Assembly (NCBI GenBank): GCA_045544715.1
Contig: JAZPZN010000108.1
Span: forward strand, 8,163-72,162
Direction of reading: 5' to 3'
Origin: Oscillospiraceae bacterium
GTDB taxonomy: Bacteria; Bacillota; Clostridia; Oscillospirales; Ruminococcaceae
DNA length: 64,000 nt
Shown here: one piece after another, positions 1-64,000 of the stretch
Numbering within the stretch: position 1 is the first letter of the stretch
How the letters are laid out: the number at the start of each line of letters is the position of its first letter
Notes under the pieces: model-generated
Told to the model about the DNA's origin: nothing
Database searches by the model: none
Seen by the model: only the letters and a program-made list of their open reading frames with translations
Program-made: the position numbers and the translations under genes

Positions 1-226
1 CAGGGCAGAGATCTGCGCTGCCAACAACATCCTTGCAGCAAGCAGTGGAAAAGCCCATCTCACCGCATATCTTCATCATCTCGTCAAGGGCACGCTTCGG
101 CTCTTTGCCGAAAGGTGCGCCATCCTGCGGCTCACCCTTCACACTGGGTATCTCGACCAGGCGAGAGAGTGTTGCCAACATTTCGTCCTTGTGGGAATAG
201 ATATATTCTTTGATCTTATTCTGCAT
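1..226 (-). CDS. M20/Sapep-family (PepV-like) dipeptidase, 5' part only (runs off window start)
   Basis: Manual translation from ATG at 226: MQNKIKEYIYSHKDEMLATLSRLVEIPSVKGEPQDGAPFGKEPKRALDEMMKICGEMGF. The LVxIPSV...GAPFG..P..AL pattern is typical of PepV N-termini; AGGAG RBS upstream. Confidence 0.75.
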   Translation of the reverse strand, partial: MQNKIKEYIYSHKDEMLATLSRLVEIPSVKGEPQDGAPFGKEPKRALDEMMKICGEMGFSTACCKDVVGSADLCP

Positions 227-267
227 TTTCTTACTCCTGTTACTTTTTTATAGACGAGTTATATCAA

Positions 268-1638
268 TCATACCTTCAGCTTCTCCGCAATCATCTCTGC
301 GACCTTATAAACATCACCACAGCCGAGTGTTATGATCAGATCACCTGCCTCGGCATTTTCTGCAACATACTGCGCTACTTCCTCAAATGTGGTGCGCCAC
401 TCGCAGCCATCGATCTTCTCTGCTAGATCCTTTGAATAGATGTTGTAGGTATTCTTCTCACGACTGCCCATGATCTCAGTCAAAACCACTTTGTCAGCAA
501 TAGCGAGTGCCTCTGCAAACTCATCAAGCAGCATCGCAGTTCTTGAGTAGGTGAAAGGCTGATGCACCGCCCACACACGCTTGAAGCTCATCTTCTTTGC
601 AGTGTTGAGAGTTACAGACACCTCCGCCGGGTGATGGGCATAATCATCGGCAATAGTAATTCCGTTGACCTCTGCAATGCGCTCAAATCGGCGAACCGTT
701 CCATTGTAGCTTTCAAGTCCGTCACGCAATGCTTCAATCGGTATTCCCGCCGAATATGCCGCAGCACAAGCCGCCACTGCATTGTAGACATTGTGTATTC
801 CAGGCACATGGATAGTAATATTGCAAAGCACTTCGCCCTTGTGCATAAGGTTAAAATCTGTATGGAAATCACTGACCACATTTATATCCTCAGCATAGAA
901 ATCATTGTTTGATGTCTTACCGAAGGTTATCACTCTAGCCGCAGATCCGCTGTTTTTAACAGCCTCCATAGTGTTATCATCGTCGCCGTTTGCAATTATC
1001 ATATCAGTGGTCTTTTTACAAAACTTTGAAAAACTCAGCTTTAAGTTTTCCATCGTTTTGAAATAGTCAATGTGATCTCTATCGATGTTTAATATCACCG
1101 AAATATCAGGAAACAGCTTCAGAAACGTATCGACAAACTCGCATGCCTCACATACCATATATTCGCTCTTACCTGCCCTGCCGCTGCCACCGATATTCTT
1201 AAGCTTTCCACCTATGACCGCCGACATATCGATGCCTGCCGCCAACAATATCAGCGTCAGCATTGAGGATGTGGTAGTTTTTCCGTGGGTGCCCGAAACG
1301 CAGAATGCCTTGCTATACCAGCTTGTAACTAAGCCTAACAGCTCACTGCGCTCTATAGTCAGCACTCCGCTTGCCTTTGCTGCGCACAGCTCGGGATTGT
1401 CTGCCATTATTGCCGCCGTGTGAACCACAAGGTCTGCGCCCTCCAGATTTTGGGGGTCATGACCGAGGAATACAGGAATCCCCATTTTTCTCACTGCATC
1501 AAGGGTTGCGGTCTCATTATTGTCAGAGCCTGTAAGATAATAGCCCTGCGTGTGGAGTATCTGCGCCAACGGATACATTCCACTGCCGCCGATGCCTATA
1601 AAATGAATGTGCTTTTTACCTAGAAGAAAGTTCTCCAT
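268..1638 (-). CDS. murC: UDP-N-acetylmuramate--L-alanine ligase
   Basis: HFIGIGGSGM, GTHGKTTTS, EACE, DDYAHHPAE and GCGD motifs; 456 aa. Confidence 0.96.
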   Translation of the reverse strand: MENFLLGKKHIHFIGIGGSGMYPLAQILHTQGYYLTGSDNNETATLDAVRKMGIPVFLGHDPQNLEGADLVVHTAAIMADNPELCAAKASGVLTIERSELLGLVTSWYSKAFCVSGTHGKTTTSSMLTLILLAAGIDMSAVIGGKLKNIGGSGRAGKSEYMVCEACEFVDTFLKLFPDISVILNIDRDHIDYFKTMENLKLSFSKFCKKTTDMIIANGDDDNTMEAVKNSGSAARVITFGKTSNNDFYAEDINVVSDFHTDFNLMHKGEVLCNITIHVPGIHNVYNAVAACAAAYSAGIPIEALRDGLESYNGTVRRFERIAEVNGITIADDYAHHPAEVSVTLNTAKKMSFKRVWAVHQPFTYSRTAMLLDEFAEALAIADKVVLTEIMGSREKNTYNIYSKDLAEKIDGCEWRTTFEEVAQYVAENAEAGDLIITLGCGDVYKVAEMIAEKLKV

Positions 1639-1767
1639 ATAAATATTACGATCCTTTCCTGCAAATGTTTAAAAGTAATATGCGTATATCAGAAATAATT
1701 ATGAATAATCCTCCGCAAAAATTACCACAATAGTGCTGTCACAATTTTTACCCTTTGGAGGAACACT

Positions 1768-2025
1768 ATGGAAATCAGCGACATCAAAATCAGAAAAACT
1801 ATGCATGATGGCAGACTGCGTGCTGTGGTATCGATAACGATCGATAATGCCATCGCCATCCACGATATCAAACTCGTTCAAGGAGATGAGCGTATGTTTG
1901 TGGCTATGCCCAGCCGTCGTGAGGAAAGCGGAGCATTCCGTGATATCATCCACCCTATTTCTGCAAACGTGCGTGAAAAGATAGAAGAGCAGATACTTGA
2001 TGCCTACAACAGTTACATTCAGTGA
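1768..2025 (+). CDS. spoVG: SpoVG-family DNA/RNA-binding protein
   Basis: ISDIKIR...LRAVVSITID..IAIHDIKLVQG....FVAMPSR......FRDIIHPI; GGAGG RBS. Confidence 0.9.
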   Translation: MEISDIKIRKTMHDGRLRAVVSITIDNAIAIHDIKLVQGDERMFVAMPSRREESGAFRDIIHPISANVREKIEEQILDAYNSYIQ

Positions 2026-2561
2026 CCTGCGCTTACAAGCACCTTTGTTTTTAGGATAGCTATCTGAGTTTTAGCGTCCTGTATCTCATTATTCATTATC
2101 ATTTCTACCGCTTTATCGAGCGGTATTTTTTCTACATCTAAGAATTCGCCATCATCCAGCTTCTGCTCACCGTAGTGCAGACCTCTTGCGAGATACATGT
2201 GTATCACCTCGCTGCAATATGCAGGTGTAGGCGCAAGGCTGCCAAGATAGGTGTATTCATCGCAGGTGCAGCCAGCCTCCTCTTTCAGCTCACGCAGACC
2301 GCACTCATGATGGCTCTCGCCGTATTCCAGCTTACCAGCAGGTATCTCTATCATCACCTTGTCATGGGGATAGCGGAACTGCCTTACAAACAACACATTT
2401 CCATCCTCGTCAAGAGGTACGACGCAAACTCCACCCGGATGTCTTATTACCTCACGGGAGGCAATACTGCCATCCTCCACCTCTACCATATCCTTATACA
2501 GTTTGACAATATGACCGTCAAACTTTTGCTCACTGGATACCATTTTCTCATGTAAGTGCAT
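2019..2561 (-). CDS. nudF: NUDIX hydrolase (ADP-ribose pyrophosphatase-like)
   Basis: REVIRHPGGV, QFRYP, Nudix box EIPAGKLEYGESHHECGLRELKEEAG, QDAKT. Confidence 0.85.
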   Translation of the reverse strand: MHLHEKMVSSEQKFDGHIVKLYKDMVEVEDGSIASREVIRHPGGVCVVPLDEDGNVLFVRQFRYPHDKVMIEIPAGKLEYGESHHECGLRELKEEAGCTCDEYTYLGSLAPTPAYCSEVIHMYLARGLHYGEQKLDDGEFLDVEKIPLDKAVEMIMNNEIQDAKTQIAILKTKVLVSAGH

Positions 2562-2569
2562 AAAAACTC

Positions 2570-5218
2570 CTATTCTATCTCGTCATTGTTTTTGCTGTCA
2601 AGCTCCTGCATCACTCGATAAGCCTCATCATCCTCAGTAATGTGTGAGGTGCGCTCCTTTGGCTGGATACTGTCAAAATCATAGCGTGACATATCCATGA
2701 ATTCCTCTTCGACATCAGGCCACTGCAATGCCTCCTCTTCAGCAACATTTGTCCTGCCCTTTTCAGGGCAGTTGTAAATCTGCTTTGAAAGCTGCGAAAT
2801 GTATGCTTTGTGCGCCTTAACACCCTCAATCTGATCATACTGATACAAATGTGCAAAGGATTTAGGTCGTCTGCGCAACACAAACCACCATACAACAAAG
2901 TATGCCATCAGCAGCACTGCAGCAACAATAGTCATTATGATGCCAAGTTTAATACCTGGAGTTGTATAGGTGAAGCGTATCTCCTGAATGCCCTGCGGAA
3001 CCCTAATTGCCACAAAGCCTCCGTTGACCTTTTCGACATCAACACTTGTGCCGCCTACTGCTGCGCTCCATCCCTTGTCGAATGGCACGCTGAACACCAC
3101 AAGCTCATCACTCTCATAATTCGTCATGGCGGTAAATCCCGTATTGTTAACGTTGAACTGTATGATGCCTGATGCAATGCGATCCTCAGCGTCCTCAACA
3201 AAACGCTCATAGGTGGTAACATTCTCCTCATCCTCAGGAATAAGTGTGAGTATATCAGAGTATTTCTCAGCCTGCTCCTCGGTGAGCACTACGCTACGCA
3301 TCATCAGCTTGTCAGCAGCGCCTTTTTTCTTAGCATCCTCCAACAAAATATAGCTATCGTATGAATATCCCATGGGAAGAGCATAGTTGTTTTCGTATAT
3401 TTCATAATCTCCCTGTGTTTCACGATAGGTAAAGGTGGTAAGGCTGTCAAGAGCTTCCTGCTTTTCCTCCTCATCATGATCGGCACGAACTATGAAGTAT
3501 TTGGTATTTGTCAGAGATCTCAGAGCATAACGATCATGCTCAGGATCGGAGTTTACATCACGCTTGATGGAAAGCAGATCATACAACTCAAAAGTGGAGC
3601 TTGGAATTATGCTCGTAAAGCTCAGCAGACCGCTCTGATCCCACAGCATATTTGCATTTTTGATCTCACCAAAGGACTCGATACGATAAAAGCTTGCATC
3701 CTCTATCCTAATATCAGCACTCACCGTCTTGTTATAATCGCCGATGTAGGGTCCGAGTATCCTTCCGTAACCCACGAAGTAATATCCCAGCATCATGCTA
3801 CAGGCGATGGTCGCTGCGCAAGCTTTATTAAGGAACTCCGTTGTTGTGCTTTTTTTATGCATACGGATAAGAAATCCTAGTACCACCAGCATTCCTGCGG
3901 CAACTGCAAACTGGATGTACAGCACGGGAGACATATCATTGAGAAAGTTCGGCAAAATACGATCTGCCTTTTCTACAGTTCCATCTGCCGCAGTTATCTC
4001 ATATTCCTGTGTGGTAGGATGCAACATTACCACCGCTGCAATAGCTCCTGCAACAACTGCGCAGGACTTCAATCCGAACTTGAGGTCACACTCCCTGCGC
4101 TCTAGCGTATATACTGTTGCAAAGCAACAGATAAGCTCCGGCATATAGAACCAGCGAGTATAAAAATTGTTGTTCAGCAGCACAAACAACGCATTAAGTC
4201 CGGGCACTAATGCCATTGCAAGACATACTGGCAACACCGCCCTTGCCCAGTGGCCCTTTGCATCCTTTACAAATGCAATAACTCCTGCCATCGAAAACAA
4301 TGGCAGATACAACGCAACGCTTGACCACTTTGCATTTGCCTCAGTAAACATCAACGACCTCGCAGGCACCTCGGGCGGAAAGAATATTCCTTCCAATATC
4401 AGCCCGTAGCGCTGCTCATAACCGTAGAACAGGAAATTTGTATCCGACAATATATTTGTAGATCTAGGTACATCCAGCACCTGATATATCGACGGCACGA
4501 ACAGTATTCCCGCCAGCATCACACCTGCGATGCTCTCAAAGCCTAAACAGAAGAAATCCCCTGCTTTAATACGGAAATCCTTGCTCATACAAAGTCTTGC
4601 GACAAAATATATCACAAGAAATACACACTCTCCAATGAAGAAAAAATAATTAACGAACGCATTAAGCGCCACTGCCAACGCAAACACCACTCTGCGTTTG
4701 TTTACAACAGCCTCCTCCAGCCCTATCAGCAGCAGGGGAAAGAACACCATCGCCTCATGGAAGTGATTAAAGAATATGTTATACAATGAAAAACCCGAAA
4801 AAGCATACAAAATACCTGCGATAACGGCACTCTGCGGCTTTGTTACAAATCTGCGCACATACATAAATGCGAAGAGTGAGCAAAGCCCTAGCTTTAGAGC
4901 CAGCAGCGGTGCCATCAGATACTGCGAAACACTAGCAGGAAACAATGCAGCCAGCCAGAAGAACGGGCTGCCAAGAGTATAAAAGCTGTAGCTTCCCACA
5001 AAATTTACACCGAGGTCTGTCTGCCAGTTCCATCCAAAATTTCCATCATGCACTGCTTCGATGCAAGTCTTGTAAAATGGTATCTGCTGCGCATTATAGT
5101 CGCCGTAATAAACAAAATATCCTCCGTCTATCACTACAAATGGAAGCAACAGCACCAGCCCCATTATAAACGCTATCAGAAAGGCATTTCTATAATATTT
5201 CTTTTCCTGTTTAAGCAT
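2570..5218 (-). CDS. YfhO-family polytopic membrane glycosyltransferase (GT-C fold), copy B with acidic C-terminal tail
   Basis: GDYNAQQIPF, YTLGSPFFWL, LYAFSGF, FFNHFHE, many TM segments, VVFSVPFDKGW, YTTPG. Likely start MLKQEKK at 5218 (track starts at 5275). Confidence 0.85.
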   Translation of the reverse strand: MLKQEKKYYRNAFLIAFIMGLVLLLPFVVIDGGYFVYYGDYNAQQIPFYKTCIEAVHDGNFGWNWQTDLGVNFVGSYSFYTLGSPFFWLAALFPASVSQYLMAPLLALKLGLCSLFAFMYVRRFVTKPQSAVIAGILYAFSGFSLYNIFFNHFHEAMVFFPLLLIGLEEAVVNKRRVVFALAVALNAFVNYFFFIGECVFLVIYFVARLCMSKDFRIKAGDFFCLGFESIAGVMLAGILFVPSIYQVLDVPRSTNILSDTNFLFYGYEQRYGLILEGIFFPPEVPARSLMFTEANAKWSSVALYLPLFSMAGVIAFVKDAKGHWARAVLPVCLAMALVPGLNALFVLLNNNFYTRWFYMPELICCFATVYTLERRECDLKFGLKSCAVVAGAIAAVVMLHPTTQEYEITAADGTVEKADRILPNFLNDMSPVLYIQFAVAAGMLVVLGFLIRMHKKSTTTEFLNKACAATIACSMMLGYYFVGYGRILGPYIGDYNKTVSADIRIEDASFYRIESFGEIKNANMLWDQSGLLSFTSIIPSSTFELYDLLSIKRDVNSDPEHDRYALRSLTNTKYFIVRADHDEEEKQEALDSLTTFTYRETQGDYEIYENNYALPMGYSYDSYILLEDAKKKGAADKLMMRSVVLTEEQAEKYSDILTLIPEDEENVTTYERFVEDAEDRIASGIIQFNVNNTGFTAMTNYESDELVVFSVPFDKGWSAAVGGTSVDVEKVNGGFVAIRVPQGIQEIRFTYTTPGIKLGIIMTIVAAVLLMAYFVVWWFVLRRRPKSFAHLYQYDQIEGVKAHKAYISQLSKQIYNCPEKGRTNVAEEEALQWPDVEEEFMDMSRYDFDSIQPKERTSHITEDDEAYRVMQELDSKNNDEIE

Positions 5219-5223
5219 TGTCT

Positions 5224-7641
5224 TTATCCCTTGTTCTGTATATCTGTGCGAATAGTAGCACTCTTCTCTTCGCATCTTTGCTCGCTCTTATCCTTTTTGC
5301 GAAGTATGTGCCAAAGCAAAAACCATGCAGCTATCATGGCTGCGCCAGCTGCAGTAAGCACTGCCCCTAATGTGCGCCCCGGTGTGGTATAAATAAATCT
5401 GATATCACTTTCACCTGCAGGAACACGCACTGCTATAAATCCACCGTTGACAGAATCTATCTCTGCCTCATTACCGTTTATCGTGCAGCTCCAGCCCTTA
5501 TCAAACGGCACACTGAAAACCACCAGCTCATCGCTTTCGTAGCTGGTCTTGACGCTGAAATTCTGATTTTCATCGATCACAAACTCGTCAACACCTGCCG
5601 CTATCCTAGCCTTTGCATCTTCCTTGAAACGCTCCAGCGTGAGTGTTTCATCAGATATCAAATCTTCAGAAATAGGCGTAAGCATATCAGCATATTTTTC
5701 TGCCTGCTGCTCATCTAGGATTACAGCAGATATCATCAGCTTGTCGTTAGTGCTGACCTCTGCCTCCTCAAGACCAGTAAGCTTAGCACGGGCTGCGCTC
5801 AATGGCGCATACTCGTCATAAGTAAATCCCATGGGAAGCGCATAATCATTTTTAAGTATCGTATAACCGTCGCTTTTTGCGTATTCCTCATAGATCACAT
5901 ATCCGAGGCTTTCGGGCTTGGAATATGCCCTTATCTTGCCTACAGCGTATTTTGCTGAAGTATATGACATAAAAGCATACATATCGGTAGGAGTTCCTGA
6001 TATATTGCCACGCTCAATACCCAACAGCTCATAGATGCTGTATACCGAAGCGGGAACGATACTATGAAAACAATCAGCAGACGGATATCCCAACATCATA
6101 GCAAGATTGTGATACCCGAAGGGCTCAATGCGGTAAAAATCATCATCCTCAATTTCCACCTCAGCACTGACATTTTCCGTTATATATCCGGGATAAACAC
6201 TATCTAAACGCAAAGCCGAATGATAATATATATTGACCGCAAAGCAACACAACACCACTGCTGATGTCATCTGAGTAACGAGCTTTGCCCTGCCCTGCTT
6301 CATATACACCTTTATTACTATAGCTACTACTATAACACTGATTATTGCTACAGCAATAGTAACATAGGTATGCAGCTCTACAAAACCTGTAAGTATGATT
6401 GGTACTAGTTTTTGGATATCCGGATCCACCGCCCTGTCAATTGGATGCAGGAGATATAACAATGACGATGCCACAACGATAATACCGCACACCTTATTGC
6501 CCCATCCGATATCATATTCGTCGCTTTCAAGGGCTCTTACCGTCATCATACACATCACGAGTATCGGCATATACAGCCACCTGCCGTAAAACTGCGCATT
6601 GAACAACACAAATACTGAATTAAATGCGGGGATCAGCAGTATCACTCCGCATACCAGCGTAAGCACACTCGCCCAGTGCTTTTTATTGCCCTTTATGAAC
6701 GCAAACACCCCTGCCATCGACAATAATGGGATATATAAGCTGACGCTGGACCAATTCGTCTCTGCATCGGGGAATACATAACTTGTATATGCATACTCAG
6801 GCATAAAAAACAGCGACTCAAAAAAGAAACCGTATCTCTCCGACGGATGCACAAAAATACCGTTATCTGAAATAAAGCTTGTCGCCCTCGGCACATCAAG
6901 CACCTGATATATCGACGGCACGAACAATATTCCCGCCAGCATAACACCTACGATGCTTTCAAATGCAAGGCTGAAAAAATCTATCTTCGTGATGCGGAAG
7001 CTCTTATCCATCCACATCCTTATCACGAAATAAATGACAAGAAACACTACCTCGCCAATAAAGAAGTAGTAATTCACCAACGCACTAAGAGCTACTGCCA
7101 GCGCAAAAAAGCCCTTGCGCTTTTGATTTACAGCCTCTTCCAGTGCCACCAGCAGCAACGGAAAAAAGCAGATAACATCGTGGAAATGATTAAACACCAC
7201 ATTGAGCATAGCATAACCCGACAGCGCATAGATGACACCGCCGAGCACAGCTGTATCGGCATTCTCCACAAAACGACGGATATAAATAAACGCAAAAGCC
7301 GATGCTAGACCTGTTTTAAGTGCCAGCATCGGTGCGACTAAATACGGTGCAAGCCAGGAAGGAAACAATGCCGTCAGCCAGAAGAACGGACTTCCCAGCG
7401 TATAAAAGCTGTATGAACCTAAAAAATTAACGCCGAGGTCTGTATACCAGTTCCAGCCAAAGTCTCCGCCCTGCACCGCTTTCACACACAGCTCACCAAA
7501 GGTGAGCTGTTGAGAATTAAAATCTCCGTAATAGTTCATTACACCACCGTCGTGAACGGCGATTGCACCAAACACTATCAGAGAGATAAAAAACGGAAAA
7601 AAGAAAGCATACAAAAAATATTTAATTTCTTTTATTCTCAT
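5224..7641 (-). CDS. YfhO-family polytopic membrane glycosyltransferase, copy A
   Basis: Paralog of the downstream gene: GDFNSQQ, YTLGSPFFWL, VFNHFHD, VVFSVPFDKGW, YTTPG. Confidence 0.85.
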   Translation of the reverse strand: MRIKEIKYFLYAFFFPFFISLIVFGAIAVHDGGVMNYYGDFNSQQLTFGELCVKAVQGGDFGWNWYTDLGVNFLGSYSFYTLGSPFFWLTALFPSWLAPYLVAPMLALKTGLASAFAFIYIRRFVENADTAVLGGVIYALSGYAMLNVVFNHFHDVICFFPLLLVALEEAVNQKRKGFFALAVALSALVNYYFFIGEVVFLVIYFVIRMWMDKSFRITKIDFFSLAFESIVGVMLAGILFVPSIYQVLDVPRATSFISDNGIFVHPSERYGFFFESLFFMPEYAYTSYVFPDAETNWSSVSLYIPLLSMAGVFAFIKGNKKHWASVLTLVCGVILLIPAFNSVFVLFNAQFYGRWLYMPILVMCMMTVRALESDEYDIGWGNKVCGIIVVASSLLYLLHPIDRAVDPDIQKLVPIILTGFVELHTYVTIAVAIISVIVVAIVIKVYMKQGRAKLVTQMTSAVVLCCFAVNIYYHSALRLDSVYPGYITENVSAEVEIEDDDFYRIEPFGYHNLAMMLGYPSADCFHSIVPASVYSIYELLGIERGNISGTPTDMYAFMSYTSAKYAVGKIRAYSKPESLGYVIYEEYAKSDGYTILKNDYALPMGFTYDEYAPLSAARAKLTGLEEAEVSTNDKLMISAVILDEQQAEKYADMLTPISEDLISDETLTLERFKEDAKARIAAGVDEFVIDENQNFSVKTSYESDELVVFSVPFDKGWSCTINGNEAEIDSVNGGFIAVRVPAGESDIRFIYTTPGRTLGAVLTAAGAAMIAAWFLLWHILRKKDKSEQRCEEKSATIRTDIQNKG

Positions 7642-7642
7642 A

Positions 7643-9400
7643 TCACATCTTCTCAGGTGCCTCGACCTTTAACAACGCAAGCACATTGCGCAGGGTGTTC
7701 CTTGTAGCGTCACACAGTGCAAGTCTGGAGAGCTTAACATCCTTATCAGCATCCTTGATAGAGCAGCTGTCGTAGAACTTGTGATAAGCCTGTGCCAGCT
7801 CAAAAGCATATCTGGTCAACGCAGAAGGATTGTACTCCTTAGCTGCGTCGTTTATCATCTCAGGCATCTCTGCCAGCTTACGGATAAGGGCAAGCTCAGC
7901 AGGCTCGCTGTAGCTTACAGCACCACCCTCATACTTAAAGCCCTCCTCTGCCTGCTTTTCGATAACACGGCAGATACGAGCATGGGCATACTGCACATAG
8001 AATACAGGGTTCTTGGAGGATTCCTCAACAGCAAGGTCAAGGTCGAATTCAAGATGAGTATCCGCATTTCTCAGGTTGAAGAAATATCTAGCTGCATCCA
8101 GCGGAACCTCATCAAGCAGAGTGGTAAGCGTGATAGCCTTACCGCTGCGCTTAGAGAGCTTGATAGGCTGACCGTCACGCACCAGCATTACCATCTGCAT
8201 GATAACAACATCAAGTCTGCTGTCGTCGATACCCATAGCGGAGAGCGCTATTCTCATTCTCTGCACATAGCCGTGATGGTCTGCGCCAAGAACATTGATA
8301 GCCTTGTCGTAACCACGGGTTACCAGCTTGTCATAGTGATAAGCAATATCGGGAACGATATATGTGGGGAATCCGTTTGCACGTACAAGTACGAAATCCT
8401 TGTCAGCACCGAAATCAGTAGCTCTCAGCCACAGAGCGCCCTCGCTCTCATAGGTGTGACCGCCTGCCTTGAGCTTTTCGATAACATCAGCAACTGCACC
8501 GTTGTTGTGCAGTGTGCTCTCCTTGAACCAGTTGTCATACTTGATACGATACTTCAGCAGGTCAGTTTCAAGTCTTGCCTCGTTGAGGGGCAGAGCGTAA
8601 GCGACCAGTGCCGCTCTTCTCTCCTCCTCGGAGCAGTCCGCAAACTTCTCACCGTTGATATCGTAGAAATTCTTAGCATGCTCAATGATGTCCTGACCGA
8701 GATATACATCCTCAGGCATAGCAAAAAGCTGACCCTCGCCGCTTTCGTCAAAGATAGCCTGTGTAAGCGCCTCCATCTCAGCGTTAGCCGCAATATACTT
8801 CTTGCCGTCCTCGCTGCAGAGCTGCATATAACGCAGAGAAAGGGACTTTCCGAACTTCTCAACCTGATTACCTGCATCGTTTATGTAGAACTCTCTGCTG
8901 ACATCATAGCCTGCCTCCTGAAGCAGGGAAGAAAGGCTGTCGCCGATAGCTCCGCCTCTTGCATTACCGATGTGCATAGGGCCTGTGGGATTTGCAGATA
9001 CGAACTCTACCAGCACTCTCTTACCCTTGCCGAGGTCGGTCTTGCCGTAGTCCTCGCCGAGGTCGATGATGCTCTTTACGACACCGCCGAACCAACTCTC
9101 ACCGATGAAGAAATTAAGGAATCCCGGACCTGCCACCTCGATCTTCTCAAAGCCTGTACCATCCAACACTGCTGCGTCAACTATCATCTGCGCAATAGCA
9201 CGAGGATTGTTCTTAAGCGCCTTTGCGGATACCAGCGCTGCATTTGCGGAAAAATCGCCGTGGCTTACATCCGCAGGGATAGTTACCTGAAAGGGAGGCA
9301 GCGGCTCAGCAGGGATCTTTCCTTCTGCTGTAAGTCTACCGAGTGCCTCCATGATTATGTCCTTTACCTGTGCTTTTGCTTCATTTACTGCGTTGTACAT
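7643..9400 (-). CDS. argS: Arginine--tRNA ligase
   Basis: VEFVSANPTGPMHIGNAR (HIGH), GADHHGY, LSKRSG (KMSK-like), YVQYAHARI, DALR-like C-terminus. Confidence 0.97.
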   Translation of the reverse strand: MYNAVNEAKAQVKDIIMEALGRLTAEGKIPAEPLPPFQVTIPADVSHGDFSANAALVSAKALKNNPRAIAQMIVDAAVLDGTGFEKIEVAGPGFLNFFIGESWFGGVVKSIIDLGEDYGKTDLGKGKRVLVEFVSANPTGPMHIGNARGGAIGDSLSSLLQEAGYDVSREFYINDAGNQVEKFGKSLSLRYMQLCSEDGKKYIAANAEMEALTQAIFDESGEGQLFAMPEDVYLGQDIIEHAKNFYDINGEKFADCSEEERRAALVAYALPLNEARLETDLLKYRIKYDNWFKESTLHNNGAVADVIEKLKAGGHTYESEGALWLRATDFGADKDFVLVRANGFPTYIVPDIAYHYDKLVTRGYDKAINVLGADHHGYVQRMRIALSAMGIDDSRLDVVIMQMVMLVRDGQPIKLSKRSGKAITLTTLLDEVPLDAARYFFNLRNADTHLEFDLDLAVEESSKNPVFYVQYAHARICRVIEKQAEEGFKYEGGAVSYSEPAELALIRKLAEMPEMINDAAKEYNPSALTRYAFELAQAYHKFYDSCSIKDADKDVKLSRLALCDATRNTLRNVLALLKVEAPEKM

Positions 9401-9402
9401 CT

Positions 9403-9843
9403 TTATGTCTCCTTTATTTTTTTGCTTTGCAGCTTTACACTGATGGTTATCTCATTCGTCAGCATAAGTCCTGCATTTACGTCTATGGTATATTTTACAT
9501 ACATCCTGCCGCCATCATCATCTATCGAGCTGTCAAGATTAACTGTGGTGATGCCTATCATGCAGTCGCCATATTCGGTGCCGTAATGACACAAATGCCT
9601 CTCGCCACGCTCAAATATAAGGCAGGAAAAAGCCGTGCCTGTGCGTGTCATAGTGACGGTGCTTCCCTCGATCTTCAGCTGTACATGGCTGCCGTTAAAG
9701 CCCGTAGCCTCGCTCTCATCATAGTCGATGAAGTATGCACCGCCGTGAGAGCGAAACTCACCCTTTGTGAACAGTTCAGCCTTGTCACTTTCATCATCGG
9801 CAGTCTGCACGATCTTCATTTTGATATTTGCGTTATTGTCCAA
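9403..9843 (-). CDS. DUF1934-family beta-barrel protein
   Basis: YFIDYDESE.TG....LKIEG..VTMTRTG......FERG.RH.CHYGTEYG...IGI; usual neighbour of argS in Firmicutes. Probable TTG start at 9843 after a GGAG RBS. Confidence 0.75.
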   Translation of the reverse strand: MDNNANIKMKIVQTADDESDKAELFTKGEFRSHGGAYFIDYDESEATGFNGSHVQLKIEGSTVTMTRTGTAFSCLIFERGERHLCHYGTEYGDCMIGITTVNLDSSIDDDGGRMYVKYTIDVNAGLMLTNEITISVKLQSKKIKET

Positions 9844-9862
9844 TCTTTTTACACTCCAAAAA

Positions 9863-10936
9863 TCAATTATCCGAGCATCGCTCAATGGCAAGCTGAATGA
9901 GCCTGTCAAGCAGCTCACTGTAAGGGATACCCATGTTATCCATAAGCTTCGGATACATGCTTATAGGCGTGAATCCCGGAATGGTGTTTATCTCGTTGAG
10001 GATGATATCATTCTCCGTTACAAAGAAATCCACTCTCGAAAATCCGCTGCAACCCATAGCTATGTAAGCCTTCTTGGCTGTTTCACGCAGCGCATCCATC
10101 TCCTCATCGCTTATCTTGGCGGGAATATCCAACACCGATGTGCCCAGCTTATACTTAGCATCGTAATCATAGAATTCCTCGGCAGGGGTTATCTGACCCG
10201 GGATAGAAGCTATAAGGTCGGTGCCGTTTCCTAGCACTGCACACTCTACCTCCTTGCCGATTATCTCGGTCTCAATGACTACCTTTGCACAGTGGGCAAA
10301 GGCGATCTTCAAACCGCTTTTTAGGCCATCCCTGTCAGCCGCACGGGATACTCCCACGGAAGAACCTGCACAGGCAGGCTTAACAAACATTGGATAGCTG
10401 CCAAGCTTTGCCTCGATCTCTTCGCAAGCCTTGTCGATATCGGGCAGTACATCACGGGTGACATAGCAATATGGTGCGGTTTTAATACCTGCGCTGTCAA
10501 GAATAGTGTGGGTGACCGCCTTATCCATACACGCAGCAGATGACAGCATATCGCATCCAACATACGGCAGACCTGCCAGAGTACAAAGACCCTGTACCGT
10601 TCCATCCTCACCGTTTGCCCCGTGCAACACCGGAAACACCGCATCCACCTTGTGGATGTGGCAATCGTCATCTCCCATAACTATGATGCCCTTGTGGAGC
10701 GCATCGGGACTGATGACCGCAGTGCAACAATCAGGATTTTTCTCCCACTCGCCTGTCTTGATATCCTCATATTCACCTGGATAGTGCATCCAGTGACCAT
10801 TCTTTGTGATACCAATACACATTACATCGTACTTGTCAGTTGGAATATTTGTAAGCACCGAATATGCTGACACCAGCGAAACATCATGCTCGCTGGAAAC
10901 ACCGCCAAAAAGTACTGCTATTTTCTGCTTAGCCAT
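9863..10936 (-). CDS. ddl: D-alanine--D-alanine ligase
   Basis: FGGVSSEHDVS, FPVLHGANGEDG, KPACAGSSVG, FYDYDAKY omega loop, NEINTIPGFTPISMYP; start MAKQKIAV at 10936. Confidence 0.93.
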   Translation of the reverse strand: MAKQKIAVLFGGVSSEHDVSLVSAYSVLTNIPTDKYDVMCIGITKNGHWMHYPGEYEDIKTGEWEKNPDCCTAVISPDALHKGIIVMGDDDCHIHKVDAVFPVLHGANGEDGTVQGLCTLAGLPYVGCDMLSSAACMDKAVTHTILDSAGIKTAPYCYVTRDVLPDIDKACEEIEAKLGSYPMFVKPACAGSSVGVSRAADRDGLKSGLKIAFAHCAKVVIETEIIGKEVECAVLGNGTDLIASIPGQITPAEEFYDYDAKYKLGTSVLDIPAKISDEEMDALRETAKKAYIAMGCSGFSRVDFFVTENDIILNEINTIPGFTPISMYPKLMDNMGIPYSELLDRLIQLAIERCSDN

Positions 10937-11048
10937 AATTGTCCACCCTTGCACAGACTCTGCTGCGCCCTTTCTTCTGGGTATAAGTATATTCGACAGC
11001 AAAAAACGATATCACCGCCGATACACCACGCATAATGATACAGAATAA

Positions 11049-11077
11049 ATTATACCATAAATACCGCATTTTTGCAA
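11049..11077 (-). promoter_or_regulatory. SigA-type promoter of ddl-DUF1934-argS-yfhO operon
   Basis: Minus strand TTGCAA-17 bp-TATAAT with TG extension. Confidence 0.7.
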
Positions 11078-11131
11078 GTGTTTGGCGGCATTTTAAGATA
11101 GATTTATCCGTCATTTTTCGCAATCCGTCAA

Positions 11132-11172
11132 AACTACAACATCCCCGAGGTACTCTCGGGGATGTTGTAGTT
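11132..11172 (-). terminator. Perfect 18-bp stem hairpin overlapping the HD-GYP gene stop
   Basis: aactacaacatccccgag-gtact-ctcggggatgttgtagtt. Confidence 0.75.
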
Positions 11173-14104
11173 ATTTATCCTGCTTTGCGGGTACTACGCC
11201 CTCTTTTATCATGTCGATCATATGCGGCACTACCTCGGGATCGAACTGCGTTCCACTAAAGCGAATCAGCTCTTCTTCGATTATCTCCTGTGACAGAGCC
11301 TTTCTGTAGCAGCGGTCGCTGCTCATCGCATCGTAGGTATCCGCAACTCCGATGATCCTTGCCACCTGAGGAATATCGCTGCCCGAAAGTCCCTCGCTGT
11401 AGCCATTGCCATCGTAACGCTCGTGATGATACTTAGCACCGCTGGAGATGCCCGAAAGCGCAGTGAAATCCTGCAATATCTCGCCGCCGATATCAACATG
11501 ACGCTGTATTACCTGCCTCTCCTCATCAGTGAGTTTTCCTGGTTTGTTGAGGATATTGTCAGGTATACCGATCTTGCCGATATCATGCATAAGCGCAACA
11601 TAATAGATATGCTCCTGCTCGTCGTCAGTCATGCCCATGCGCCTTGCAAGCTCTCTCGAATACTGCGCAACACGCACCGAGTGGCCATTCGTATATGGAT
11701 CCTTCGCATCGATAGTCTTTGCGAATGTAAGCAGTGCCTGCTCAACAATGCTCTGATACTCCCTCTGTCGGCTCTGCGCCCTTACGATCTTCAGACGCAT
11801 TATCAACACCACTATACCAACAGTCAGCGCAATAATTGCCACTGCCAGCAGCACCCAGAAAAGAGGCTCCTCGGTAAGCAGCTTTTCCTTTGTAAAATCA
11901 AAAGTATAAGTAAGCATTTCCTCAGCGTTTTCAGTGTCGTATACCCACACCTCAAAGCTATAAGCTCCACCGGGAAGATTAGTATAGCTCACACTGCCGC
12001 TGATCTCACCGTCAAGTACTGTAGCTTTTCGCTCAAATCCGTTCAGACGATAAGCAACACGCAGCCCTGAGGTATTAGCATAGCTGAGTGCGGAAAAATC
12101 TATCGTGATTCGCTGGGTACTGCTGTCAATGACCATATTCTGCGGATGCTCATATACCACATCATCAACGCTGACACTGTGCACTGTCACCCTGGGCAAC
12201 TCACGATCAATACCCTTGAATCCAAATACGCTTATGCCGTTTCTTGTAGACATTATGAGTTTTCCATCATCAGTAAGCCAATTCCACGTATTCGCATTTA
12301 TAGAGCCTGTCAGGCCGTGCTGCGTACCATAAGCTATCACGTCAGCCTTGTTTCCGCTGAGAAGATGCAGCTTTTCAACAGCAAATATGCCACTGTTTTG
12401 CAAATACCACAGCTTTCCGTCATGGTCGTAAAAATCAAATATACTGCCTGCATCCTTTGTGAAATTTGTCAGCTTTGTAAAGCTGCCATCTCTCCAGTAA
12501 TAAAGACTGCTGCCTGCACTAACAAAATAACCGCTGTCATCGCTGTTTTTCAGCATACGCAGCACAACGCCTTCCAGTAGGCCATCGTCAAAGCCATGGG
12601 GGATTAGTTGTCCGTCTGATATCTCGTAGATACCTGCACCATCACTGCCCGCATAAAAGGTTCCGTTCTCACCCTCCTCAAAGCAGAGTATAGTGGGATT
12701 TGTCATGCCGTCATCCTGAGTGTAGCTTTCAACCACCTTGCCATTTTCAATTATGCTGATGCCTGTCTGAGTGCCTACGACGATCCTACCGTCGCTGAGC
12801 TCCATAAGCACCCTGGCACGATCACCAACAAGCCCATTATCCATATTGAACTTGATGATATCTCCTGTATTCGGATCATAGCACACCACCGCATTGTCAG
12901 AATAACTGGCTATCCACACCTTACCCCTGCTGTCAGCAATGATATGGCGGACACGGATGCCATCAAACATCTCGGTGAGCTCATTCGTCACCCTGTTCCA
13001 ATATTTATCACAGATAATAAGCCCATTGTCAAGACCAATATAATATCCATCCTGCTGTGCTACGGTATTCACGGTGAGCCCTGTAAGCCCTGCATCGATA
13101 TTTGGCGAGGTAAAGCTGCCCAGTGAATACTCGATGATACCATGGCTTGACGATGCAAGCCACAGATTATTTTCATAGTCGCTGGTAGCTGCATTGACAG
13201 ACATCGCATGGTCATCCTCGCCAAACTCTGCTATGCTGCCATCGTCATAAATCACCGCCATACCCTGCAAGCCGCTGACAAGGATATAGCCATTCTTCTG
13301 CGCATTGACCTGATTGTGTGTGACAACACCGCCTGTAGTATAATATCTGGCAGAATATCCGTCGGGGTCAAGGCTGTCAGAATCAAAGCTAAGCACCGCC
13401 ACCTCATTGCCTGATGTTCCTAGCACGATATTGCCATCGCTATCTGCATCAAGGCTGTAGATATCCACATCGTCAAATATCTCATCGGAAGCAAATATCT
13501 CTACAAGACTGCCATCTTTTACTACTGCACAGTCGCCATTGTTGAGGGCTCCCCACACACGGCCACGGGAATCCTCAGCGACCGAATACACTGTGTTGCC
13601 CATTACCCCATCAATTTCATAGCCGATGATCTTTCCATCTCGCACTTCGCCCATACCCGAATTTGAACCTACATAGATGGTACCGTCAGCACCCTCATCA
13701 AAGCCTCTTATGCAAAGATAGGTATAATTATCGGGGGATCCGATCTTGGTGAACACATCGTTCTGCAACATATAAACGCCTGCATCATTAGTGCCTATCC
13801 ATAGTCTGCCTTTTGTATCCTCAAATAGCGAGCGGATGGAGCTTGAGCCTATCAACCCCTCAACGCTGTAGTTTCTGAAATTCGTTCCGTCATATCTGAT
13901 CAAACCGCCATAGCTGCCTATCCATATATACCCGTCAGAGGTCTGAAGCACAACGTTTGCCTCTCCTGTGGGCAACCCGTTCATCTCGTTATAAACCGTG
14001 ACCACATACGGCTTTTCAACTCCTATAGCAGCAGCGGATATCGTCGTAATGACACCTGCAGCCAACATTGCCGCAAGCATACAACAAATAATGCTCTTTC
14101 TCAT
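11171..14104 (-). CDS. Membrane-anchored sensor: beta-propeller (Reg_prop-like) repeats + Y_Y_Y domain + TM + HD-GYP phosphodiesterase
   Basis: Signal peptide; repeats such as DGYIWIGSYGGLIRYDG, DTKGRLWIGT, DSRGKVWIAS; YRLNGF..VSYTNLPGGAYSFEV (Y_Y_Y); TM; DAKDPYTNGHS, HDIGKIG, HHERYDGNGYS, ADTYDAM..DRCYR. Confidence 0.85.
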   Translation of the reverse strand: MRKSIICCMLAAMLAAGVITTISAAAIGVEKPYVVTVYNEMNGLPTGEANVVLQTSDGYIWIGSYGGLIRYDGTNFRNYSVEGLIGSSSIRSLFEDTKGRLWIGTNDAGVYMLQNDVFTKIGSPDNYTYLCIRGFDEGADGTIYVGSNSGMGEVRDGKIIGYEIDGVMGNTVYSVAEDSRGRVWGALNNGDCAVVKDGSLVEIFASDEIFDDVDIYSLDADSDGNIVLGTSGNEVAVLSFDSDSLDPDGYSARYYTTGGVVTHNQVNAQKNGYILVSGLQGMAVIYDDGSIAEFGEDDHAMSVNAATSDYENNLWLASSSHGIIEYSLGSFTSPNIDAGLTGLTVNTVAQQDGYYIGLDNGLIICDKYWNRVTNELTEMFDGIRVRHIIADSRGKVWIASYSDNAVVCYDPNTGDIIKFNMDNGLVGDRARVLMELSDGRIVVGTQTGISIIENGKVVESYTQDDGMTNPTILCFEEGENGTFYAGSDGAGIYEISDGQLIPHGFDDGLLEGVVLRMLKNSDDSGYFVSAGSSLYYWRDGSFTKLTNFTKDAGSIFDFYDHDGKLWYLQNSGIFAVEKLHLLSGNKADVIAYGTQHGLTGSINANTWNWLTDDGKLIMSTRNGISVFGFKGIDRELPRVTVHSVSVDDVVYEHPQNMVIDSSTQRITIDFSALSYANTSGLRVAYRLNGFERKATVLDGEISGSVSYTNLPGGAYSFEVWVYDTENAEEMLTYTFDFTKEKLLTEEPLFWVLLAVAIIALTVGIVVLIMRLKIVRAQSRQREYQSIVEQALLTFAKTIDAKDPYTNGHSVRVAQYSRELARRMGMTDDEQEHIYYVALMHDIGKIGIPDNILNKPGKLTDEERQVIQRHVDIGGEILQDFTALSGISSGAKYHHERYDGNGYSEGLSGSDIPQVARIIGVADTYDAMSSDRCYRKALSQEIIEEELIRFSGTQFDPEVVPHMIDMIKEGVVPAKQDK

Positions 14105-14235
14105 TTTATACCTCCCTTTTTTGAGTGGTCTCTACATATATCTACATCGATTATTTATATAAATTATAGCATATTTTATAACAAAATACCACTATTGTAT
14201 CCGTAGAAAATAAAAAAGCGAATCAAGTTTATATA

Positions 14236-14264
14236 TTGCTTTTTGCATAATTTTGCGTTATAAT
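14236..14264 (+). promoter_or_regulatory. SigA-type promoter of acyltransferase gene
   Basis: TTGCTT-17 bp-TATAAT. Confidence 0.6.
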
Positions 14265-14319
14265 TTACTCAGCATATCTGCATACTTAAAAGCACTGATT
14301 AGCACGAAAGGAAATCAAT

Positions 14320-15555
14320 ATGTCACTTAACAACAAAAAACGGGACTTTACTCCCTTTGATATGAAAAAACGTCCCTGCCGCCCTAATCCTCTGCTGATG
14401 CCGATAGTTTGGGGTGCCAGCTTTATATGTACCAGAAGATTTTCTCTTAAAATAGATAAGACAGGCTTAAACGGTCTTAAGCCTCCCTATCTCATACTGG
14501 CAACACATCAAGGCTTTGCAGATTATTACATAGCACCTCTTGCCACATTTCCGCACCGTCCCAGCTATGTATCGGATATGGAGGGATTTGCAGCCTTCGG
14601 AAACTGGCTTTACAGAAGCATCGGATGCATCGGAAAGCGACGCTTTGTGCCTGATCCTACCGTTATCGCAAATATCCGCCACACACTCAAAGATGGGCGA
14701 ATAGCCGTACTATACCCCGAAAGCCGCCACTGCAACGCAGGACTCACATCGCTGATCCCCGACAATATGGGAAAGCTATGCAAGCTACTGGGAGTCCCTG
14801 TAGTTATACTCGCCGCAAAGGGCTGCTATCTTGCAAATCCTTTCTGGAATGAAGAAAGCACACGCAAGGCAAAGATCACCGCATCCCTAGAATGTATCTG
14901 CACATCAGAACAACTACAGAAGATATCCGCAGAAGAGCTGCAAAGCATCATAGAAAAAAAACTCACCTATAACGAGTATGAATATCAGAAGCAGAACAGT
15001 ATCCGCATCTCCTCGAAAGAGCTTTGCAAGGGGCTGCATTTTCCGCTCTACCGCTGCTATAACTGCAAAACCGATTATTCAACATCTTCCGATTCCGAGA
15101 GGATATACTGCAATGTCTGCAGTGCTTCATGGACGATGAACGACCTCGGCGAGCTCGTCTCGGACAGCGGAACCGTCGTTACTGTTCCCGAATGGTACAA
15201 CGAAGAGGAACAAGCCGTAATAAACGAGCTGGAAAAAGGCAAATATCATGCAGAATTCAATGTGCGAGTAGATGCCTTGCCGAACGAAAAGGGCTTCATT
15301 CCACTGGGCGAGGGAAGGCTGACGCATACCGCTGAAGGTTTTTCGCTTATAATTAATGCAAAAGAGCTTCATTTCAGCTCCGCCACTATGGACTCAGTGC
15401 AGACCGAATACAACTACCGTGGCAGAGGAAGCTGCCTAGTGCTCTCTGACAGGGATTGCTGCTATTACTGCTACTGTGACGCAAAGGATTTCAGCCTTAC
15501 TAAGCTGCAATTTGCAGCAGAGTATTTCCATAAGCTTAACAAAAAAAGCAAATGA
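14320..15555 (+). CDS. Lysophospholipid/1-acylglycerol-3-phosphate acyltransferase family protein with C-terminal Cys4 ribbon
   Basis: HxxxxD motif (THQGFAD), IGKRRF, LYPESR (FPEG-like block); later CYNC...CNVC. Confidence 0.7.
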   Translation: MSLNNKKRDFTPFDMKKRPCRPNPLLMPIVWGASFICTRRFSLKIDKTGLNGLKPPYLILATHQGFADYYIAPLATFPHRPSYVSDMEGFAAFGNWLYRSIGCIGKRRFVPDPTVIANIRHTLKDGRIAVLYPESRHCNAGLTSLIPDNMGKLCKLLGVPVVILAAKGCYLANPFWNEESTRKAKITASLECICTSEQLQKISAEELQSIIEKKLTYNEYEYQKQNSIRISSKELCKGLHFPLYRCYNCKTDYSTSSDSERIYCNVCSASWTMNDLGELVSDSGTVVTVPEWYNEEEQAVINELEKGKYHAEFNVRVDALPNEKGFIPLGEGRLTHTAEGFSLIINAKELHFSSATMDSVQTEYNYRGRGSCLVLSDRDCCYYCYCDAKDFSLTKLQFAAEYFHKLNKKSK

Positions 15556-15568
15556 TGCTTACATACAC

Positions 15569-15600
15569 ATATCGCCCCCTGCTTATGCAGGGGGCGATAT
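15569..15600. terminator. Perfect 14-bp hairpin between convergent genes
   Basis: atatcgccccctgc-ttat-gcagggggcgatat. Confidence 0.8.
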
Positions 15601-15603
15601 TCA

Positions 15604-17562
15604 TTAATTCACCTTGAACAGATCGACCTGATCCTTCAGCAGTCTCGACTGACCACTCAGCTCCTCGCAGGAAGCGGCAGTCTCCTCTGCAGTTGCAGAG
15701 TTCTGCTGTACAACGCCTGCTATCTGCTCGATGCCGATCGTCACCTGCTTTATCGACTCCGCCTGAGCCGCAGCAGCAGTGTAGATATCGCCGACAAGTG
15801 CATTTGTTTCGCCTGTCATCTCCATTACCTCAGCCATTGTGTCGGCAGTAGCATTTGCTATTCTCACGCCGTTGTTAACAGCCTCAACGGAAGCCGAGAT
15901 AAGCTCGGTCGTATTGTTTGCAGCCTCGGCAGATTTTGCCGCAAGATTTCTTACCTCGTCAGCAACTACTGCAAAGCCCTTGCCGGCTTCGCCTGCCCTT
16001 GCTGCCTCAATAGCAGCATTAAGTGCAAGTATATTTGTCTGGAATGCAATATCTTCGATAGTCTTGATGATATCGCTGATCTGTGTGGATTTCTCCCTGA
16101 TCTCGTCCATTGCAGCAAGCATCTCCTGCATCTCACCGTTTTGCTCGCCGACCTTCTGACGTGCAGTCTCTGAGAGAGCATTCGCCTTCTCTGCATTCTT
16201 TGCAGTCTCGGATACCTGTGTGTTGATACCCTCAATGGTAGAAGAAAGCTCATCGATAGCAGTTGCCTGCTTCGTTGTACCCTCAGCAAGCATCTGAGAG
16301 CCATCAGCTATCTGATTTGCACCAGTCATTACATCATCTGCGGATGCATTCATATTGGAGATGATATCATGCAAAGTCGCTTGTATCTGATCAAAGGAAA
16401 GCTTTATCTGCTCAAAATCGCCGATATATTCTACCTCAGGCTGCGCAGTAAAATCACCCTCTGCCATGCCCGAAAGTATTCTTGAAATATCACCGATATA
16501 AGAATTCATGTTATGCTTTGTTTCCTCAAGATGCCTTACAAAGTCGCCTATCTCATCCTTTGCAAACTTGTGGGTAGAATCGGGAATATTAAGCTGTCCC
16601 TTACTCATGGCAGTGGATATCTTCTCTGCCTCTGCGATGGGCTGTTCAATAACCTTCTTCATAACAATGACAAGAATGACATCAATAACTATCATCGCAA
16701 CCAGCGCAATTGCAACAGCGATAATTACGGTAATAAGGAACTGTTTGTCGCTCTCTGCGGAGGAGTAGCCTGCAAAATACGCACCTACTACTCTGCCATT
16801 GATATCATACATAGGAACATAATCAACAAAGTGGTTCTGACCGAGGATATCAGCCTTGCCCGCATAAGACTCGCCATTTTCCAGTACCTTCTTAGCGATA
16901 TTGTCAGCCATCGTTGTGCCTACAGCCCTGGCGCTACCATCTGCACTCATAACAGTCGTAGCATAGCGCACATTGTTGTGGAAAATAGTGATCTCAGCAT
17001 GGGTCTCAGACTTTACCTCATCTACAAAATCAAGGCTATTGAGATTCATACCGATCACGGCTGTACCGACTACTGCCTCATAATACTTTACAGGAGTTAT
17101 ATACTGTATCGTAAGACCAGCTACCGAGTCCTCAACTATACCGAGAACAGGGGTTTCAAGATTTATATACTGGCTATAGTCGTAATCTGCCAACGCATAA
17201 TTTTCAGACTGCCATGTAATATCACCGCTGGAACCTGTGAACGCAGCAAAATCCGCACTCTCAGCACGTCTGAGCCACTCAGCCTCAAGCTGAGAAATAT
17301 ACGTAGATGCGCCAATTGCTGTATTACCCGCAAGACCGCAGGAATCGAAATACACATAAAGCTGTCCGAGACGCTCCATATGATCCACTACCTCACTCTG
17401 AAGGATGTATGCGCTGGTCTCCGACTGATTCTGCATTATACCGTCGCTGTATTTTGCTGACAGCAATATAGTTGAGCAGGTCGTTACACCTATACTGAGC
17501 ACCAGCATAAATCCTACTATAAGCAGTAATTTTTGACCTAATCTTGACATTCCAAATCTCAT
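15604..17562 (-). CDS. Methyl-accepting chemotaxis protein with Cache-type sensor and HAMP
   Basis: Two TMs flanking RYATTV...RAVGT (sCache-like), HAMP (KDEIG), [37 protein letters not shown]; start MRFG at 17562 has an RBS. Confidence 0.93.
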
Positions 17563-17677
17563 AAGTATCTTCCTTCCACTGTAATTATGCAAAATGCACA
17601 TTTATTTATAACAATTATAGCATATCGTGCAAAAATTGTCAACACAAGGTCGTCATAATTTACGACTTTCGTCGTTT

Positions 17678-18622
17678 TTACCTATCTCTTCCACAGGAGC
17701 GGCACACCGAGTCGTTCACTCCATTTATGTATGAACAGTAGTGGCATTCCCATTCGCCGTGCTCATTAGCAACCCTCAGCCTGCGCTGTATCTTTCCACT
17801 CAGATTGTGCACATTGCCACTTTCAGCCTTTTGTGTCAGACGGCTTATCTGCACTATGCCATAGTACATCATGCCAAAACTTATGATATTTCCCGTAACC
17901 AGCATAAGATACAAGTCTATTTCCGCAACAAAAGACAGCATCGTTTGTATCGCTGCCTGTTTCTTCATTAGCACAGGTATAAGCAGAATGATTGCGAATG
18001 CCTGAAAAACAGAGAACATTATCAACAGAGGTATCGCTACATATTTCGCCTTATCCCAGACAAGCTCAGTACCGTTTGACGAACTGCCTCCGGATATCTC
18101 AACGGGATGAGTATCCACATATCTGGATACACCCTCTTGATTCCAGATTGCGTGATAGAACTCCACATCCTCCGTTCCACGAATATTATATTCCATCAGA
18201 AACTCGTGAAAATCCCACTCATCGGGAGCGGAATCCCAATACTCACGTACCTGCTCCCTTGCAAGCTGTGTCTTTTCGTAGAGCTTACGTTCCTCAAAGG
18301 TCATATCCTCAAGCATATGAGCGTGATACTCCTCGGCAGTTATCTCGTGTGGGTCTTTACCTATTATCCCCGTCATAAAAAGCACCGCAAACACGCAGAT
18401 AAAAAGCTCTATCAATACAGCCCCGAATATCATCATAGAAGAAAAACTCAGCTCGGTCTTTTCACGCTTTGTAAAGCTGTCATCAAGCTCCAGCTTTTTG
18501 AAGATATCGATAGGCGTAGTTTTTTGTCCACAGGTGGGACAGGTTTTTTCAGCCCCGTGGAGCGGCTGATAGCAGAGGCTGCAATAATACGACATATTCG
18601 AGAACAGCTTTTCATATTTCAT
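17678..18622 (-). CDS. Membrane protein with N-terminal zinc ribbon and C-terminal RanBP2/NZF-type zinc finger
   Basis: CSLC-x10-CPTC at N-terminus, 3-4 hydrophobic segments, C-terminal WECHYCSYINGVNDSVCRSC. Confidence 0.65.
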   Translation of the reverse strand: MKYEKLFSNMSYYCSLCYQPLHGAEKTCPTCGQKTTPIDIFKKLELDDSFTKREKTELSFSSMMIFGAVLIELFICVFAVLFMTGIIGKDPHEITAEEYHAHMLEDMTFEERKLYEKTQLAREQVREYWDSAPDEWDFHEFLMEYNIRGTEDVEFYHAIWNQEGVSRYVDTHPVEISGGSSSNGTELVWDKAKYVAIPLLIMFSVFQAFAIILLIPVLMKKQAAIQTMLSFVAEIDLYLMLVTGNIISFGMMYYGIVQISRLTQKAESGNVHNLSGKIQRRLRVANEHGEWECHYCSYINGVNDSVCRSCGRDR

Positions 18623-18633
18623 ATTATCACCCC

Positions 18634-19383
18634 TTATTCTATCTTGAGCTTTTTGTAATAGTCAAGCGCAGAAAATGATCGCTCCGTCCTCGTTAGAAAG
18701 TAGCACTCCGTCACCTTTGACAGCAGCTTTGAATTCTCCTCGCCAAGCGTAAAACGAAAAGCCTTATCAAGCGGTGCATAGAGGATATTTCGCATAGCCG
18801 CCAACACATCGGGTGTGAGAGTAAAATATCTCCCACCGAAGTCCTTGTCGAAGCATTCACCGCAGACCAGCTCACCGCTGTCGGGGAGAAAATACATATC
18901 CTCGCTCTCATAGCATCCGCAGTTAAAGCAAGCCCTTAGGTCAGGATAATATCCCAGCATAGCGGAAAATCTCAGCTCAAAGGCAGAGCGCACTATATCA
19001 AGATTTTCTGCCTTCTTCGTTTCAAAAAGGGCAATAGCAAAAAATCTCACTATACTGTCCTGCGACTGCTCCTCAGGCGTACAGAATCTCACCGCCTGCG
19101 CAAAATAAGAGGCTAGTGCCAGCTTTTCGATGTCACTGCCCAGCTCATGAAAGCTGTAGATAGGCTTTGCACTGTTTATCGTGTATCGCAGTTTTGATTT
19201 GTTAAGGCAGAATTTCGCATAGGAAAACAGTGCCGAAGAACCCAGCAGATTGCTGTTTATCTTCTTTGCACCGTGAGCGGTCGCCTCAATTATCCCCTGC
19301 TCGTCAGTGAGTATATCAAGAAAGCATCCGCTTTCACCCACCTCACGCCTGCCTACGACTATTCCATCATAAGTGAACAGCAT
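18634..19383 (-). CDS. recO: DNA repair protein RecO
   Basis: GIVVGRREVGE....DILTDEQG....AHGAKK, Zn finger CFNCG...CGEC; era-recO synteny. Confidence 0.92.
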   Translation of the reverse strand: MLFTYDGIVVGRREVGESGCFLDILTDEQGIIEATAHGAKKINSNLLGSSALFSYAKFCLNKSKLRYTINSAKPIYSFHELGSDIEKLALASYFAQAVRFCTPEEQSQDSIVRFFAIALFETKKAENLDIVRSAFELRFSAMLGYYPDLRACFNCGCYESEDMYFLPDSGELVCGECFDKDFGGRYFTLTPDVLAAMRNILYAPLDKAFRFTLGEENSKLLSKVTECYFLTRTERSFSALDYYKKLKIE

Positions 19384-19395
19384 ATCCTCACCTCG

Positions 19396-20172
19396 TCAAC
19401 GGTCACTGAATATCGAAAGGTCAAAATCCTCGCCCCTGCAAAAATCTATGCGCTTTTCGATCTCCTGTATCAGCATATCAGATGATTGATCATCAAATGT
19501 CTGAAGCACTATCGGCTCATGCTCACCAAGTGCTTTCAGCTGTTTTTTGTTCAGTCGGGCATTGCCGATATATACGGGAATGATTATCCCACCGTTCTTT
19601 TTCGCCATCTTTATCTCGTGATGCACAACATAAGAGCCTGCCGTGTTCTCCGTTACAAGCAACAGTATAAAGCCGCTTGACGCTGCATTCTTTATACAGC
19701 TCTGCATTGTCGTGGCAAAGTCCACACCTGCCTCAAGCTCATCAATGCCGATATACACACGATAGTCTTTACGTGTAAGTTTATTGCAAAGCGATCTTGC
19801 AAGCCCCATATCCTCGGCAGCGTAGGAAATGTAGACCTGCAGTTGGGTCGCAATCCTGTCCACCTGTGCTTCAATATCGCCATCGGTATCCACTGTAAAT
19901 ATCTTTTTGTCTGTAAGGCTTTTAATATATTTGCACTCTGACTTCACCCATGCAGAGCGCCTAGAGTTCTCGCTGTCAACAAAAACAAACCACTCACGCT
20001 CATCTATCTCACGCTTTATGAGCCCCTCTATCTCACTGCTGTCGCTGAGGCATTTAAGATAGAACACAAGCGGCTCAAAACCGTGATGCTCAAAACGATT
20101 GCGTATCTGCCTTACAACGGAGATGTCAAAATGCGAATGCGAAATAAACACCAGACCGCCGCTGTTATCCAT
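19396..20172 (-). CDS. Tandem TIR-TIR domain protein
   Basis: Two repeats of the TIR beta-A/alpha-C signature: VFISHSHFD...SRRSAWVKSE and VYISYAAED...TAGSYVVHHE; strong AAGGAGG RBS. Confidence 0.8.
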   Translation of the reverse strand: MDNSGGLVFISHSHFDISVVRQIRNRFEHHGFEPLVFYLKCLSDSSEIEGLIKREIDEREWFVFVDSENSRRSAWVKSECKYIKSLTDKKIFTVDTDGDIEAQVDRIATQLQVYISYAAEDMGLARSLCNKLTRKDYRVYIGIDELEAGVDFATTMQSCIKNAASSGFILLLVTENTAGSYVVHHEIKMAKKNGGIIIPVYIGNARLNKKQLKALGEHEPIVLQTFDDQSSDMLIQEIEKRIDFCRGEDFDLSIFSDR

Positions 20173-20197
20173 AAAAACCTCCTTTTATTCAAACAGA

Positions 20198-20220
20198 GGG
20201 CGGATAATTTTTATCCGCCC
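20198..20220. terminator. 10-bp hairpin between era stop and TIR gene RBS
   Basis: gggcggataa-ttt-ttatccgccc; weak U-tract. Confidence 0.5.
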
Positions 20221-20226
20221 GTTGAA

Positions 20227-21126
20227 TTACTCATCTGCAAGCCCCATATCATTGATGAAACGCTCTCGGTTACGCCAATCCTCTTTAACTTTTACAAAGC
20301 ACTGAAGATTTACCTTTGCCTGCAAAAGCTCTTCGATATCCTTTCGTGCAAGAGAGCCGATAGTTTTCAGCTTTTCTCCACCCTTACCGATTATCATTCC
20401 CTTGTGACTGTCCTTTTCGCAGATGATAACAACACCGATATCGATAAGCTCTTTGCCATTCTTTTCTCTGGTCTTGAAGCTCTCGATATCTACCGCAACA
20501 CCGTGAGGTATCTCCTCCTGCATTGTCCACAGCACCTTTTCACGCACTATTTCGGCGCACATGAAGCGCTCTGTACGGTCAGTAGCAATATCATCGGGGA
20601 AGAAGTGCTCACCCTCTACTGCGTATTTTTCGAGAATAGGCATTATCTTGTCGGTATTTATACGATTCTTGACGCTTATCGGAATTATCTCCGCAAAGTC
20701 GTAAAGCTCGCTGTACTGCTGAATGATACCAAGCACATCGCTCTTTGACTTAAGCAGATCTATCTTATTTAGCAGAAGGATCACCTCTGTACCATGTGAG
20801 GCAAAACTGCGGACAAGATCCTGCTCGATAGCCGAAAGTTTCTTCGTCACATCCACCATAAGGATAGCACAGTCCACATCATCAACGCTGGTGCGGATAG
20901 ATTTCACCATATGCTCAGACAGCTTTGTCTTGGGCTTGTGCATACCTGGGGTGTCGATGAATACATACTGCACATCTCCCTCGGTAAGCACACCGTTTAT
21001 GCGGTTTCTGGTGGTCTGGGGCTTTTCGCTGACGATAGACACCTTTTCTCCCACAAGAAGATTTGTAAGGGAGGATTTTCCTGCGTTAGCCCTGCCCGTT
21101 ATTGCTATAAATGCATTTTTTGTCAT
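20227..21126 (-). CDS. era: GTPase Era
   Basis: GRANAGKSSL, PQTTRN, DTPG, NKID, KH-like GMIIGKGG, VKVKEDWR. Confidence 0.97.
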   Translation of the reverse strand: MTKNAFIAITGRANAGKSSLTNLLVGEKVSIVSEKPQTTRNRINGVLTEGDVQYVFIDTPGMHKPKTKLSEHMVKSIRTSVDDVDCAILMVDVTKKLSAIEQDLVRSFASHGTEVILLLNKIDLLKSKSDVLGIIQQYSELYDFAEIIPISVKNRINTDKIMPILEKYAVEGEHFFPDDIATDRTERFMCAEIVREKVLWTMQEEIPHGVAVDIESFKTREKNGKELIDIGVVIICEKDSHKGMIIGKGGEKLKTIGSLARKDIEELLQAKVNLQCFVKVKEDWRNRERFINDMGLADE

Positions 21127-21128
21127 AT

Positions 21129-22274
21129 CTACCTCTGTTTTTTATACTCCACTCTGAATTCCTCATACACCACAGACATATCCTCGGAAAACTCATATCC
21201 GACCATTGCTCCGTGTGTTACAAAAAAATCCCGATGCTTATTCTGCCACTCCTCAAGGGTCTTGTCATCGTTCTCTTTTCGAGCCTGCTCAAGCGTTATC
21301 TCATTGAACGGAATGATGCTGACCCTTGTCGTCTTTATCACACATCTCGGCACTCCGTCCCAATCAGTTACTATGCTATACTCGCCCTTTTTGGGAATAT
21401 CGTCACCATCTATCTCATACGCAAGATAGCTGTTTGTAGATGCACGCTTTTTCCCCCTCAGTACCAGCTTAAGCAATCTTTCGCTCTCCCGCTCATCTCT
21501 ACCGAAACGGAATACCTCAACGCACTCCGTGGAATAAGGCAGCCCTTTTTCCTCAAGGAAGCTCTCCCAGAAGTCCTCCAGCAGCTTATCCATATACACC
21601 TCATGCATATCGGGACGTTTTTCTTCGGTAACTCTCAACGCTGCCTTTCTCTGCCACTCGGATATCACTTTGTGGTCGCCTGTCAGCAGTTCGTCTGGTA
21701 CAGCTCTACCGTTCCATTCTCTCGGCATGGTATACTGAGGATATTCAAGAAGTCCGTTAAAGTGGCTCTCTATGCTGTAAGCGTCCTCGTTTGGCAGAAC
21801 ACCGTTCTGCATTCTTGCCACTGCGTCAGCAACGATTAGCGCAGGGAGCTCTCCTCCCGTCAGCACATAATCGCCCACTGATATCTCCTCGCACTCCAGC
21901 TCGTCCAGCACACGCTGGTCTACACCCTCATAGTGTCCGCAAAGAAGAATGAGCCCACTTTCCTCCGCAAGCTCTTTCACCTTTTCCTGAGTGAGGACCT
22001 CACCCTGTGGCGACATATAGATTATACGGGGCTTTTTATCGTGCTTTGACACGATATCCATAATGCAGTCATAGATTGGCTGTGCCTGCATTACCATACC
22101 CGTACCGCCCCCATAGGGAGTGTCGTCTACTCTGCGGTGCTTGTTCTTAGTGTAATCTCTGATATTGTGAGAATATATCTCAATATGCCCGTTTTGTATC
22201 GCTCTGCCAATAATGCTCTCATGAAGTACGCTGTCGCACATATCGGGAAACAGCGTTGCGATATCAATCCTCAT
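21129..22274 (-). CDS. trmD: tRNA (guanine37-N1)-methyltransferase fused to C-terminal ASCH domain
   Basis: TLFPDM, VDDTPYGGGTGM, LCGHYEGVDQR, GDYVLTGGELPA; from ~aa 228 FG....LLKLVLRGKKRAST..PKKGEYSIVTDWDGVPRCVIKTTRV...PFNEI (ASCH). Confidence 0.9.
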   Translation of the reverse strand: MRIDIATLFPDMCDSVLHESIIGRAIQNGHIEIYSHNIRDYTKNKHRRVDDTPYGGGTGMVMQAQPIYDCIMDIVSKHDKKPRIIYMSPQGEVLTQEKVKELAEESGLILLCGHYEGVDQRVLDELECEEISVGDYVLTGGELPALIVADAVARMQNGVLPNEDAYSIESHFNGLLEYPQYTMPREWNGRAVPDELLTGDHKVISEWQRKAALRVTEEKRPDMHEVYMDKLLEDFWESFLEEKGLPYSTECVEVFRFGRDERESERLLKLVLRGKKRASTNSYLAYEIDGDDIPKKGEYSIVTDWDGVPRCVIKTTRVSIIPFNEITLEQARKENDDKTLEEWQNKHRDFFVTHGAMVGYEFSEDMSVVYEEFRVEYKKQR

Positions 22275-22794
22275 CGCCGTTTACCATATCATCAAACAAT
22301 CCTGGAAGCGGACGGATAAGCATCTCTCCGCCGTCGATATCAGTCTTGATAACTATCTCATCGATACAAGGGAACATGAGCTCCTGTCCGTCGGGCTGCT
22401 TGATGGAATACACATCGCTTGCGCCGTTCTGATACACATCGGTTATCTTGCCGTACTCCTTGCCTGTATCGACATCCTTGACCATAAGACCGATGATGTC
22501 CTGCACGAAGTACAAACCTTCCTCAAGCTCTGCATCATCTCTGTCCATATAGAGTATCTTGCCGATGATAGTCTGCGACTTCTCAACGGTGTCGTAGCCC
22601 TCTATCTTCATAACCACGATATTCTTGTGAGGATACGCACGGAGAACGGTTATCTCCGTCTTTCCCTTATCGAAGTAAAGGGTATCGAAATCGCACAGCA
22701 CCTCTGCGCTGTCGCAGTAATACTGCGCCCTCACCTCGCCTCGTATGCCCTGTGTGGCAACTATCTTGCCTATTTCAAGAAATTGTTTTTTCAT
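22264..22794 (-). CDS. rimM: 16S rRNA processing protein RimM
   Basis: IGKIVATQGIRGEV, LEEGLYFVQDIIG, PRC-barrel GASDVY..FP. Confidence 0.95.
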   Translation of the reverse strand: MKKQFLEIGKIVATQGIRGEVRAQYYCDSAEVLCDFDTLYFDKGKTEITVLRAYPHKNIVVMKIEGYDTVEKSQTIIGKILYMDRDDAELEEGLYFVQDIIGLMVKDVDTGKEYGKITDVYQNGASDVYSIKQPDGQELMFPCIDEIVIKTDIDGGEMLIRPLPGLFDDMVNGDED

Positions 22795-22842
22795 AGTGAC
22801 CTCATTTATGCGCTTTATTCGGATGTCCTTAGGATCTGCATA

Positions 22843-23232
22843 TTATGCTATTTTCTTATCTCCATAATATTGAATTAATATTAAAACCAAGACGCTTCCT
22901 GAAAGTATTCCATCCATAATTCCTGCAGGCAGTAAGAACATCATTAATGTTAATGTGATAATACTGGTTATAACAGCTAACGCTAATCCCCACATTCTAT
23001 TTTTCAGCAGTCCAATTGCGGCTATAAGCCTAAGTACTCCGTAAATTGCACTCATAACCATCATCATATAAAGATTTTCCTGAAAATAAGAAAGCTTGAA
23101 TTCAAAAAACTGACCTATATCAAATTTGTCGGTTCCAAATAGCAACGCTGGAATCATAGCTAATATTCCGCCGATCTCCATAAAACCGCCATGTATGATC
23201 ATAAGAATAGCAGCACTTTTGTACTTTTTCAC
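22843..23232 (-). CDS. Small 4-TM membrane protein (DUF2127-like), AT-rich
   Basis: YGVLRLIAAIGLLKNRMWGLALAV pattern; GTG start with GAGGAG RBS; visibly AT-richer than neighbours. Confidence 0.55.
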   Translation of the reverse strand: MKKYKSAAILMIIHGGFMEIGGILAMIPALLFGTDKFDIGQFFEFKLSYFQENLYMMMVMSAIYGVLRLIAAIGLLKNRMWGLALAVITSIITLTLMMFLLPAGIMDGILSGSVLVLILIQYYGDKKIA

Positions 23233-23252
23233 GCAAACGCTCCTCTCAGCTA

Positions 23253-24479
23253 TTACAGATTCACCTTGATTATCTCATCAAAGCCCTGCTGCTTAACCCT
23301 GCTGTATACCTTGTCAATCTTCTTGGGATTGGGAACGAGAACAAGCGTAACATCGCTGTCAGCCATAAGCTCATTCTGCTTTGCGATAGCGTCAAGAACA
23401 TCCTCCGCCTTATAGAGTACAGCAGTCTTTTTGCGAGTGCCTGCAAGCTGGATATTGTTCTCCTGTACGATGGAGAAGATACGCTCAAAGCCGATAGAGA
23501 AGCCTACTGCAGGAACTGTATCTCCTGTAAATCTGCCGATAAGGTTATCATATCTTCCTCCGCCTGCGACAGTACCACCGAACTGCTTGCTTGCCACCTC
23601 AAAAACTGTGCCTGTATAGTAACCCTGACCTCTGACTAAAGAGGGGTCGAACTCAACGCTGTAGCCGTCGGAGAGCTTGTCGGCAGTTTCGATAACAGTG
23701 CGGAGCTGCTCCAGTATCTCCTTAGCGTCGTCGGAGCAGTATTCTGCCATATCATCCAGGGTCAGCTTGCCCTTTTCAAGCAGGGCTGTCAGCGCATTGA
23801 TAGCTTCCTCGGGCATCTCCTTGTCACGGAGCTCTGCGGCAACTCCCTCTGCACCTATCTTGTCTAGCTTGTCAAAGCTTACAGAAACTGTATCGAGAGC
23901 CTCCTCAGGGAAGCCCATAGTCATCAGAGAATTACGCAGAACTCTGCGGTCGTTCACACGAACCGTGAACTCACCTATGCCGATCTTTGAAAGTGCCTTT
24001 GCGGTAACATTTATCAGCTCGATCTCATTTACATAGCTGTCAGAGCCAAGAATGTCGATATCACACTGCACGAACTCACGCAGTCTGCCACGCTGAGGAC
24101 GCTCCGCGCGATACACCTTATCTATCTGTATCACCTTAAAGGGATTGGGAAGGCTGTTGCGGTTGTTTGCATAGTAACGGGAAAGCGGAAGGGTAAGATC
24201 ATAACGCAGGCCGAGGTCGCACAGCTCCTTCTCGTTAACGGGTGTCTTTGCCAGCGCACTTTCCAGCTTGTCGCCTCTCTTCATAATGCGGAAGATTAGA
24301 TTGAGATTATCACCGCCGTCGCTCTTATCGAGATTTTCAGCACTCTCAACCGCAGGTGTATAGATGCGGGTAAAGCCGCTCTTTGTATAAGTGTCAAGGA
24401 TGATGTTCATAAGACGGTCACGCTGTGCCGCTGCTTCGGGAAGGTATTCCTGCATACCCTTCTGAGGTTTGATATTCAT
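23253..24479 (-). CDS. hisS: Histidine--tRNA ligase
   Basis: LRYDLTLPLSR, YRAERPQRGRLREFVQCDID, LVRGQGYYTG, GGGRYDNL, GFSIGFERI; start MNIKPQKG. Confidence 0.9.
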   Translation of the reverse strand: MNIKPQKGMQEYLPEAAAQRDRLMNIILDTYTKSGFTRIYTPAVESAENLDKSDGGDNLNLIFRIMKRGDKLESALAKTPVNEKELCDLGLRYDLTLPLSRYYANNRNSLPNPFKVIQIDKVYRAERPQRGRLREFVQCDIDILGSDSYVNEIELINVTAKALSKIGIGEFTVRVNDRRVLRNSLMTMGFPEEALDTVSVSFDKLDKIGAEGVAAELRDKEMPEEAINALTALLEKGKLTLDDMAEYCSDDAKEILEQLRTVIETADKLSDGYSVEFDPSLVRGQGYYTGTVFEVASKQFGGTVAGGGRYDNLIGRFTGDTVPAVGFSIGFERIFSIVQENNIQLAGTRKKTAVLYKAEDVLDAIAKQNELMADSDVTLVLVPNPKKIDKVYSRVKQQGFDEIIKVNL

Positions 24480-24628
24480 AGTTGTGTCCTTTCTGCCCTT
24501 AGGCATTTGTATTTTAAATATATTCTTTTATATAATACCATACTTTACAGAGAAATGCAATATAAATGCGCAACAAAAAGCGCACCCATTTTAACAGGTG
24601 CGCAGTTTTCCGTAAGCCATATTGCCAA

Positions 24629-25024
24629 TTATCGCATGTATTCACGCCAGTCAAGGTCGCCACGCTCAAGCGCATGGATAAGTGCCTCTGCTGTAGCAAT
24701 ATTGGTAGCAACAGGAATATTGTGTACATCACACAGACGAAGGATATTGATATCATTCGGCTCATGGGATTTTGCGTTAAGAGGATCACGGAAAAAGATC
24801 AGCAGATCCACCCCGTTGCAGGAGATATTGGACGCAAGCTGCTGATCGCCGCCCTGTGAGCCGCTCAAAAGTCTTTGAATGTGAAGCCCTGTCGCCTCGG
24901 AAACCAGCTTGCCTGTTGTTCCTGTAGCGCAGATGCTATGTCGGCTCAGAACACCGCAGTATGCGATGCAGAACTGAACCATAAGCTCTTTCTTTGAGTC
25001 GTGTGCAATGAGAGCAATATTCAT
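24629..25024 (-). CDS. mgsA: Methylglyoxal synthase
   Basis: IALIAHDSKK, ATGTTG, SGSQGGDQQ, FFRDPL...HEPND, NIPVATNIATA. Confidence 0.96.
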   Translation of the reverse strand: MNIALIAHDSKKELMVQFCIAYCGVLSRHSICATGTTGKLVSEATGLHIQRLLSGSQGGDQQLASNISCNGVDLLIFFRDPLNAKSHEPNDINILRLCDVHNIPVATNIATAEALIHALERGDLDWREYMR

Positions 25025-25058
25025 AAAGCGAGCCACCTCCGGTTGTCGATATAATAAA

Positions 25059-25796
25059 TTAGTTGATGTTGATTGTCAGAGGCGCATCCTCGCCTAAGAT
25101 CCTTCTGGCAATGGCAGCATAAGCCTTAGCACCTCCGCAATTCTTGGGAAGCGGTTCACCCTTAGCTCCGCAGATCTTGATGTTAGGATCCTCGGGAACA
25201 ACGCCTAAAAGCGGAATACCCACGCTGTCCATAACCTCGTCAAGGTCGTAAAGGATCTCCTCATCCTTGAAATTTGGGCTTACCTTGTTGATGATAAGAC
25301 GCTGGTTAATACAGTTCTTTACATATAAGAAGTCAGACAGGATAGCACCGTCACGTACGCATACTGTATCGGGAGTGGTTACCATCAAGATAAGCTCAGC
25401 CGCCTTGATAACGCTGAACACAGAACTTCCGATACCTGCGGTATCCATGATTATGTAGTCGAAGTGCTTGCGCATCTCCTCACATACGCCCATGATCTTC
25501 TCAGGGTTTATATCTATAAACGGGTTTCTTGTAGCGCAGACGAGGTAGAGATTATCCACACGATCGACCTTTGTGGTTGCTGTAAGGATATCTATCTTGC
25601 CCTCGAGGTACTCACCGATATCGTGCTTTACCTTATCCTTGATACCAAGCATGATATCCTGACATCTAAGACCGAAGTCAAGCTCAACAACAAGAGTCTT
25701 TTTTCCAAGAGAAGCAAGTGCTGTTGCAACATTAGCGGAAGTAGTAGACTTACCGGTACCGCCCTTGCCTGCTGTTACTGCAATTATCTGTGACAT
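25059..25796 (-). CDS. minD: Septum site-determining ATPase MinD
   Basis: AGKGGTGKSTT deviant Walker A, DFGLRCQD, DTAGIG, VTTPD..CVRD, LLGVVPED; follows the mre-mrdA cluster. Confidence 0.85.
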   Translation of the reverse strand: MSQIIAVTAGKGGTGKSTTSANVATALASLGKKTLVVELDFGLRCQDIMLGIKDKVKHDIGEYLEGKIDILTATTKVDRVDNLYLVCATRNPFIDINPEKIMGVCEEMRKHFDYIIMDTAGIGSSVFSVIKAAELILMVTTPDTVCVRDGAILSDFLYVKNCINQRLIINKVSPNFKDEEILYDLDEVMDSVGIPLLGVVPEDPNIKICGAKGEPLPKNCGGAKAYAAIARRILGEDAPLTININ

Positions 25797-26017
25797 ATTA
25801 TTTCCCCTCTCTACATTATGCAAACTTGATTTGCGCATAGTTACCATAATGCAATATAAAATCCTTAGTTTTATTTTATCACAAAAAATCCTGTATGAAA
25901 AGAGCTTTTTTGCTTTCTTGCAAAAATTTGTGAAAAACCCAATAAAAACCGCTATTTGTTTAGGCTATATTGCCGAATATAATTATCACACATTCTCTGA
26001 CAGTCAAAAAAACTGAC

Positions 26018-26045
26018 AAAAATGCGCCGATCTTATTCGGCGCAT
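26018..26045 (-). terminator. Intrinsic terminator after mrdA
   Basis: atgcgccga-tcttat-tcggcgcat with T-run on minus strand. Confidence 0.7.
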
Positions 26046-26051
26046 CTTTAA

Positions 26052-28100
26052 TCATAGCGGATCGAGAGCGTTGCCCTCCTCATCGTATTCGGGAGCGAAC
26101 TCTCTTGTAATATAGGCAGAAATGAGATTTGCCGCAATATGACGGCTGTACTCACCTTTTTCCATAAGGATACCGAATGCGATCTCGGGATCCTCCGCAG
26201 GATAAAAGCCGATGATCGCCGAGTTATACACCGTTTCAGCAGTCTGAGGGGTTCCTGTCTTTGTGGCGACATCCTCGGGGATGCCTTTGTAATCGTAGAT
26301 GTTAGCCCACTGACCGTTGACCGCAAAATACGCTGCATCCGATACCATTATCATACCGTCTGTCACTACCTCAAAGGTATCACGATACTCTGACATATCC
26401 TCTACCACCTCGGGCTGAGTTTCGCTTATCAGCTCTGTATAATCGTAATTATACACCGCCTTGATGATATGAGGACGATAGCGTACACCTCTGTTGGCTA
26501 TCGTCATCGCCTGCACTGCCATGTGTAAGGGAGTTACGGCGGTTTCACTCTGACCGATGCCCGCCTGCACTACATCACCCTCGTTCCATGTAAGTCCCAG
26601 CTCATCGTACAGCTCTAAAGAAGTCATCTGTCCGTTGCTCATAGTCAGCTCAAAACCGAGATCGGTACCTATGCCAAATCGCTTTGCCCACTGAGATAGT
26701 GTATCTATACCCATAAGTCTTGCACATTCGTAGTAAAAGATATTGCATGAATGTCGCAAAGCCAGCTCCACATCGAGCGAACCATGCCCCCATAACTGGT
26801 GGCAATGGGGCGTAAAACCGCTGCCATAATAGTGATAGGTGCCACCGCAATATATCTCAGTATCGGGAGTGATTATTCCCTCCACAAGTGCGGCAGTAGA
26901 CGTGATAGTCTTAAATGTAGAGCCTGGTCTGTAAACACCCGTCAATGCCCTGTTGAACACAGGAGAATACTCAGCACTGAGCACCTCCTCATAGTTGTTG
27001 ACAAGGTCGTTGAGGTCATAACCGGGGTAGCTCACCATGCCAAGTACACCGCCGGTTTTTACGTCAAGCACTGCCACTGCACCTGCATAGCACTCTTTAC
27101 CACGGGTATCCTGCGTGTAGTGCGGAGAATGCATGAAGTTGATGTAATGCTCCATTATCTCCTGCAGAAGCTGCTGATATTCAGCATCGATAGTCAGCAT
27201 AACGCTGTTGCCGGCGATGGGCTCTTTTGTAATCTCATCGCTAAGCTCAGTGCCGCTTGAGCTGCGTGTGATGGTGCGTATACCTCGCTCTCCTCTAAGA
27301 ACATCCTCAACTGCAAGCTCCACACCTGCCCTGCCTATGATATCATTCATCGTGTAGCCAGAATCCTTGAGCTCAGCATACTCTTCAGCCGATATGCTGC
27401 CTACAGTTCCCCTGAGATGTGCAGCAAGCTCACCATTAAGATACTCTCGCTCCCAGCCCTCTGCGATATCCATTCCGTCAATCATAGAGCTGAGCTCCTT
27501 CAGCTCCATCATCGTTTCAACAGAGATTCCCTCTGCAAGCACAAATTTGTTCTTGTAAGAGAAATCCATAAGCTCCATTTCGTAGCGCACACCTGCGATA
27601 TAGCGACGCATCTGCTCATCATAGCTATCGGATATCTCATATTTTTTGTACAGTGCATTGATACAGTTATCAACGGTTGCATAAACGCCGACTTTCAACC
27701 GATTCTTCAGTGCTGTTACAGTTTCTTCCTTGCCGTCAAAGGCATAGGGAGCTGTCTTGGTTATCGGCACCGAATCGTTCCACTCCTCGCCGTTTTTAAT
27801 GAGTACAGTCAGCACACGATAGATCATCTCGTTTTCAGTGCCCTGACGTAGCGATGCCCTTTGCAGATCAACGCTGTAGCTTATCTTGTTGGAGTTGAGC
27901 ACAACTCCATTGGCATCGGCTATCTTGCCTCTTGCCGCCTCTATATCCTGCTCAGCGGTGTAAGTGCTGCGTGTCATGGAGAGATACATCTCACCATCCA
28001 CCATTTGTATCTGCAGCAGCCTTAATCCGCACATGAACGAAGCAACGATTACTATCGCTGCCAGTACAGCAAACCGGATATATCCCGAAATCTTCGACAT
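26052..28100 (-). CDS. mrdA: Class B penicillin-binding protein (PBP2-like transpeptidase)
   Basis: N-terminal TM, ARGKIAD, GRAGVE, PGSTFK (SxxK), SCN, KTGT. Confidence 0.88.
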   Translation of the reverse strand: MSKISGYIRFAVLAAIVIVASFMCGLRLLQIQMVDGEMYLSMTRSTYTAEQDIEAARGKIADANGVVLNSNKISYSVDLQRASLRQGTENEMIYRVLTVLIKNGEEWNDSVPITKTAPYAFDGKEETVTALKNRLKVGVYATVDNCINALYKKYEISDSYDEQMRRYIAGVRYEMELMDFSYKNKFVLAEGISVETMMELKELSSMIDGMDIAEGWEREYLNGELAAHLRGTVGSISAEEYAELKDSGYTMNDIIGRAGVELAVEDVLRGERGIRTITRSSSGTELSDEITKEPIAGNSVMLTIDAEYQQLLQEIMEHYINFMHSPHYTQDTRGKECYAGAVAVLDVKTGGVLGMVSYPGYDLNDLVNNYEEVLSAEYSPVFNRALTGVYRPGSTFKTITSTAALVEGIITPDTEIYCGGTYHYYGSGFTPHCHQLWGHGSLDVELALRHSCNIFYYECARLMGIDTLSQWAKRFGIGTDLGFELTMSNGQMTSLELYDELGLTWNEGDVVQAGIGQSETAVTPLHMAVQAMTIANRGVRYRPHIIKAVYNYDYTELISETQPEVVEDMSEYRDTFEVVTDGMIMVSDAAYFAVNGQWANIYDYKGIPEDVATKTGTPQTAETVYNSAIIGFYPAEDPEIAFGILMEKGEYSRHIAANLISAYITREFAPEYDEEGNALDPL

Positions 28101-28127
28101 TTTTCCTCCAGTATGGAAACCAGCAAA

Positions 28128-28733
28128 TTATATTCTTGTTTTATCACGGGGATCGTCGGTAACAGTGACGCTCTCCTCCAGATGGTGCTGCTCCTTAGGT
28201 CTTGTGCGGTTACTGATATACCTCACCAGAAAATACACGGGGATAGAGAACACTATCGCACCGAGATATGCAGGCAACACCGACTCGGTAAAGGAGATGA
28301 CAGACTCCTGTCCCTCCCACACCCAGTGAAGGAACAGGAAATCGAGCCCGCCCATAACTACTGCCACACCTGCCGACAAAGCAAAATGACTGATAAAGTT
28401 GACCTTTACAAAGAAACTTGACAGCAGAGAAATTATCGGACAGCACACCAACAGCCACAAAGCCGAGAATCCCAGCAAAGTGCCGCTTGCCATATCCAGC
28501 ATAAGCCCACACACAGCCCCGAAAACTCCCGATGCCAGGTCGCCCTCATGCATAGATACCGCAGTCGCCAACGGTATTATCAGAAGTGGACAAAAGCCCT
28601 TTATGAGCGGATTGCACTCCCATACATAAAAAAGGAGCAGAACCGCCACATAAAGCAGCCAGCGCAGAACTCCACGCAGCATTACCCTGCGTGAGCGAGC
28701 CCTGCCTCCCTGAATTTTTACCTTCATCTTCAT
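28128..28733 (-). CDS. mreD: Rod shape-determining protein MreD
   Basis: Polytopic membrane protein, GAVCGLMLD motif, between mreC and PBP2. Confidence 0.8.
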   Translation of the reverse strand: MKMKVKIQGGRARSRRVMLRGVLRWLLYVAVLLLFYVWECNPLIKGFCPLLIIPLATAVSMHEGDLASGVFGAVCGLMLDMASGTLLGFSALWLLVCCPIISLLSSFFVKVNFISHFALSAGVAVVMGGLDFLFLHWVWEGQESVISFTESVLPAYLGAIVFSIPVYFLVRYISNRTRPKEQHHLEESVTVTDDPRDKTRI

Positions 28734-28741
28734 TTGTATAT

Positions 28742-29605
28742 TTACTCCTCAAACTCAAAGGAGATACCCTTGCCTTCAAAGCCCGTAATAGCAAATACTG
28801 TAGTAACGGCAAAGCAATCCTCTATAGGTTCAATAACGGCATGTTTTGAAAGCCCGTTGGGATCATCATAAACCTCGACCACTGTGCCAACTATCGTACC
28901 CTCGGGAAAAAGTCCGCTCTTTCCTGAGGTAGCTATGACATCGCCGACCCTAATATCCGCATCTTTGAGGATATTGCTCATAAGGCACTTGCCCTGTTGG
29001 GCATTAGCAAGGTCATTCTCAATAACACCCGTTGCTTTGGAACGTATCGAAAAAGCACCAACACTCACCTGCGGAGAAAGTACAGTGGATATCTTTGCAT
29101 AATACTCAGCTATCTCCGTCACTCTGCCCACAAGCCCAACCGAAGTAATAATAGGGTCGTTAAGGGAAAGCCCATCCTTAGAGCCACGATTTATCGTAAA
29201 ATCACCATAGATATTGTTTGCATCTCTTGCCACTACCGTGCAGGGCTCTGACAGCTCAAAATCGTCGTTATCCTGCTGCAGCTTCAGCATCTCACGCAAA
29301 AGGTCATTCTCTTCCTTTAAGTCCTCATAGTCCATCGTGCGCTTATACATATCGCTGAGGATCGCACGAAGCTCCTCATTCTGACGCTTGTAGGTATTGG
29401 CATTGACCATGGTATCGATAAAGCCGCCAACTCCCTCTGATATTGCGTTAGACATGCTGATAAACGGCTGAGTGACCGTGGTGATTATCTTCTCAGGCAA
29501 TGTCTGTATACCCGCAGCAACCGCCACATAGGTCATAAGTCCCAGGAGCAGCGCCGCAATACATATAAGAATTTTGAACTTAAAGCTATGGAGAAATTCC
29601 TTCAT
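28742..29605 (-). CDS. mreC: Rod shape-determining protein MreC
   Basis: TM + coiled coil (ENDLLREML), TINRGSKDG, GLVGRV, TSGKSGLFPEG. Confidence 0.93.
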   Translation of the reverse strand: MKEFLHSFKFKILICIAALLLGLMTYVAVAAGIQTLPEKIITTVTQPFISMSNAISEGVGGFIDTMVNANTYKRQNEELRAILSDMYKRTMDYEDLKEENDLLREMLKLQQDNDDFELSEPCTVVARDANNIYGDFTINRGSKDGLSLNDPIITSVGLVGRVTEIAEYYAKISTVLSPQVSVGAFSIRSKATGVIENDLANAQQGKCLMSNILKDADIRVGDVIATSGKSGLFPEGTIVGTVVEVYDDPNGLSKHAVIEPIEDCFAVTTVFAITGFEGKGISFEFEE

Positions 29606-29675
29606 GCGTTACCCCTTTGCCAAATTCCGCTGCGATGTCATAGACCACCGCAGCGGATAGTTTATTACTGTTGTA

Positions 29676-30695
29676 TCAATAAATAGACTCGTCCTCGCTG
29701 AGCACATCCTCAAGCTTGTCGATATTTTCGAGCACCTTACCAGTGCCGTCAGCAACGCAGTCCAGCGGATGCTCTGCAATCTTTACAGGCATACCTGTTT
29801 CAGCATGAATGAGCTCATCAAGGCCCTTCAGCAGTGCGCCACCGCCTGCCAGCATGATGCCGCTCTCGATGATATCGGCTGCAAGCTCGGGGGGAGCCTT
29901 TTCAAGGGTAGTCTTGATGGCATCGATAACGTGGGAAAGGGGCTCAGAGATAGCCTCACGGATCTCCTCGCTGGTTACGGTGATATTCTCAGGCAGACCG
30001 TTGAGCAGGTTTCTTCCCTTGATATCCATAACAGGCTCAGTATCTGTAGTCTTATATGCGGATCCGATACCCATCTTGATATTCTCAGCGGTGCGCTCAC
30101 CGATGAGGAGATTATACTTCTTCTTGATGTAGTTGATGATAGCAGAGTCGAACTCGTCACCTGCAACTCTTACAGAGCGTGCCGCAACGATACCGCCGAG
30201 GGAAATGATGGCTACCTCACTCGTACCGCCGCCGATGTCAACTATCATGCTACCGATAGGCTCAGCAACGGGGAGACCTGCGCCAATAGCTGCCGCCATA
30301 GGCTCCTCGATAATGGAGACTCTCTTTGCTCCCGCATTCTGAGCGGCTTCCTTTACAGCACGACGCTCAACCGCTGTTACTCCCGAGGGGATGCATATAA
30401 TAACCCTTGCCTTGCCCCTGCCCTTGAGAGCCTTCTTAACGAACTGCTCCAGCATGCTGGAGGTCATGTCAAAGTCAGCGATTACGCCGTCCTTAAGAGG
30501 TCTTACAGCCTGAATAGAACCGGGCGTTCTACCGATAACATCCTTAGCCTCCTGACCGACATAGCGCACGCACTGCTGCTTTCTGTCAACAGCAACAACG
30601 GAAGGCTCACGGATGATGATACCCTTTCCTCTCATGTAGACCAATGTATTCGCAGTACCAAGATCGATACCGATGTCCTTTGTCATTCCAAACAT
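29676..30695 (-). CDS. mreB: Actin-like MreB
   Basis: [46 protein letters not shown]. Confidence 0.98.
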
Positions 30696-30753
30696 AGTAC
30701 AATACTCCTTAGATATATTTATTTTTATTTATAGTATTACATTGTATCAATTT

Positions 30754-30782
30754 ATTATAACACTATTTTCCGCATACGGCAA
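30754..30782 (-). promoter_or_regulatory. SigA-type promoter of mre operon
   Basis: Minus strand TTGCCG-17 bp-TATAAT. Confidence 0.6.
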
Positions 30783-30897
30783 TATAATATTTATATCAAT
30801 TTTTTACCGCAGGAAAAGTTTTTTTGGTATTTTAGCATAATAAAGAGGAAAATCGAAAACTGCTAAATCAAATCGACATTTTTTCGCTGTCACAAGA

Positions 30898-32922
30898 CTA
30901 TTCCGCTCCTCTGAAATAGAGCCCTCTTGTAAGACTTCCGTCAGGCTTTCCATTGCTAAGATACATATCGACAACAGGCTTTAATTCACGCTCCGTTGTA
31001 AACTTCAGCAGTGCAAAATCAAATTGCATAAGCGTTTTCTGCCTGTCGCTCATTATCAGCAGATCGGGATTCAGCAGCTCAACGCTGTTTCCTCCGCAGA
31101 GTATGGGCATCTCGTTTCCTCGCCTGTCCCTTATCGCACGTCCGCAGGGAGAGTTTCCGCAAGTCTTTCCTCCTGCAATAGGACAGCGGCGCATCGCCAT
31201 AAGAGGTAGTCTGCCATAAGCCAGTATTCCCCTCGGGACACCGCAGCTGATATCAGCAAGCTGCTGCGCCGTTCCCTCAAATGAGAGGGTAAGCTGACTG
31301 AAGCCATAACGCTCCGCAGCATCCGCCGCATAGCTGTTGATGATATTCATGCGATAGCTACCATGAAGCTCAAATCCACACTCTTTAAGCAACTGCGCAT
31401 GCCCCAGTGTATGTGCAACACCGACAGAAAATCCTGCAGCTCTCAAAACCATCAGCCTCTCACACACCTTATCCTCACAGTCGGCAAGAAAAAGCGGAGG
31501 TATCACTGCTATTTTTGACTTATCATCCATATTCTCGCTGATGATATCCATAGGAGCATAGACCATATCAAACGGCAGTTTTACTGCTTGCTTTAGCTGC
31601 TCAGCATTTGCAACCTCTGCACGCAGGGCTGTCTTTTGCTGAGATCGCTTTTTTATCGGAAGAGCCGCAAGTTCATTAAAGCTGTAATGCGGAGTGTTGC
31701 TTACCAACAAAGCCTTGTCAAGCTCCTCGCAGAGCGCACGTCGCAGGCTGTTGAGCTCTGCTGCAGGGATAAAAAGTCCCTCATCTACCTCAGCAGTGAT
31801 CTCGCCTGCACTGAACTGAGTGCCGCCAAGCTTCGCCATTCGTGCACTGATGCTTTCCTCTGTTGCAGGAGAACTCTGCGCCTCTGAGGGCACTGCCCCT
31901 GTAACTGTAGCATAAATCCCGCCGCATTTTGCGCAGGCCTCCAGTGGCTCGCCTGCAAAAGCGGTAACGTGTATATCTACAGTAAAACGAGGAAGCTCAT
32001 CCTTATACAGGGCCTTTATTCCTGCAAGTGCCTTAGCCGAGTTATCCACATCCTCCTTGCCACGTATACCCTGCATATCTGAAAGGGAACCGTTAAAATA
32101 GCTGTCGGTAAGCCCACCTCTGGAGAATATACCGCCAAGTCGCTCCCTGTCATATTCCTCACCGTTAAGGCTCTTGTAGCAGGCATCAACAGCGCACGCC
32201 ACATACTCAGGACGCTTCATCCTGCCCTCTATCTTGTAGGAGGATATGCCTAATTTCTCAACTCGAGGAAGATGCTGTATCAGACTGCTGTCTTTGAGTG
32301 ATATCACATGATGCCTATCATCGCAGGTGAAATCCAATCGGCAAGGCTGCGCACAGAGTCCTCTGTTGCCACTCCTGCTGCCAAAAACGCTGCTCATATA
32401 GCACTGACCGCTTATGCAAACACAAAGCGCACCATGCACGAATATCTCAAGCTCGGTATCAGTGTTATCAGCAATATGCTTTATCTCTTCAAACGATAGC
32501 TCTCTGCCAAGCACCACACGAGAAAAACCGATATCTGTTGCTGCTTTCACTCCGGAAAGACTGTTGAGCGTCATCTGTGTGGAGGCATGACGGGACAGCG
32601 ACGGACAGACCTGCTTTGCTATCTCAGCTGCACCCAGATCCTGTATAATAACTCCATCGATACCGCATTGTGCTGCCATTTTCAGGCACTCTGTAAATTC
32701 CTCTATCTCGCTGTCATATATCAATGTGTTAAGTGCTGCATATACTTTTACACCACGTCGGTGACACTCAGCACATACTGTCTTTAACTCGTCTTCAGTG
32801 AAATTGTCAGCATGCTTTCTCGCAGAAAACTGCTTTAATCCCACATAAACGGCAGCGGCGCCGGTATTCAGCGCCGCTGTAAGGCCCTCAATGCTCCCCA
32901 AAGGAGCAAGAATTTCACTCAT
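30898..32922 (-). CDS. U32-family peptidase-like hydroxylase with DUF3656-like region (RlhA-like)
   Basis: EILAPLGS, HASTQ, VLGREL, EIFVHGALCVCISGQCYMS...GNRGLCAQPCR (Fe-S cysteines), KIEGRMK, KLGGTQF. Confidence 0.85.
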   Translation of the reverse strand: MSEILAPLGSIEGLTAALNTGAAAVYVGLKQFSARKHADNFTEDELKTVCAECHRRGVKVYAALNTLIYDSEIEEFTECLKMAAQCGIDGVIIQDLGAAEIAKQVCPSLSRHASTQMTLNSLSGVKAATDIGFSRVVLGRELSFEEIKHIADNTDTELEIFVHGALCVCISGQCYMSSVFGSRSGNRGLCAQPCRLDFTCDDRHHVISLKDSSLIQHLPRVEKLGISSYKIEGRMKRPEYVACAVDACYKSLNGEEYDRERLGGIFSRGGLTDSYFNGSLSDMQGIRGKEDVDNSAKALAGIKALYKDELPRFTVDIHVTAFAGEPLEACAKCGGIYATVTGAVPSEAQSSPATEESISARMAKLGGTQFSAGEITAEVDEGLFIPAAELNSLRRALCEELDKALLVSNTPHYSFNELAALPIKKRSQQKTALRAEVANAEQLKQAVKLPFDMVYAPMDIISENMDDKSKIAVIPPLFLADCEDKVCERLMVLRAAGFSVGVAHTLGHAQLLKECGFELHGSYRMNIINSYAADAAERYGFSQLTLSFEGTAQQLADISCGVPRGILAYGRLPLMAMRRCPIAGGKTCGNSPCGRAIRDRRGNEMPILCGGNSVELLNPDLLIMSDRQKTLMQFDFALLKFTTERELKPVVDMYLSNGKPDGSLTRGLYFRGAE

Positions 32923-34103
32923 AATGTAAGCTGTCCATCCTCTAACATTTCGTTTATCTGCTTGTTAAGCGATGTATTTGTTTTCTTTAATTCCTTGTTC
33001 TGCTTGGTGAGGTCTGCAAGCTTTTCACGCAGCTCCTCGCAGTCGCTCTCGGATGCGGCAAGCTTGTCAGCAAGCTCCTTTGCGCCGCTGCTGCATGCCT
33101 TCAATGCCTGATTTTCATCCTCAGTTTGAGAGAACTTTACCTTAAGCTCATCGAACTCTGCAGATACCTGTGCAAGTTCCTCATTAGTCTTCCTCAGTTC
33201 AGAGCAGATCGCCTTTTCCTGTTCAAGAGCATCCTCCAGACGCTTGATTTCATCGGAGCTGCTATCATCATTTGCCTGCTCCTCCAAAGCCTCTATCTTA
33301 GCCTTGAGATCAGCATTCTCCACTGCCAGTGCCTTGATCTTCGCATCTGCTGTGGCAACCTTTATCTCCATCTCACGGCTCTTTTCCTCTGCCTTTATCT
33401 GTGCAGTCTTTTCACCGCCCTTTACCGCCTCTGTTCTTGCCGCAGATGTAGCAACCATGATCTCTTTTTCTCGCTCTTTTTCAGCGAGCATGGCTGTTGC
33501 TTTATGTGCTTCTTCTTTAGCGGATGCAAGCTCATTCTCTGCTGCTTCCAACTTTGCCTTCATCGCCTGCTCAGATGATACTGCAGCCGCAAGCTTTTCC
33601 ACTGCTGTATTTTCGGATGCCTTTACTGTCGCCAGCTGACCTTCAAGCTCCGCCACCTTTGCATTTATCTGATTTTTCTCCTCAGTTGCCTTGCTGTTAA
33701 CCGAGGATAGCTGCTCTGTCAGCGATGCGTTTGCATTTTCAAGCTTTGCATAACGCTCACGCAGCGACTCAAGCTCACTAGAAAGTGTCCTCAGTTGGCT
33801 GATCTCATTCTTGAGCTTAACAAGCTCCTCAGCGTCAGCATCTGCTTTTGCAAGCCTCTGGGCTGCCACTGCCTTTTCAGCAATGAGCGCACGATTCTCA
33901 TTTGACAGATTCTGCTGCTCATTTATCATATCCATTATCGTAAAGATAGCACCATCAAGATATGTCATTGCAGGATTAGGCTTGCAATGCTCCTTGATAC
34001 ACTTGTCCGCATTGTTTGCGACCTCCAGCATACGCTCTGCGTTGTCGGTCTTCATATTATATCTTTTATCGCAAATGATCAGAGTTACCTTTTCGTTAAG
34101 CAT
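32919..34103 (-). CDS. ZapA-like N-terminal domain followed by ~330-aa coiled coil
   Basis: KVTLIICDKRYNMK.....ERMLEVANNADKCIKE...P.MTYLDGAIF resembles ZapA; the zapA-U32 order is common in Clostridia; ATGA overlap with U32 gene; rest is E/K/A-rich heptads. Confidence 0.65.
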   Translation of the reverse strand: MLNEKVTLIICDKRYNMKTDNAERMLEVANNADKCIKEHCKPNPAMTYLDGAIFTIMDMINEQQNLSNENRALIAEKAVAAQRLAKADADAEELVKLKNEISQLRTLSSELESLRERYAKLENANASLTEQLSSVNSKATEEKNQINAKVAELEGQLATVKASENTAVEKLAAAVSSEQAMKAKLEAAENELASAKEEAHKATAMLAEKEREKEIMVATSAARTEAVKGGEKTAQIKAEEKSREMEIKVATADAKIKALAVENADLKAKIEALEEQANDDSSSDEIKRLEDALEQEKAICSELRKTNEELAQVSAEFDELKVKFSQTEDENQALKACSSGAKELADKLAASESDCEELREKLADLTKQNKELKKTNTSLNKQINEMLEDGQLTL

Positions 34104-34194
34104 GGCAGTATATCCTTTCAAAATTGATATATTTATATTATATATCAGTTTATTTGCGTTTTCAAGTGTTTTAAGAAATTATTTAGAATATTTT

Positions 34195-35139
34195 TTATGC
34201 GACAGCCTCTTTACACTCATAGCAGCCGCATATCAGCTCAGGCACATAGCCCTGCTCCTCCAACAGCGTCAGAATATCAGGCTCTGCATAAAAATGCAAA
34301 GCACCTACAAAAACAAACACAGTTTCACCGTTTTGAAGCCAATGTATGATGCTTTCTGCCATCCGCATCTGACGTGAGGTATACATCAGGGCATAATACT
34401 CTTCATAACTCTCACTGTCGATATATTCAGCCTCAATGAAGCTCTCCAGAGAATCGCTATAGCTATGATCAAAGCTGCACCACACCATATACATCTCACG
34501 CAAGATATCAGCCTGTGTATCATAATTGTCGCCAATGCAATCAGTAACACTGCGCACCTGTATATCCATCGGGATACTTCCCATATTTTTATACTGCTCA
34601 ACTCCGCTTTCAAGCTCTATTATCGGCTTATCCATACGCTTTGCCCTGCTCAGAAGCAGGTTTTCTGTACCAAACTCTGCTGAGAAGCCACACTCCTCCG
34701 CCACCCTGTTTGAAAGCACCGATGCCCAGTAGTAAGGAAGCATGCTCTCCATAGCGAGATTATACAATCCTTTCTCCTTGTAGAACTGCTTTACGCTATC
34801 ATAGCTTTCTCCAAAAAAAACGGCAGCGGTCGTCCCCTCGGGGCAGCGAAGATATCCTATCGCCTCATTCATCGCCGCCCTGTCGGAAGAAAATGCGATG
34901 GTATCAAGCTCTGCCGCTATCTTATCAGAGCTGTCAAAAGCATCGTAAATATAATCGGGATAATCGGAATTTTCAATTCCCATATGAAACGATCCCAACA
35001 TATACACCTTGCCGCCTGTTTCAATGTCTTCGACCACCCAGAAAGGAGGATACAGCTTGACCGGCTCACGGCTTACACCGCAGGAAGTCATCAGCAACGC
35101 TATTGCTGATGCCAGTATACAACATATCAGCTTTTTCAT
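34195..35139 (-). CDS. TraB/GumN-family lipoprotein
   Basis: Lipobox LLMTSC; GKVYMLGSFHMG, AELD, GTE, R...MAESI, FVFVGALHF. Confidence 0.85.
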   Translation of the reverse strand: MKKLICCILASAIALLMTSCGVSREPVKLYPPFWVVEDIETGGKVYMLGSFHMGIENSDYPDYIYDAFDSSDKIAAELDTIAFSSDRAAMNEAIGYLRCPEGTTAAVFFGESYDSVKQFYKEKGLYNLAMESMLPYYWASVLSNRVAEECGFSAEFGTENLLLSRAKRMDKPIIELESGVEQYKNMGSIPMDIQVRSVTDCIGDNYDTQADILREMYMVWCSFDHSYSDSLESFIEAEYIDSESYEEYYALMYTSRQMRMAESIIHWLQNGETVFVFVGALHFYAEPDILTLLEEQGYVPELICGCYECKEAVA

Positions 35140-35753
35140 TTTATGCTGAATAACCTTCCTCCAACCTCAAAGGCAGGCCCGTGCTGCCACAAAAATGTTG
35201 AAAGCAGCACCTCAAATCCCTCGCCGGGGCCACAGAGATAATCAGCAGGCTTACCCTTAGGCAGACCATATCCCGACAGAAGATTTGTGATAACACCGCC
35301 ATGTGTCACCACTGCGGCACGGGTTATCTCCTTTTTGCGCATATCCTCAAAGATCATATCTAGACCGCTGATGCAGCGCAGTGTGAAATCACCGTAGCTC
35401 TCACCATTGGGAGGGCAAGCCTCAAAGCCACCCTTCAGCCACTCAGCATAATCAGCGTTGTCAGCAAGCTGCTGCTGTGTGCAGCCCTCAAAGCTGCCGA
35501 AATCCATCTCCATTATCTCATCAACTATCATCTGCATATTATCGGGATAGATGATGTTGGCGGTCTCGATACACCTTTTAAGCGGAGATGTGTATACCTT
35601 CTGCACTCTAGGATAAAGCTCCATATCCTTGTAAGCCTTTATGGTATCCTCGCCCTCTTTGCAAAGAGAGAGGTCTGTAATACCTATGTATTTGCCCTCA
35701 AGATTGCCCTCCGTAATACCGTGGCGAATGAAATAAAGATAATAATTTTTCAT
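35136..35753 (-). CDS. Histidine phosphatase family protein (CobC/PGM-like)
   Basis: IRHGITEGN, YTSPLKRCIETA, EMDFGSFEG, PPNGES, VTHGGVI; true start MKNYYLYF at 35753 (track extends upstream spuriously). Confidence 0.85.
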   Translation of the reverse strand: MKNYYLYFIRHGITEGNLEGKYIGITDLSLCKEGEDTIKAYKDMELYPRVQKVYTSPLKRCIETANIIYPDNMQMIVDEIMEMDFGSFEGCTQQQLADNADYAEWLKGGFEACPPNGESYGDFTLRCISGLDMIFEDMRKKEITRAAVVTHGGVITNLLSGYGLPKGKPADYLCGPGEGFEVLLSTFLWQHGPAFEVGGRLFSIK

Positions 35754-35976
35754 GGTATTCCTCCGTTTTTTGTGCTTATACAAAGCATTTTTAGCTAAAA
35801 ACGCCGTCAAAATGCCCTTAATTATGAATAATATCCTACTCTTACAGGATTTTTTTGTTAAATATGCCGCTTTACAAATCGGAATATAAAAGATATAATA
35901 TACTATATGATATTTTGCAATGAGTAAAATTACAGACCCTAAAAACAATGACTTAACGTCATCCAGGAGAAAATAT

Positions 35977-36645
35977 ATGAACAAAGATTTCCCAAGGCTG
36001 CTCACCGTTCTCCGTAAAGAACGGGGATTAAGCCAGAAGCAGGTTGCCGCTGACCTCAAAGTCACTCAAGCTCTGCTTTCTCATTACGAAAACGGCAAGC
36101 GTGAATGTGGCCTAGACTTTCTTGTAAATGTTGCTGATTATTACGGTGTTTCCACTGATTTCCTGCTCGGTCGTTCCCACACCAGCAGCGGTGCTACAAT
36201 CACCGAAGAGCAACTGCCTGAAAGCACTGTTTCCGAAAAATATGACGGCGCTCCCTCGGGAATGCCCGTATTCCTTTACAAAAAGCTTATCACAAACACT
36301 GTTGAAGTGGTATTCTCACTGTTGATCAAAGCGAAAAATACTGATCTTGCAAAAGCCGTTTCCAATTATCTTATCCTAGCAGTTTATCGTGCTTACCGCA
36401 TGGTATACAGCACAGGCGGCAAGAATAATGAGCAGGCATTCAGCATACCCCATGCCGATGCTGCAGGTCTTACCAACGCAGCAATGGCAGTGCAGGATGT
36501 AAAAGCAGGTGCTGCGGCTACAGCTAACGGCACCCAGGACGAGCCCATAACCACTCCCCGTATTGAGCAGCAATATCCACAGCAGGCAGCTGCATTACAG
36601 GCAGTAATCAAAAACTCAGAAACGCTTATCAACAAGCTAAACTGA
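35977..36645 (+). CDS. XRE-family HTH transcriptional regulator
   Basis: LRKERGLSQKQVAADLKVTQALLSHYENGKRE...VADYYGVSTDFLLGR; upstream TTTACA-17-TATAAT promoter (35871-35899). Confidence 0.88.
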   Translation: MNKDFPRLLTVLRKERGLSQKQVAADLKVTQALLSHYENGKRECGLDFLVNVADYYGVSTDFLLGRSHTSSGATITEEQLPESTVSEKYDGAPSGMPVFLYKKLITNTVEVVFSLLIKAKNTDLAKAVSNYLILAVYRAYRMVYSTGGKNNEQAFSIPHADAAGLTNAAMAVQDVKAGAAATANGTQDEPITTPRIEQQYPQQAAALQAVIKNSETLINKLN

Positions 36646-36651
36646 TATCTC

Positions 36652-36675
36652 AAAGCCGGTCGTTGTACCGGCTTT
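36652..36675. terminator. Bidirectional terminator
   Basis: aaagccggt-cgttgt-accggcttt between convergent genes. Confidence 0.75.
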
Positions 36676-36680
36676 TTAGT

Positions 36681-38177
36681 TTATTCAGACTTTTCCTCAG
36701 CGATATCTTCCTCATCATCTTCCTCATCGGGAACTACGTTCTGCTGACGGCTGAGGAACATCTTGATTGCCTTTACAAGACTCTTGAAATTCATACCGAT
36801 CACCGCAAGGAACATCAGAACATTTATCACATTCTGCAGTAATCCATACTCCATGAACATTACCGACAACGCAAGCAGTGCAAGCACCACAAGGTTTGTC
36901 GCCATACAGCGCCAGTCTATCTCCATATAAAGAAGCTTTTTGGTATCGATAACACGGAAAACAAACACCAGCACATAGCTTGCAAGTGTAGCAATAGCCG
37001 CACCGATGACTCCGATAGTGTTCAGCAGGATAAGATTAAGTATGATATTTGCACCTGCACCTACAACCGATGTGACAAAGCTGCGCATGGTCTTGTTGCT
37101 GCTTTCATAGATGCTGCTAAGAAAACTGTTGAAGCTCTGAAAAACCACTGCAAACAGAAGCACAGGCACGTAAAAATATGCATCCTCAAAGCCCTCAGAG
37201 CCAAACAACGGCATGATTATCGGGCGGATGACCAGCATTATTCCTGCCGCTGCCACATACATGATAGTCTGCATCATACAGAATACGTTTGAATAGAAAT
37301 TCGATACAGTTCGTGAGTTGCGCTCTTTTATTGCAGACATATGCCATGCACGGGAAAAAATACCCACAATGGTCGCCGCAAGATTAGGAAACTTGTATGC
37401 AAACGAGTACACGCCATTCGCAGCACTGCCGAAAAAGCCAGTGATCATAAATGTATCAGATACGTTCACTATCCACCACATTACAGTGGTGGGCATTAGG
37501 GGAACGCTGTATTTCAGCATATCGCTGAGATTCTGCTTTGTGTATCGAAGCGGTCGATAATCATTGTATAGCTTTGCTTTAAGCGTCAAGAACACGATAG
37601 AGCACAGATCACCCATAGATACCGACAGCACATAACCAACTACCCCCAGATCAAACACTGCCAGAAACAGCAGATTAAAGAGGATAGTTGCCACTGTCGT
37701 CAGTATTCCGTCAAGCGCAAACAATCCAACTCTGCCCCTTGCACGGACATAGATAGACATAGTAGCCTTGATGCCACCCGTGCAAACATACAGAAATATC
37801 AACCACTCATAGCCTGCCAGCATCTCGATAAAGCCGATGAGCGGCACAAACGCTGCAAATACTATGAGACCTACAAATGTAACATCAATACCTATCGACA
37901 ACACACGCTTCTTGCTGTGTATGGCATCCTGTACAACAACACCATCGTCGCCTTTTTTGGCCTTTATTCCATAGCGAAGCACGCCCTCGCTGATGGAGAG
38001 CGTCACCACTGATATGAGAAGTGCCGATGCATTGATGATGTTTGTGGCATCACCAAAGCCTTCAGCTCCCAGCATACTTGTGTAAAAGCCAAGCATGAAA
38101 TACACAAGCAGCTTAGACGAAAACTGTCCTATGGCCAGAACGATAGTATTGTTAGCCAGCTCACGATATTTGTTCAT
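36681..38177 (-). CDS. Wzx/RfbX-type oligosaccharide flippase
   Basis: LANNTIVLAIGQFSSKLL, ~14 TMs, MLKYSVPLMP..MWWIVNVSDTFMI, GVYSFAYKFP, GAAIATLASY. Confidence 0.85.
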   Translation of the reverse strand: MNKYRELANNTIVLAIGQFSSKLLVYFMLGFYTSMLGAEGFGDATNIINASALLISVVTLSISEGVLRYGIKAKKGDDGVVVQDAIHSKKRVLSIGIDVTFVGLIVFAAFVPLIGFIEMLAGYEWLIFLYVCTGGIKATMSIYVRARGRVGLFALDGILTTVATILFNLLFLAVFDLGVVGYVLSVSMGDLCSIVFLTLKAKLYNDYRPLRYTKQNLSDMLKYSVPLMPTTVMWWIVNVSDTFMITGFFGSAANGVYSFAYKFPNLAATIVGIFSRAWHMSAIKERNSRTVSNFYSNVFCMMQTIMYVAAAGIMLVIRPIIMPLFGSEGFEDAYFYVPVLLFAVVFQSFNSFLSSIYESSNKTMRSFVTSVVGAGANIILNLILLNTIGVIGAAIATLASYVLVFVFRVIDTKKLLYMEIDWRCMATNLVVLALLALSVMFMEYGLLQNVINVLMFLAVIGMNFKSLVKAIKMFLSRQQNVVPDEEDDEEDIAEEKSE

Positions 38178-38219
38178 TTATCAGATGATCCTTGCTTGCC
38201 GCTATATGAAAAGCGGCTT

Positions 38220-38675
38220 TTATTTTTCTCTAAGCTCTTTGAAAAAATCAGTAAGTATATCACCGCACTGCTGCATAAGCACACGGCTGCGCACATACGG
38301 GATATGTGTAAATTTCTCCTCGAACATGCATATTACAGAAGCGCAGGCGCCGTTCTTTTCATCGAAAGCGCCATACACTACTCTTTTAAGTCGGGAATTC
38401 ATAATAGCTCCTGCGCACATCGGGCAGGGCTCCAACGTTACATAAAGCGTGCAACCGCACAGCCTCCACTGACCCAAGGCCTTCGCTGCCTGCTCGATAG
38501 CTATGATCTCAGCATGGGCGGTGGGCGACTGAAGCTGCTCACGCAGATTGTAGCCCTCGCCTATGACCCTGCCGTCAGGAGCAACAACTATCGCTCCCAC
38601 GGGGCATTCGCCAAGATCATACGCTTTGTTTGCAAGCTCAAGGGCTTTCATCATATATTCTTCGTCAAGTGTCAT
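38220..38675 (-). CDS. tadA: tRNA adenosine(34) deaminase
   Basis: ECPVGAIVV, TAHAEIIAI, TLEPCPMCAGA, VVYGAFDEKNGA, LTDFFKELR. Confidence 0.9.
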   Translation of the reverse strand: MTLDEEYMMKALELANKAYDLGECPVGAIVVAPDGRVIGEGYNLREQLQSPTAHAEIIAIEQAAKALGQWRLCGCTLYVTLEPCPMCAGAIMNSRLKRVVYGAFDEKNGACASVICMFEEKFTHIPYVRSRVLMQQCGDILTDFFKELREK

Positions 38676-38677
38676 AG

Positions 38678-41600
38678 TTATATGCGTCTGAATGCCTGCA
38701 CGATTACAGTAAGCACCAGCCATGCGAGGTTATATAGCATAAGTATATACCAGCTGAACATACCATAATTAGTAAACAGGGCAAATACGAGCACCAACAG
38801 TATACCGAGGGCAATGCCTGCCACCTCCATCGTACAGCCGAAAAGGATCTTTTCACGCATTGCTTTAGTTCCGCAGACTGCAGCACACAGTGCAGAAAAT
38901 GTGCCATCGCAGCTGACAGCTGCAGAGCCCTTGGAGGCATACTTTGTATGCTCCTCATAAGCCTCATGTGCCTCGTAGGGGAGTACACGCAGCTTTGTCA
39001 CCTCAATATCGAACAGATCGGCAAGCAGAGCATCATTAACAAATCCATCGACCGTCTTGACAGCAAGGCCCACATCGCTCTTATACAAGCGTCTGAGGCT
39101 CTCCTTCACCTGAGGATTTGCCTTGATATCAAAGAAGAACAGTATGCACACCTCGTTGTTGATGGCGAGATATACCACCTGCTGCTCACGCTCATTGAGC
39201 TTGTTAACGATCTCCATATCGGGAACTATCATATTGTGCTGCTTCATAAGCTCACGGGAACCTAGATATACACGGCGGTTCTTTATCCAGCCGCTTACAC
39301 CGAGGCCGTTTTCGTATACGCAGTTTTCAACGTGCTGCAGCAGAGATCTCTTTCCTCTGAGCATAGTATAAAATGCATCAGCGGTCACGCTGCCCGCTGC
39401 CACTGCAAGGCTCGATGCGTATATTAGAGCCTCGTCGATATCAATATGCTGTCTGCCATGCTTGTTGTAATCCCAGATGTTCGCAATAACCACAGTACCT
39501 GCAGGGAAAAGCGTGCTTGCATCTGTCAGCACCGCATCTGTCTCGCTGAACTCGTCAACAGCGTTGTAGCCAAGCACCGCAGCATTCCTTGCATTGAGCT
39601 TCTTTGAAGCAGTCAGCATAGGCAGCATAACGATGAGCGAACCAACAAAGGTAGCCCCCACTGCAAGCACTGCACTTGCCACTGTTGCCGCCCACGATGC
39701 ATTGTTCAAAGCGTAATCGCTTTCGCCCATGATATAGGCGATGAGACCGCCAGCCACTGCAAAGGCGAGCACTACAGGGGTAACTGCACGTGATATCCTG
39801 TCGGATGCGTCCTCGCAGTATGTAGAGATGATGAAATCACACAGCATCTCGGTCTTGTGCATGGAGGACACTACAGGCTGTCCGTTTGTCATATCCTTTG
39901 CGAGCAGCTCGCTGTCGCTGTCGCAAAAGCTCTCCATAAAATACTTTGCACCATCACGGGATACAAAACGGAAATTGTTCTGTGCCGCCTTGACCGTACA
40001 TAGCTTCGAGATAGTATTGAAACAAAGTGCTACCAGCGATACCGCAATATAGATATGCGCCCTGCCACGCTGAACATATTCAGGCTGAGCAAGATACAGC
40101 ACCACCGAAAGCAGCGCACCCGTATGAGCCAATGCGCACAAAGTATCGCCGTCAGGCTTCAAACGCACCAAGCGTGAAAAGCCGTTAGTGATAACGCTTG
40201 AACAAGCCACAAAGCTGAGAGCGCCAATCACAAGATAAGCTACCACATGACCTTCGGGATTAAAACGCCTGTTGACAAGCGGAGAGATAAACTCTATATC
40301 AAGATTAAGATCATTGATAAGTCCGACAAAAATAGCCGCAAGTGCCATTATTGCGAGAATGATCAGTCTGCCCACCAATCCCTTTCCTGAGCGGTTCAGA
40401 CGGTCAGTGATAACATTCTCGTCATCAAGGTCGATGACCTCCTCTTCCTCGTCGTAGTCATCCTCTTCCTCCTCTGCAACGGTATCCATGTCACTTTCAA
40501 GGTCACCCATCACAAACTCGGATATCTTGCGCCTGCGCTTGCCTGCAAGCTCATCCGCACGGCGCACGGCATCAACAGGATCCTGCTTAGGCAGGAGAGC
40601 GGAGTCAATGATCTTCGCTTCATCTATATTAAGTACATTCTTCGGAAGCGTGCCTGCATTGCTGACATCGGTGAGCACAACAGTCTGCTCCTCACGAAGC
40701 TGCCTTTCACGCTGCTCCTTTATCTTTTTATTCATCTGCTCCACAAAGGAAGAGCTGCTGCGACGCTCGCTCTCACTTGCATAAGCAGTGTCATCTTTAT
40801 CCTCGTTAGAGGTCTGCAGCACATCCTCAATGCGCTGTGCACTCTTTTTGCGGCTTGTAACGGGAGAGTATTCCTTAACGTGCTCCTCCCCTGCAATCTT
40901 CCTGAAATCATTTCCTGCCACCGCAAGAGTATCACCGCCAACAGGCTCAGCAGCCTTCAGGTCGTCAGCCGCCTTTGCCAGCGAATCCATGGGGTTTATA
41001 GAGTCGAGCAGCTCATCAGGGCTTTCCGCATCCATATCCGCCTGCAGCAATGCACGCTCAATGGCTTCGATACGCTGCTGCTTTCTCATCTGCTGAGTAG
41101 CAGTGGATACAAGATCGCCCCTTGTATGGAATATTATATCATCATCGCCGCCCGATACCTCAGGCTTAACAAACGGCTGCACATACTCGCTCTCCGACTG
41201 CACGATCTCGCCTGTCCTGTCAGCAAACAGCTTGGATGCCTCATGCGGAGATGCTATCTCACCCGTAAAACCATCGGGCGCAACAAAAGGCTCAGGCTCT
41301 GCCGCTTTTGCGGCAGCTTCTGCGGCTCTTGCAGCCTCTCTTGCGGCAGCTTCGGCCTCCATGCGCTTTTCCTCGGCTATGCGTATCTCTTCAAGGCGCT
41401 TCTCCTCAGCACGCTTTTCCTCTGCAAGACGTTTCTCCTCAGCCTTACGACGACGCTGCTCCTCTTTTTCCAGCTGCGCCGCACGGCGTGCTTCACGCTT
41501 CTGCTCTGCCTTATCAGCAGCGCTTTCCTCTCGCTCGTAGGATACAGGCTCTGCCGCCTCCACCTCTGTATGAGAGTCTGAGGATGCCTTCATGGCTGCA

Positions 41601-41734
41601 GAAAGCTCATCGCCACCAAGTATCTCGGTAACACTGGGTGTACTACTGCTGTAGCTCCTTTGCGGATCGGGGTCGCTGTCACGTTTTTTTGCGATCTCCG
41701 CCAGGATATCGTCAACGCTGTAATTATCAGACAT
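38678..41734 (-). CDS. Large membrane protein: acidic/charged N-terminal half + degenerate P1B-type ATPase-like C-terminal half
   Basis: See findings: KPDGDTL, DAVLTDASTLFPAG, GLGVSGWIKNRRVYLGSRELM, VVYLAINNEV, VKTVD, C-terminal TM pair. Confidence 0.65.
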   Translation of the reverse strand: MSDNYSVDDILAEIAKKRDSDPDPQRSYSSSTPSVTEILGGDELSAAMKASSDSHTEVEAAEPVSYEREESAADKAEQKREARRAAQLEKEEQRRRKAEEKRLAEEKRAEEKRLEEIRIAEEKRMEAEAAAREAARAAEAAAKAAEPEPFVAPDGFTGEIASPHEASKLFADRTGEIVQSESEYVQPFVKPEVSGGDDDIIFHTRGDLVSTATQQMRKQQRIEAIERALLQADMDAESPDELLDSINPMDSLAKAADDLKAAEPVGGDTLAVAGNDFRKIAGEEHVKEYSPVTSRKKSAQRIEDVLQTSNEDKDDTAYASESERRSSSSFVEQMNKKIKEQRERQLREEQTVVLTDVSNAGTLPKNVLNIDEAKIIDSALLPKQDPVDAVRRADELAGKRRRKISEFVMGDLESDMDTVAEEEEDDYDEEEEVIDLDDENVITDRLNRSGKGLVGRLIILAIMALAAIFVGLINDLNLDIEFISPLVNRRFNPEGHVVAYLVIGALSFVACSSVITNGFSRLVRLKPDGDTLCALAHTGALLSVVLYLAQPEYVQRGRAHIYIAVSLVALCFNTISKLCTVKAAQNNFRFVSRDGAKYFMESFCDSDSELLAKDMTNGQPVVSSMHKTEMLCDFIISTYCEDASDRISRAVTPVVLAFAVAGGLIAYIMGESDYALNNASWAATVASAVLAVGATFVGSLIVMLPMLTASKKLNARNAAVLGYNAVDEFSETDAVLTDASTLFPAGTVVIANIWDYNKHGRQHIDIDEALIYASSLAVAAGSVTADAFYTMLRGKRSLLQHVENCVYENGLGVSGWIKNRRVYLGSRELMKQHNMIVPDMEIVNKLNEREQQVVYLAINNEVCILFFFDIKANPQVKESLRRLYKSDVGLAVKTVDGFVNDALLADLFDIEVTKLRVLPYEAHEAYEEHTKYASKGSAAVSCDGTFSALCAAVCGTKAMREKILFGCTMEVAGIALGILLVLVFALFTNYGMFSWYILMLYNLAWLVLTVIVQAFRRI

Positions 41735-41801
41735 CTAATCTCCTCCTGTTTTGCAGACGCAGCAAACCGCCTGCACGATCAAAAATCTATATATCAAACA
41801 G

Positions 41802-42536
41802 TTATTTGCGGTGCTTTACAACCTCATACATAAGGATGCCCGCAGAAACCGACGCATTAAGCGAATTTATCTTACCATACATAGGCAGCGACAATATCAT
41901 GTCGCAGTTTTCACGCACTAGTCTGCCAAGCCCGAATCCCTCCGAACCGATCACCAGTGCAACACCTCCGCTGAGATCGGCCTTATCATAAGGCTCACCA
42001 TCAGCTTCAGCTCCGAACACCCATATATTATTGTTTTTCAACATTTTTATCGTATCCACAAGATTAGAAACCCTTGCCACTTTCAGCCAGGCTGCTGCAC
42101 CTGCAGATGTCTTGTAGACCGTCGCATTCAGAGATGCGCTCCTGCGCTTTGGAATAATAACTCCGTCTGCGCCTGCCGCCTCAGCGGTACGGATGATCGC
42201 ACCGAGATTGTGCGGATCCTCTATCTCATCAGCTATGATGATAAAGGGAGGCTTGCCCTTTTCCGCAGATACCGCCAGTATCTCATCTACTGTCGCATAG
42301 CTGCAGACCGCCAGCGATGCTGCAACACCGCCATGCTTTTGAGTGCCTGCTACGGCTGCAAGCTTATCCTCATTGACCTCCTTGATAACAACACCACGCT
42401 GTTTTGCAAGGGCAACTATTTTTCCGAGAGATATGCCACGCTGTACGAACACCGTATCAAGCTCAGTATCCGAGCCGAGGGCCTCCGTCACTGCATTTCT
42501 GCCATATATTATCTTGTTGTCGATTTCTCTATCCAT
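41802..42536 (-). CDS. rlmB: 23S rRNA (Gm2251) 2'-O-methyltransferase (TrmH/SpoU family)
   Basis: IYGRNAVTEAL, KHGGV, IEDPHNLGAIIRTA, GSEGFG, SLNASVSAGI; promoter TTGCAA-17-TATAAT at 42615-42587. Confidence 0.92.
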   Translation of the reverse strand: MDREIDNKIIYGRNAVTEALGSDTELDTVFVQRGISLGKIVALAKQRGVVIKEVNEDKLAAVAGTQKHGGVAASLAVCSYATVDEILAVSAEKGKPPFIIIADEIEDPHNLGAIIRTAEAAGADGVIIPKRRSASLNATVYKTSAGAAAWLKVARVSNLVDTIKMLKNNNIWVFGAEADGEPYDKADLSGGVALVIGSEGFGLGRLVRENCDMILSLPMYGKINSLNASVSAGILMYEVVKHRK

Positions 42537-42678
42537 ATTTTTATCCTTTACTGCAAGTTTTAGCTTCGCATACATATACATTGTATATTATAGCACAATC
42601 CACACCTTATTGCAAGACTTAACAGCGACCCGTATGTGAATTTTTTGCGAATTTTGACAGCTTTGCATCAAAAACAAA

Positions 42679-42702
42679 AGCGGCAAGGCCATCCTTGCCG
42701 CT
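42679..42702 (-). terminator. Intrinsic terminator after pilT
   Basis: agcggcaagg-ccat-ccttgccgct with T-rich tail on minus strand. Confidence 0.75.
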
Positions 42703-42732
42703 ATATGTATATAAAAATCCAGTTCAGAGAGA

Positions 42733-43791
42733 TCAGGAAGATCTGATATTGAGCAGCTTCTCCATTTCAGTCCTGTCAGTACAATACTCAAGGCAGGTGT
42801 CAGAGCTGATAATATTGCGCTCAAACAGCTTATAAAGGCTGTCGTTGAGAGTACACATTCCCTGACGGGTGCTGGACTGCATGATAGACTCCATCTGGGG
42901 GATCTTATTGGTGCGAATGAGGTTCTTCACGGCATCCGTACCCAGCATGATCTCAAGCGCAGCCACTCTGCCGCTGCCATCCATTTTAGGCACAAGGCTC
43001 TGCGCAACGATACCCTGAATGATGTTAGCCAGCTGCGAGCGTGCCTGCTCACGGGCATGCACAGGGCACGCATCAATGATACGATCCACGCTCTGTGCGG
43101 CACTGGAGGTATGCAGTGTTGCGAATACCAAGTGTCCTGTTTCGGCAGCTGTCAGCGCAAGAGAGATAGTCTCATAGTCACGCATCTCACCGATAAGCAG
43201 AACATCGGGATCCTCACGCAGTGCACTGCGCAGCGCAGCATCAAAGGTGGGAACATCTCTGCCTACCTCACGCTGATGAACAGTTGCCTTATCCTGTGCA
43301 TAACGATACTCAACAGGATCCTCGATCGTGATGATGTGGCATGCACGGCTCTTGTTGATGTGATCGATAACAGCTGCAAGCGTTGTGGACTTACCTGCAC
43401 CCGTAGGGCCTGTTACCAGTACAAGTCCACGCTTTTTATTTGCAAGCTCAGTGAGAACAGAAGGCATCCTAAGATCCTCAAGCGAAGGGATATTTGCATT
43501 CAGCAGACGGATGCTTGCAGCAAGCTTACCGCTCTGACGGAATACATTAACACGTTGCCTTGCACCATTTTTCAGCTCAAAGCTGAAGTCGATATCGTTG
43601 CCCTCAGTCAGCTGCTTCTCCTGCTCAGCAGTGAGTATGGAGAGGATGGTACGGTTTACTACCTGATCGCTCAGCTCGGTGTATCTGCGCAGCTCGCCGT
43701 TGACCCTCACGACTGTAGGCGCACCTACAGTAAGGTGGATATCAGAGGCGTTCATCTCACGAGCCTGCATTATGAATTCTTCAAATGTCAT
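42733..43791 (-). CDS. pilT: Type IV pilus retraction ATPase
   Basis: ASDIHLTVGAP, GLVLVTGPTGAGKSTT, TIEDPVEY, HQREVG, ALREDPDVLLIGEMRD, ETGHLVFATLHT, AVKNLIR (AIRNLIRE-like). Confidence 0.93.
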   Translation of the reverse strand: MTFEEFIMQAREMNASDIHLTVGAPTVVRVNGELRRYTELSDQVVNRTILSILTAEQEKQLTEGNDIDFSFELKNGARQRVNVFRQSGKLAASIRLLNANIPSLEDLRMPSVLTELANKKRGLVLVTGPTGAGKSTTLAAVIDHINKSRACHIITIEDPVEYRYAQDKATVHQREVGRDVPTFDAALRSALREDPDVLLIGEMRDYETISLALTAAETGHLVFATLHTSSAAQSVDRIIDACPVHAREQARSQLANIIQGIVAQSLVPKMDGSGRVAALEIMLGTDAVKNLIRTNKIPQMESIMQSSTRQGMCTLNDSLYKLFERNIISSDTCLEYCTDRTEMEKLLNIRSS

Positions 43792-43813
43792 TATATGCTA
43801 CCTTTCCTTTCGA

Positions 43814-44359
43814 TCATTTAATCTTGAACTGGATGCCGCTTGCCGAGAAGTAAACTTCATCAGACATATTTGCAATACGCTGATTAACAGCACCGAGAAT
43901 CTGCCTGTAGAGCGCAAGTCTGGGATTTTCGGGAGTTACAGAGAAACCCGTTTCTACCGTGATGATTATCATGCTGCCATCTATCTCCTCAATGCGTTCA
44001 AACATTTCGGTGACATCCTTGATGATCTTCTTCTCGATTGCCTTTTTCTTGTCATCGTCGGTCTCCTCATCGGCTTCGCACATAGCGTCAATAGTGCGCA
44101 TGGTGTAAGTAGACAAGGCATCAAAAATGACAAACTTGTGATCGAAAAAGTTCTCACTGGGACTATCGGTGATGCCGGTCACTATATCCCACTCAACGCC
44201 GTTCTGCTTGTTGTCGAATTCGATACGTCGCTTTGTATCAGGATCGATGCTGTCGTTAGCACATAGATACAGCACATAGTCGCAAGCCGACAGATATGTA
44301 GCAGCCCATCTTGATTTTCCGCTGGCTGCGCCGCCCGTGATCAGTATGGTTTTGGACAT
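43814..44359 (-). CDS. CobU/CobP-like (adenosylcobinamide kinase fold) protein with degenerate guanylyltransferase motif
   Basis: ITGGAASGKS P-loop, ETGFSVTP, R..LG.VNQ.IA...DEV....SGI.FKIK; RIEFDN in place of RIxxH. Confidence 0.75.
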   Translation of the reverse strand: MSKTILITGGAASGKSRWAATYLSACDYVLYLCANDSIDPDTKRRIEFDNKQNGVEWDIVTGITDSPSENFFDHKFVIFDALSTYTMRTIDAMCEADEETDDDKKKAIEKKIIKDVTEMFERIEEIDGSMIIITVETGFSVTPENPRLALYRQILGAVNQRIANMSDEVYFSASGIQFKIK

Positions 44360-44608
44360 TTGCAATCATTCCTTTCGTTTATTTTCATAAATAGGCATAG
44401 CCAAAACTGGCATAATAGCCAAAAACTTTGCGCAAAACGCAAAAAATCTATACATATTATATCATCTTCAATCAAAAAAGTAAAGGGCTTTTCTAAAAAT
44501 ATTGCATGATAACGAATACATCTTTGAAAATGCGCCTTTTTCCTTTACTTTTTCGCCACAATATGATATAATAAATATGTATGTGCATTATAAAAACAGG
44601 AGATAAAG

Positions 44609-45154
44609 ATGATTAAATACTTCATATTCGATTTAGATGGCACCCTTGCTGACAGCATGGGCTACTGGCACAACAAGGTCAATGCCTACAAAGGCTGCAA
44701 TCCAACTGAGCAGATGCTGAATGATATGCACCGATACTATACAGAAGAGATACAGCTGCGTGAGGGTGCAGTGGAGCTGCTGGAGCAGGCTAAGGCTCTC
44801 GGAATACGCTGCTGCATTGCCAGTGCGACCCTGCAATGGGTATCCGAGCCGCTGATAAAGAAAACCATTCTCGGAAAATACATGGATTTTTACATCAGCA
44901 CCACCGATGTGCACGCAAGTAAGCTGAAGCCCGACATATACATCGAAGCTGCCAGAAGATTTAGTGCCGATATCAGCGAATGTGCCGTATTTGAGGATTC
45001 CGACTACTGCGCAAAGACTGCAAAAGATGCGGGCTTCTACGTCGTTGGCATATATGATGAGACCTCCGTCAAAGACGGAGACGTGCGTGAGCAGTGTGAC
45101 CTCTACATAAACAGCCTGACAGATCTTCTGCCAATAAGCAAAACCTTCCGCTAA
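44609..45154 (+). CDS. HAD-superfamily phosphatase (subfamily IA)
   Basis: FDLDGTLADS, IASAT, KLKPDIY, VFEDS...AKDAG. Confidence 0.88.
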   Translation: MIKYFIFDLDGTLADSMGYWHNKVNAYKGCNPTEQMLNDMHRYYTEEIQLREGAVELLEQAKALGIRCCIASATLQWVSEPLIKKTILGKYMDFYISTTDVHASKLKPDIYIEAARRFSADISECAVFEDSDYCAKTAKDAGFYVVGIYDETSVKDGDVREQCDLYINSLTDLLPISKTFR

Positions 45155-45261
45155 TTTATTACAAAACACTCTTTTTTCTTGCATCTGACAACAAAATATG
45201 CTATACTATATTAGTTAAGGCAGTTGCCTACTAAATAAACAAATATGTGAAAGGAGCCATG

Positions 45262-48200
45262 ATGATAAAGGAAAATCAAAAGCTGTTCAATGCAATAAAT
45301 ATCATCAGCGATGCAGTCATGGCTGTTTTTGCAATGATGACCTCGTACCTGCTGGTATTCCACCTTCTTGGTTTCGAGGAAAACTATGCCCTGCAAGATT
45401 ATTTGAAGCTTGCAATACTGTTTATGCCTATCCAGCTGATGACATTCGGCTGTATGGGGCTTTATGACTCGTTCAGAACAAAACGCTTCACCAAAGAGCT
45501 CGAGAAACTGGTAGGTGCATTTGCAATAGACGCAGTGCTCATCATCACGATGCTGTACGTTGTGCACATCTTCAACTTCTCACGCTGGGCACTGTTCATA
45601 TTCTTCCTCATCGATCTTACTATGGTTGCGCTCAAGCGCTTCATACTGAGGAAGGTGCTGAAACAATACCGTAGCAGCGGCTTTAACCTCAAAAACGTTG
45701 CTGTGATCGGCGGCGGAGAAGCTGCAAGAGAATATATCAAAACCATAAACGAGGAAAAAGAGTTTGGATATAAATTAGCAGGTTACATATCCGACGAGGA
45801 GATACCGGGGGCAAAGCAGCTGGGCTTCTACAATGATATGCTGACCGTGCTTGAGGAAAACAATTTCGATGAGGTGGTATGTGCCCTCGGAAACGATAAC
45901 AAACTTCTTTCAGAGGCGGTTGAAGCGTGCGAAAAAACAGGCACTAAAATATCTGTTATACCCACAATATATAAATATATATCCTCCACACCCTCGGTCG
46001 ATATGGTGGGAAGTATACCGCTCTTGAACATCAGGCGTATACCCCTCGACAATATAGGTAATGCATTTGTCAAAAGAGCGATGGATGTTGTCGGCTCATT
46101 GGTGCTGATAATCCTCACCTCACCGATAATGTTGATAAGCGCATTGATAATAAAGATAACAATGGGCGGCAAAGTAATATTCAAGCAGCAGCGTGTCGGA
46201 CTTAACAAAGAGCTGTTCACCATGTACAAGCTGAAATCCATGAAGGATAATGCCACCTCCGACACCGCATGGAGCACCGATAACGACCCACGCAAAACCC
46301 GATTTGGCTCGCTGATACGAAAGCTGTCGATAGACGAGCTCCCCCAACTGTTCAACGTACTCAAGGGTGAAATGAGCCTTGTAGGCCCCCGCCCCGAAAT
46401 ACCCTTTTATGTCAACAGCTTCAAAGAAACCATACCGCTATACATGATAAAACATCAGGTAAAGCCCGGTATGACAGGACTTGCCCAGATAAACGGCTAT
46501 CGTGGAGATACCTCGATAGAAAAGCGAATTGAGTTCGACATCCAGTATATCGAAAACTGGAACCTGTTTATGGATATCTCGATACTGCTTCGCACCGCTT
46601 TGAGCGGATTTGTCAACAAAGAAAAGCTGAAAAAGAAAAAAACTACATACGTTCCGGAGAAATATCTAATGAAAAACGAGAAAAAAATCGATATGCTGTC
46701 ATTGGCTATCTTCCTGCCTGCTTTGATCGCTATCGCCATCATACCCACGATAATGCAGGCGACCTGCGTATATTCAGACCTTATCGAAAGTCAGGCACTG
46801 TTCACCGGTACTGTCGTTGAATCAACCGGTTCATATCAGATGGTCGATGTGTACTCACAGGCGAAAGCGTTCGGCATCGTTGTGATCGCAATGGTGATGC
46901 TCGGCATGGCACTGCTGTGCTGCGCATATCTCTTCAGAAAGATCGAAAAACGCTCGCTCATTTATGTTGGAGCATCAGTTGCATTCGTTGTGATGGCACT
47001 GATCTCTGCGCTCTGCTCTGACTATCGTGAGGTGGCTTTCAACGGAGTTTTCGACAGAGCCGAAGGCTTTTACACCACTGCATGCTACTTTGTGCTGTTC
47101 CTGTTCACCATGTACGCATTCAGAAAGACGCAGAATTTCAGATTTGTGGCACTGGCATTATTCGTGTGTGTCGCTATCAACGGTATCATAGGCATATTCC
47201 AGTTTACAGGCAACAATCTGGTATATGAAGATTGGTTCAGTGCCTTTGTTGTAGACCCCGATTACCGTGATGTTATGATGCTGCAAGAGGAGCAGATGAC
47301 AGGCACCCTCTACGGAGCCCTTTATCACTACAACTATGTGGGCAGCTTCTGCGGACTTATCGTACCACTGTTCACCGTTATGGCGATCTTCTCCGAAAAA
47401 TACTGGCAGAAGATAATATTCGCCGTATTTGATGTGCTGGCACTGTTCATGCTTTTCGCAAGCTCCGCACGAAGCGGTTTAGTTGCTTTGGCTGCCGCTG
47501 CAGTCGTTGCGCTCGTCATTTTCGGACGTGTTATCATCAGTCACTGGAAGCCTGCTCTTGTCATCGTCGGCGGTGCCGCAGTGATCTTCGTCGGTGCAAA
47601 CTTTGCCCTTAACAACGCTCTGTTTGACCGTATACCATCACTGATTGAAGATGTTGTTGTATTTATCACACCATCCGATAAAAATGCAGATCTGTTCTCT
47701 ACCCTCCCCATACGTGAAATAGATCACAATGCCGACGGCAGTGTTACATTTGTATCACAACAGGACGAAGTCACCATCTCTTTTGACGAGGTATCGTTGG
47801 ACTACACCTTTGCCGACAGCGAAGGCAATGCAGTAGGGCTTATCGAAGGAGCAAACAGCTCTTACACATTCGATGATGATCGTTTCAAGGGCATCAGCTT
47901 CAAGCTGGAGCAGTTAGACCCCACCGCCACCCAGCAATACGACGACCTAATGACAGTATGGTTCAATAACGACACAAGCAGCAAGATGACATTCCTACTG
48001 CACAATGCAAAGCAGATACATCTCATAGATACCCGCACTGGCGAGCGTCTTATACCCGAAAATGCTGAAGCTATCGGCTTTGAGGGCAAAGAAAAGCTCG
48101 GTTCATCCCGTGGATATATCTGGTCACGCACTCTGCCAATGCTGAAAAACTGTCTGCTTATCGGCTATGGTGCAGACACCTATGCTTACGAGTTCCCTCA

Positions 48201-48801
48201 GAACGACATTCTGGCAAAATACTATTCCTACGGCGAGGGCTTCTTCATCACCGTCGACAAGCCTCATAACCTGTACCTGCAGATATTCTATTCGCATGGT
48301 CTGATAGCCTTTATCGCATTCCTAGTTATATGCATATTCTATCTTGTAGACTGCTTCAGACTATACGCTCTGAAAAAGACCTACCGCATAGAGCAGATAT
48401 ACGGCATCTCTGTAATGCTTGGTGTTGTGGGATATCTGGCATCAGGAATGTTCAACGACTCGGTAGTGTCTGTTGCCCCCGTATTCTGGGTGCTCCTCGG
48501 TGTCGGAGCAGCGCTCAACACTATCAACCGCCGCATGGATAAAGCTCCCGAGGATGCCGATATCGACGAGCCCGAGTTTGTATCCAGTGCAATAAAAGCC
48601 GAAGTCCGCACCGCCCAGAAGGACGAAAAGCTTGAGCAGGAAGCAGCAGAGCTGCTGGCAAAGATACAGGCTGACAAAAATGCAAGAAGAAAGAGCAGAA
48701 CACAGAATATTACAAGGGATGACCTTGAAGCTCTGCGCATGAGCATCAGCACGCTCAGACCTGACAGCAAGCCCTCTGACAACGATACAGATAATAATTG
48801 A
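45262..48801 (+). CDS. Fusion: undecaprenyl-phosphate hexose phosphotransferase (WcaJ/CpsE-like) + O-antigen ligase/Wzy_C-like domain
   Basis: N-half: 4 TMs, CoA-binding-like VIGGG, [69 protein letters not shown]. C-half: many TMs, [29 protein letters not shown]. Start likely 45262 after AAGGAG. Confidence 0.85.
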   Translation: [1179 protein letters not shown]

Positions 48802-48808
48802 TCAGACC

Positions 48809-48845
48809 CTGCTGCGGATAAAACACTATCCGCAGCAGATTTTTT
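48809..48845 (+). terminator. Intrinsic terminator
   Basis: ctgctgcggata-aaacac-tatccgcagcag followed by T-run. Confidence 0.8.
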
Positions 48846-48857
48846 AAGGAGACAACT

Positions 48858-49649
48858 ATGATTACCGCCGACCTTCACAATCACTCCTGCTTTTCCAGCG
48901 ACAGCGACGAGCTCACCGAAAACAGCGTAATAGCCGCAATTGAAAAGGGCTTGACAACTCTATGTATCACCGAGCACATGGACATGGACTACCCTACCGG
49001 AGAATTCATGCTGGATACCACCTCATACGTGGCAGAGGTCATGCGCCTCAGAGAGAAATACGCAGACAAGATAGAGCTGCTTTTTGGCGTTGAGCTGGGA
49101 CTTATGGACTATCTGGCACCAAAGCTGTACGAATACGCAAAGTCCTATCCATTTGATTTCATCATCGGGTCATCACACCTTGTAGATGGCATCGATCCCT
49201 ACTACCCCGGCTATTTTGACAAGCTGGGCGACTACAATGGTATACTCCGATATTTTGAGAGCATACTTGCAAACATCACCGCTTTTGATGATTTTGATGT
49301 CTACGGGCACCTCGATTATGTGGTGCGCTACAGCGAAGCTAAAACCTACCGCCCTGCCGATTATATGGAGCTGCTTGATGAGATACTTGTTAAGCTGATA
49401 AAAATGGGCAAAGGCATCGAGCTAAACACCGCAGGGCTCAAATACGGGCTTGGCTGGGCTCACCCCCATCCCGACCTGCTGCGCCGCTACAGAGAGCTTG
49501 GCGGTGAAATAATCACCATAGGCTCCGATGCCCACAAGGGCGAGCATATCGCTTACGATTTCGGAAAAGCCACCGACATTCTTAAAGCCGCAGGCTTTGA
49601 ATATTACACTGTTTTCCGACAGAGAAATCCAGAATTCATTAAGCTTTAA
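48858..49649 (+). CDS. PHP-family phosphatase (histidinol-phosphatase HisJ/HisK-like)
   Basis: DLHNHS.FS.D, ITEHMD, GVELG, IGSSH, GHLDY, ELNTAG, TIGSDAH. Confidence 0.85.
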   Translation: MITADLHNHSCFSSDSDELTENSVIAAIEKGLTTLCITEHMDMDYPTGEFMLDTTSYVAEVMRLREKYADKIELLFGVELGLMDYLAPKLYEYAKSYPFDFIIGSSHLVDGIDPYYPGYFDKLGDYNGILRYFESILANITAFDDFDVYGHLDYVVRYSEAKTYRPADYMELLDEILVKLIKMGKGIELNTAGLKYGLGWAHPHPDLLRRYRELGGEIITIGSDAHKGEHIAYDFGKATDILKAAGFEYYTVFRQRNPEFIKL

Positions 49650-49809
49650 TTTCTCCATTATCAATTAAATGCAGCTTGTTATTTTGTGCAAAAAGTCAAA
49701 AATCGCCAAATCGCAAGAAAAGCTCTTGTATATTTGCGATAAATATGCTAAAATATCATCAGAGCAAAACATTCGTTAAGCTCCACTAAATCTCGGAAGG
49801 ATGATTTGT

Positions 49810-50334
49810 ATGAAAGTAACTATTGCAGCAAAAAAATTGAACATATCTCAGGCATTTACAGAATATGCCGAGCAGAAGCTCAACGCAAAGCTTGACCGCT
49901 TTTTCCCCGAGGAGGCTGACGCAAAGATCACCCTCGCTGAGCGCCGTGATATGATCATTCTTGAGCTTACAGTTAAGTATAATGGTATCATATATCGTGC
50001 AGAGCAGACAGCAAAGGATAAGAACGATGCCCTCGACGTTACTGTTGACCGCATCATCCGTCAGATCCGCAAGCAGAAGACAAAGGTGGAAAAAAGCCTG
50101 CGTGCTGATGCATTTGTAGGCCTTGAGACTGAAGCTGAGCCCGAAGAGAAGGAATTTGAAGTTATCCGCTACAAGACCTTTGAGGTGCGCCCGATGAGCG
50201 TTGACGAGGCGATCCTGCAGATGAACCTGCTCGACCACGCATTCTTCATGTTCAAGAATGCTGAAACAGGCCTTATCAATGTGGTATACCGCAGAGATGA
50301 GGGCAACTACTCAGTACTCGTACCCGAGGGCTGA
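49810..50334 (+). CDS. hpf: Ribosome hibernation promoting factor, long form
   Basis: YAEQKL.KLDRFF, RAE, LDVTVDRIIRQIRKQKTK, C-terminal MSVDEAILQMNLLDHAFFMF.N.ETG..NVVYRR. Confidence 0.93.
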   Translation: MKVTIAAKKLNISQAFTEYAEQKLNAKLDRFFPEEADAKITLAERRDMIILELTVKYNGIIYRAEQTAKDKNDALDVTVDRIIRQIRKQKTKVEKSLRADAFVGLETEAEPEEKEFEVIRYKTFEVRPMSVDEAILQMNLLDHAFFMFKNAETGLINVVYRRDEGNYSVLVPEG

Positions 50335-50350
50335 TATATTTTCCGTACAC

Positions 50351-50379
50351 TATCCCCCGCAGATATCCTGTGGGGGATA
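50351..50379 (+). terminator. Hairpin after hpf
   Basis: tatcccccgcag-atatc-ctgtgggggata (one G-U pair). Confidence 0.65.
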
Positions 50380-50405
50380 TCTTCATTTAATTTAGCATAT
50401 TCTGC

Positions 50406-50434
50406 TTGACTTTAGCTTAAAACTATGATATACT
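50406..50434 (+). promoter_or_regulatory. SigA promoter of proS leader
   Basis: TTGACT-17 bp-TATACT with TG extension. Confidence 0.8.
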
Positions 50435-50449
50435 ATCTATAATTGAATA

Positions 50450-50710
50450 CGAAAAGCTGTGATAAGAAACAGTAGATATTGCAACGACCTCAGAGAGGCG
50501 GCGCTTGGTGCGAGCCGCTGTCAATGCCCTATCGAACCCGTCTTTGAGCTTCGCCCCGAACAGCAACGCTAAGTAAGCGGCGACGGTCACTCCCGTTATC
50601 GAGTTGTGGCGTATATGCGCCGAAAGTGCGGAGTTTTCTCCGAATTCAGGTGGTACCACGGACTTATACAGTTCGCCCTGAGCTTTGTGTAAAGGCTCAG
50701 GGCTTTTTTG
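50450..50710 (+). ncRNA. T-box riboswitch with proline (CCC) specifier
   Basis: AG box CAGAGA (50491), GGTG loop, GAA-CCC-G specifier (CCC 50537-50539), T-box AGGTGGTACCACG (50648-50660), terminator gccctgagc...gctcagggc-TTTTTT (50675-50709). Confidence 0.92.
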
Positions 50711-50746
50711 TATTCAGATATCATATTTCAGAAAGGAAGCAAAACT

Positions 50747-52477
50747 ATGAAGCTTGAAAAATTGGTAGGCGATCGTTTCAAGGAGCGCCCCTCTGACTGC
50801 AACATCGACAGCCACGCACTTATGGTAAGAGGCGGTTATATGAAGTATGTCGCTAACGGCATCTTCTCCAGCTATATGCCCCTCAAGAGGATCACCCGCA
50901 AGATCGAGAACATCATCCGTGAGGAGATGGACGCTATCGACGGTCAGGAGGTAATGTTCCCCGTCGTTATGCCTGCAACTCTGTGGCAGGAGAGCGGCAG
51001 ATACGAGAGCATCGGAAGCGAGCTGCTCCGTTTCTCCGACAGAAACAGGGCGCAGATGGTACTCGGTATGACCCATGAGGAGGCAGCCGTTCATCTTGTA
51101 AGGGAGTACGCTAACAGCTACACAAAGTACCCCTTCATGATCTATCAGATACAGACAAAGTTCCGTGATGAGGCAAGACCCAGAGGCGGTCTTATCAGAG
51201 TGCGTGAGTTCACTATGAAGGACGCTTACTCCTTCCATACCTCTCAGGAGGATCTTGAGGATTACTACTACCGCTGCCACAAGGCTTACGAGCGCATCTA
51301 CGCAAGGGCAGGTATCCCCGAGGTCATCTCTGTTGCATCCGACAGCGGTATGATGGGCGGAAGCATCTCCCACGAGTTTATGCTGCTTACTCCCATCGGC
51401 GAGGACAGCATCGCTATCTGCAAGAAGTGCGGCTACCGTGCAAATATGGAGGCTGCCGACAGCATCATCGAGAATACCCGTGACGAGGTAAGCGAGGAGC
51501 TGAAGGAGGTATACACTCCCGACATCCACACCATTGAGGAGATATGCGACTTCCTCAAAACCCCCACCGACAAGAGCTGCAAGGCTGTAGTATATCAGAG
51601 AAACAGCGACGATCACTACATCGTTATCTTCATCAGAGGCGACCTCGACATCAACGAAACAAAGCTGACAAATCACCTCGGCTATGATGTTCATCCCGCA
51701 GTAATTACTGAAGAGTGCGGCCTTAACGCAGGCTACATCGGCCCCGTTGGGCTCAATGTAAACGGCGGATGCACCGTCCTTTACGACAAGTCCCTGATGA
51801 ACACAAACAATCTCTCCTGCGGCGCAAACAAGGAGGAGTACCATTATACAGGTCTTGATATCTCACGTGATGTGGGAGAAGTAGAGTACATCGACCTCGC
51901 AAAGATAATCGAGGGCGGTATCTGCCCCGAGTGCGGTCAGCACGAGATCACCATCTCCAGAGGCATCGAGGTAGGAAACATCTTCCAGCTTGGCACAAAG
52001 TACTCCAAATCTATGGGTATGACCTATCTTGATAAGGACGGCAACGCTCAGACACCCATTATGGGCTGCTATGGTATCGGCGTAGGCAGACTTGCGGCTT
52101 CTGTATGCGAGGCTCACCACGATGACTACGGCCCCATCTGGCCTATGGCTATCGCTCCCTGGCAGGTGCACATCTGCGCAGTGAGAGCAGATGATGCCGA
52201 AGTAAAGGAAAAGGCAGACGCACTCTACAACGAGCTGCAGAGCCGTGGTGTTGAGGTAATCTACGACGACAGGGCAAGCGTAAGCGCAGGTGTAATGTTC
52301 TCTGACGCTGACCTGCTCGGCTGTCCTCTCCGCCTCATCGTAAGCCCCAGAAACCTCAAGGATAACGTTATCGAGATATCCGCAAGAGATAAGAGCTTCA
52401 GCGAAAAGCTCGCTCCCGAAGCAGTAGCCGACAGAGTTCAGGCGCTTATCAAGGAAATGATGGCAATCAAGGAATAA
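50747..52477 (+). CDS. proS: Proline--tRNA ligase (bacterial type with insertion/editing domain)
   Basis: LWQESGRY, QTKFRDEARPRGGLIRVREFTMKDAYSFH, GGSISHEF, GIEVGNIFQLGTKYS, MGCYGIGVGR, DADLLG. Confidence 0.97.
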   Translation: MKLEKLVGDRFKERPSDCNIDSHALMVRGGYMKYVANGIFSSYMPLKRITRKIENIIREEMDAIDGQEVMFPVVMPATLWQESGRYESIGSELLRFSDRNRAQMVLGMTHEEAAVHLVREYANSYTKYPFMIYQIQTKFRDEARPRGGLIRVREFTMKDAYSFHTSQEDLEDYYYRCHKAYERIYARAGIPEVISVASDSGMMGGSISHEFMLLTPIGEDSIAICKKCGYRANMEAADSIIENTRDEVSEELKEVYTPDIHTIEEICDFLKTPTDKSCKAVVYQRNSDDHYIVIFIRGDLDINETKLTNHLGYDVHPAVITEECGLNAGYIGPVGLNVNGGCTVLYDKSLMNTNNLSCGANKEEYHYTGLDISRDVGEVEYIDLAKIIEGGICPECGQHEITISRGIEVGNIFQLGTKYSKSMGMTYLDKDGNAQTPIMGCYGIGVGRLAASVCEAHHDDYGPIWPMAIAPWQVHICAVRADDAEVKEKADALYNELQSRGVEVIYDDRASVSAGVMFSDADLLGCPLRLIVSPRNLKDNVIEISARDKSFSEKLAPEAVADRVQALIKEMMAIKE

Positions 52478-52487
52478 TATAAATATT

Positions 52488-52517
52488 AAAAGGAAGCCTT
52501 TTGCGGGCTTCCTTTTT
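52488..52517 (+). terminator. Intrinsic terminator after proS
   Basis: aaaaggaagcc-loop-ggcttccttttt. Confidence 0.8.
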
Positions 52518-52600
52518 AATAATAGTCACCAACTACAAATAATAGCCACTCTGCGAAACACAAAATTATTAAACTTAATATTAATAATTTAAAAAAGCAC

Positions 52601-52629
52601 TTGACACGACATTTAATAAATGTTATAAT
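52601..52629 (+). promoter_or_regulatory. Consensus SigA promoter of the protease gene
   Basis: TTGACA-17 bp-TATAAT with TG extension. Confidence 0.85.
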
Positions 52630-52656
52630 TGTTATACGAAAGGGTGGATACAAAAT

Positions 52657-53703
52657 ATGAAAAAATTATTCATTTTATTTGCTGTAATTCTTGCCACTAC
52701 ATCATTCAGCACTAATAATTACATTGAAACTGCCAATATCAACGAACCGGTCGGTGAACAAATTTCAAATGAAGAGCCAAAAGACATTAAGGTAATATAT
52801 AATGACACTATCATTTCTGAAGCCGATCCCAACTATGACCCTAAAACAGGGAATGAAAATCGAGCAAAAATAGAGAAAATGTTAGAAACAATAGGCGAAT
52901 ATGAAAGCATTGTCTGCAACACACAAACAGGAGAGTTATATATACAAGATAACTCAAAAAAATATCAGGAAATTCAACAATCAGCCAATGGTACAACTCT
53001 ATCAATTGAAGAAATTGATTCAAACTTAACTGATATTACGACACCAATGGGCATATTTGATAGAATGCAAATTACAAATGTAAATTATGCGCCCTATTGC
53101 TACACCGCCTATACAGAATCACACTTTCCCGATGGAACAATTATAGCAGGTTCAGGATTTTTCGTAGATGGAAACACCATACTAACAGCTGCCCACTTAA
53201 TCTATGATGCGAACCATGGCGGATATGCTTCTGTTGAAGCATATCCTGGCGGAACAAATTCAAACTTTCCTTCACGAATTTCAGTTTCAGCCATAGCTGC
53301 AAATAATTATATAGCACAAGGCAACAATGCATATATGTATGATTATGGTGTAGTATCTTTTGGCTCAACTATGGTTGCAGGAAATTTCACACTAGCAATC
53401 CCATCTCAATCCTCAACATTAAATGCTGACAATGATTTTCTTGGTTATCCTGGGGACAAAAACAGAGGGGAATTGTGGGTAAGTTATGGTAGCATTATCA
53501 ACACTGATAGTTCATTATATTTTCTTAGCGATGCTTTTTCGGTACCGGGGAATAGCGGAGGCGCAGTAATACTTCCAGAAAACATATATAAATCAATTGG
53601 AATTGTATCGGGTGAATATACCGTGAACAATGTTCCTACAGGCGATATTTTCTGTATTAGAATAAACAATTCCGTTATCAACTTTGTAAATGCCAACAAA
53701 TAA
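52657..53703 (+). CDS. Secreted trypsin-like (S1, V8-like fold) serine protease, AT-rich
   Basis: Signal peptide; GSGFFV, LTAAH (His), YDYG (Asp), GNSGG (Ser). Confidence 0.85.
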   Translation: MKKLFILFAVILATTSFSTNNYIETANINEPVGEQISNEEPKDIKVIYNDTIISEADPNYDPKTGNENRAKIEKMLETIGEYESIVCNTQTGELYIQDNSKKYQEIQQSANGTTLSIEEIDSNLTDITTPMGIFDRMQITNVNYAPYCYTAYTESHFPDGTIIAGSGFFVDGNTILTAAHLIYDANHGGYASVEAYPGGTNSNFPSRISVSAIAANNYIAQGNNAYMYDYGVVSFGSTMVAGNFTLAIPSQSSTLNADNDFLGYPGDKNRGELWVSYGSIINTDSSLYFLSDAFSVPGNSGGAVILPENIYKSIGIVSGEYTVNNVPTGDIFCIRINNSVINFVNANK

Positions 53704-53716
53704 TTTCATAACAATT

Positions 53717-53750
53717 TGGAGCAAGTTTACAATATAGTAAGCTTGCTCCA
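53717..53750. terminator. Hairpin between convergent genes
   Basis: tggagcaagtttac-aatata-gtaagcttgctcca. Confidence 0.7.
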
Positions 53751-53776
53751 GCTTTATTGTGTTAATAGTCGATGCA

Positions 53777-54871
53777 CTATTTAATTTTTAAATCATACAA
53801 AAGCTTTGATTTGATAGACTTTAATACCCTCCGCACCGCCTCATCGACATTATCCCTGCTATCCTCCGTTTTTATCAGCATAGGAAAATTATGCTCCCCA
53901 CGATACAAGTGAGTGCGGTCGGTTATTGCATGATGATACTTGTGGAAAAGCTCCTCCTCGGATAGCTCTGCGAAATCTGCCCTTTCAACTGCACAAAGCC
54001 TTGACAGAAAATCCTCCGTCACCCGCCCGATATCGTAGCTATGCTCCTCGTCGCTGACATCACGGTTAAGAAGCAATATGCGGTCTGTAGACACGGCACT
54101 TCCGTCGGTGTATTTCAGCTCCTTGTCCGTTACCTCGGCTATCACCTTGTCGTAAATGTGCTCGGAGTAATAATCATCTCCCTCACGGATAAGTACCGTA
54201 ACGCTCTTCACCTTGTCACCCTTGATGAATATGTCAGTGACAGATGCATCATCAACCGCTATGCCCTCACCGCTGAAATCCATATAGTATTCATACAATC
54301 TTCCGTTTTTCGCCCTATGACTAGCACAGTAAGAGATATTGCGGGAATTTATACACTCGTTAGAGTGGTCAATGGAATACTGCACGAATGCCTCTATGCA
54401 CTTTTTAAGCTCGTACAGCTCCCACTCGTTGACGGTGACACGTATGCCCTTATCCTCTCTGCCTGCATAGACCTCGTAACTCCTCTCTCCGCACACATCC
54501 GTATAGCACTTTACCGAGTAATAATCCTCGCATACCCAGTAAGTGGTGTCGTATTCCTGCTCAACTGCCCCGTTCGGGATATCGGACTTTTTGCTGTCCT
54601 CAGGCTCTACGGTCAGCGCATATTCCACCACATCCAGCAGACGGAATATAGCGGGAAAATCAAAAGCCCTTATACCGCTTACCTTCTCCCACTCGCTGCC
54701 GTTTCTGCTGTAGGTATCAAGGTCATAATAATAGTACAGGATATCCTGAGCAGTATATATTTTGCGATTTTCATCATGCCAGGGCTGAATATGTGGGTCA
54801 GAAAAGGTGAGCTTATAGCTGTCATTCTGCCACGAAAATACATCTCCCTCACGGATAAACTTGAACTCCAT
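53777..54871 (-). CDS. Hypothetical acidic, Tyr-rich soluble protein
   Basis: Long ORF; AGGAGG RBS overlaps the stop of the upstream ART-like gene; no motif recognised. Confidence 0.7.
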   Translation of the reverse strand: MEFKFIREGDVFSWQNDSYKLTFSDPHIQPWHDENRKIYTAQDILYYYYDLDTYSRNGSEWEKVSGIRAFDFPAIFRLLDVVEYALTVEPEDSKKSDIPNGAVEQEYDTTYWVCEDYYSVKCYTDVCGERSYEVYAGREDKGIRVTVNEWELYELKKCIEAFVQYSIDHSNECINSRNISYCASHRAKNGRLYEYYMDFSGEGIAVDDASVTDIFIKGDKVKSVTVLIREGDDYYSEHIYDKVIAEVTDKELKYTDGSAVSTDRILLLNRDVSDEEHSYDIGRVTEDFLSRLCAVERADFAELSEEELFHKYHHAITDRTHLYRGEHNFPMLIKTEDSRDNVDEAVRRVLKSIKSKLLYDLKIK

Positions 54872-54881
54872 CATGCACCTC

Positions 54882-55307
54882 CTATGCTGCTTTGAATTTC
54901 TCAACTCCAACGATCACTGCACTGTCTGCCACATACTCATTTGTATTGATATGCCACACTGCACCCCTCGGAGATACTCTGAATATAATCGGCTCGCCGC
55001 CGTATTTCGTTACCGCCTTTTTGGCGAACTTCGCCGCCGACAGCGGAGATGTGGTAAAAAACACCTTGTCTATGTACTTTTTGCGCCAATCCTCTCTGAG
55101 TATCCCTGTAACGCTTGGCGGCAATATCCGCCGCTTAATGTTCAGCGCAGAGGATGTTCCGTGATAATATATGTTATGAGAACTTGTTCTCATAAGTCTG
55201 CGAAGCAGACCGCCGCTAAGCGGCGAACATATATTACAAGGTTCACTCAGCCGTCCAAATCTTTGATTTGAAAACGGCGAGTGGTTCTTATAATATTCGG
55301 GCTTCAT
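54882..55307 (-). CDS. Arr-like ADP-ribosyltransferase-fold protein
   Basis: YYHGTS...ILPP....R......VFFTTS..SA.KFA..A...GG.P.IF.V.P.G resembles rifampin ADP-ribosyltransferase motif spacing; AAGGAGG RBS. Confidence 0.6.
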   Translation of the reverse strand: MKPEYYKNHSPFSNQRFGRLSEPCNICSPLSGGLLRRLMRTSSHNIYYHGTSSALNIKRRILPPSVTGILREDWRKKYIDKVFFTTSPLSAAKFAKKAVTKYGGEPIIFRVSPRGAVWHINTNEYVADSAVIVGVEKFKAA

Positions 55308-55401
55308 AATTGCCTCCTTGCAAATATGTCAAGCTCCCATTCCAAGAATATTTTACCACAAATTTCTGCCTTTGTCTTTACGGCAAAGCCGTAGAACTTC
55401 A

Positions 55402-55575
55402 TTTGTCCCTTTTGTCACGTGTCCCTAAAGTATAGATGTAGATATCGCAAAAATCACTGTGCAGATAATATTTAGTATATATAATTATTATTAAAATGGC
55501 TTTCTATATATTTCTGATACAGAAAAAACAAAACTATATATCTATGCTTAAGGACATTGTGACAAAAAGGACAAA
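55402..55575. repeat. 174-bp element bounded by imperfect ~28-37-bp inverted repeats
   Basis: Left tttgtcccttttgtcacgtgtccctaa (55402-55428) vs reverse complement of right arm 55548-55575 tttgtcctttttgtcacaatgtccttaa: 24/28 matches, extending inward (gtatagat/gcatagat). Confidence 0.75.
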
Positions 55576-55678
55576 GACTGCAAACAGCTTTATTATGCTA
55601 TTTACTCTGCCCCACCCCTTTTGTAACAAACGGACAATAACGGACAAAAAGGCGCAGCTTTTATACTGCGCCTTTAAT

Positions 55679-56098
55679 TTATAGCTCAATGCGATAGATG
55701 AGCGCATCGTCATCGCCGTAATATCCCTTCCTGACAGATATACGCTCGTATCCGAATTTTTCATACAGAGCTATTGCTGAGGAGTTTTTGCTGCGCACCT
55801 CTAAAAAGCAACACACTGCACCCTTGTCCTTCAGAGTGAAATGAAAATACTGCATCAAGCCCTCAGCAAAGTGCTGCCTGCGGAAATCAGGATGAACAGC
55901 TATCTGATACAGCTCGCCCTCGTCAGCGACAACTCTGCCGATAATAAAGCCTGTCACTCTGCCTTTATGCTCTCCGAGACAGAACACCGACAGGGGATTG
56001 TTTATCTCCTCCAGCAGCATCTCCCTTGTCCAGCTGCCGTGAAAGCAGAGCTGCTCTATCTCGTCAAGCTGTTCTATCTGCTTATCAGTGAGCGTCAT
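55679..56098 (-). CDS. rimI: Ribosomal protein S18-alanine N-acetyltransferase (GNAT)
   Basis: CF...W, GELYQIAVHPDFRRQ, FLEVRSKNSSAIALYEKFGY...RKGYY..DDAL. Confidence 0.88.
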   Translation of the reverse strand: MTLTDKQIEQLDEIEQLCFHGSWTREMLLEEINNPLSVFCLGEHKGRVTGFIIGRVVADEGELYQIAVHPDFRRQHFAEGLMQYFHFTLKDKGAVCCFLEVRSKNSSAIALYEKFGYERISVRKGYYGDDDALIYRIEL

Positions 56099-58592
56099 AC
56101 CAGTTCTTTCCCTCCTTTGCGTCAACCGTAAGAGGTACTGAGAGCTTTACAGCATTCTCCATCTCGCTGCGGAGTATCTCGGTCGCCTTTGCGCTGTCTG
56201 CCTCGGGTACTTCAACGATAAGCTCATCGTGTACTTGAAGTATCAGTCTTGCGGAAGGGAGCTCCTCTTTAAGGCGTTTATACACCTTTACCATTGCTAT
56301 CTTGATGATATCGGCGGCAGTGCCCTGAATGGGAGTATTCATAGCAATGCGCTTTCCCAAAGCCTTTACGACCTTGTTTGCCGCCAGCATTTCGGGAATA
56401 AATCTGCGCCTGCCAAACATCGTCACCGCATACCCATCCTCCTCTGCACTGTCGGTGATGTGAGCCATGTATTCCTTAACTCCCGAGAAGGTGCTGAGAT
56501 AGCTGTCAATATATCGCTTCGCCTCTGCGACAGAGGTACCTATATCCTTTGCCAGCGAGAACGCTCCGATGCCGTACACGATACCGAAGTTTACCGCCTT
56601 TGCACTGCGGCGCATATCCTCATCCACCCACTCTAGTGGCTGACCAAACACGCTTGCCGCCGTCTGGGCATGGATGTCTCCGCCGCTCTTAAATATCTCT
56701 ATCATCGTCTTGTCATCTGCGAGGTGTGCGAGCACTCTCAGCTCTATCTGACTGTAGTCGGCATCCACCAGCACCATTCCCTCGGAGGCGGTGAAGAATT
56801 TGCGGAAGTTCCTGCCAAGCTCTGTCCTTACGGGAATGTTCTGGATATTCGGCTCAGCAGAGGATATTCTACCCGTGCGAGTTTCCGTCTGCTTAAAAGT
56901 AGTGTGCATTTTTTTATCTTCGGAAACTGCACTTTCCAAGCCCTTGATGTAGGTGTTATACAGCTTTGTCATAGTGCGATATTCAAATATCAGCGGAATT
57001 ATCGGGTGCAAATCCCTGAGCGCCTCCAGCGTATCCGCATTGGTAGAGTAGCCGCCCGATTTGCTCTTTTTGCCTGCGGGAAGTCCCAGCTCCTCAAAAA
57101 GCACAACGCTTAGCTGTTTTGGAGAGCCGATATTGAACTGTCTGCCCGCCTGCGCATATATCTCCTGCTCGATAGAGGCTATCTGCGGAAGGAGTGTTTC
57201 GCCAAACTCATGGAGCGCCGTCAAATCCATCGCTATTCCGTATATCTCCATAGAGGACAGCACCTCTGCAAGAGGTATCTCTATCTCGGAGAGTATCTTG
57301 TACATACCCTCCTCGCATAGCTTTGAAAAAAGGATAATATTAAGCTCCAGAAGCGTCTGACCGATCGCTTCTGCCTTATAGGATACACCGTACTCTGCGC
57401 AAAGCCTCTCCACGCTGTAGTCGTTGGAGTTTACATTAAGGAGATATGCGGCAAGGGTGGTGTCGAAAACGACATTCTTGAGCTGTATTCCGTTCTTGAT
57501 ACAATGATAATACAGAGCCTTTGCATTAACAGTGCGCTTAGGAGCATCGCTTTCCAAAAATGCCTTTATATCTCCCTCATAGGTCTCACTACCCTTGTAT
57601 GCGCTTACCGCATCTCCGTCAAGCACCACATCGTAGGCATTGATATCGAAATCCACCTTGTCGGGGATAACATTCCGTTTAGCAGGGGCTTTTTCAGCCT
57701 TTGCAGGTGTAGCGGATGCACCCTTTATTGGCACGGCATCAATGCCAAGCTTCTTCATGGTGGAAAACATCTCCATCTCGGTAAAAAGCTCTGCGGCTCT
57801 CTGCTTGTCGCCGCCCGAAACGGTGTATTTCTCCACATCCTCATCAACGGGAGCATATAGCTCTATCTCTCCCAACCTTCTGCTGAGCAGTGCGTTGTCC
57901 TTATCCGCTTCAAGCTTTGCACGCACGCCCTTTGTAACATCAATAAAGCCGATATTTGCATAGATATACTCGATGCTATGATACTTCTGAATAAGCGAAA
58001 GCGCAGTCTTTTCTCCGATACCCTTTACACCCGGAATATTGTCAGAGCTGTCGCCCATAAGCGCCTTTACCTCCAGCATCTCACGGGGAGTTACTCCATA
58101 CACCTCAGCTATCTTGGCGGTATCGTACATCACATCGCCCTTTGTAGAGGGATAGCGTACAGTTACCCGTTCACCAATAAGCTGAAAGCTGTCACGGTCG
58201 CCCGTCAATATAACGCAATCCATCCCCTTTTCAGCCGCCGCACGGGAGAGCGTACCGATGATGTCATCGGCTTCAAAGCCCTCTGTTTCCAGCACGGTAA
58301 CACCCATGGCTTTCAGCATTTCTCTTATAACAGGCATCTGCTGGATAAGCTCGTCGGGAGCTTTGTTTCGGGTGCCCTTATACTCCGCATACATCTTATG
58401 GCGGAATGTGGGAGCATCCATATCAAATGCTGCTACGACAAAGTCGGGCTTTTCCTCATTCATAACTCTGATATAGGTGCTCATAAAGCCCGTCAATGCA
58501 TTGGTGAAATGCCCTCTTTTATTACTTAGCAGCTTTATCGCATAAAATGCACGAAACAGGATATTGTTGCCGTCAATTGCGAGTAATTTCAT
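56085..58592 (-). CDS. polA: DNA polymerase I
   Basis: 5'-3' exonuclease IDGNN..FRAFYA, FEADDIIGT, TGDRD, LMGDSSDNIPGVKGIGEKTA; polymerase TRTGRISS.EPNIQNIP, ADYSQIELR, AKAVNFGIVYG, LQVHDEL; promoter TTGACT-18-TATAAT at 58662-58633. Confidence 0.97.
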   Translation of the reverse strand: MKLLAIDGNNILFRAFYAIKLLSNKRGHFTNALTGFMSTYIRVMNEEKPDFVVAAFDMDAPTFRHKMYAEYKGTRNKAPDELIQQMPVIREMLKAMGVTVLETEGFEADDIIGTLSRAAAEKGMDCVILTGDRDSFQLIGERVTVRYPSTKGDVMYDTAKIAEVYGVTPREMLEVKALMGDSSDNIPGVKGIGEKTALSLIQKYHSIEYIYANIGFIDVTKGVRAKLEADKDNALLSRRLGEIELYAPVDEDVEKYTVSGGDKQRAAELFTEMEMFSTMKKLGIDAVPIKGASATPAKAEKAPAKRNVIPDKVDFDINAYDVVLDGDAVSAYKGSETYEGDIKAFLESDAPKRTVNAKALYYHCIKNGIQLKNVVFDTTLAAYLLNVNSNDYSVERLCAEYGVSYKAEAIGQTLLELNIILFSKLCEEGMYKILSEIEIPLAEVLSSMEIYGIAMDLTALHEFGETLLPQIASIEQEIYAQAGRQFNIGSPKQLSVVLFEELGLPAGKKSKSGGYSTNADTLEALRDLHPIIPLIFEYRTMTKLYNTYIKGLESAVSEDKKMHTTFKQTETRTGRISSAEPNIQNIPVRTELGRNFRKFFTASEGMVLVDADYSQIELRVLAHLADDKTMIEIFKSGGDIHAQTAASVFGQPLEWVDEDMRRSAKAVNFGIVYGIGAFSLAKDIGTSVAEAKRYIDSYLSTFSGVKEYMAHITDSAEEDGYAVTMFGRRRFIPEMLAANKVVKALGKRIAMNTPIQGTAADIIKIAMVKVYKRLKEELPSARLILQVHDELIVEVPEADSAKATEILRSEMENAVKLSVPLTVDAKEGKNWYDAH

Positions 58593-58665
58593 ACTTTTTC
58601 CTCCAATAGGTTGCATTTATTCAACTGCTTTAATTATATCATTTCCTATATATAAAAGTCAATGC

Positions 58666-58697
58666 AAAAAAATATGGCGGACTGTCACCAACCCGCC
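58666..58697 (-). terminator. Intrinsic terminator after DUF2791 ATPase gene
   Basis: Minus strand GGCGG...CCGCC followed by ATATTTTTT. Confidence 0.6.
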
Positions 58698-58806
58698 CCA
58701 GACAAACGCTAAAGTGCCATCCACATCGTCACCCACTTGTCGGCAGGCACAAAGCCTAGCCGTCAATCAGCTTCCTTGTGTCCGGCACATTATCGCTTGT
58801 CAGATA

Positions 58807-60117
58807 TTATAGTTCAAAATCTTCAAAGCCTGCAATATCTCCGCCTTCACCCTCGCCCTCGGCAAAGGTAAAGCTGTCCTCACCCATAAGCTGAGCTATG
58901 CTCTTATCGGGATTTTGCAGTGCCATATTCAGCAGCTCGATATAGTCCCTTATCATCTCACGGGGAGTGATGTTAGTCTGTGCGCCCACACGCTCAAACT
59001 CCGCCTTGATGAAAAATATCCTGTCCTCAAGCGTTATACGGCTTTCATAGCCATAAAGCCCTGCATGTATCTCGGAGAGCTTTTCGGTCAGCACCGTCAT
59101 CTCCTCGTATGAAAGGGGCTGCAGCTTGATTATCGGCGCAAGCATATCATGGGTGTCGTCGGTCGCAAATCTGCCACGCTCAAGGCGAGAGCGAAGAGCC
59201 TCATAGCTGAATATACCTCTGCGATTATCCTCGATGCACTGCGGAGTGCCACCCATGATGATGCCGATATGCGAAGCCTTGCCCTGAAGCACATCGTTAT
59301 ACATCATCAGTATCTTTTCATAGTTGTTTTGACGGGTGACAGAGTGGGGTATCTTCATTATATTCACAAGCTCGTCTATCATCACCACAAGCCCCTTGTA
59401 GCCTGCACTCACAAGGAACGAGGTCAGCAGTTTGATATAATCGTACCAGTTCTCGTCATTGATAACAACATTGATGCCTAAGTCCTGCTTTGCCTCTGTT
59501 TTGGTGGAATACTCGCCCCTCAGCCACTTGATGACATAGCCCGTCTTAGCCTCATCTCCGCTTGTATATGCCTTGTGATAGGTGTTTATCACCTTAGCAA
59601 AATCAAAGCCATGTACCATATCCTCAAGGGAGCTTATCTTAGTGTATATCTTCCTTTCGACAGCGCTGTCGAAGAACGGGTTTTCGGGAGAAGTGCCCTC
59701 TGCAATCACATCGGTACGTATTCCCGTTATCCACTTTTCAAGGATCAACGAAAGCGCACCGCCGTCGGGCTTAGTCTTTACCGACATATTGCGCATAAGC
59801 TCACGATAAGTGGCAAGACCCTGTCCCTTGCTGCCCATAAGGCGGCGCTCGGGAGAAAGATCAGCGTCGATGACTACAAAGCCCCTGTCCATAACGTGCT
59901 GTCGCATAGTCTGGAGAAGAAAGCTCTTACCGCTGCCGTAACGTCCCACGATAAAGCGGAAGAATGCACCGCCATCCTCTGCGATATCCACATCGTGGAG
60001 CAGAGCGTTTATCTCGGCAGTTCTGCCCACCGCAATATAGCCAAGCCCCGTACGGGGAACTACACCGCCCTTGAGAGCATTGATTATGCCTGATGCTATC
60101 CTCTTTGGTACTACCAT
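58807..60117 (-). CDS. DUF2791/BREX-like P-loop ATPase (Shango SngB homolog)
   Basis: INALKGGVVPRTGL..IAVGR..E, FIVGRYGSGKSF (Walker A), DLSPERR, WLRGE, VMIDE (Walker B), YEALRSRL; start MVVPKRIAS at 60117. Confidence 0.82.
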   Translation of the reverse strand: MVVPKRIASGIINALKGGVVPRTGLGYIAVGRTAEINALLHDVDIAEDGGAFFRFIVGRYGSGKSFLLQTMRQHVMDRGFVVIDADLSPERRLMGSKGQGLATYRELMRNMSVKTKPDGGALSLILEKWITGIRTDVIAEGTSPENPFFDSAVERKIYTKISSLEDMVHGFDFAKVINTYHKAYTSGDEAKTGYVIKWLRGEYSTKTEAKQDLGINVVINDENWYDYIKLLTSFLVSAGYKGLVVMIDELVNIMKIPHSVTRQNNYEKILMMYNDVLQGKASHIGIIMGGTPQCIEDNRRGIFSYEALRSRLERGRFATDDTHDMLAPIIKLQPLSYEEMTVLTEKLSEIHAGLYGYESRITLEDRIFFIKAEFERVGAQTNITPREMIRDYIELLNMALQNPDKSIAQLMGEDSFTFAEGEGEGGDIAGFEDFEL

Positions 60118-60180
60118 TCTAAGCCCTCCTTCAGTTGTATATAGGCAGGAAGCTGAAGCCTCCCGCCCATAAGTCAAATA

Positions 60181-62004
60181 TTACACATAATACTGCGCCT
60201 GCGCAGCGAACATCTCGGCATAGATGCCATTCTGCTTATGCACAAGCTCATCGTGAGTACCAAGCTCCTTTATGGTGCCCTCGCTGAACACCGCTATCCT
60301 GTCGCAGAATTTACAGCTTGAAAGCCTGTGAGAAATATACACTGCAGTCTTACCGCCCACAAGCTCATTGAACTTGCAATATATCTCATACTCCGCAACG
60401 GGGTCAAGAGCCGCTGTCGGCTCGTCCAGAATAACAACGGAAGCGTCCTTGTAGAGAGCTCTAGCTATCGCCATCTTCTGCTGCTCACCGCCCGAGAGCT
60501 GAACTCCGTCACGATCAAACTGACGGAACATCATCGTATCTCTGCCCTTAGGGAGAGAATTTATCTTGCCGAGAAGCCCAACCTTATCGAACATCTCGTC
60601 TACTTTTTCAGTGCTGTCATCCTTTCCGAGAAGGATATTGTCCTGCGCACTGAATGCAAGCAGTCTGAAATCCTGAAAGACGACGGAAAACAGCTTCATG
60701 TACTCTTCATAGTCGTAATCACGGATATTGACACCGTCAAGCAGTATCTCACCCTCATCCACATCATAAAGACGGCAGAGCAACTTGATAAAGGTAGTTT
60801 TTCCTGCGCCGTTGAGCCCTACGACTGAAAGTCGTTCGCCCGCTTTAAGAGTGATAGAAACATCTCTGAGCACCTGTACCTTTGTATTAGGGTAGGAGAA
60901 GCTCACATTCCTGAACTCTATCTCATGGGGCTTAGAGAGGTCGTCTACCCTCTTGTCACCTTTTTCAAGCATCGGGGGATATTCCATCAGCTTTACTATC
61001 TCATAGCCGTAGTTACAGCGTTTTACGATATCCTGTGCGCCAAAAACAACTCCCTGTAACGAGCTGTTGAGAACTCCGCCTGAAGTTGTCAGCTGCGAGA
61101 ATACACCGATAGAGATATGACCGAGTATCGCCAGCGCACCGAGATAAAGATATGTGCCGAAATCCCTCAGCGCACCGATGATAACATCGATGATATCCAG
61201 CGGATAACGCTCGTCTGCCTTCTTTTTGAAGAACGCATTGAGCCGCTGCATCTGCTGCTCCGCCCTTGCCACAAGAGTTGCCGCTGCACCGTAAAGACGT
61301 ACATCCTTGCCGAAACGGAAATCCTCTATCTCGTGGGTGACATACCACAGCACACGGTTGATGTTTGCGAGGTCTCCGAAATACTTGACCTCAATCTTGT
61401 TCTTTTTTGCGTTGATAAACGTTGATACTGCCAACAGCACACCGATTATCAGCAGCAGCCACGGAGCGTTAATAGCAAGCACCGCAACCACACCGAATAT
61501 CTTGATGGCATTCTGAATTATCAGGAAGAATGCCTTTGCTATGCCGTGAATACCGCCTGACCAATCCTTGCCCTCTCTTGCCTTGTTTATCTGGTCAAGG
61601 CATTCCTTGTTTTCGGTAAGAGCGAAGTCGATGTTCATACAGCGGTCTGCTATCTGCTCTGCCTGAAAATTCAAGAACTTATCCTCATACTTTTCAAGGT
61701 GGATAGTTATCTGAGAGTTGATGAGCCCGATGATAACATCCAGACCCACCATCAGCGCAGCATAGGTGATTATAAGCTGCACATCACGCTGCTCAGCGCA
61801 CAAAGCGTCCACCAGCAATGGCAGCAGAAAGATATCCACGAACGGCAGAGCCGCCGCAATCACCACATTGAGCGCAGAAAGAATAAAATACGCCTTATCG
61901 AACCGCCACGCTATCGGGAAGAAATATTTCAGTGTTTTGAAAACTACTCCCTTCTGCTTAGCCTTTGCATGGTCGTTCTTGCTTACATTATTGATATCAG
62001 GCAT
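60181..62004 (-). CDS. ABC exporter, fused permease/ATPase
   Basis: TM domain; GLNGAGKTT, LSGGEQQK, ILDEPT, ISHRLSS; start overlaps upstream stop (ATGCCTGA). Confidence 0.92.
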   Translation of the reverse strand: MPDINNVSKNDHAKAKQKGVVFKTLKYFFPIAWRFDKAYFILSALNVVIAAALPFVDIFLLPLLVDALCAEQRDVQLIITYAALMVGLDVIIGLINSQITIHLEKYEDKFLNFQAEQIADRCMNIDFALTENKECLDQINKAREGKDWSGGIHGIAKAFFLIIQNAIKIFGVVAVLAINAPWLLLIIGVLLAVSTFINAKKNKIEVKYFGDLANINRVLWYVTHEIEDFRFGKDVRLYGAAATLVARAEQQMQRLNAFFKKKADERYPLDIIDVIIGALRDFGTYLYLGALAILGHISIGVFSQLTTSGGVLNSSLQGVVFGAQDIVKRCNYGYEIVKLMEYPPMLEKGDKRVDDLSKPHEIEFRNVSFSYPNTKVQVLRDVSITLKAGERLSVVGLNGAGKTTFIKLLCRLYDVDEGEILLDGVNIRDYDYEEYMKLFSVVFQDFRLLAFSAQDNILLGKDDSTEKVDEMFDKVGLLGKINSLPKGRDTMMFRQFDRDGVQLSGGEQQKMAIARALYKDASVVILDEPTAALDPVAEYEIYCKFNELVGGKTAVYISHRLSSCKFCDRIAVFSEGTIKELGTHDELVHKQNGIYAEMFAAQAQYYV

Positions 62005-63898
62005 GAACAACACCTCCCTCCGCATTTACAGAAACAGGTGTTTCACTGCCATCCTCCACATAATACTGCGCCTGCACTCTGAACATATCCGCATAGGCAC
62101 CGCCCCTTGCAAGCAGCTCGTCGTGAGTGCCATGCTCCACCATCTCGCCAGCTACGAACATCGCAATAGTGTCGCAGAAGCGTGTGGAGGAAAGTCGGTG
62201 AGAGATATACACAGCAGATTTCTCGCCTATCATGCCGTTGAAGCTCTGATAAAGGCGATATTCCGCAAGGGCATCCAGTGCTGCTGTAGGCTCGTCAAGC
62301 ACTACGACGGGAGAATTCTTATACAGTGCCCTAGCCAGTGCAAGCTTCTGCTTTTCGCCGCCCGAAAGGTCTACTCCGTCGTCGTACAGCACCTTTAACA
62401 GCTCGGTATCCATACCACTAGGGAGCTTATCCAGCTTGTCGCCCATACCCGCAGCACGGAGATACTCCTCCGCCTTTGCCTTGTCGGTATCCTCAGCGAC
62501 TGTCATAGAGATGTTCTCAGAAATAGGGAATGCGAACACCTCCACCTCCTGAAAGGCGGGAGCAAACAGCTTGAAATACTCATCTCTGTCAAACTCACGG
62601 ATATCGATGCCGTTACAGAGAATCCTGCCCTCCGTCACATCATAGAGCCTGAGGAGCAGCTTTATAAAGGTAGTTTTGCCTGCACCGTTAAGTCCTACTA
62701 CAGCAAGCCGCTGACCTGCCTCAAGAGTAAGGTTGAGATTTTTGAGCGCATAGGTATCCTGACCCTTGTATTTAAATGATACATTCTCAAATTTGAAAGT
62801 ATATCTGTCACTTTTCGGTATTGGAGTGGTCTTTTTGCCCTCGTCACCGAAGGAGATATCCATAAATGTACGGAAATCATCCATTCTCGATGAACGCTCT
62901 CTCATACCTCCGACGCTCTGCAAAAACGCATTTATGCTTGCAGACATGGTCACCGCACTGCCAACATACAGCGTAAAATCGCCTATGCTCATACCGTTGA
63001 ACAGCATATCATATATCATCCAACCGTAGATTATAACATTGCGCACCAGCGATATACCTGAGGAAAATGCACTGTTGTACTGCCAATAGGTACGGCTCTG
63101 CACCCAACGCTGAAGCTCCTCGGCATTTACCTCCTCGTGCTTTTTGTTGAGCCAGTTCTTCATGCCATAAAGGCGGATATCTTTAGCATAGGTGAAGTCT
63201 GTGGAAACGGTCTGCATATACTCCAGCCTGCGCCAGGTACCGGCCATTGCGTCCCACATTACTTCCTTGTCCTTTAAACGGATATAATCGAAATACTCAA
63301 ACTGTATAAGCGACAGCACAAGTATTATCACCACCAGCCACACATTTAATGTGGAGATGATACTGACAGCCGTAATAACAGCAGTGAACTGTATCATAAA
63401 CTGCCACATATCACGCATTAAGCCCTCAACACCGCCATACTGAAAGCCCGTAGCTCTCTTCGCCTTCTGCAGGCGGTCTAGCATATCCGGAGTTTCAAGC
63501 TGTTCATACTCCATACGCATCGACTTTGCAATACGCTCCTTTGTCAGCTTTAAGCGGGTAAAAGTAAAGCCAAGGTCTAAATTTTTCGTCACAAGCGTAT
63601 TAAGCCACATCATCAACAGCTCCACCGCCGTAGTGCCGATTATCAGATACAGCAGAGGCATTATATCCTTTTCAGGGAGTGCCGCCTGCTGCTCTATCAT
63701 ATCGATAACGAGCTTGCTTATGATAGTCCAGATGTAGGACATCGAAGCGCCCGTTATTCCGCCGAGTATCAGATAAAATATCATCGATTTGCGATATTTC
63801 AGATACGCACGGATGATGTACATGCAGTTGCTGATCACTCCATACTCGTGATGGAGCTCATCAGTCTGCTCTTTCTTTTTTGGTTTGTAAATAAACAT
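61997..63898 (-). CDS. ABC exporter, fused permease/ATPase (tandem paralog, likely heterodimer partner)
   Basis: TM domain; GLNGAGKTT, LSGGEKQK, VLDEPT, ISHRLSS. Confidence 0.92.
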   Translation of the reverse strand: MFIYKPKKKEQTDELHHEYGVISNCMYIIRAYLKYRKSMIFYLILGGITGASMSYIWTIISKLVIDMIEQQAALPEKDIMPLLYLIIGTTAVELLMMWLNTLVTKNLDLGFTFTRLKLTKERIAKSMRMEYEQLETPDMLDRLQKAKRATGFQYGGVEGLMRDMWQFMIQFTAVITAVSIISTLNVWLVVIILVLSLIQFEYFDYIRLKDKEVMWDAMAGTWRRLEYMQTVSTDFTYAKDIRLYGMKNWLNKKHEEVNAEELQRWVQSRTYWQYNSAFSSGISLVRNVIIYGWMIYDMLFNGMSIGDFTLYVGSAVTMSASINAFLQSVGGMRERSSRMDDFRTFMDISFGDEGKKTTPIPKSDRYTFKFENVSFKYKGQDTYALKNLNLTLEAGQRLAVVGLNGAGKTTFIKLLLRLYDVTEGRILCNGIDIREFDRDEYFKLFAPAFQEVEVFAFPISENISMTVAEDTDKAKAEEYLRAAGMGDKLDKLPSGMDTELLKVLYDDGVDLSGGEKQKLALARALYKNSPVVVLDEPTAALDALAEYRLYQSFNGMIGEKSAVYISHRLSSTRFCDTIAMFVAGEMVEHGTHDELLARGGAYADMFRVQAQYYVEDGSETPVSVNAEGGVVHA

Positions 63899-63937
63899 TT
63901 CTTTTCGTACCGTACAGACGGCAGGAAAACAAACGCC

Positions 63938-63971
63938 ATGCCTGACGGCATGAGATAATGTCGTCAGGCAT
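63938..63971. terminator. 14-bp hairpin upstream of ABC pair (terminator or leader structure)
   Basis: atgcctgacggcat-gagata-atgtcgtcaggcat. Confidence 0.5.
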
Positions 63972-64000
63972 TTGGAGCGATCAGATCTCTACATCAGCGC

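Follow-up and report, generated by a model that had tools for sequence, protein, structure and literature searches.

A tandem TIR-TIR gene inserted between era and recO in an Oscillospiraceae genome belongs to an unstudied, patchily distributed family and may encode a self-contained conflict enzyme

TIR enzymes hold a central place in bacterial, plant and animal immunity, and the way in which TIR domains pair governs whether they are active. Several bacterial systems of this kind have been described. SpbK, which is encoded on ICEBs1 of Bacillus subtilis, is a single-protein TIR abortive-infection system in which the resting dimer is inactive and binding of the phage portal clusters the TIR domains via the BE interface, giving rise to the active sites (PMC12847820). 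In staphylococcal Thoeris, the cyclase ThsB2 is recruited and switched on by a second TIR protein, ThsB1, which binds the capsid protein of the phage (PMC12578639), and the effectors described for Thoeris are operon-linked (10.64898/2025.12.03.692087). The TIR-like NADase systems of the DUF4062/NIR type, namely Swarozyc, Vulcan, Vesta and Evangelion (10.64898/2026.05.01.722283, 10.64898/2026.09.04.749371), combine a small NADase carrying a catalytic Glu with a variable auxiliary module, which is made of HEAT repeats or a helical stalk, and deplete NAD+ from a single gene on sensing of a phage protein. The literature that was searched for tandem or two-TIR bacterial proteins yielded nothing but the eukaryotic TirE of Dictyostelium, in which two diverged TIR domains are present per polypeptide together with RCC1 repeats (PMC13142454). 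Furthermore, stand-alone TIR proteins were explicitly discarded from a recent survey that covered bacterial TIR signalling systematically.

In this study, a tandem TIR-TIR gene was analysed in a window of 64,000 nucleotides (the whole stretch of DNA under analysis) from an Oscillospiraceae bacterium (contig JAZPZN010000108.1), using profile searches, structure prediction and comparison of loci. A first-pass annotation of this DNA had described two TIR repeats, each with an alpha-C Glu, in a gene placed between era and recO, and had interpreted the product as a covalent TIR dimer that acts either as a stand-alone anti-phage protein or as the sensor for an effector encoded elsewhere. This interpretation is partly supported by the results below. 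The gene lies within a block that reads mgsA, a hisS-like gene, DUF2127, rimM, trmD-ASCH, era, TIR-TIR, recO and a zinc-ribbon membrane protein (Table 1).

Table 1. Positions of the TIR-TIR gene, its domains and its flanking elements in the window
Feature	Position	Strand	Details and basis
era (GTPase + KH domain), upstream flank	20227..21126	-	Pfam MMR_HSR1, KH_2
Hairpin, then UCUGUUUGAA	20198..20220	-	10-bp stem, 6 GC pairs, 3-nt loop
RBS AAAGGAGG	20178..20185	-	5 nt upstream of the TIR start codon; sequence reading
TIR-TIR gene	19396..20172	-	258 aa + stop, ATG start; ORF and translation, Pfam, AF2, Foldseek
N-terminal TIR domain, residues 6-98	19879..20157	-	TIR_2 41.5 bits; profile aligns to solved TIR chains
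N-terminal TIR landmarks			F-x-S-H-S-H-x-D loop and BB-loop region GFEPLxFYLKCL (both invariant), W75-x-x-x-E79
E79 codon	19936..19938	-	alpha-C (catalytic-position) Glu of the N-terminal TIR; sequence reading
C-terminal TIR domain, residues 110-240	19453..19845	-	TIR_2 53.7 bits; fast-evolving
E186 codon	19615..19617	-	alpha-C Glu of the C-terminal TIR; in register with the catalytic Glu of TIR-1/SARM1
Spacer CGAGGTGAGGAT	19384..19395	-	12 nt, TIR stop to recO start; contains the recO RBS
recO, downstream flank	18634..19383	-	Pfam RecO_N, RecO_C

The protein belongs to the TIR superfamily by both sequence and fold. Pfam TIR_2 (PF13676) matched it in two stretches (E 2.7e-26, 92.9 bits), and each half on its own exceeded the TIR_2 cut-off of 28 bits when the assembly was searched in six frames, with the C-terminal half scoring higher. 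ThsB_TIR, TIR and CAP12-PCTIR_TIR gave weaker Pfam matches, and the ThsB models of PADLOC matched both halves at the domain level only (E 5e-11). The motifs VFISHSH and WVKSE (E79) were read in the N-terminal half, and VYISYA and VVHHE (E186) in the C-terminal half; E79 is in register with the Glu that solved TIR chains have at this position, and a phmmer alignment placed E186 opposite the catalytic Glu of Caenorhabditis elegans TIR-1/SARM1 (VHKE). The two halves (residues 5-104 and 108-240) are themselves homologous at the profile level (hhalign probability 97.3%, E 2e-11, 85 columns, with E79 paired to E186), so that the protein represents an ancient internal duplication or fusion of two TIR domains. 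The AF2 model, which was built with 49 homologues as input, consists of two consecutive beta-alpha-beta units (pLDDT 91.7, pTM 0.88), and its top Foldseek matches in the PDB were the TIR domains of SPARTA, SARM1 and AbTir (probability 1.0), followed by plant TIRs and TLRs. The two repeats with their alpha-C glutamates, as well as the TIR folds on which the earlier reading depended, are thus borne out.

The protein does not fall into any of the described defence systems with which it was compared. A similar organisation is seen in SpbK, which is likewise a product of about 260 aa acting from one gene with no partner; however, SpbK carries its catalytic-Glu TIR at the C-terminus behind a 4-helix-bundle sensor, whereas the N-terminal module here is a second, highly conserved TIR, and SpbK resides on a mobile element while the TIR-TIR gene is located in a core operon. 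No SpbK chain was found among the PDB sequence matches at E<=1. The second TIR also stands in the place of the auxiliary module of the DUF4062/NIR systems, and DUF4062 (PF13271) itself matched at 20 bits over residues 8-65 only, against a cut-off of 24.7. SARM1, TIR-1 and AbTir provide the closest solved structures and the sequence alignment for the C-terminal TIR, and the N-terminal TIR has a WxxxE-type catalytic helix as these NADases do, but they are single TIRs that oligomerize via SAM or coiled-coil regions, whereas two tandem TIRs and no oligomerization domain are present here. The ThsA-ThsB1-ThsB2 form of Thoeris also employs two non-identical TIRs, and ThsB models gave the best family-level matches of both halves; in the present case, however, the pair is one polypeptide, and no ThsA or other effector is encoded nearby. 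The TIR effectors of CBASS, Pycsar and type III CRISPR were compared as TIR-SAVED, TIR-STING, PycTIR and CARF-TIR, which combine a fused nucleotide sensor with a neighbouring cyclase. Within the 258 residues only two TIR domains were found, with no sensor domain among them, and the neighbourhood of the gene contains neither a cyclase gene nor one for SAVED, STING or CARF. Dictyostelium TirE is comparable by architecture only. In addition, no literature match was found for PDB entry 8BTN. We therefore regard the covalent two-TIR architecture as undescribed, in what would be a TIR-based conflict or defence enzyme.

The two domains have evolved very differently. Of 36 invariant columns in an alignment of 49 mostly clostridial sequences, all fall in the N-terminal TIR except E186, and they form, in order, the pattern F-I/L-S-H-S-H-x-D, GFEPLxFYLKCL, EIExLIKREI, REWF and S..S.WV..E. 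In a cross-phylum alignment of 16 sequences, 19 residues of the N domain were invariant, including S11, H12, S13, H14, D16 and E79, and W75 was nearly so (15/16), whereas E186 alone was invariant in the C domain (16/16). Mean pairwise identity was 0.70 for the N domain versus 0.36 for the C domain, falling to 0.52 and 0.25, respectively, across phyla, and dN/dS within the era-recO clade was 0.055 and 0.165. The covalent TIR pair with both glutamates is retained from the earlier description, with the refinement that its two domains are very unequal. Unequal evolution of this kind is what would be expected of an enzyme joined to a sensor. A domain that is conserved this strongly from phylum to phylum is an uncommon feature in a defence protein.

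These alignments also bear on whether the protein is an enzyme at all. It might instead be a non-catalytic TIR scaffold, similar to the animal TIR adaptors, or a decaying remnant. The residue at -4 from E186 is W, F or Y in 31 of the 49 sequences but V in the window, so that the C-terminal TIR of the window's clade has lost the aromatic residue of a WxxxE-type helix; moreover, the non-enzymatic TIRs of the TLR type likewise have a Glu in this position. However, E186 was present in 49/49 sequences and the position of E79 held Glu in 48/49 and Asp in the remaining one, so that across many phyla both glutamates count as invariant over at least 49 + 16 sequences. Reading frames are intact in all orthologues, dN/dS of the gene is 0.11 and enzymatic TIRs are the best structural matches. 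A scaffold or remnant is accordingly judged very improbable.

The gene is an accessory insertion into an otherwise contiguous era-recO junction and not a universal core gene, in agreement with what had been proposed. In seven genomes of the same genus (Era 83-94% identical) the site is empty, with era followed by recO after approximately 18-50 nt. The TIR-TIR gene occupies the same site in five other assemblies, in which Era is 95-98.7% identical (L013-L017, L026). Relative to the closest relative, L013, dS was 0.72 for the TIR gene, 0.65 for era and 0.61 for recO; the gene has therefore been inherited together with its neighbours since the split from L013. Its GC content (0.45-0.47) equals that of the flanks and is fully ameliorated. 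It is an old, clade-specific insertion that is vertically inherited within a small clade. The gene is under purifying selection, which is approximately tenfold more permissive than that on the neighbours (dN/dS versus L013 of 0.11, compared with 0.009 for era and 0.017 for recO). The junction itself is plastic, since an APH-like gene lies between era and the TIR gene in L013, some 500 bp of repeats lie between the TIR gene and recO in L014, and a MATE transporter gene or mgsA is found upstream of recO in other species of the genus. A functional link to era and recO was considered and rejected: in a distant lineage (L039/L046) the gene is situated 2-8 genes from era-recO, and one extra lineage in about 50 is within chance.

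The signals around the gene indicate how it is embedded in the operon. The hairpin that had been reported between era and the TIR gene is present (dG -21 kcal/mol, z -2.7), and it is terminator-like or attenuator-like. In L013 the same hairpin is found just 5' of the TIR RBS despite the fact that another gene precedes it there, and L014 lacks it. In the branch of the window and L013 the hairpin is thus part of the TIR gene's 5' leader and not a conserved era terminator. The spacer CGAGGTGAGGAT to recO is identical in L013. Because it is this short and includes the recO RBS, transcription of recO has to pass through the TIR gene.

Beyond this clade, the family is sizeable, patchily distributed and unstudied. 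A word-indexed search returned 251 relatives, and an HMM search of 1.84 billion representatives returned 522 clusters at 50% identity (E<=1e-30), which places the family at no fewer than 522. Nearly all of these clusters are 245-270 aa in length and were aligned end to end, and the tandem architecture is thus the hallmark of the family. One subgroup is approximately 330 aa long with a short C-terminal extension, and one archaeal member, from Methanoregula, is fused to a RyR domain. Genome matches came mainly from gut Clostridia of ruminants and humans, and other carriers were Anaerolineales (Anaerolineae), Nitrospira, Kiritimatiellae, a betaproteobacterium, Bacteroidota, Bacilli, an actinobacterium and the Methanoregula archaeon. 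Presence and absence among relatives, which had been suggested as a check, gave a real homologue (35% identity) in 1 of 36 species of the same genus, and the gene was found in 0 of 60 relatives of another carrier. Searches of 50,697 phage records and 72,556 plasmid records returned no family match, and 2.9 million viral contigs gave a single partial match covering the N domain only. Taken together, these sequence comparisons fit a functional, accessory and horizontally spread gene of the TIR enzyme class that appears to have no dedicated partner.

The search for such a partner bears on the possibility that the protein is an orphan ThsB-like signal generator, producing a cADPR-type or other ADPR-derived messenger on infection for an effector encoded elsewhere. 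The family-level resemblance points in this direction, since the ThsB models of PADLOC and Pfam ThsB_TIR are its best matches at that level and NCBIfam Thoeris type III ThcB4 also matched weakly; some members occur in clusters of several TIR genes, and the RyR domain of the archaeal member is a candidate ligand-binding module that hints at a role for a ligand in some members. However, the ThcB4 match reached 28 bits against a cut-off of 220, so that no curated ThsB/ThcB equivalog was found. No adjacent Thoeris effector, whether SIR2-SLOG, Macro-TM or of another described type, was detected within approximately 10 kb; the same interval contains no STING, SAVED, SIR2 or Macro gene, and the block around era, TIR-TIR and recO contains no cyclase gene, as the first-pass annotation had observed for sensor, STING and ThsA partners. 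A search for ThsA-type effectors elsewhere, as had been suggested, found none of the SIR2 type: SIR2_2, the type I ThsA domain, was absent from all six carrier genomes, including that of the window, and the sole Macro protein of the window's genome lies beside an NAD-salvage cluster, with no transmembrane effector architecture evident. Apart from the TIR-TIR gene, this genome has a single TIR gene, whose 503-aa product combines TIR, transmembrane and DUF6273 regions.

The neighbourhoods of the wider family were equally devoid of a partner. When the 912 proteins surrounding the gene in 80 loci (ORFs called by a simple longest-ORF heuristic) were clustered, no non-TIR cluster occurred in more than eight loci, and those that recurred, recO in eight, a SpoVT-like gene in seven and DUF1028 in five (Anaerolineales), reflect clade-level synteny. 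Beyond such synteny, no recurrent neighbouring gene was found in 59-75 loci, and members of the family nearly all stand alone. Frequently recurring neighbours of 690-880 aa were examined as a candidate partner and discarded: a 724-aa and a 753-aa protein were unrelated by BLASTP, phmmer gave no mutual match across lineages among 21 such proteins, and their Pfam content ranged from none to NAD synthase, SLH, AAA and TIR-NB-ARC. The lack of a recurrent neighbour in 59 loci and of SIR2_2 in six of six carrier genomes, together with the operon linkage of described Thoeris effectors (10.64898/2025.12.03.692087), argues against an orphan signal generator, which we consider unlikely. The sensor half of the earlier interpretation, in which the effector is encoded elsewhere, is likewise weakened.

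Among 95 immediate neighbours taken from 59 non-redundant loci, approximately 12-14 (a raw share of about 13%) matched PADLOC models at E<=1e-8, and half of these were other TIRs. The neighbours included about six other TIR genes, single cases of CARF-PDDEXK, restriction enzymes, bSEFIR and PbeA, and further single genes matching a few PADLOC candidate models. The remaining neighbours, which form the majority, were ordinary metabolic genes. One abundant member is located inside a TIR-rich island with restriction-modification genes, Vsr and recombinases.

The preponderance of metabolic neighbours raises the question of a role outside immunity, as an accessory TIR/NDT-type nucleotide or NAD(P) glycohydrolase, or a regulator, that acts in physiology and became fixed in core operons; NAD homeostasis and stress-linked or sporulation-linked signalling would be the roles concerned. 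The stable operonic position, vertical inheritance, ameliorated GC and purifying selection described above are in keeping with such a role, as are the housekeeping neighbours at most loci and the very high cross-phylum conservation of the N domain. In addition, the TIR-TIR gene of L031 adjoins an NAD synthase gene, a related gene occurs in L048, and spoVT lies near the TIR-TIR gene in six loci. However, extreme patchiness extends to close relatives, and some members are found in islands of the defence type. The spoVT linkage was also considered as a sign of a core gene, and was ruled out: among the spoVT-linked carriers, identity is higher between the TIR-TIR proteins (53-75%) than between the SpoVT proteins (29-74%), and the gene was found in none of 60 relatives of one carrier. 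Judging from these identities, transfer into similar neighbourhoods is more likely at the spoVT loci than an ancient core position. A non-immune role is therefore regarded as rather improbable, somewhat less probable than an orphan signal generator and clearly more so than a scaffold.

Several of these observations also weigh on the other side, against a defence function. The gene occupies stable core-gene sites in several clades (era-recO, and the DUF1028 synteny of Anaerolineales) and not mobile elements; its neighbours are mostly metabolic, and the phage and plasmid records are without the family. The strong conservation of the N domain, and the missing aromatic residue at -4 in the C-terminal TIR of the window's clade, belong with these.

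The explanation that we favour, with a probability of roughly 0.55, is that of a self-contained NADase-type conflict or defence TIR enzyme, in which a conserved enzymatic TIR is joined to a variable sensor or gating TIR. The location of both glutamates in catalytic register and their invariance throughout the family were counted in its favour, as was the occurrence of some members beside other TIR, CARF-nuclease or restriction genes. By analogy with SpbK, the NIR/DUF4062 systems and ThsB1/ThsB2, we infer that the protein cleaves NAD+, that its two domains divide the work, that a trigger activates it and that the outcome is abortive infection. The N-terminal TIR, with its SHSH-D loop, BB loop and WxxxE motif, would be the NAD+-cleaving module, and the C-terminal TIR, in which the Glu alone is kept, would be responsible for specificity, gating or assembly; the tandem protein would then be a fused counterpart of the pair formed by the sensor ThsB1 and the cyclase ThsB2. 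In the resting state, the intramolecular TIR pair would be inactive. A trigger, probably a phage protein, would cause TIR domains to associate head to tail, either in one molecule or between several, and thereby complete a composite active site; NAD+ would then be consumed and the infected cell would cease to grow, as with SpbK, Swarozyc and Vulcan. The gene would be transcribed with the era-recO operon, and the hairpin may damp read-through.

A broader version of this proposal is that the proteins constitute an immune family, as yet unnamed, that acts from a single gene in bacteria and archaea, with an NAD-consuming SHSH N-terminal TIR and a phage-sensing or gating C-terminal TIR, in effect an effector-free ThsB1/ThsB2 in one chain. 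In the present lineage the gene would have become domesticated as part of the essential era-recO operon. We advance it tentatively, as conceivable but less than probable.

Owing to the exclusion of stand-alone TIRs from the systematic survey, a family of two unequal linked TIRs has so far gone unexamined. If active, the protein would offer a minimal natural system, of approximately 255 aa and with no partner, for the study of how a TIR-TIR interface is switched between off and on, as well as a system in which to ask whether one TIR can sense for another. It also indicates that a gene of the conflict type can persist for long within an essential operon instead of a defence island.

The surroundings of era and recO in this genus are a hot spot of small insertions and rearrangements. 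Among the close relatives with a TIR-TIR gene at the same site (L013–L017), one carries an APH-like kinase gene between era and the TIR gene (L013:4905–5924), and two others (L014 and L015) carry PNPOx-like and GNAT genes between trmD and era. In other species of the genus (L101–L111) the position directly upstream of recO is occupied by a MATE transporter gene or by a minD-like gene and mgsA. The TIR gene of L014 is separated from recO by ~500 bp (L014:6766–7264) in which a ~70 nt AT-rich unit (…CTTTTCAGCGTTTGGCACAGGAGAGATATTTCTTATCATTCTTTTTGTTCTTTTTATTATTGTTTGAT…) is present in two or three direct copies; the window has no counterpart of it. The outer neighbours of the operon are listed in the table; the trmD–ASCH fusion is also kept in L013–L017, and the membrane protein, for which a Pfam search gave no family above the cut-off, is kept across the clade.

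Coordinates of operon neighbours and of TIR- and NAD-related features
Feature	Location	Strand	Length (aa)	Description
trmD–ASCH fusion gene	window 21129–22274	−	381	tRNA_m1G_MT and C-terminal ASCH domain
Membrane protein gene	window 17678–18622	−	314	Directly downstream of recO; zinc-ribbon motifs at both ends
Second TIR gene of the same genome	C119:12545–14056	−	503	
NAD-salvage cluster of the same genome	C75:21175–26586			
Glutamine-dependent NAD synthase gene	L031:5558–7819		753	CN_hydrolase and NAD_synthase; immediately upstream of tandem TIR gene
Methanoregula (archaeal) tandem TIR family member	L069:7980–9323			TIR-TIR-RyR fusion; RyR domain E 2.9e-18

The genome from which the window comes has a second TIR gene, surrounded by aspS and gatA/gatB, and no further one. 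In its product an N-terminal TIR domain is joined through a transmembrane helix and a Ser/Thr-rich linker to a DUF6273 domain outside the cell, and many genomes of the same genus contain ~500-residue frames with a similar TIR domain. The NAD-salvage cluster on another contig consists of nadE, nicotinamide phosphoribosyltransferase-like, prs-like, pncA-like isochorismatase and NUDIX/NrtR-like regulator genes, and is adjoined by a MacroD-type macrodomain gene that runs past the contig end.

The commonest member of the tandem TIR family, P0019 (328 aa), was found on 580 contigs. It is located in a TIR-rich island (L018–L021, about 0–7500, and L079) together with a 434-residue multi-TIR protein, a 226-residue TIR protein, a 130-residue TIR fragment and a 724-residue protein without a match in a Pfam search. 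The island has serine recombinase, rve integrase, Vsr and type I restriction genes on its flanks, and its trio of 77-, 226- and 724-residue proteins was seen again in a Selenomonadaceae contig.

A spoVT-like gene lies within five genes of the tandem TIR gene in six clostridial loci (L022, L023, L032, L035, L044 and L048), the two being directly divergent in two of them. Among the spoVT-linked loci the SpoVT proteins have diverged more than the TIR-TIR proteins, and the relatives of one carrier lack the tandem TIR gene; the vicinity of spoVT may be a recurrent landing neighbourhood for such genes. In L048, a 246-residue gene related to the NAD synthase gene of L031 is located two genes from the tandem TIR gene, and these two associations could reflect either chance or a tie to NAD metabolism. 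Finally, the archaeal fusion ties the tandem TIR family to the RyR domain, which is suspected to bind ligands derived from nucleotides.

Follow-up and report, generated by a model that had tools for sequence, protein, structure and literature searches.

Within a 64,000-nucleotide stretch of DNA from an Oscillospiraceae bacterium (the window), a run of genes on the minus strand encodes, in order, the 23S rRNA methyltransferase RlmB, a 1018-residue protein that we refer to as the pseudo-pump, the tRNA deaminase TadA and a flippase-like protein (Table 1). The bounds that a first-pass annotation gave for the pseudo-pump ORF are exact, and the gene layout confirms the operon packing that it described. 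A strong terminator (42679-42702) follows pilT and lies ahead of the promoter-like site. The sequence strings quoted in that annotation are all located in the ORF as stated; they correspond to residues 526-535 (KPDGDTLCAL), 726-746 (VDEFSETDAVLTDASTLFPAG, with D738-L742 at nucleotides 39523-39509), 810-830 (GLGVSGWIKNRRVYLGSRELM), 853-862 (VVYLAINNEV) and 893-896 (KTVD).

Table 1 Features of the pseudo-pump locus, listed in the direction of transcription; residue numbers are those of the pseudo-pump.
Feature	Position	Strand	Basis
Promoter-like TTGCAA-17-TATAAT with TG, upstream of rlmB	42587..42615	-	consensus match only
rlmB (23S rRNA Gm2251 2'-O-methyltransferase), family-wide upstream neighbour	41802..42581	-	TIGR00186, 2.7e-70
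AGGAGG Shine-Dalgarno, 7 nt 5' of pseudo-pump start codon	41742..41747	-	
Pseudo-pump ORF, 1018 aa: N-terminal arm (1-435) and pseudo-P1B-ATPase core (436-1018)	38678..41734	-	intact frame
Conserved N-terminal tip helix (5-19), YSVDDILAEIAKKRD	41678..41722	-	alignments, AF2
Candidate ER/K-type single alpha-helix (72-144)	41303..41521	-	AF2, composition
Conserved arm blocks (211-295): IRKQQRIE..RALL..PDELLDSINPM; DTLAVAGNDF..VKEYSPVTSRK	40850..41104	-	invariant columns, alignment A1
Juxtamembrane conserved segment (386-454): basic helix, acidic run, IDLDDENVI..RL into helix MA	40373..40579	-	
TM helices MA, MB, M1, M2 (455-581), G518 kink, K-P-D-G-D530-T (MDT equivalent)	39992..40372	-	
Actuator (A) domain remnant (582-650); ~50 aa including TGE loop deleted	39785..39991	-	hhalign gap, AF2
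TM helices M3 and M4 (651-710); A694-T695-F696 in place of CPC; P705 retained	39605..39784	-	
Degenerate phosphorylation motif D738-A-S-T-L-F-P-A-G (canonical D-K-T-G-T-L-T-x-G)	39497..39523	-	
N-domain homologue (751-870)	39125..39484	-	
Second half of P-domain (871-950)	38885..39124	-	
TM helices M5 and M6 (951-1018)	38681..38884	-	
tadA (tRNA adenosine-34 deaminase); conserved start 2 nt past pseudo-pump stop	38220..38675	-	
Wzx/MurJ-superfamily flippase-like gene, last of unit, in closer clade only	36681..38177	-	

The rlmB gene lies directly upstream of the pseudo-pump gene everywhere tested: in 75 of 75 close loci, in order-level loci (22-30% identity) and in a clade that lacks the arm (f126), where the two genes overlap by 4 bp in 3 of 9 loci. 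By contrast, the tadA-flippase pair follows in 69 of 80 close loci and in none of the distant ones. The earlier suggestion that the pseudo-pump partners the flippase is therefore not supported, and the flippase was rejected as a family-wide partner, the universal neighbour being rlmB. The polar-organiser role suggested along with it is not supported either, although the data do not speak against it.

Residues 436-1018 descend from a CopA-type (P1B) P-type ATPase, and profile, topology and fold all agree with the kinship that had been claimed from the sequence. The protein matches the NCBIfam CopA profile (E=8.9e-12), the profile of its own family matches LpCopA (3RFU; E=4.3e-8) and hhalign pairs it with the intact CopA of the same genome (97%, 459 columns). 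Hydropathy and AF2 place eight TM helices in a 4+2+2 layout (455-473, 497-515, 531-549, 561-581 / 651-669, 689-707 / 969-987, 997-1015), with the two extra N-terminal helices, MA and MB, and the two helices past the P-domain that characterize P1B pumps. According to AF2, Foldseek and hhalign, a P-domain with a HAD-like Rossmann fold and an inserted N-domain lies between M4 and M5. The first-pass annotation had proposed a Foldseek comparison of an AlphaFold model with CopA structures. In this comparison both domain folds are present: the AF2 model matches LpCopA with E=1.6e-18, and ranks 1-14 are P1B pumps, followed by KdpB and P2/P3 pumps (probability 1.00). The core is modeled with pLDDT 93-98, and a second AF2 model, of a short-arm family member with 24% identity to the first, agrees (core pLDDT 91-98 over both). 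Global TM-scores of the models against solved pumps are only 0.4-0.55. Thus, the pseudo-pump is a member of the P-type ATPase superfamily by descent and fold, in which the eight-helix membrane domain and the folds of both the P- and the N-domain survive.

The motifs that drive pumping have fared differently. Family alignment (motif counts refer to 144 representatives) and hhalign bear out the earlier observation that DKTGT, CPC and GDGxND are missing. At the phosphorylation site the pseudo-pump reads D738-A-S-T-L. The Asp that had been assigned to a DKTGT site is thus present in this protein, but it is not conserved in the family, being found in 75 of 144 relatives and replaced in 69; the Lys position is Ala (A739 here) in 110 of 144, and the L-F-P that follows the motif is nearly invariant. 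The absence of the TGE actuator motif also holds. The M2-M3 loop is 69 aa long, hhalign gaps oppose most of CopA residues ~245-325, TGE295 included, and in the AF2 model the A-domain remnant consists of two strands and short helices. The sole TGE strings, at residues 157 and 174, are chance occurrences within the disordered arm. CPC aligns with A694-T695-F696, a stretch that reads [SA]-P-F in the family consensus; in about 40% of relatives M4 contains the motif C-x-C-[SA]-P-F, the Cys pair of which is absent from the protein studied here. The metal-ligand positions of CPC, M5 and M6 are not conserved in the family, and M5 and M6 form its least conserved part. TGD has become T894-V-D896 (Asp retained in 142 of 144), PxxK has become P919-Y-E-A922 with loss of the Lys, and GDGxND has become C942-D-G-T-F-S, with the first Asp in just 19 of 144 and the Asn and second Asp lost. 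No HMA (CxxC) domain, nor any other Pfam domain, was detected in the arm of the pseudo-pump or of 46 diverse relatives. Because the phosphorylation motif, the Mg/phosphate ligands, the TGE loop, the metal site and the N-domain Glu and His have been lost, the pseudo-pump is, judging from its sequence, very probably unable to run the E1-E1P-E2P-E2 cycle.

These losses bear directly on the annotation of the family. Pfam does not cover it, NCBI lists its members as hypothetical, and JGI names many of them 'Cu+-exporting ATPase'. That the protein is a functional P-type ATPase for Cu(I) or another metal whose motifs are simply unusual, as the JGI name implies and as D738 and D896 might suggest, is highly improbable and is already contradicted at the sequence level: DKTGT has lost its Lys, Thr and Gly, neither the TGE loop nor CPC, PxxK or GDGxND remains, and the phosphorylatable Asp is replaced in many relatives. 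Moreover, the genome also encodes canonical P-type ATPases, four in all; one of them is an intact CopA in which TGE, CPC, DKTGT, HP, TGD and GDGIND are all present alongside HMA motifs (MSCAACS and CGHCE). The JGI label is a mislabel.

Nor is this a gene in decay. A pseudogene or gene-calling artefact, for which nothing beyond the loss of catalytic motifs speaks, has a negligible probability and is refuted by several lines of data: the 1018-codon frame is intact and preceded by a perfect Shine-Dalgarno sequence, the AF2 cores exceed pLDDT 90, and dN/dS against a homologue of 87% identity is 0.063 for the whole protein, with values of 0.091 for the arm and 0.046 for the core. In addition, the family is single-copy in 232 of 251 genomes of the host's order (92%), and in 200 of 214 high-quality genomes. 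It was not found outside the order, where searches returned just weaker two-piece matches of at most 100 bits in ORFs of pump-like length. The pseudo-pump gene is therefore under selection and belongs to the core genome of one order of gut Clostridia, where it is nearly universal, and such strong purifying selection means that it must do something important other than pumping.

The most conserved block in the family, YE-x-G-L-G812-V-S-G-W816-I-x-N-R-R821-V-x-L-G825-S-R827-E-L-M-x-x-H833, lies in the N-domain, which accounts for 18 of the 31 positions that reach at least 90% conservation in alignment A2. Within it G812 and G825 are invariant or nearly so, R827 is near-invariant, N826 and R827 are mostly retained, and H833 is retained. 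In CopA and ATP7B, the counterparts of G812, G825, N826 and R827 are the GxG and GN(R) elements of the adenine pocket. This pattern would suit a sensor of a nucleotide or other ligand, in which the remodelled pocket binds a small molecule without hydrolysis and thereby shifts conformation or partner affinity. However, the P1B E...HP motif has lost both the Glu and the His that CopA and ATP7B require for ATP binding (replaced by A777, at a variable position, and by S782 of S782-V783, at a position that is Ser or Gly in 141 of 144). The first Gly of GxG persists in just 61 of 144, and the arm-less clade alters E808, D809, W816 and R821. We consider a sensor unlikely. A pure scaffold would have no obvious need for a partly retained nucleotide pocket.

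The membrane domain raises the question of transport across or within the membrane without a phospho-enzyme cycle, in which the protein would be a channel, a carrier or some lipid-facing device. None of the eight TM helices has been lost, M4 retains its helix-breaking P705, the polar or charged membrane-proximal residues D530, K577, N587 and D642 are near-invariant, and the M4 Cys motif recurs in a sizeable minority of relatives. Against this stand the unconserved ligand positions, the weak conservation of M5 and M6, the missing Cys pair in this protein and the fact that no energy-coupling mechanism remains, and we assign the transport reading a low probability.

The N-terminal arm ranges from 15 to 1080 aa across the family and is hypervariable in sequence. 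As the first-pass annotation had described it, the arm of the pseudo-pump is long, acidic (net charge -44) and largely disordered, with a segment resembling a single alpha-helix; it is not, though, uniformly low in complexity, as it contains a conserved tip and conserved blocks and is under purifying selection. The helical segment (73 residues; the AEEKR-rich DNA, 41290-41520, encodes residues 72-149) is modeled as one uninterrupted helix with pLDDT ~85 that would span ~11 nm if fully helical. It is 90% E/K/R/A/Q with 6 hydrophobic residues and contains 12 i/i+4 and 20 i/i+3 opposite-charge pairs. An imperfect 33-nt DNA repeat underlies this segment, whose sequence is not conserved family-wide. 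AF2 also predicts helices at 211-261, within the conserved arm blocks, and at 436-475 (pLDDT >90), leading from the juxtamembrane segment into MA.

At the extreme N-terminus the family shares the motif [YF]-S-[VLI]-D-D-I-L-x-E-[IVLY]. AF2 forms a helix here at residues 7-19 with pLDDT 60-70, and in the short-arm member at residues 8-17, where the score stays at 60-66 and shows no gain or sign of docking in cis. A motif that becomes folded only in contact with a binding partner outside the model would be expected to give such values in both. The motif was found in no other protein of the genome, and a tip profile run over all ORFs scores the pseudo-pump alone (21.6 bits). With respect to docking of the tip on the core, tip-less or short-arm members among the 144 representatives mostly retain the E808/D809/W816/R821/H833 patch, with the proviso that truncated gene calls may account for some 'short' forms. 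The f126 family of the order, probably one divergent lineage, has 543-550-aa forms without arm or tip and changes E808, D809, W816 and R821, and H833 in 6 of 9. That these forms are still paired with rlmB counts against a scaffold or tether role for the family, and it means that the core must have an arm-independent function.

The first-pass annotation had envisaged a non-pumping scaffold or a nucleotide sensor. Of this, the non-pumping part agrees with the lost motifs and the scaffold is the best reading, while the sensor can draw on part of the N-domain pocket without its essential Glu and His. The tip is conserved while the arm varies in length and sequence and the arms contain no Pfam domain, as would suit a tether. 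We tentatively favor, at somewhat less than an even chance, a dead pump that serves as a non-catalytic membrane anchor. In such a model the core would be a stable anchor or docking platform in the membrane and the arm a flexible tether of variable length, here with its putative ER/K helix, while the conserved acidic amphipathic tip (S-[VLI]-D-D-I-L-x-E) would capture a cytoplasmic partner and hold it at the membrane. A second binding site may be provided by the cytoplasmic surfaces of the core, namely the G812-H833 block of the N-domain, the L-F-P loop, D896 and the M1/M3 entry-platform acids D530, D642 and D645.

In a rival reading, the pseudo-pump works together with RlmB, the product of its constant operon neighbour. 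It could, for example, keep RlmB, late pre-50S particles or ribosomes close to the membrane by means of its acidic arm or its core, and the strongly acidic arm, like the rlmB pairing in close, distant and arm-less loci, is compatible with this. But a conserved order of housekeeping genes need not imply physical contact, the arm-less clade retains the pairing without an acidic arm, and no fusion or domain joins RlmB to the pseudo-pump. The tip profile, moreover, matches no ribosomal or other protein of the proteome. The idea that the tip mimics the N-terminal helix of L7/L12 was rejected, as L7/L12 fell outside the top 25 in the scan of all ORFs. We regard a RlmB or ribosome link as quite improbable, and its specific form, a stripped pump re-used as a membrane receptor for RlmB, late pre-50S particles or ribosomes via the acidic arm or tip and/or the remodelled N-domain, as slightly more so. 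If correct, the receptor reading would tie ribosome maturation or placement to the membrane across a whole order of gut Clostridia.

P-type ATPases are among the best-understood membrane enzymes, and the pseudo-pump shows one such large enzyme converted by nature into a pseudo-enzyme, in an order to which many abundant anaerobes of the gut and rumen belong. In the literature searched we found no description of this family, nor of any free-standing, catalytically dead bacterial member. Through the systematic JGI mis-annotation, metagenome surveys overcount copper-resistance genes. Defined targets for testing are the tip peptide, the pocket of the N-domain and the RlmB link.

Among known systems, the P1B-1 Cu(I) exporters (LpCopA of Legionella pneumophila, 3RFU/4BBJ; Archaeoglobus fulgidus CopA, 7R0G; human ATP7B) are the best matches in sequence, profile and fold. 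The pseudo-pump shares with them the MA-MB-M1-M2 / M3-M4 / M5-M6 layout, the P- and N-domain folds, the MB glycine kink, the 'xDT' of M1, the N-domain G-x-G ... G-N-R-x-L-M, the Asp of TGD and the M4 proline. Unlike them, it lacks DKTGT, TGE, CPC, HP, PxxK and GDGxND, its A-domain is cut to ~69 aa, and in place of the HMA domain it carries its long acidic and disordered arm, whose tip is conserved. In its proposed mode of action it resembles ZipA and the FtsZ C-terminal linker and peptide, in which a membrane anchor or body is joined by a hypervariable disordered linker to a short conserved amphipathic peptide. This is an analogy of working only, as there is no relation in sequence or fold, and the anchor is a 580-aa pseudo-enzyme rather than a single helix. 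In Mycobacterium tuberculosis CtpH and CtpI, a P-type ATPase-like part has been called degenerate from AlphaFold models (PMC13460109). That part is uncharacterised and fused to a canonical, presumably active P2-type pump (PMC13460109), whereas the pseudo-pump is free-standing and of P1B type, and its family is large and spans the order. Finally, in Apicomplexa and ciliates, guanylate cyclases carry fused P4-ATPase-like domains, a P-type module used beyond plain ion pumping. Unlike the pseudo-pump, these are P4-type modules of eukaryotes joined to an enzyme domain, and their homology to it lies at the superfamily level only. At least in P. falciparum GC-alpha, the activity of the ATPase domain is reported to be essential (10.1101/2020.09.07.285734).

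The pseudo-pump gene is one intact open reading frame by ORF listing and translation, and every peptide string quoted in the first-pass annotation lies where that annotation had placed it, including the TDASTLFPAG site (D738–L742, nucleotides 39523–39509) and the AEEKR-rich stretch at 41290–41520 (residues 72–149). A Pfam scan of the 1018-residue protein gave no match. The NCBIfam CopA model matches residues 644–928 (E = 8.9e-12), and a profile built from 14 full-length homologues matches both the N- and the P-domain of Legionella CopA in structure 3RFU (E = 4.3e-8). When hhalign was used to compare an 80-member family profile with this genome's canonical CopA, the two aligned at 97% probability along 459 columns, beginning at helix MA and reaching the P-domain. 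Hydropathy indicates eight TM segments whose 4 + 2 + 2 order corresponds to the P1B layout (MA-MB-M1-M2/M3-M4/M5-M6).

In an AlphaFold2 model built with 80 diverse relatives as input, the core (residues 436–1018) reaches pLDDT 93–98. Foldseek against the PDB ranked only P1B pumps at positions 1–14, the best being LpCopA 4BBJ (E = 1.6e-18), followed by 3RFU, AfCopA 7R0G, ATP7B, HMA4, ZntA and CadA, with KdpB and P2/P3 pumps below. A second model, of the 24% identical relative P0241 (pLDDT 91–98), gave the same secondary-structure order and Foldseek ranking. Both models recover the P- and N-domain folds of P1B pumps, and the predicted fold of the core is certain. Global TM-scores to solved pumps are only 0.4–0.55 (RMSD about 11 Å), and the domain arrangement, as modelled, has no close match among solved pump states. 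The P1B relatedness claimed at first pass is thus borne out by the NCBIfam, 3RFU, hhalign and Foldseek matches: by descent, topology and fold the protein belongs to the P1B lineage of the P-type ATPase superfamily.

Sequence features at the pseudo-pump locus, TM helices and motifs of its product (residue numbers; family counts over 144 cluster representatives) and canonical P-type ATPases of the genome
Feature	Position or state	Strand	Remark
Pseudo-pump gene	38678–41734	−	
AGGAGG, perfect	7 nt before pseudo-pump start codon	−	
Extended −10 promoter, near-consensus	42615–42587	−	consensus match only
Strong terminator after pilT	42702–42679	−	consensus match only
PilT/PilU-type retraction ATPase gene	42733–43791	−	TIGR01420, 1e-131
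CobU-like gene	43814–44365	−	
1184-aa ORF	45247–48801	+	
TM helices, first four	455–473, 497–515, 531–549, 561–581		hydropathy
TM helices, middle pair	651–669, 689–707		hydropathy
TM helices, last pair	969–987, 997–1015		hydropathy
M1 MDT	G-D530-T		Asp in 137/144
A-domain TGE loop	69 aa between M2 and M3; CopA ~245–325, TGE included, mostly opposite gaps		deletion family-wide
CPC (M4)	A694-T695-F696		family [SA]-P-F; Cys at 691/693 in about 40%, absent here
DKTGTLTxG	D738-A-S-T-L-F-P-A-G		Asp 75/144 (otherwise N, S, E, T)
E...HP	A777...S782-V783		782 Ser or Gly in 141/144
GxG	G810-L-G812		G812 in 144/144
GN(R)	G825-S-R827		G825 in 144/144; N826 in 88/144
TGD	T894-V-D896		Asp in 142/144
PxxK	P919-Y-E-A		Lys lost
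GDGxND	C942-D-G-T-F-S		first Asp in 19/144
Canonical, CPC in M4	two		640 and 836 aa
Canonical, PEGL in M4	one		929 aa
Canonical, no recognised M4 motif	one		813 aa

The loss of TGE, CPC and GDGxND was read correctly at first pass. Across the family the Lys position of DKTGT is Ala in 110/144 members, and the L-F-P that follows is almost invariant. Because the nucleophile is dispensable and the TGE loop is lost along with the Lys, Thr, Asp and Asn ligands, an E1P/E2P cycle would not be possible under the established P-type ATPase mechanism, and very probably no phospho-enzyme is formed. Falling short on every catalytic count, the protein does not merit classification as a functional P1B ATPase. 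The genome encodes four canonical P-type ATPases (contigs C37, C45 and C87), to which the pseudo-pump adds a fifth superfamily member. One of them, an 836-residue CopA on C87, has HMA domains and intact TGE, CPC, DKTGT, HP, TGD and GDGIND, indicating that copper export is served by another gene; we regard a working copper pump as scarcely credible here. Passive transport or a channel role, with the TM layout kept, is improbable. The half-kept N-domain pocket, with G812 and G825 invariant and E...HP replaced, could make the protein a ligand or nucleotide sensor, which we consider unlikely. In M4 of divergent relatives (alignment A2, residues 691–696), C-[IV]-C-[SA]-P-F occurs in about 40% (C691 56/144, C693 60/144, P695 78/144), possibly a metal or redox site, whether residual or newly gained; it is missing from the window's protein.

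An exhaustive scan, covering 1.84 billion cluster representatives, recovered 779 family clusters at E ≤ 1e-30; in all of them a core of about 530 residues lies behind a variable arm. Among 251 reference genomes of the clostridial order, presumably GTDB Oscillospirales, a single-sequence search found a member in 208 and the family profile (E ≤ 1e-35) in 232, corresponding to 200/214 high-quality genomes and 131/139 genera, at one copy per genome with one exception. In a phylum-wide sample 4/301 genomes matched, all four inside the order. In a class-wide profile search each in-order genome scored at least 200 bits across the whole model and nothing outside exceeded 100 bits; the outside matches are two-piece, in ORFs of roughly 740–880 residues, a match shape and ORF length consistent with genuine pumps. 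Related loci come from Oscillospiraceae, Ruminococcaceae, 'Ruminiclostridium' and 'Eubacterium CAG' MAGs of gut and rumen. The dead-pump family is a real, well-defined pseudo-enzyme variant and a core gene across the order. Members appear as 'hypothetical protein' at NCBI and as 'Cu+-exporting ATPase' at JGI; the latter name is not tenable and, carried by many JGI/IMG members, could inflate copA counts in metagenome copper-resistance surveys. One member, G323:C38:4173-6554 on a reference-genome contig, has a single in-frame TGA inside an otherwise full-length match, which could be a sequencing error, recent pseudogene or recoding event.

The N-terminal arm (residues 1–435; 39% charged, net charge −44) had been described as disordered and charged. 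It is acidic and mostly disordered in the AlphaFold2 model, but not featureless, containing a tip, a candidate ER/K helix and conserved blocks. The tip, the first 14 residues (MSDNYSVDDILAEI), fits the family-wide motif [YF]-S-[VLI]-D-D-I-L-x-E-[IVLY] and is predicted as a short helix at pLDDT 60–70 in both models, with no gain from the short tether of the second. It was found in no other protein of the genome, and an unbiased profile scan showed no resemblance to L7/L12. Residues 72–144 are modelled as a single unbroken helix (pLDDT about 85; 90% E/K/R/A/Q, six hydrophobic residues) that would be about 11 nm long, supporting the single-alpha-helix proposal. Blocks 211–295 and 386–446 are conserved in the closer clade of nearer relatives. 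Arm length ranges from 15 to 1080 residues (median 325), and no Pfam domain was found in the arms of 46 diverse members. Comparison with one homologue, which shares 87% identity over the whole protein and about 90% over the core, gave dN/dS values of 0.091 (arm), 0.046 (core) and 0.038 (P/N region), all rough given a near-saturated dS of about 1.3. On these rates the arm is under selection and not junk; that the gene is a pseudogene is negligibly probable.

As proposed at first pass, rlmB, the pseudo-pump gene, tadA and a Wzx/MurJ-type flippase gene lie in this order on the minus strand, behind the near-consensus promoter, with tadA starting, at a conserved position, 2 nt past the pseudo-pump stop codon and, by consensus matching only, no convincing terminator between rlmB and the flippase gene. 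The suggested flippase partnership is not upheld, as tadA and the flippase gene follow only in the closer clade and rlmB is the constant neighbour: immediately upstream in 75/75 related loci extending far enough upstream, in members of 31–37% identity with different downstream genes, and in order-level members of 22–30%. A role linked to RlmB or the ribosome is rather improbable. The PilT/PilU-type gene adjoins the CobU-like gene, with no further pilus genes within about 10 kb. The 1184-residue product fuses CoA_binding_3 and Bac_transf (initiating sugar-phosphate transferase) to a multi-TM, O-antigen ligase/polymerase-like Wzy_C with a charged C-terminal tail (domains called from its orthologue in locus L134).

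In f126, one taxonomic family of the order, the proteins (543–550 residues) have no arm, tip or separate arm ORF, and their genes remain coupled to rlmB upstream, overlapping it by 4 bp in 3/9 loci. This persistence means that the core has a function of its own. Retained are D530, K577, N587, D642, P653, P705, G722, L-F-P, G812, G825-N-R827, Y855 and D896; E808, D809, W816 and R821 are changed, as is H833 in 6/9. Among the 144 representatives the changed patch shows no co-variation with the tip, and most tip-less or short-arm members keep it; f126 is probably a single divergent lineage, and some short forms may be truncated gene calls. The f126 RlmB proteins are longer, mostly 261–313 residues, and carry at the N-terminus a basic extension that RlmB of arm-bearing genomes lacks. 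The gene after the arm-less form in loci L125–L133 encodes a putative YebC/TACO1-like product starting MSGHSKWKNIMHKKEK.

These data show that the protein descends from a CopA-type pump and is maintained by selection in a non-catalytic form. Of the two non-pumping roles proposed at first pass, scaffold and nucleotide sensor, the former is favoured: conserved tip, hypervariable spacer and large rigid membrane body make a tether-like architecture, and we tentatively propose a membrane scaffold or tether. The short amphipathic acidic tip would capture a cytoplasmic partner, and a spacer, hypervariable in both length and composition, would link it to the well-conserved membrane body, which would hold the partner at the membrane. 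The core may offer a second conserved cytoplasmic surface, comprising N-domain block 807–835, the L-F-P loop, D896 and the M1/M3 acids, putative counterparts of the CopA copper-entry platform. In the literature consulted, we found no description of such a free-standing dead-pump family. The nearest bacterial parallel is provided by M. tuberculosis CtpH and CtpI, in which the degenerate N-terminal halves are fused to (presumably) active pumps (PMC13460109).

Follow-up and report, generated by a model that had tools for sequence, protein, structure and literature searches.

A phage-type mini-ADP-ribosyltransferase gene coupled to a gene for an acidic three-domain protein in gut Clostridia: probably a captured cassette of mobile-element genes

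We examined a pair of adjacent genes on the minus strand of a 64,000-nucleotide stretch of DNA from an Oscillospiraceae bacterium (the window). The first gene encodes a small ADP-ribosyltransferase (ART) and the second an acidic protein, referred to here as the partner. On balance, we consider the pair to be probably a captured mobile-element cassette, made up of two independently distributed conflict genes that are co-expressed at this locus, and not a dedicated toxin-antitoxin pair. Outside the window's own small clade, all 32 ART loci lacked the partner and all 29 partner loci lacked the ART, with flanks of up to 6 kb considered. These loci condense to ~23 independent ART contexts and ~12 independent partner contexts, and only within the clade were the two genes found together. 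As the families never occur together elsewhere, they probably do not constitute a dedicated toxin-antitoxin system, and no PADLOC model matched either protein. A sequence-only reading of this DNA had proposed a new toxin-antitoxin or defence module; the co-occurrence check, which had been set beforehand as a refuting test, came out against it.

Organization of the operon

The following features define the locus.

53716-53751, no strand: hairpin with a 15-bp stem, where the partner gene and a protease gene converge
53777-54871, minus strand: partner gene, a 364-aa ORF starting MEFKF
54878-54884, minus strand: junction TAGGAGG, read from the sequence, with the ART stop codon within the partner Shine-Dalgarno
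54882-55307, minus strand: mini-ART gene, a 141-aa ORF with a strong ribosome-binding site (RBS), AAGGAGG, 5′ of the ATG
55350-55378, minus strand: promoter-like site of the two-gene operon, AAGACA-17-TGGTAAAAT with an extended −10, from a consensus scan
55379-55393, no strand: palindrome TACGGC-AAA-GCCGTA, a perfect 6-3-6 repeat directly upstream of the −35 box

Both ORFs were taken to be real genes because homologues exist and because their dN/dS against relatives is 0.08-0.19, although dS is saturated. The three motifs that the sequence-only reading had named in the 141-aa product were all located, with YYHGT at residues 47-51, VFFTTS at residues 82-87 and NEY at residues 123-125. The overlap that it had described between the ART stop codon and the partner RBS was seen: the TAG (54882-54884) shares bases with the AGGAGG (54878-54883), and the partner ATG (54869-54871) lies 6 nt further on. 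The distance from the ART stop to the partner start is also short (8-23 nt) in the relatives L001 and L002. The proposed pairing of a basic ART with an acidic, Asp/Glu/Tyr-rich partner likewise held, the two pI values being 10.1 and 4.8 and the partner having 73 Asp plus Glu and 29 Tyr residues.

The site at 55350-55378 is a putative promoter for the operon, and its hexamers are kept in both L001 and L002. The adjoining palindrome, which is mostly kept in L002 and in part in L001, is possibly an operator, and the hairpin downstream of the partner gene is likely to be a bidirectional terminator.

The pair had been described as lying in an accessory block between proS and rimI-polA. Its accessory nature was borne out, since 36 other species of the genus lack the pair, and the ART gene was found in 1 of 61 relatives; the adjacency to proS, in contrast, is not conserved in the genus. 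A search of congeneric species for an empty site turned up no clean one, because unrelated genes follow rimI in those species.

The partner is a three-domain acidic protein

AlphaFold2 (AF2) gave a model of the partner with a pLDDT of ~95 (95.3), in which three domains can be distinguished.

54323-54871, minus strand: N-domain, residues 1-183, four strands plus a helix occurring twice, Whirly/MRP-like (AF2, Foldseek)
54047-54322, minus strand: middle all-β domain, residues 184-275 (AF2 secondary structure)
53777-54046, minus strand: C-terminal helical domain, residues 276-364, with a near-invariant R319...E326-H327 (NRTxMxRxEH)

In the modelled N-domain, strands at residues 4-69 are followed by a helix at 75-87, and strands at 103-147 by a helix at 149-183. 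This repeated four-strand-plus-helix topology is shared with the Whirly, MRP1-MRP2 and PUR-type single-strand binders. Foldseek returned MRP1/MRP2 at a probability of 0.95 and Whirly-like proteins of phages at ~1.0, in both cases with weak E-values and TM-scores. Unlike nucleic-acid binders, however, the N-domain is strongly acidic (pI 4.5), which argues against classical single-strand nucleic-acid binding, and it is fused to two domains that have no known relatives. Its conserved residues are Y49, P73, D116, Y118, G137, F162 and N171. Fold searches with the middle domain gave no informative match, and the C-terminal domain is absent in three related lineages (L001, L086 and L087).

The sequence-only reading had found no recognisable domain in the partner, and Pfam, NCBIfam and PADLOC agreed in returning no match. 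Neither these libraries nor the fold searches, in which all matches were Whirly-like, yielded a macro, ARH or NADAR-type hydrolase fold. Pfam searches of 98 partner relatives and eight longer fused ones gave no consistent family, DUF6557 and DUF5704 matching only the extra parts of the fused proteins. PHROGs, searched with the partner and its phage neighbours, contained nothing for the partner, and a tblastn search of INPHARED phages with two different partner queries produced no match.

Few relatives were found by a word-index homologue search, and an exhaustive HMM search was needed, by which the partner family has at least 206 representatives at 50% identity. Members occur on viral contigs, on the Clostridium perfringens megaplasmid pJFP838A and on gut mobile elements, where the neighbours include microbial PARG, DarA_C, DUF5688 and BspA-LRR genes. 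Among the genomes of the class, 1 of 399 carries the partner; like the ART family, the partner family is uncommon in cellular genomes. An ART-like ORF, of YHAT type, was seen near a partner relative at one locus only (L004), and the idea of an ART as a regular feature of partner loci was dropped. The nearby PARG-type hydrolase and the single YHAT ORF hint at a link between the partner family and ADP-ribose biology.

Evidence for and against a functional pair

The alternative that survives best, although we judge it unlikely, is a lineage-specific toxin-neutraliser or abortive-infection pair in which a toxic, phage-derived ART would be blocked by the partner until infection frees it. The partner, made stoichiometrically through translational coupling, would either bind the ART or mimic its nucleic-acid target. 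The stop/RBS overlap, the opposite charges of the two proteins and the palindrome at the promoter all accord with such a pair, as does the gene order, with a small ART gene followed by a ~360-aa multidomain gene. In darT-darG, too, the small ART gene comes first and the larger multidomain gene second, and the present locus resembles both DarT-DarG and ParT-ParS in having a small basic ART gene before a larger, translationally coupled one. Several lineages (at least three) retain the pair under purifying selection across saturated synonymous divergence, and in one strain an ART with a His49Asn change coincides with a truncated partner.

Against this, L001 and L087 have an intact ART, with the His present, beside a partner without the conserved C-terminal domain. 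The ART genes of phages stand alone and have no recurring neighbours, and the absence of co-occurrence in all of the independent contexts described above applies to this alternative as well. Hidden partner relatives downstream of other ART loci were ruled out by HMM search. ParT does appear, far down, in the Foldseek list for the ART. Other points set the locus apart from pairs of the DarT-DarG type: a macro or other hydrolase fold is missing from the partner, the two families are found apart outside the clade, and neither protein matches a PADLOC model.

We are more doubtful that the phage mini-ART and the acidic Whirly-like protein make up a new ADP-ribosylation-based toxin-neutraliser or defence pair in this clade. 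The partner would then be a nucleic-acid mimic or a new ADP-ribose-linked factor, and the latter would fit the PARG-type hydrolase neighbours of its family in other elements.

Some observations count against a captured cassette of independent genes. A functional pair would equally explain the stop/RBS overlap, the basic/acidic pairing and the retention of both genes in three or more lineages. The proximity of partner relatives to a PARG-type hydrolase, and once to a YHAT ORF, is the hint of a link with ADP-ribose biology noted above. No donor phage was found in which the two genes adjoin, so that their joint capture is presumed.

A structured repeat within the ART gene

One further feature lies within the ART gene.

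55164-55289, minus strand: in-frame 126-bp insertion, codons 7-48, a structured, genus-specific repeat flanked by TATTAT

The insertion is missing from L001 and L002, and further copies of the repeat are present in the bacterium's own genome and in five genomes of the same genus. The repeat has a fold z-score of −8.2, with compensatory changes in 9 of 38 pairs, and the ART residues that it encodes are disordered in the AF2 model. The native length of the ART family is ~95-105 aa, and the length of 141 aa seen here results from the insertion. A search of 53000-56500 against Rfam gave nothing significant for the insertion, and TRF found no array at a second repeat locus.

A repeat element inserted into the ART gene would be in keeping with a decaying remnant of mobile DNA that has no present function. 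So would the natural H49N variant, which is without the catalytic His, the truncation of the partner in three lineages, the absence of mobility genes and the differences in the cassette between strains. However, both frames are open, even across the 126-bp insertion, the dN/dS values are low despite the saturated dS, and the promoter and RBS are conserved. We therefore regard decay as improbable.

A minimal ART of phage type

The catalytic core of the ART was delimited from the AF2 model, Foldseek matches and alignments.

54900-55169, minus strand: ART catalytic core, residues 47-136

The assignment of the first gene to the ARTs, made originally from motifs, was upheld. The core was modelled with confidence (pLDDT 83-94, except for one 10-residue block), which supports a split β-sheet ART fold, and the best Foldseek matches were all ARTs: Arr ranked first (prob 1.0, E 3e-4) and Tpt1 second, followed by the pertussis- and cholera-type toxin ARTs. 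Judged by this model, the protein would be a minimal (~95 aa) ART on the Arr/Tpt1-like branch; it is not a member of the Arr family.

Across the family the invariant residues are Y48 H49 G50, P63 P64, E72, R75, K77, V82 F83 F84 T85, G103 G104 and P106. The protein thus has the NAD-binding elements expected of the ART superfamily, a His on strand 1 and an aromatic-x-Ser/Thr on strand 2. The Thr that follows YHG is nearly invariant (Ser in RB69), and VFFT shows no change in the broad alignment, although rare Y/I variants exist outside it. The late NEY of the sequence-only reading is present as a motif but does not stand as a family-wide residue; in the gut subfamily its Glu (E124) reaches at least 90% conservation, and the RB69 and marine homologues have Thr, Ser or Asp there. 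As regards the third catalytic residue of ARTs, which is usually acidic, E72 in the loop joining strands 1 and 2 is the one acidic position that never varies.

In PHROGs the ART matched phrog_2110 (E 5.5e-19), and by its sequence it is assigned to this uncharacterised phage family, phrog_2110 / RB69 ORF040c. Homologues were present in 610 phage records, mostly T4-like. RB69 ORF040c is placed between gene 41 and dmd, which it adjoins, inside the plastic region bounded by genes 41 and 61, and homologues elsewhere lie within runs of small phage ORFs. Jumbo-phage contigs carry the ART joined to a Toprim/primase-like protein or as part of multi-ART proteins. No study of function came up in a literature search on RB69 ORF040c, phrog_2110 and Arr-like phage ARTs.

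Alt, ModA and ModB of phage T4 are host-modifying ARTs. Like the mini-ART, they are encoded in T-even phage genomes as early or accessory genes, and the context makes a role in host takeover or counter-defence likely (PMC9503650). They differ in belonging to another ART clade, of R-S-E type, and in being much larger, and they gave no sequence match or top-ranking fold match to the mini-ART.

The second place of the Tpt1 structures among the fold matches would suit an RNA-end enzyme that removes or ADP-ribosylates terminal RNA phosphates in RNA repair. Tpt1/KptA and the mini-ART are both ARTs of the H-Y/H-x branch and both occur in phages. One ART homologue adjoins RlaP and RNA-ligase genes, and the dmd neighbour in RB69 and the Toprim fusion also lean towards this role. 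However, the Tpt1/KptA matches (8tg3, 8tfi and 9ld4; TM-target 0.28-0.33) cover the NAD+ lobe only, and a core of ~95 aa leaves no space for the N-terminal RNA lobe, which in Tpt1 bears most of the catalytic Arg-His-Arg-Arg tetrad. The mini-ART core is instead preceded by the disordered insertion, there is no Tpt1 Pfam match, and the RlaP context is the only one of RNA-repair type. This role is still more improbable than decay.

Arr (PF12120; PDB 2hw2 and 9iaf) offers the closest solved structure and, at a sub-threshold score, the sole match that Pfam, NCBIfam and PADLOC gave for the ART. Arr and the mini-ART are both small single-domain ARTs and have in common a YHGT strand, an aromatic-x-Thr strand, an E-x2-R loop and a GG...P strand. 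Profile alignment places His49 at Arr His19 and Phe83 at Arr Tyr49; of the Arr active site His19-Tyr49-Asp84, the ART thus has the His and a Phe in place of the Tyr, and nothing could be aligned with Asp84. A PDB profile search with the ART reached Arr at E 0.073, weak Arr-ms matches were seen for 24 of 28 family members, and only a fused jumbo-phage relative attained 25.5 bits on the Arr model. Nevertheless, the alternative that had been offered to a module, namely a resistance enzyme that ADP-ribosylates rifamycins or other small molecules, accompanied by a passenger gene, is very improbable, as the ART scored 13.6 bits against a Pfam cut-off of 25 and matched positions 1-65 of the 99-position Arr model (so that the final third of the domain is absent), its core is ~45 residues shorter than that of Arr (~95 against ~140 aa), other species of the genus are without the gene, and the family is a widespread stand-alone accessory gene of lytic phages, an unlikely home for antibiotic resistance.

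Proposed origin and function

If the pair is, as we favour, a captured cassette, then mobile DNA would be the source of a minus-strand operon with the order promoter, mini-ART, coupled 364-aa gene and terminator, which would have become fixed in a narrow gut-Clostridia clade at a site that varies, downstream of polA-rimI. The ART family would serve in phages as a stand-alone early or accessory gene, and since the families are not partners elsewhere, their pairing here would be lineage-specific. From the model, the ART would most likely use NAD+ to mono-ADP-ribosylate a macromolecular target. Binding of the NAD+ would fall to His49 and Phe83/84-Thr85, and the invariant basic loop LRE72-x2-R75-K-K77 may contact the substrate or a phosphate; our favoured guess for the target is a nucleic-acid end or a nucleic-acid-associated protein. 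The partner, an acidic protein with a predicted arrangement of a Whirly-like N-domain, a β middle domain and a helical C-terminal domain with R...EH, represents a separate, unannotated family. Purifying selection on both genes suggests that the host probably benefits, for example by the exclusion of other phages.

The chromosomal 'module' in itself is probably nothing unusual, a variable locus at which two genes from mobile elements have come to rest, and the structured repeat tolerated in frame inside an enzyme gene is a neat small case. The locus also points to two sizeable blind spots. One is the family of the acidic partner (360-390 aa), which has no Pfam or PHROG model, a very confident, largely new three-domain fold and counter-defence-like neighbourhoods. 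The other is the mini-ART of ~95 aa, for which the libraries searched record no function and whose carriers, in the hundreds, are T4-like, jumbo and gut phages, the laboratory phage RB69 among them; it would rank among the smallest ART domains and lends itself readily to genetic tests.

Organisation of the ART and partner genes

The sequence-only reading had described an ORF pair with YHGT, VFFTTS and NEY motifs in which the TAG stop of the first ORF (ART) overlaps the AGGAGG of the second (partner). This pair was found in the window with the following layout and signals.

55307–54882, minus strand: ART ORF, 141 aa, with a strong AAGGAGG before the ATG
54871 (ATG)–53777, minus strand: partner ORF, 364-aa frame
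55378–55350, minus strand: promoter-like site, kept in relatives
55379–55393: perfect palindrome TACGGC-AAA-GCCGTA, immediately upstream of the operon's −35 box and kept in relatives
53716–53751: strong hairpin closing the ART–partner unit
55648–55675: separate hairpin directly after rimI

The ART motifs are YYHGT (residues 47–51), VFFTTS (82–87) and NEY (123–125), and the partner ATG lies 6 nt beyond the AGGAGG. This start is borne out by the N-termini of homologues (MEFRF...), which fit the ATG; an upstream TTG was therefore rejected. The first product is basic, as had been noted, and its pI is 10.1; the second is acidic, at pI 4.8, and contains 73 Asp+Glu and 29 Tyr. The original observation is thus confirmed. 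The separate hairpin that follows rimI points to independent transcription of the pair. The palindrome may be an operator; no regulator gene was found inside the cassette. Between rimI and the ART promoter (55402–55575) lies an inverted repeat whose arms, each of 39 nt, are 77% complementary.

The first gene belongs to a phage family

The only Pfam match of ART was to Arr-ms, at 13.6 bits (cut-off 25 bits) and over model positions 1–65 of 99. An AlphaFold2 model using 28 relatives had a disordered N-terminus and a confident core at residues 47–136, where every block except one reached pLDDT 83–94. Among PDB structures, Foldseek ranked Arr first (9iaf, 2hw2; prob 1.0, E 3e-4), followed by Tpt1/KptA and then toxin-type ARTs, and a PDB-sequence profile search aligned Arr His19 with His49 and Arr Tyr49 with Phe83. 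Residues Y48 H49 G50, P63 P64, E72, R75, K77, V82 F83 F84 T85, G103 G104 and P106 are invariant in distant relatives, including RB69 ORF040c, whereas conservation of the NEY glutamate, which is present as reported, is limited to the gut subfamily. The assignment as an ART was thus upheld, and the product is predicted to be an ART and not an Arr.

Relatives of ART are 93–105 aa long. Because the window's gene carries a 126-bp in-frame insertion (55164–55289, minus strand; codons 7–48; TATTAT flanks), which a DNA alignment showed to be missing from the related loci L001 and L002, its 141-aa length is secondary. The inserted sequence is a repeat that has two more copies, in tandem, elsewhere in this genome, and other genomes of the genus hold as many as 16 each (loci besides the window: G000:C135:3289-3546 (L028) and L029–L038). 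The unit of ∼127–129 nt is interspersed and tandem, limited to part of the genus and without a match in Rfam. Its predicted folding is much more stable than that of shuffled sequences (z = −8.2). Ten copies have a multi-hairpin structure in common, and 9 of its 38 pairs show compensatory changes.

ART matched phrog_2110, an entry without an assigned function (E 5.5e-19), and tblastn found homologues in 610 phage records, mostly T4-like, with Escherichia, Klebsiella, Acinetobacter and Aeromonas hosts; the family is a phage family. The RB69 copy, ORF040c, lies between genes 41 and 61, where the early region is plastic, and overlaps the dmd start. Metagenomic and IMG/VR homologues lie within strings of small co-directional ORFs, and one context adjoins Bro-N/ANT, RlaP and RNA-ligase genes. 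In one IMG/VR jumbo-phage contig, a 618-aa Toprim/primase-like protein carries the ART domain at its C-terminal end (L052 4456–6312), and there the domain reaches the Arr-ms cut-off. In a second such contig, a mini-ART is part of an 850-aa protein (L050 5449–8001) that has two additional YH[GA]T ART-like modules; a YHAT module is also present in the neighbouring 618-aa protein. An R2K-clade ATP-grasp protein lies just downstream of the homologue in one phage-like context (clear match) and possibly in a second (weak match; neighbours at L007 4984–5793 and L010 4443–4952). A search of 60 related genomes, among them 36 further species of the genus, did not find ART, and no functional study of the family was found in the literature searched; general background on phage ARTs is available (PMC9503650).

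The second gene represents an unannotated family

A word-index search found 5 relatives of the partner, and an exhaustive HMM search 206 representatives at 50% identity, mostly 360–390 aa. There was no consistent Pfam match for 98 members, and PHROGs and PADLOC gave nothing; the gene represents a real, unannotated family. The AlphaFold2 model from a deep alignment is very confident (pLDDT 95.3, pTM 0.90) and has an N-terminal part (four strands and a helix, twice), a beta-rich middle and a helical C-terminal part. Fold searches matched the N-domain alone, to MRP1/MRP2 (prob 0.95) and to a large number of uncharacterised proteins from phages, one of which is named Whirly (prob ∼1.0). Y49, P73, D116, Y118, G137, F162, N171, R319, E326 and H327 are near-invariant, the last three within an NRTxMxRxEH motif, and the family is consistently acidic (pI below 6 in 96% of members).

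None of 398 further genomes from the class carried the partner. Its family occurs in IMG/VR viral contigs and in metagenome contigs. The C. perfringens plasmid pJFP838A (404 kb) also has a member, which follows a Wadjet-like cluster on its downstream side. A conserved block recurs in human-gut metagenome contigs (L073–L075, L079–L081, L085), where the neighbours of the partner are DUF5688, a PARG of the microbial type (PF10021, E 2e-28) and a DarA_C protein, together with BspA-type LRR proteins and thymidylate synthase. By gene content, this neighbourhood is counter-defence-like and includes an ADP-ribose hydrolase (the PARG). An MmcB-like nuclease (PD-(D/E)xK-type) adjoins the family in two unrelated contexts (L004 522–1103 and L018 7377–8093; phrog_2776 and phrog_5429, ‘DNA repair protein’).

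Co-occurrence and maintenance of the two genes

HMMs of both families were run on every fetched locus. Outside the window's clade, the partner was absent from all 32 ART loci (∼23 independent contexts, flanks up to 6 kb) and ART from all 29 partner loci (∼12 independent contexts, several contigs having short flanks); no other gene recurred as a neighbour of ART. Of the partner loci outside the clade, only L004 held an ART-like ORF. This 133-aa ORF is of a different, YHAT type (3546–3947; LYHAT...VYLSE...YEY; no Pfam match) and is found 1 kb downstream of a distant homologue of the partner, with an opposite-strand gene between them. The pair itself was confined to the window, L001, L002/L003, L086 and L087, always downstream of polA-rimI. 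Such a lack of co-occurrence is what the sequence-only reading had named as refuting its proposal, and a conserved two-gene module is therefore not supported.

Within the clade, dN/dS was 0.08–0.10 (ART) and 0.14–0.19 (partner), at saturated synonymous divergence. In three lineages the partner is shortened to 272–280 aa and its C-terminal domain is gone; L001 and L087 have an intact ART beside the shortened form. L086, with flanks 96.5% identical to those of the window, carries a strain variant of ART (527–952; 96% identity, repeat insertion present) in which Asn replaces the catalytic His49, and its partner gene is truncated as well (280 aa, GTG start). Both genes are thus maintained, yet plastic.

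A low-GC (31–38%) gene for a secreted trypsin-like protease (Trypsin_2/Trypsin) lies between the partner and proS (52657–53703). Because it is missing from L001, L086 and L087, it is a separate, strain-specific acquisition.

Possible roles of the pair

Translational coupling, the charge complementarity of the two products and the long co-retention of both genes speak for a lineage-specific toxin–neutraliser pair, which we nevertheless consider rather unlikely. Decay is more doubtful, and a Tpt1-like role at RNA ends slightly more so. Rifamycin modification, which the sequence-only reading had also raised, is very improbable.

On balance we lean towards the best-supported reading, in which the clade has retained, and co-expresses, a cassette made up of two conflict genes from mobile elements, each with its own distribution. 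Judging from its fold and motifs, ART would carry out NAD+-dependent mono-ADP-ribosylation. Our favoured guess is that its target would be nucleic-acid-related, because the E-x2-R-x-K loop is basic and invariant, and because of the fusion to a Toprim-like protein and the replication and RNA contexts.
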